Below are positions 1-4,384 of a stretch of DNA of 4,384 nt, one piece after another (positions within the stretch are counted from its first letter, which is position 1; each line of letters starts with the position of its first letter). Location of the stretch: positions 1 through 4,384 of the forward strand of contig JBHIDR010000046.1 in assembly GCA_046760225.1 (NCBI GenBank), written 5' to 3'. Under the pieces are notes generated by a model. That model had not been told where the DNA came from. It made no database searches and saw only the letters and a program-made list of their open reading frames with translations. Source of the stretch: Candidatus Aenigmatarchaeota archaeon. Lineage in GTDB: Archaea > Aenigmatarchaeota > Aenigmatarchaeia > Aenigmatarchaeales > JACQIB01. The position numbers and the translations under genes were made by a program.

Positions 1-1
1 A

Positions 2-217
2 GTGAGGAAAGCCGTTATAACGTCTCCCCAGAGGAGAATCGACCTTGCATTAAGGCTGATAACACAGGGGAGCTACCAGAAGTCCCATGGAAAGGGAAAG
101 AAGATGGAAGAGGCACTGGCAAACGAACTCATTGCATGCTATGATTATGATTCTTCAAAATCCACTGCAATAAGGGAAAAGGAAAGAATAGAAAGAGAGG
201 CTGCGGGAGCAAGGTAA
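2..217 (+). CDS. rpsG: 30S ribosomal protein uS7, C-terminal part (5' truncated by the window edge)
   Basis: Translation ..KAVITSPQRRIDLALRLITQG..EEALANELI..AIREKERIEREAAGAR* matches the archaeal uS7 C-terminus (SPxRRxDLALR; K/ExERxAxxAR). It lies upstream of EF-2, as in str operons. Stop TAA 215-217. Confidence 0.93.
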   Translation: MRKAVITSPQRRIDLALRLITQGSYQKSHGKGKKMEEALANELIACYDYDSSKSTAIREKERIEREAAGAR

Positions 218-220
218 TAG

Positions 221-236
221 CAAAAAGATTTAAATA
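221..236 (+). promoter_or_regulatory. Putative archaeal promoter: purine-rich BRE (CAAAAAGA, 221-228) plus TATA box (TTTAAATA, 229-236)
   Basis: Consensus-like TTTAWATA box directly preceded by an A-rich BRE. It would place the start site near 258-263, just upstream of the SD of ORF 280. Confidence 0.65.
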
Positions 237-267
237 TACTTCTACTGTATAATTGGAACATATCAAT

Positions 268-273
268 AGGTGA
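268..273 (+). promoter_or_regulatory. Shine-Dalgarno site AGGTGA for ORF 280..516
   Basis: Archaeal-type GGTGA SD, 6 nt before ATG 280. Confidence 0.75.
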
Positions 274-279
274 AAACAA

Positions 280-516
280 ATGGCAGAAAAAGTAGAATTC
301 CAGACAATCAAAGCAGAAGAAACAAAGTTCGGAACCAACAACTTTATAGAGGTTGCAAGAAAGAAGGCAATATCCGAGAGAGGTGAGAACGAGTTTATCT
401 CTGTTTCCAGGGGGTTCTTTGCACCCGATGGAACAAAGCGTTTCACCAAGAGCATTGCAATTCCTGTGGAAGTTGTTGATTTCGTTGCAGAGAAACTGAA
501 GGTTGTCAAGGAGTAA
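280..516 (+). CDS. Small hypothetical protein (78 aa); possibly a PC4/Whirly-like nucleic-acid-binding fold
   Basis: ATG with SD and upstream TATA box, co-oriented with the operon, protein-like composition. Alternating beta-strand patterns (NFIEVARK, EFISVSRGFF, RFTKSIAIP) are followed by an amphipathic C-terminal helix (VEVVDFVAEKLK). The fold call is inference only. Confidence 0.8.
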   Translation: MAEKVEFQTIKAEETKFGTNNFIEVARKKAISERGENEFISVSRGFFAPDGTKRFTKSIAIPVEVVDFVAEKLKVVKE

Positions 517-521
517 TTTCA

Positions 522-562
522 AGCCAATAAGAACCCAAGAATGGGTGTTTCCTTACTTGGTT
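522..562 (+). other. Intergenic imperfect stem-loop upstream of EF-2
   Basis: AGCCAA 522-527 pairs with TTGGTT 557-562 (one G-U). TAAG 528-531 pairs with CTTA 552-555. ACCCA 533-537 pairs with TGGGT 542-546. Loop AGAA. Confidence 0.45.
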
Positions 563-586
563 AGGTATGTGGAAAACTAAAAACAA

Positions 587-592
587 AGGAGG
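587..592 (+). promoter_or_regulatory. Shine-Dalgarno site AGGAGG for EF-2 (ATG 600)
   Basis: Strong SD 7 nt upstream of ATG 600-602, which opens an EF-2-like N-terminus. Confidence 0.8.
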
Positions 593-599
593 ATGAAAA

Positions 600-3500
600 A
601 TGGTAGCAAAGGAAGAATATTCCGAGAAAGTGCAGGCTCTAATGAGCAACCCCAAGAACATCCGCAACATAGGCATTGTTTCGCATAACTTCTTCAGTTG
701 TGGTTGAGAAGTGCGAAAATACATCATGGAAAATGCATATCCAAGGATGCCCGCATTATGATAGATGACGGGAGACTTATAGCTGCTAAGGATATTTTCA
801 AACAACTTTCTCCGCTAGGTAGACCCATCAAGAATAGTGATAATGAGGTTGTTTATGACGTGAGTAAGTGCGGCCTGAGGGTGCTCTCGCTTAATAAAAA
901 CAATATGAAACTAGAAAGCAAAGAGATACGTCTCATTTGGAAGCTTAAGACCTCCGAAGAGCTTTTCAATGTGGAGCTTGACAGCGGATTATCTGTAGCA
1001 ACGACACCTGAGCACTTATTTTTGACGTTCGATGGTAAGGACATCAAAGAAGTTCCCGCAGAACATCTTAGGGAAGGACAATTCATCATATGTGCAAGGA
1101 CTGTGAACTATAATCCTGCTTCCATTGAGGAAATGAAGAGGGAGATTATGTTAAAACTCTCCGGACGACAGGAATTTATAGTCAAGTTGAATGATATCTT
1201 CGCATCTGAGATAAAGAGCAGAATAATGGATATCGGGATAGAAGAAGTATGGAAGAGTATAGCCACACATTATAAGAAAAAGGACTTTTATTCATCATGC
1301 ATCTATCATGGGAGATACAGATTAAGGGACATCGTGGCTTTGTGCAAGTACTTCGAAGTAGGCCTTGACAGGCTCTATGACTCCATTGAGAATATTGCTT
1401 ATAGAAAAAGCTTGAAGAAACACGGTAAGCTATCAACAAGGATGAAACTTCCGAAAAGTGAAAAGGGCTTTTCTGAGCTGCTTTATGCGATAGGACTCAT
1501 ATTCGGGGATGGCTGCAGGACATTTATAACAAATAATAATGAACATTTGCAGAAAAGATTCTTGTATATAATGAAAATGTTAGGCTTTAGGCCAACAGTT
1601 GAAAAGAGAGCCAACAGGGCAACCAATGTTCTAAGCAACGGTGGAATGACATTCTTAAACTTCATGATAGAAGTGTTTGATTATCCCATAAAAGATAAGA
1701 CGAAGAGCATAAGAATATCAGAGTTCATAGAAATGCTGGATAAAAGATTCATAGCAAGTTTTCTGCGCGGCTATTTTGACGCGGACGGTACAATTGAAAG
1801 AGGAAGGAGCGCCATTTCGATTACTTCCATGAGCAATAGAATGCTGAAAGACCTGCAACTGTTATTATTGAGATTCGGTTGCCAGTCAACCTTGAACAAG
1901 GACACCCTATACATATCAGGTCAGTCTGCAAGGATGTTTGCGTATAGGATAGGTTTTTCAACTGATGGCAAGATTTCGAGAATGAACAAGCTCGTGGGAA
2001 AGGCAAAATCCTCGAAGAATACGGATGTCGTGCCAGTTGATGCATCGTTGCTCTCATTTGCTGGATCTAGATTCAGGGGATATAAGGTAGGAGATTTAAC
2101 GGCCACGTCCTTTTCGTTGCAAAGTATGACTGAGGGCATAGAGTATGTTCCTTCAACTATAAAAAAAATAATGGACGGTGACGTGAGTTTTGTTAAGGTC
2201 AAGTCCATAGAGAGAACAAGGGAAAATGAAGTATTTGATTTTACAATCCCAGATAATCATAACTTTATTGCTGAAGGAATGATTATACATAATACTTGCC
2301 TCACGGACAACCTGGCCGCCGCGGCAGGGATGATGGCAAGGGACCTTGTTGGAGAAAGGATGCTCACATGGATCGACGAACAGGAAAGAGAGCGGCTCAT
2401 GACAATCTACGGTGCAACAGTAACAATGGCGCACGAATATGAGGGTGAGAAGTACCTCATCAACCTTCTGGATACTCCTGGCCATGTTGATTTTGGCGCA
2501 GACGTTACGCAGGCTATGCGTGCTGTTGATGGAGGAGTGGTTCTGGTCTGCGCTGTTGAGGGAATAATGCCACAGACAGAGACAGTGCTAAAGCAGGCAC
2601 TGGCTGAAAGGGTAAAGCCTGTTCTTTTTATCAACAAGGTGGACAGGGCAATAAAGGAACTGAAGCTCACGCCCGAGGCGCTCCAGAAAAGGCTAGCTAG
2701 GATAGTAGTCAATGTCAACAAATTTATCCAGCGTCATGTTGAAGAACAGTACAGGGACAAGTGGGTGGTAAAAGTAGAGGACGGCTCTGTTGCATTCGGC
2801 TCTGCACTGAGGAAGTGGGCAATATCAATTCCTGCTATGAAGAAGTTCAATGTAACTTTCAAGGACATCATAGAACTATGCGCTGCTGGCAAGGATGAAG
2901 AGCTGGCAAACAGGGCACCAATGAACATTGTTGTCATGGACATGGTTGTGAAGCACCTTCCTGCTCCAACAGAAGCGCAAAGGTACAGGATAGAGAAGGT
3001 ATGGAAAGGTGATCCAGAGAGTGAAGTGGGCAAGCAGCTAATGAGCTGCGATCCCGATGGGAAGCTGGCTGCTGCGATAACAAAGGTTGTTTATGACCCC
3101 CATGCAGGCATGATTTCAACTGCAAGGATATTCTCAGGAAAACTGAGAAAAGGGGAGACAGTATACCTGCATGACCTGGGAAGGCAGGCCAAGATACAGC
3201 AGGTAACAACCTTCATAGCAGACAAGAGAATACCTGTTGAGGTCACTCCTGCTGGAAACATTGTGGGACTGGTGGGGCTGACAGAAGCAATTGTAGGAGA
3301 GACAATGTGCGACCCTGAGTTCATTATCGAGCCCTTTGAAGCAATAACACATATATTCGAGCCTGTTGTCACAAAGGCAATCGAGCCCAAGAGCCCGCAG
3401 GACCTGCCAAAGCTCATAGACATCCTCAAGACACTCAACAGGGAGGACCCCACACTCAGGATAAAAATAAACCCTGAGACAGGAGAGACACTTGTCTCAG

Positions 3501-4378
3501 GCCTGGGAGAGCTCCATCTTGATGCCAAGGTAGAGAGGAAGATAAAGGAAAAGGGAATTGAGATCCATGCATCCCCGCCCATAGTTGTTTACAGGGAAAC
3601 AGTCACGGGCGAGAGCCCTGAGATAGAGGGAAAGAGCCCGAACAAGCACAACAGGTTCTATATCTCTGTTGAGCCCATGCCAGCTGAAATCTACAGGGCA
3701 ATGATGGAGGGTGTGATAAAGGACGCTGATATAAAGGGAAAGAAGGTTGAGATACTAAAAGAGCTTGAAAAGGTTGGCATGAGCAGGGACGATGCAAAGA
3801 ACACAAAGATTATTCATAATCACTGCATTTTCATTGATGACACAAAGGGAATACAGTACCTGAACGAGGCAATGGAACTGATAAAGGACGCTTTCAAGAG
3901 GGCGGTGGACGAGGGACCGCAGGCAAAGGAGCCCTGTGCAGCAATCATAGTGAGGCTGACTGATGCTTCCCTGCACGAGGATGCTGTGCACAGGGGGCCT
4001 GCGCAGGTGATGCCTGCTGTAAGGATTGCAATACATGAGGCAATGCTGAAAGGAGGCACAGGCATGCTGGAACCAAAGCAGATATTGAGAATAGACACGC
4101 CGCAGGACTACATAGGAAATGTCTCAGGCGAGGTGAACAACAGGAGAGGGGAGATAATGAACATAGAGCAGGAGGAATTCTCTTCTGTTCTTACTGTGAA
4201 GCTGCCTGTTGCAGAAATGTTCGGGTTTGAGGGACAGCTGAAGAGCGCAACAGGAGGAAAAGGTTTCCAGTCGCTAATGGATGTTGTGTTCGAGAAGGTG
4301 CCAAAGGACCTTGTGCCGCAGGTAGTTGGCAGGATAAGGGACAGGAAGGGCCTTCCAAGGGAACTTACAAGGGTGTGA
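600..4378 (+). CDS. fusA: Archaeal elongation factor EF-2, join(600..686,719..4378); 1248-aa precursor containing a 520-aa intein; mature protein 728 aa
   Basis: Exon 1 encodes MVAKEEYSEKVQALMSNPKNIRNIGIVSH (EF-2 IRNIGI motif). G1 continues IHHGK/TCLTDNL. Also present: G3 LINLLDTPGHVDFG, G4 FINKVD, G5 AFGSA, domain III EDPTL..SGLGELHL, PIVVYRETV, KSPNKHNRF, diphthamide loop LHEDAVHRGPAQ, and C-terminal RRGEI..PVAEMFGF..LKSATGG..IRDRKGL. Stop TGA 4376-4378. Confidence 0.96.
687..718 (+). other. Putative 32-nt BHB (tRNA-endonuclease-type) intron in the EF-2 mRNA
   Basis: Removing 687-718 joins TCG CAT to ATA CAT CAT GGA AAA (S-H-I-H-H-G-K), restoring frame and P-loop. Predicted fold: central 4-bp helix UCGC 681-684/GCGA 713-716, 3-nt bulges AUA 685-687 and AAA 717-719, intron stem ACUUCU 688-693/AGAAGU 707-712. 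Cutting after the 2nd nt of each bulge gives 686^687 and 718^719. Confidence 0.85.
734..2293 (+). mobile_element. Intein (520 aa) with LAGLIDADG homing endonuclease, inserted in EF-2 G1 between Lys and Thr
   Basis: Block A CISKDARIMIDDG (Cys1 at 734), block B TTPEHLF (from 1001), block C LLYAIGLIFGDG (1478-1513), block E FLRGYFDADG (1760-1789), block F VFDFTIPDNHNFIAEG, block G IIHN ending at 2293, +1 Thr at 2294. Excision yields HHGK-TCLTDNL. Confidence 0.96.
3971..4006 (+). other. EF-2 domain IV diphthamide loop (LHEDAVHRGPAQ); target His codon 3989-3991
   Basis: The HRG motif characteristic of archaeal/eukaryotic EF-2 is intact; this distinguishes it from bacterial EF-G. Confidence 0.85.
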
Positions 4379-4384
4379 GACAGT

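Follow-up and report, generated by a model that had tools for sequence, protein, structure and literature searches.

A putative 32-nt bulge-helix-bulge intron and a LAGLIDADG intein within one P-loop of an Aenigmatarchaeota EF-2 gene are distributed independently among relatives

Introduction

The aEF-2 gene of an Aenigmatarchaeota (DPANN) genome, present there as a single copy, is interrupted twice within one GTP-binding loop, by a 32-nt insert and by an intein just downstream. This raises the question of what the short insert is, and whether its closeness to the intein means that one element has depended on the other. An earlier note on this DNA had proposed that the insert is an ORF-less intron that spreads by co-conversion with the intein, or that it arose as a disruption of the target of the intein endonuclease, protecting intein-free alleles. 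We analysed a stretch of 4,384 nt (hereafter, the window), which is the whole contig of an 83%-complete MAG, together with EF-2 alleles of related genomes (designated by G numbers, the genome of the window being G000).

Results

The EF-2 P-loop is encoded in three pieces

The layout of the gene is as follows.

586..593, + strand: Shine-Dalgarno-like AAGGAGGA, preceding the EF-2 start ATG 600, by direct reading of the sequence
600..686, + strand: EF-2 exon 1, 29 codons, M...NIRNIGIVSH (tblastn, residues 1-29, 90% identity to the same-genus allele)
687..718, + strand: putative BHB intron, 32 nt, ORF-less (alignment, script check, and homologues in G005, G027, G021 and G024)
719..733, + strand: micro-exon, 15 nt, IHHGK, the end of the N-extein (long-frame translation)
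734..2293, + strand: intein, 520 residues, Cys1 to His-Asn (Pfam Intein_splicing 1.3e-29, LAGLIDADG_3 5.6e-17)
2294..4378, + strand: C-extein of EF-2, Thr+1, 694 residues plus stop codon (Pfam GTP_EFTU and EF-G domains 2, III, IV and C)

The frame opened by ATG 600 reads MVAKEEYSEKVQALMSNPKNIRNIGIVSH and then ends at TGA 705-707. The long frame, spanning 698-4378, contains IHHGK (719-733), Cys1 (734-736), the terminal HN of the intein (2288-2293) and Thr+1 (2294-2296), and this downstream frame is open over 1226 codons. In the alignment, uninterrupted relatives, same-genus G001 included, carry NIRNIGIVSHIHHGKT[C/T]LTDNL as one piece, and deletion of 687-718 restores exactly their sequence; the C-extein is 83% identical to that of G001. 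The alternative register 688-719 gives an identical product, but does not match the BHB motif. The earlier note was exact in placing 15 nt (719-733, IHHGK) between the intron 3' end and Cys1 of the intein, and its view that three separate pieces encode the P-loop SHIHHGKT, which would be joined by RNA and then by protein splicing, agrees with this layout. It was also right that the intein and its endonuclease could be translated from ATG 600 only once the intron is removed, since without splicing this frame meets a stop at 705-707.

Contigs from four public DNA runs (one study) cross both the intron and the intein and represent two SNP haplotypes. These contigs, from which rare variants are dropped, were free of indels and joints at 686/719 and 733/2294, and showed no intron-less or intein-less variant of the window allele. 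Their continuity across both elements rules out that the insert arose in the assembly of this MAG. A search for RNA runs containing this stretch found none. Note that the sole match in an Rfam scan of the window (E <= 1) was a chance one, to a plant-virus leader on the minus strand of the intein.

The insert has the form of a BHB intron

BHB motifs are cleaved after the second base of each bulge. As defined in the accessible part of PMC5829648, the motif consists of two 3-nt bulges with a 4-bp helix between them, located at the exon-intron boundaries. The corresponding elements in the window are listed below.

681..684, + strand: central BHB helix, exon strand UCGC, with its partner at 713-716 (by hand, script check, folds)
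685..687, + strand: 5' bulge AUA, predicted cut between 686 and 687, the position demanded by the protein alignment
688..712, + strand: intron hairpin h', ACUUC/GAAGU plus CA/UG, loop 697-704 (centroid and MFE folds; compensatory changes in relatives)
713..716, + strand: central BHB helix, intron strand GCGA (by hand, script check, folds)
717..719, + strand: 3' bulge AAA, relaxed, predicted cut between 718 and 719 (by hand, fold)

The script detected the defined geometry at 687 with length 32 (UCGC/GCGA, bulges 685-687 and 717-719), and a 5-bp hairpin adjoins the 4-bp helix and 3-nt bulges precisely where the protein requires the junction. Canonical BHB geometry at this length was found at 173 of the 1,694,212 position/strand pairs of the genome, indicating a chance rate of ~1e-4 per register. 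The predicted cuts would yield an NIGIVSH/IHHGK junction identical to that of uninterrupted relatives. The centroid fold of the window contained the intron hairpin, a helix including UCGC/GCGA, and the 5' bulge. In all window folds the helix was 5-7 bp long, with upstream U residues paired to the As after GCGA (U680 with A717 in one fold, 679-680 with 717-718 in the MFE), so that the 3' bulge was closed. The outer helix at the 3' side has only 3 bp, UGU/ACA, after a U.U mismatch. Because of the closed 3' bulge and this weak outer helix, the motif is a relaxed, HBh'-like BHB form. The z score of the motif fold was -1.96, with 7 of 200 shuffles equally good, and no excess stability was found for the 86-nt context (z = -0.06); the MFE structures of the relatives are the BHB motif itself (z = -3.4, -4.3 and -4.3). 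By its motif and junction, the insert 687-718 fits an archaeal tRNA-type BHB intron that would be excised from the RNA.

Related introns and an EF-2 G-domain hotspot

A homologous intron with the same site and the same central helix is present in the intein-free alleles of G005 and G027 (31 nt each), and a copy slid by 1 nt in those of G021 (32 nt) and G024 (33 nt). The family occurs widely among EF-2 alleles of the same order that have no intein. The hairpin covaries among them (ACUUC/GAAGU, GUUUCUAA/UUAGGAAC and AUCUUUAA/UUAAAGAU), with changes on both sides in 3 of 14 consensus pairs in a small sample of 5 sequences. The frames of the exons shift in step with intron length: G024 has 1 nt more than G021 within the intron, and the frame is displaced by one step.

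Canonical BHB introns, each restoring the alignment when taken out, were recovered by script in 13 genomes and by hand in 3 more, and the script called no BHB intron in ~30 uninterrupted EF-2 alleles. Note that this greedy splice script errs where the motif has a mismatch; such alleles were read by hand where possible and the rest were left uncounted. Script picks rejected on account of motif mismatch were those in G020 (47 nt), G065 (46 nt), G112 (40 nt), G106 (82 nt), G137 (40 nt), G118 (37 and 63 nt) and G176 (29 nt). In three alleles, the 21-nt inserts near residue 575 are not introns but genuine insertions of 7 residues in the protein, and a stop reported in G012 lies outside the alignment.

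Introns cluster in the G domain of EF-2, which is a hotspot for them. At least nine intron cut positions fall within 16 nt on the upstream side of the intein site, other recurrent sites lie at about codons 64, 101 and 106, and several sites can be occupied per gene, with up to three introns in one allele. The mini-introns are located in or next to GTPase motifs, namely the P-loop and DTPGHVD/F (cut before F). At least 27 species-level genomes of the phylum have a P-loop EF-2 intron, 25 of them intein-free and 2 intein-bearing. Among listings and abstracts, our search of the literature on BHB introns of archaeal protein genes, on DPANN and on Aenigmarchaeota introns found no description of these introns.

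Splicing enzymes are encoded in the same genome

Two genes with the EndA domain (PF01974) lie side by side on contig C2. One paralogue is without the aligned catalytic His, and in our reading of the alignments both have Ala at the position that we take to be the catalytic Lys of the M. jannaschii splicing endonuclease. RtcB (PF01139) is encoded on contig C35, and the best solved relatives of the endonuclease and RtcB are 1a79 and 3iey, respectively. The rtcB gene is itself interrupted by two BHB introns. A genome-wide scan of G000 for a canonical BHB with a restored ORF, with a 50-codon filter on the exon, produced 1214 raw candidates and 65 after filtering, nearly all of them noise from gene borders and antisense frames, and the 32-nt rtcB intron was the only clearly real one. 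The EF-2 intron is absent from this output because exon 1 is shorter than the filter. Owing to this loss and to the noise, the scan gives no count of the mRNA introns of this genome.

With the intron and its relatives described, readings that dispense with RNA splicing can be weighed. Programmed frameshifting, or ribosome hopping of the phage T4 gene 60 kind, might account for the insert, as a stable hairpin follows the break and the reading frames overlap over 689-704. However, a -1 shift would add ~10 residues to the P-loop, and a hop from CAU 684 to CAU 722, the one pair of codons that match as take-off and landing sites, would cost two loop residues. In addition, the in-frame inserts with stops in G024, G038, G027 (second intron), G319 and G189, all of them BHB-compatible, would be impassable by frameshifting, and we regard such recoding as highly improbable. 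We give next to no credence to a broken gene or an assembly or sequencing artefact. Such an origin might be suspected from a short contig of 4384 nt in an incomplete MAG, but the interrupted gene is the sole EF-2 copy, its downstream frame is open for 1226 codons, both SNP haplotypes of the four runs have the same structure, and conservation of the intron extends to other species.

The intein appears intact

Besides its terminal residues, the intein contains the following elements.

1001..1021, + strand: TTPEHLF with T-x-x-H, which we take to be intein block B (translation; TTPEH at 1001-1015)
1478..1516, + strand: first LAGLIDADG motif, …GLIFGDGC (translation)
1760..1792, + strand: second LAGLIDADG motif, …GYFDADGT (translation; inside the Pfam LAGLIDADG_3 match)

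Cys 734, the T-x-x-H, HN at 2288-2293 and Thr 2294 are the features of a class-1 intein, all in frame with EF-2; the exteins join into the consensus GKT, and acidic residues are retained in both LAGLIDADG motifs. The intein has a GC content of 0.396, compared with 0.496 in the C-extein. On these features it is predicted to be an intact class-1 intein with a LAGLIDADG endonuclease domain, presumably active in both protein splicing and DNA cleavage. Inteins of its P-loop family occur in 24 EF-2 alleles of this phylum, mostly intron-less ones, among them the allele with the nearest intein (G008, 52% identity). The phylum search also matched inteins at GHVDxGK/C and GFNGxGK/C, with insertion after K. 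Our literature search found nothing on inteins in Aenigmatarchaeota and, among listings and abstracts, no paper naming an EF-2 intein.

Intron and intein come and go independently

We then compared the distribution of the two elements. The P-loop intron was present in 2 of 21 intein-bearing EF-2 alleles (19 were without it) and in 25 of ~183 intein-free genomes examined (Fisher p = 1.0), in a test that ignores the tree, uses a denominator partly counted by eye, leaves ~140 of the 361 genomes of the phylum outside, and includes only 2 intein-bearing alleles within the fully sampled order. These proportions do not show the co-inheritance expected of a hitchhiking pair. The intron and the intein come and go independently among relatives, an outcome that the earlier note had itself named as counting against its proposal.

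The G005 genome contains both intron-plus and intron-less haplotypes, which differ in a sharp divergent tract of ~215 nt. They are identical at 109 of 135 positions over codons 1-45 and then at 57 of 57, and the differences are nearly all synonymous, including Ser UCG versus AGC. G021 and its congener G016 have an identity of 0.77 over nt 1-135 and 0.92 over nt 136-330. No match to the window's intein at E <= 1e-10 was obtained in the G005 genome. The sharp tract indicates that recombination moves or removes the intron together with its flanks, and does so where the intein is absent. Intron-bearing DNA thus appears to travel with exon flanks, the direction of the events being inferred. In the window's own allele no divergent tract was seen between G000 and G001 (0.78 and 0.78), which leaves no direct sign of how either window element arrived. 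The co-conversion idea accordingly survives in part: the intron moves with exon flanks, as in the G005 haplotypes, but a link to the intein is not supported.

In a collaborative form of homing, the intein endonuclease would cut empty alleles and repair would co-convert the ORF-less intron 15 nt away. This distance is well within the ~215-nt tract around the G005 intron, the acidic residues of both LAGLIDADG motifs are kept, G100 is a second allele with both intein and intron, and the accessible part of PMC6083498 provides a precedent in an ORF-less group I intron and F-CphI. However, the G100 intron has a different register and sequence, the G005 tract formed in a genome without an intein match, the window's intron family occurs in intein-free G005, G027, G021 and G024, and the proportions given above show no association, so that hitchhiking with this intein is quite improbable. 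The converse proposal, that the intron arose or is kept by breaking the endonuclease target and so shields intein-free alleles, draws on the clustering of P-loop introns in the interval from -16 to 0 nt, counted from the point of intein insertion. In G184, G203, G027 (second intron), G327, G038 and G105, all six intein-free, an insert lies at 0 to -4 nt, where it would break a homing site, and P-loop inteins are common in this phylum. We nevertheless see little chance that such interference explains the window intron, since it coexists with the intein, as does the G100 intron at -16, and introns are not depleted among intein alleles. LAGLIDADG endonucleases recognise sites of ~20 bp, and position -15 would probably lie outside. 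Furthermore, no intein was seen at the recurrent intron sites near codons 64, 101 and 106, suggesting that conserved motifs in general attract these introns.

Discussion

We consider it likely that two unrelated elements with separate histories reside in the P-loop codons of aEF-2, one predicted to be removed by RNA splicing and the other by protein splicing. The intron 687-718 would pair with the last bases of exon 1 to form the bulge-helix-bulge, the tRNA-splicing endonuclease would cut at 686/687 and 718/719, and RtcB would join the exons, failing which translation from ATG 600 would end after 35 codons. The spliced mRNA would encode a 1248-residue precursor, from which the class-1 LAGLIDADG intein (Cys1...His-Asn, Thr+1) would excise itself to give a 728-residue EF-2 with the loop SHIHHGKT. 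The intron family appears to spread, or to disappear, with 100-200 nt of exon flank via homologous recombination, and the closeness of the two elements would reflect a shared preference for an extremely conserved stretch, not mutual dependence.

A broader conjecture, which we offer tentatively and think rather unlikely, is that BHB mini-introns of DPANN are DNA-level mobile elements that pass from lineage to lineage, carrying 100-200 nt of exon flank via gene conversion, and pile up on the P-loop intein homing site. Inserts 0-9 nt from the Lys/Thr junction would then make an allele uncuttable, and the window intron at -15 would sit just outside the protected zone, hence its coexistence with the intein. 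If this were true, the P-loop would be the ground of a contest between introns and inteins.

The locus matters in several respects. An essential translation factor would need tRNA-splicing enzymes and then protein splicing for a single GTP-binding loop, and the ligase gene needed for EF-2 splicing bears such introns itself. The G005 haplotype pair, found within a single population, makes the long-open question of gain, loss and movement of ORF-less archaeal introns testable, and the overlap with the site of a common intein offers a concrete assay of introns as immunity against homing endonucleases.

Among known systems, the closest is the BHB intron in the cbf5 pre-mRNA of Crenarchaeota (Yokobori 2009, PMC2738675). 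The cbf5 introns (Watanabe 2002; Yoshinari 2006; Yokobori 2009) are those cited as the pre-mRNA cases in the accessible parts of PMC5829648 and PMC12397907, and in the searchable literature cbf5 was the only case of tRNA-type introns in archaeal protein-coding sequences. As far as those texts describe it, the cbf5 intron is, like the present one, short, ORF-less and within protein-coding sequence, with a tRNA-type BHB at its boundaries, a two-gene splicing endonuclease (hetero-oligomeric type) and a patchy presence among relatives. In contrast to cbf5, the host here is EF-2 and the lineage DPANN/Aenigmatarchaeota, splicing is predicted from sequence, one loop offers many alternative cut positions, a gene may have several sites and an allele as many as three introns, and the DNA itself shows a conversion tract. 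P-loop LAGLIDADG inteins, inserted at GK before T/S, occur in archaeal translational GTPases, for example the 'IF2' inteins of aIF5B. The window intein resembles these in its insertion after the Lys of GxxxxGK, its Cys1, His-Asn and Thr+1, and the LAGLIDADG endonuclease domain between the splicing halves, although its host is EF-2.

Cyanophage S-PM2 has a free-standing F-CphI and an ORF-less psbA group I intron (Zeng, Bonocora and Shub 2009, as reported in the accessible part of PMC6083498). There too an ORF-less intron neighbours the gene of a homing endonuclease, in coding sequence that is very conserved, and by analogy an intron might both protect from cutting and be carried along. However, the present intron is of the BHB type, the nuclease is read from sequence and lies inside an intein, and the two are not coupled in distribution. 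Inteins and nuclease-bearing group I introns prefer conserved sites, whereas group II and spliceosomal introns do not, according to the accessible part of Swithers et al. 2009 (PMC2814812). BHB introns, which are without a nuclease, stand outside the analysis described there, yet the EF-2 mini-introns at GTPase motifs follow the same pattern of conserved sites.

Results

The interrupted EF-2 gene and its intein

The window comprises all of contig C46, which belongs to a genome of 851 kb and 83% completeness, and carries the only EF-2 copy in that genome. Re-reading of the sequence frames reproduced the coordinates of the earlier note exactly. The frame from ATG 600 encodes 29 residues up to NIRNIGIVSH and then meets a TGA stop at 705–707, and a second EF-2 frame is open as far as 4378. 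In uninterrupted relatives, the region is a single stretch, NIRNIGIVSHIHHGKT(C/T)LTDNL, and removal of 32 nt (687–718) gives exactly their reading; the spliced product is identical to EF-2 of the same-genus genome G001 over residues 10–85. The features are as follows (arrows within motifs mark insertion points throughout).

5′ of the 78-codon ORF: end of the ribosomal protein S7 gene
280–516: 78-codon ORF separating the S7 gene from EF-2, without Pfam match, conserved at the same-genus locus L003
586–593: AAGGAGGA box, 5′ of the EF-2 start ATG 600
681–684 with 713–716: central helix UCGC:GCGA, the four exon and four intron bases preceding the last two of each
685–687 and 717–719: bulges AUA and AAA
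Within the insert: hairpin ACUUC/GAAGU, then CA/UG, stacked on the central helix
719–733: IHHGK, second frame
734: intein Cys, first residue of a 520-residue insert
2293: intein 3′ end, closing with His-Asn; Thr and the remaining EF-2 follow

Contigs spanning 35–4380 and 1–3423, from four public DNA runs of a single study, had a handful of SNPs and no indel or joint at the intron or intein.

Cys1, T-x-x-H and His-Asn are all present in the intein, and Thr follows at +1. It contains two Asp-bearing LAGLIDADG motifs and matches Pfam Intein_splicing and LAGLIDADG_3; its GC content is 0.396, versus 0.496 in the C-extein. A search of the phylum (371 genomes) with this intein recovered 24 EF-2 alleles that are likewise interrupted by an intein at GK↓, the N-extein being visible in 21 of them, and the closest relative was that of G008 (52% identity). 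Other GTPases in the phylum also have related inteins following their P-loop Lys (loci L081, L083, L087 and L088), at GHVDxGK↓C (aIF5B-like) and GFNGxGK↓C (SRP54/FtsY-like).

The 32-nt insert as a BHB intron

BHB motifs are cleaved after the second bulge base. On its sequence pattern, the insert is identified as a predicted archaeal tRNA-type BHB intron, the motif being defined as a 4-bp helix with two 3-nt bulges at the intron–exon boundary (PMC5829648). The same geometry at length 32 occurs at 173 of 1,694,212 positions in the genome, and this rate, together with the match at the sole junction required by the protein, argues that the agreement is not due to chance. The only other cut with the same product (688–719) does not match the motif. 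The window copy is relaxed, with an outer helix of 3 bp beyond a U·U mismatch; in its minimum-energy fold, base pairs form between the two terminal As and upstream Us, the fold z-score is −1.96, and no excess stability was found in its 86-nt context.

The EF-2 5′ region was visible in 39 genomes of the order. Introns with the site and central helix of the window were found in G005 and G027 (31 nt each), and a copy shifted by one base, with helix CGCA/UGCG, in G021 (32 nt) and G024 (33 nt). The hairpins of these four introns differ on both strands, and the minimum-energy folds of the relatives are the BHB motif (z = −3.4 to −4.3). The G024 insert is 1 nt longer than that of G021, and their exon frames correspondingly differ by one step, for which removal of the insert from RNA is the sole sensible reading. 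Frameshifting across the insert was excluded, since several EF-2 alleles have in-frame inserts containing stop codons. A script that listed the canonical motifs and retained the ones whose excision bettered the protein alignment called introns in 13 genomes and in 0 of ~30 uninterrupted alleles; it mis-picks at helices with a mismatch, and such alleles were read by hand.

The genome has two EndA paralogues on contig C2 (locus L092; 1297–1785 and 2332–2859), ~550 nt apart and separated by a nitroreductase-like ORF. One retains the His and has the N. equitans-type chain 3iey as its best alignment, and the other is without that His, so that the splicing endonuclease is likely hetero-oligomeric. 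Both have Ala at what we take to be the position of the catalytic Lys of the M. jannaschii enzyme. The hetero-oligomeric type is reportedly tied to cbf5 pre-mRNA splicing (Yoshinari 2006). RtcB is also encoded, and its gene is interrupted twice on contig C35 (~1530–1680, locus L093/L094), with a canonical BHB motif in both cases (read partly by hand).

rtcB intron 1: 30 nt, in frame, stop-free, within HEGY↓GFPIGG
rtcB intron 2: 32 nt, helix UAGG/CCUA, 7-bp hairpin, within GIG↓y↓DINCG

Production of the ligase would thus require the ligase. Only 21 tRNA genes were called by aragorn, 13 of them with putative introns (up to 693 nt, some at unusual positions).

Intron and intein are independently distributed

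The earlier note had proposed that the intron may hitchhike with the intein or interfere with its homing, and had named independent distribution, together with endonuclease cleavage unaffected by the intron, as the pattern against this. Among intein alleles, a break immediately upstream was present in 2 of 21, namely the window and G100, whose 31-nt canonical BHB intron lies one base more 5′ and is unrelated in sequence. A P-loop intron was found in 25 intein-free genomes: 5 of the 37 in the order that was sampled completely, and 20 among 40 further genomes picked for weak match. By motif, 13 were canonical by script, 3 were canonical by hand, 6 had one helix mismatch, 2 had a non-canonical 3′ side, and the motif of 1 was not settled. 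When ~143 uninterrupted genomes, tallied by eye, were added to the 15 uninterrupted alleles from the set of 40, the frequencies were 25/~183 in intein-free genomes versus 2/21 in intein-bearing alleles (Fisher p = 1.0, kinship ignored), or p = 0.67 if ~140 phylum genomes outside the table all were without intron. By the criterion of the earlier note, the intron and intein are independently distributed, and spread by hitchhiking is not borne out.

A recombination tract around the intron

The G005 genome has two contigs with an EF-2 start, representing intron-plus and intron-less haplotypes (loci L009 and L034, on G005:C2 and G005:C8). Their flanks match at every position over 88 nt upstream and 57–60 nt downstream, and between these lies a divergent tract of ~215 nt, in which 26 of 135 coding positions differ, nearly all synonymously, followed by 0 of 57; an additional 18-nt indel lies upstream. 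The central-helix serine codon is UCG with the intron and AGC without it. TCGCAT occupies this site in 5/5 alleles of the intron family, and among intron-less alleles of the order TCG occurs there only in G017. G021 and its intron-less congener G016 show 0.77 identity over nt 1–135 versus 0.92 over the next 195 nt, and in the first 135 nt G021 is closer (0.82) to the intron allele of G005, a member of another family. These patterns indicate that recombination exchanges, or erases, intron plus flank as one unit. No match to the window's intein was found in G005 in the phylum search, and no divergent tract is visible in the window's allele against G001. Contigs often end in or near the EF-2 5′ region (G005, G007, G024, G033, G171, G249, G325 and the window), which would fit strain-level presence or absence of inserts disrupting assembly.

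An intron hotspot in the EF-2 G domain

Measured in nt from the point where the intein is inserted, P-loop cuts were located at −16, −15, −14, −13, −9, −4, −2, −1 and 0, and none was seen just 3′ of that point. Introns also recur around codons 64, 101 (DTPGHVD↓F) and 106; in the order, no EF-2 intron was found past codon 102. Some alleles have three introns, and the first 130 codons are split into three or four segments at L097 (G077), L098 (G112), L109 (G118), L108/L110 (G125) and L138 (G319); very short introns (15–20 nt) were called in G077. At L115 (G184) and L163 (G203), a 30-nt hairpin insert with stops lies exactly at the Lys↓Thr intein point, its 3′ side not matching the canonical cut rule.

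Discussion

New here are the phylum-wide EF-2 intron hotspot, the test of intron/intein independence, and the haplotype tract. The literature searched, seen in part, contained no pre-mRNA BHB introns other than those of cbf5 and no paper on EF-2 inteins. The liking for conserved motifs may reflect a requirement for conserved flanks in recombinational spread, or for exact removal or, with inserts 0–9 nt from the junction, disruption of the homing site of the intein. In favouring the most conserved motifs, the EF-2 introns resemble inteins and nuclease-bearing group I introns, for which such a preference is described by Swithers et al. (PMC2814812).

Follow-up and report, generated by a model that had tools for sequence, protein, structure and literature searches.

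Organization of the interrupted fusA gene

The window, by which we mean the whole stretch of DNA analysed (one contig of 4384 nt from a genome bin of 83 contigs that is 83% complete), carries a gene for the archaeal elongation factor EF-2 (aEF-2, fusA) of a member of the Aenigmatarchaeota (DPANN), an organism that is present in samples of hydrothermal vents. The gene is interrupted by a short insert of 32 nt and, a little further downstream, by an intein (Table 1). Both the sequence itself and the listing of open reading frames show that the frame opened by ATG 600 comprises only 35 codons before it is closed by a TGA, whereas the body of EF-2 is encoded in a different frame, which is open from 689 and ends at 4378. 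The two frames share the overlap 689-705. ATG 600 is likely the true start, as supported by the Shine-Dalgarno-like motif that precedes it at 7 nt.

When exon 1 is compared with the N-terminal 29-30 residues of EF-2 in relatives, identity amounts to 87-100%. The C-extein shows 71-83% identity to the full-length EF-2 matches in the relatives and contains no stop. Downstream of the insert, a frame of 1220 codons, intein included, is free of stops, and all EF-2 domains pass the Pfam cut-off. A preliminary description of this DNA had already placed the start and the body of EF-2 in different frames, separated by 32 extra nt with an in-frame TGA, and our reading of the sequence agrees.

Table 1. 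Features of the interrupted fusA gene (positions in the window; helices, cuts and intron as predicted)
Feature	Position	Strand	Remarks
Shine-Dalgarno-like motif	588..592	+	GGAGG, 7 nt upstream of ATG 600; read from sequence
EF-2 exon 1	600..686	+	29 codons, end ...NIGIVSH; from translation
Outer (exon-exon) helix	677..679 with 721..723	+	3 bp, weak; U680-U720 mismatch lies between outer and central helices
Central 4-bp helix, 5' strand	681..684	+	UCGC; in exon 1, Ser-His codons
5' bulge	685..687	+	AUA; predicted cut 686/687
Putative BHB intron	687..718	+	32 nt; contains TGA 705-707, which closes the exon 1 frame
Intron hairpin	688..712	+	helix 688-693/707-712, bulged U694, helix 695-698/703-706, loop 699-702
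Central helix, 3' strand	713..716	+	GCGA; in the intron
3' bulge	717..719	+	AAA; predicted cut 718/719
EF-2 exon 2, first five codons	719..733	+	IHHGK; end of the N-extein
Intein	734..2293	+	520 codons, LAGLIDADG homing-endonuclease domain; splits the P-loop between GK and T
EF-2 C-extein	2294..4378	+	694 codons and stop; Pfam GTP_EFTU, EF-G_D2, EFG_III, EFG_IV, EFG_C

Register of the insert

Among all deletions of 12-69 nt that we tried in the region, only two restored the EF-2 peptide, both of 32 nt: removal of 687-718, or of the equivalent 688-719, fuses ...IVSH to IHHGK.... This residue-exact joint had been proposed in the preliminary description, and the deletion scan leads to the same result. 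The archaeal splicing endonuclease is reported to cut between residues 2 and 3 of each bulge in the BHB (bulge-helix-bulge) motif (PMC2738675). Six BHB-shaped candidates were found in the region, one of which coincides exactly with a peptide-restoring deletion. Applied to it, the cut rule removes 687-718, so that the earlier claim that this rule predicts the frame-restoring boundaries is borne out by a programmatic test. Genome-wide, the loose BHB pattern is matched at ~1e-4 per position and length, to be set against two admissible registers. The signal above chance is the register, to which the comparative evidence adds.

The BHB motif and its folding

The central helix UCGC/GCGA consists of four Watson-Crick pairs with pair probabilities of 0.84-0.89, and it is bordered by the two 3-nt bulges, AUA and AAA, on opposite strands. 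Pair probabilities range from 0.42 to 0.84 in the intron helix and from 0.21 to 0.27 in the outer stem. Given that the latter counts only 3 bp beyond a U-U mismatch, the motif is relaxed on its outer (exon) side; the helix on the intron side is strong (6+4 bp) and covaries. Helix, bulges, hairpin and weak outer stem with its mismatch thus correspond to what had been described before.

It should be noted that folding energy alone fails to single out the BHB in the segment 670-730. The minimum free energy fold of this segment is another structure (-12.7 vs. -9.3 kcal/mol for the BHB), and its stability is ordinary (z = -0.88; an equally good or better fold is obtained for 31 of 200 shuffles).

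Intron-less alleles, same-site introns and covariation

The preliminary description had proposed an alignment of fusA from relatives, in search of intron-less alleles and of compensatory changes in the stems, and both were found. At 26 of the 29 loci of relatives, the sequence I-[VIL]-[SA]-H-[IV]-HHGK runs uninterrupted, which is exactly the predicted joint. These uninterrupted alleles include that of a genome of the same genus (95% identity over 120 residues). Same-site introns are present in G005 and G027 (31 nt each) and in G233 (32 nt), the last of which belongs to another order; all three are Aenigmatarchaeota.

In a three-sequence MAFFT alignment of same-site introns, 5 of the 10 hairpin pairs change on both sides while 100% of cells remain paired, a score reached by 1 of 500 shuffles. 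Eight pairs change on both sides in a six-sequence alignment (A2), whose score was reached by none of 500 shuffles; both alignments consist of few, related sequences, and the six rows of A2 were fitted to the model. The central helix is invariant across three same-site introns. That of G233 has G-U for U-A, a Ser-to-Ala codon change being matched by A-to-U in the intron. As for the outer helix, 75% of cells are paired in the three-sequence alignment, with G-U in place of U-U in two relatives. Moreover, the exon word NCGCAU occurs in all six alleles that have an intron here or 1 nt further, compared with 1 of the 26 intron-less alleles.

Other short inserts in this genome and in relatives

We examined 13 short inserts, namely ten in the EF-2 genes of nine genomes and, from the present genome, two in rtcB and one in a porA-like gene. 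In a programmatic test that asked for an inner helix of at least 5 besides the 4-bp helix and the 3-nt bulges, 12 of the 13 obeyed the cut rule. This is illustrated by the EF-2 inserts of G024, G038 and G027 (at a second site), which measure 33, 33 and 30 nt, contain in-frame stops and follow the BHB rule. The 32-nt insert of G020, located at WID-x-Q, shows no canonical BHB, either by eye or by script.

The suggestion in the preliminary description to scan the genome for further genes interrupted in this way is borne out by the two inserts of rtcB and that of the porA-like gene. The ab initio search stayed at background level except for one narrow signature. Genome-wide, the loose BHB pattern behaves as expected by chance (6850 matches vs. 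6846 in the reversed genome). A filter based on the merging of open reading frames retained 5971 candidates with true boundaries vs. 5855-5955 with shifted ones, and in this genome neither this filter nor one based on codon usage separated introns from background. A narrow signature (5' bulge A[AU][AU], 3' bulge AAA, length 22-45 nt) lies slightly above background, with 4 vs. 1 matches when the inner helix is at least 7. Finally, a class-wide protein search covered 371 genomes, 343 of which gave a match; the tally of split genes stays within the order.

Splicing enzymes encoded in the genome

The genome encodes two adjacent EndA paralogues (C2:22790-23281 and C2:23747-24355 in genome coordinates), both of which match PF01974 above the cut-off and contain an N as well as a C domain. 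One of them, whose best match is 3iey_A, keeps the catalytic His; the other has Gly where 1a79_A has this residue. The two make up an alpha-like and beta-like pair. RtcB is encoded as well (496.8 bits), and its gene is split by two inserts. Since rtcB is interrupted twice and RtcB is needed for ligation, the pathway would need a pre-existing ligase. Moreover, introns are predicted by aragorn in 13 of 21 tRNAs.

Alternative explanations

Two doubts, whether the insert is an assembly artefact and whether a second intact fusA accompanies a decaying copy, had been raised in the preliminary description and were both examined. The window is a short contig from a fragmented bin, as would suit an assembly or sequencing error by which 32 nt absent from the organism's DNA had entered the record; the insert is nonetheless unchanged in contigs of four metagenome DNA runs, three of which (X1, X2 and X3) span 450-1000 unbroken and the fourth (X4) 450-742, with neither indel nor joint. 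SNPs at 523 and 542 assign the contigs of X1 and X4 to another strain, yet the four runs come from one study and one of them may be the source of the window. The sequencing runs in which this DNA was located include no RNA run. On this evidence, we find an artefact scarcely conceivable. We regard it as very unlikely that the gene is a dead or dying copy, disabled by the insertion, while functional EF-2 is produced from another locus or by intron-less cells. A second copy could have escaped assembly in an 83%-complete genome, rare variants drop out of contigs, and the bin of G005 holds both an intron-bearing allele and, on another contig, an intron-less fragment that is 86-89% identical. Against this, a search of the genome turned up no second EF-2, the long frame downstream of the insert has kept all its domains and acquired no stop, and the insert is identical in four assemblies, strain variants included. 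Moreover, three other genomes maintain the structure of the insert by compensatory change, which decay would not do, and 12 of the 13 inserts lie exactly in the register that the cut rule sets.

Translational recoding would leave the insert in the message, the ribosome either shifting by -1 within the overlap of the two frames or leaving CAU 684-686 by a hop to a downstream CAU (722-724 or 725-727). The presence of such codons on both sides of the insert and of a hairpin 3' of the take-off site gives this idea some appeal. A frameshift would place ~10 foreign residues inside the P-loop, no slippery heptamer was seen, and the same device cannot rescue the second-site insert of G027 or those of G024 and G038, given their lengths and in-frame stops. 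Hopping to either downstream CAU would lose residues of the invariant SHIHHGK, whose spacing is kept by 26 of 26 uninterrupted alleles. In the bypass of T4 gene 60, take-off and landing codons match and a stop follows the take-off codon. Here, landing costs residues and CAU 684-686 is followed by AAC instead of a stop, and we rejected a site of this type; recoding as a whole appears highly improbable. The listing of open reading frames gives both frames separately, as if a peptide of 35 residues, begun at ATG 600, and an EF-2 truncated to a start at TTG 698 or later were two products that are never joined. We consider this extremely improbable, as half of the P-loop and the whole first strand would be missing from such a body (its Pfam GTP_EFTU match starts at profile position 17), no ribosome-binding motif lies ahead of 698, and the 87-100% identity of exon 1 to the N-terminus of uninterrupted relatives speaks against it. 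Group I and group II introns are far longer than 32 nt, and an intron of either kind was ruled out on this ground.

A probable BHB intron in the EF-2 pre-mRNA

Taken on the sequence evidence, it is highly likely that 687-718 is a BHB intron within the coding region of the aEF-2 pre-mRNA of this member of the Aenigmatarchaeota. The preliminary description had come to the same reading, and each computational prediction of this reading that could be tested held. In the transcript, exon residues 681-684 would pair with intron residues 713-716 to form the 4-bp helix with its two 3-nt bulges, seated on a 10-bp hairpin. The EndA pair, in which one paralogue has the catalytic His and the other lacks it, would then cut at 686/687 and 718/719, and RtcB would ligate the exons, the intron probably being circularised. 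Translation of the joined message would yield a precursor of 1248 residues, from which the LAGLIDADG intein would excise itself to leave an EF-2 of 728 residues with an intact P-loop. We infer cleavage, ligation, circularisation and protein splicing as steps that take place in vivo; the cell very probably must splice first RNA and then protein to make EF-2. Most likely, the intron has no function of its own and is an element, tolerated, selfish or neutral, that the cell is obliged to remove.

The neighbouring intein

The intein begins 15 nt downstream of the BHB intron. Inteins are recognised by a nucleophile at position 1, His-Asn at their end and a nucleophile at position +1. The present one has Cys (734-736), His-Asn (2288-2293) and Thr +1 (2294-2296), in frame with EF-2, and it matches the Pfam domains Intein_splicing (9.5e-29) and LAGLIDADG_3 (3.5e-16). 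In relatives, HHGK-T is continuous without an intein; in G008, this very point is occupied by an intein while the BHB intron is absent.

Across the order (39 genomes with an EF-2 N-terminus), the 15 nt upstream of the intein point contain four of the six sites of short inserts in the EF-2 gene as a whole. In the numbering of the mature mRNA, these inserts follow nt 87, 88, 98 and 101, and the intein follows nt 102. One could therefore wonder whether mini-introns, far from being scattered at random, are preferentially acquired or retained where the P-loop intein homes, a proposal that we consider doubtful. A BHB intron in the DNA would disrupt the recognition sequence of the endonuclease and might thereby confer immunity against invasion by the intein; alternatively, such introns might arise in the repair of an endonuclease cut.

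Comparison with known systems

In the literature searched, published BHB introns of archaeal mRNAs are limited to cbf5, in the coding sequence, and to one 5' UTR in Haloferax, in line with the earlier statement that they are rare and that cbf5 is the classic case. The cbf5 pre-mRNA (pseudouridine synthase) of Crenarchaeota contains a BHB intron whose splicing is reported from cDNA (Watanabe 2002; Yoshinari 2006; Yokobori 2009, PMC2738675), whereas the EF-2 intron is known from DNA. According to these reports, the cbf5 intron is short, lies in a coding sequence and is a BHB-like EndA substrate cut between bulge residues 2 and 3, in hosts with a hetero-oligomeric EndA and with a patchy distribution among relatives; the EF-2 intron would resemble it in all these respects. 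The two differ in gene and lineage, since the present case concerns the P-loop codons of EF-2 in DPANN Aenigmatarchaeota. Unlike in cbf5, the EF-2 motif is near-canonical on its intron side, the gene is shared with an intein, the genome has several such introns (also two in rtcB and one in the porA-like gene), and several EF-2 sites are occupied among relatives.

In Haloferax volcanii, the HVO_1309 mRNA is described as having a BHB intron in its 5' UTR, confirmed in vivo and in vitro (PMC7714728). There too an mRNA serves as substrate of the archaeal splicing endonuclease, as we predict for EF-2, but the intron sits in an untranslated leader, whereas that of EF-2 splits codons and must be removed for any protein to be made. 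With the canonical hBHBh' introns described for the pre-tRNA and the pre-rRNA of archaea (Marck and Grosjean 2003, cited in PMC5829648), the EF-2 intron shares two 3-nt bulges with a 4-bp helix between them and, as predicted, the same enzymes; in contrast, its host is an mRNA and its outer helix is weak and made of codons. A further parallel is offered by HAC1/XBP1 mRNA splicing in eukaryotes, in which IRE1 cuts and Trl1 or RtcB ligates (PMC4090602): in both cases, by our prediction for EF-2, a small intron is removed from a coding mRNA by a protein endonuclease and the exons are sealed by a tRNA ligase, with a change of reading frame. The endonuclease and the motif are not those of IRE1 splicing, and HAC1/XBP1 splicing is regulatory, whereas we see no sign of regulation in EF-2.

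Biological significance

On this reading of the sequence, an essential and universally conserved translation factor would depend on the enzymes of tRNA splicing, in a genome where the ligase gene is interrupted too. If this is confirmed, an entire lineage of archaea would rely on mRNA splicing as a matter of routine when it expresses its genes, and the production of EF-2 would take two kinds of splicing, of RNA and of protein. It would also entail a bootstrap dependency, RtcB being required to make RtcB. Core genes of DPANN genomes would then be systematically listed by gene callers as truncated or "pseudo", so that completeness estimates would be lowered and marker-gene phylogenies distorted.

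Moreover, several sites in one gene together with intron-less close relatives make a good system in which to study the gain and loss of BHB introns. Should preferential gain or retention at the intein site be true, it would explain both why these introns are favoured by selection and how they originate. More broadly, Aenigmatarchaeota would then be using the tRNA-splicing enzymes as a general mRNA splicing system, with intron gain still ongoing.

Reading frame and fold of the insert in the EF-2 gene

The preliminary description placed the N-terminus and the body of EF-2 in different frames, separated by 32 nt with an in-frame stop, and this is what the sequence holds. Exon 1 (600–686) encodes 29 residues ending in IVSH and then, in the same frame, meets TGA at 705–707, while the EF-2 body frame opens with IHHGK at 719. 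Using a script that tried every 12–69 nt deletion around the site, we found that the conserved peptide is restored by two deletions in all, 687–718 and 688–719, both of 32 nt and both as proposed. Moreover, one of the six bulge-helix-bulge (BHB)-shaped candidates in the region coincides with a restoring deletion, as had been predicted from the EndA cut rule; the cut positions follow that rule as worded in PMC2738675 (between nucleotides 2 and 3 of each bulge).

The claimed fold is likewise present: a 4-bp helix (UCGC/GCGA) with bulges AUA and AAA, an intron hairpin of 6 + 4 bp with a single bulged U and a loop of 4 nt, and a weak outer stem of 3 bp beyond a U-U mismatch. Pair probabilities in the Boltzmann ensemble are 0.84–0.89 for the central helix, 0.42–0.84 for the hairpin and 0.21–0.27 for the outer stem. 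The BHB fold (−9.3 kcal/mol) lies above the minimum-energy fold (−12.7 kcal/mol), the stability of the stretch is ordinary (z = −0.88; 31 of 200 shuffles equal or better), and the loose BHB pattern is not enriched, with 6850 matches in this genome versus 6846 in the reversed genome. The case thus rests on register and comparison, not on folding energy. The odds of a chance coincidence at the EF-2 site are on the order of 2e-4, given ~1e-4 pattern matches per position and length and two admissible registers.

Intron-less alleles and same-site introns in relatives

EF-2 was present in 40 of the 41 genomes of the same order that were searched. Intron-less alleles were sought among relatives, and 26 of 29 loci carry an uninterrupted I-[VIL]-[SA]-H-[IV]-HHGK at the site, which is the exact product predicted from splicing and intein removal. 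These 26 include a same-genus genome with 95% identity over the first 120 residues and neither intron nor intein.

The same phase-0 site is also occupied by 31-nt introns in G005, of the same family, and in G027, of another family. A fourth (32 nt), in G233 of another order, was picked up by a covariance model trained on the three sequences when 151 sampled genomes of the class were searched. The central helix and bulges are conserved across these introns and the hairpin varies by compensation. The compensatory stem changes that had been looked for are seen in the unbiased three-sequence alignment, in which both sides changed in 5 of 10 hairpin pairs with all cells paired; its covariation score was reached by 1 of 500 shuffles, and slid controls pair at 33–52%. 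In a six-row alignment, 8 pairs are altered on both sides and the score was reached by none of 500 shuffles, a result that leans towards structure as the rows, two of them from shifted sites, were fitted to the model. The exon codon of G233 is GCG (Ala) rather than UCG (Ser), and its partner base in the intron is U rather than A, so the central helix keeps its first pair as G-U. The motif NCGCAU occurs in 6 of 6 alleles with an intron at the site or 1 nt on versus 1 of 26 intron-less alleles, counts that come from kin genomes and are not independent; the Ser/Ala-His codons are free to vary among the intron-less alleles.

Other short inserts

An order-wide search of 42 genomes with the first 120 EF-2 residues gave 30 uninterrupted genes, 8 with short inserts and 3 genomes lacking a usable match; the remaining one, G008 (L041), has an intein at the same GK/T point and no intron. 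The 1-nt offset in G021 and G024 reflects either intron sliding or independent gain. Of the six positions in EF-2 of the order that bear short inserts, four fall no more than 15 nt upstream of where the intein inserts, and two of the six are 1 nt apart. This clustering may stem from sequence conservation, a homing endonuclease link or intron sliding.

Further interrupted genes with BHB inserts, of the kind proposed to be looked for, occur in this genome: rtcB has two such inserts and a porA-like gene has one, the identity of the latter gene judged by eye from its motif. Both rtcB inserts obey the cut rule, and the ligase would thus be needed to make the ligase. For each of the 13 short inserts named here, the window's own and the other same-site ones included, a script asked whether a canonical BHB has cuts equal to one of the few restoring deletions; 12 of the 13 satisfied the rule, with inner helices of 5–12 bp, and no canonical BHB fitted the G020 insert, the sole exception.

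Several further observations were made. Within a long ORF on contig C2 of this genome (H starts at 44499, + strand) there is a 24-nt in-frame candidate of the same signature, with TGCA/TGCA, bulges AUA and AAA and a stem of 7 bp. The G005 bin holds, besides its intron-bearing EF-2 (L015, contig C2), an intron-less N-terminal fragment at a contig end (L042, contig C8, 3370–3564) with 86–89% identity; the two alleles belong to different strains or species that share the bin. In six Aenigmatarchaeota loci (L050, L052, L053, L055, L057 and L066) the EF-2 C-extein match extends over 2516–2820 nt rather than about 2080 nt, which points to additional inserts (inteins or introns) in the gene body.

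Features of the window, splicing genes and short inserts (window positions unless a contig or locus is named; G000 is the genome of the window)
Feature	Location	Length	Remarks
Ribosomal protein S7, 3' end	2–214		Pfam
ORF between rps7 and fusA	280–516	78 codons	no Pfam family
Shine-Dalgarno-like GGAGG	588–592		read in sequence
EF-2 gene	ATG 600 to stop 4376–4378
EF-2 interruption 1	687–718	32 nt
EF-2 interruption 2, intein	734–2293	520 codons	LAGLIDADG domain; P-loop GK/T junction, 15 nt past intron
EF-2 insert	G021, L038 181–212	32 nt	1 nt past window's site; helix CGCA/UGCG, bulges UAU and UUU
EF-2 insert	G024, L039 170–202	33 nt	1 nt past window's site; helix CGCA/UGCG, bulges UAU and UUU
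EF-2 insert	G038, L022	33 nt	HHG/K
EF-2 insert, second in genome	G027, L031 about 1471–1500	30 nt	GK/T
EF-2 insert	G020, L024	32 nt	WID-x/Q
EF-2 insert	G023, L040	29 nt	GHVD/FGAD
rtcB insert 1	G000 C35 about 1544–1573 (+)	30 nt	in frame; within HEGY/GFPIGG
rtcB insert 2	G000 C35 about 1646–1677 (+)	32 nt	within GGIGY/DINCG
porA-like 2-oxoacid:ferredoxin oxidoreductase gene insert	G000 C39 3279–3309 (−)	31 nt	PITPQ/TEI; helix CCGC/GCGG, bulges AAU and AAA
EndA paralogues	G000 C2 22790–23281 and 23747–24355 (L005 1297–1788 and 2254–2862)		0.5 kb apart, nitroreductase-like ORF between

Genomic context

The bin comprises 851 kb in 83 contigs and is 83% complete; contig C46 (4384 nt) is the entire window. 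The last 54 nt (4327–4380) are identical to positions 1–54 of contig C44, where an EF-1alpha-like gene follows; C46 and C44 probably adjoin, with the gene order rps7-fusA-tuf. A stretch of contig C9 (19740–19893) is 72% identical in DNA to the region of the 78-codon ORF.

Alternative explanations

The stretch was found in four DNA runs of one study of hydrothermal-vent metagenomes, one of which may be the window's own source. Contigs of two of these runs carry SNPs relative to the window at 523 and 542 and hence come from another strain. An assembly artefact is excluded, since the contigs of all four runs carry the 32-nt insert and cover the site without indel or joint. A pseudogene is not favoured either: no stop interrupts the frame downstream, all four samples keep the insert, the structure covaries among relatives, and a second fusA copy was looked for in the 83% complete genome and not found.

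Ribosomal frameshifting or hopping past the insert would give a product with the wrong P-loop spacing, and the relatives' in-frame, stop-bearing inserts follow the same cut rule; three of the inserts have lengths divisible by three and contain in-frame stops, so that frameshifting is no explanation for them. Two separate polypeptides that are never joined would miss half of the P-loop. We infer that the EF-2 message is spliced in this organism.

Splicing machinery and proposed pathway

The genome encodes two EndA paralogues, each with both Pfam domains. The 202-codon ORF has as its best match 3iey_A, an endonuclease chain of 154 residues, and retains in its REH-KW stretch the His which we take to be the catalytic His of EndA; the 163-codon ORF has Gly at the position of that His in 1a79_A. 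From these residues, we read the pair as a putative catalytic alpha and structural beta subunit. In the account given in PMC2738675, Yokobori et al. connected hetero-oligomeric EndA with how the cbf5 mRNA intron arose. RtcB is also present (496.8 bits), and 13 of the 21 tRNAs have introns predicted by aragorn, although some of these predictions look doubtful.

Full-text searches, run outside subscription journals and supplements, gave no paper on BHB introns of EF-2 or of protein-coding genes in DPANN archaea. For pre-mRNA, solely three cbf5 papers are cited in the relevant text of PMC5829648 (2018) and in the reference list of PMC12397907 (2025). The statement on this point in PMC7714728 (2020) gives cbf5 as the sole additional BHB intron reported until then and adds a Haloferax 5'-UTR case, and in PMC13149111, a review of non-canonical splicing from 2026, the passages on archaeal BHB mention tRNA alone.

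In the proposed pathway, EndA would cut at 686/687 and 718/719 and RtcB would ligate the two exons, the end chemistry being established (PMC4090602). The joined message would yield a 1248-residue precursor, from which the intein would remove itself to leave a 728-residue EF-2. Unspliced, the EF-2 message would yield a 35-residue peptide alone.
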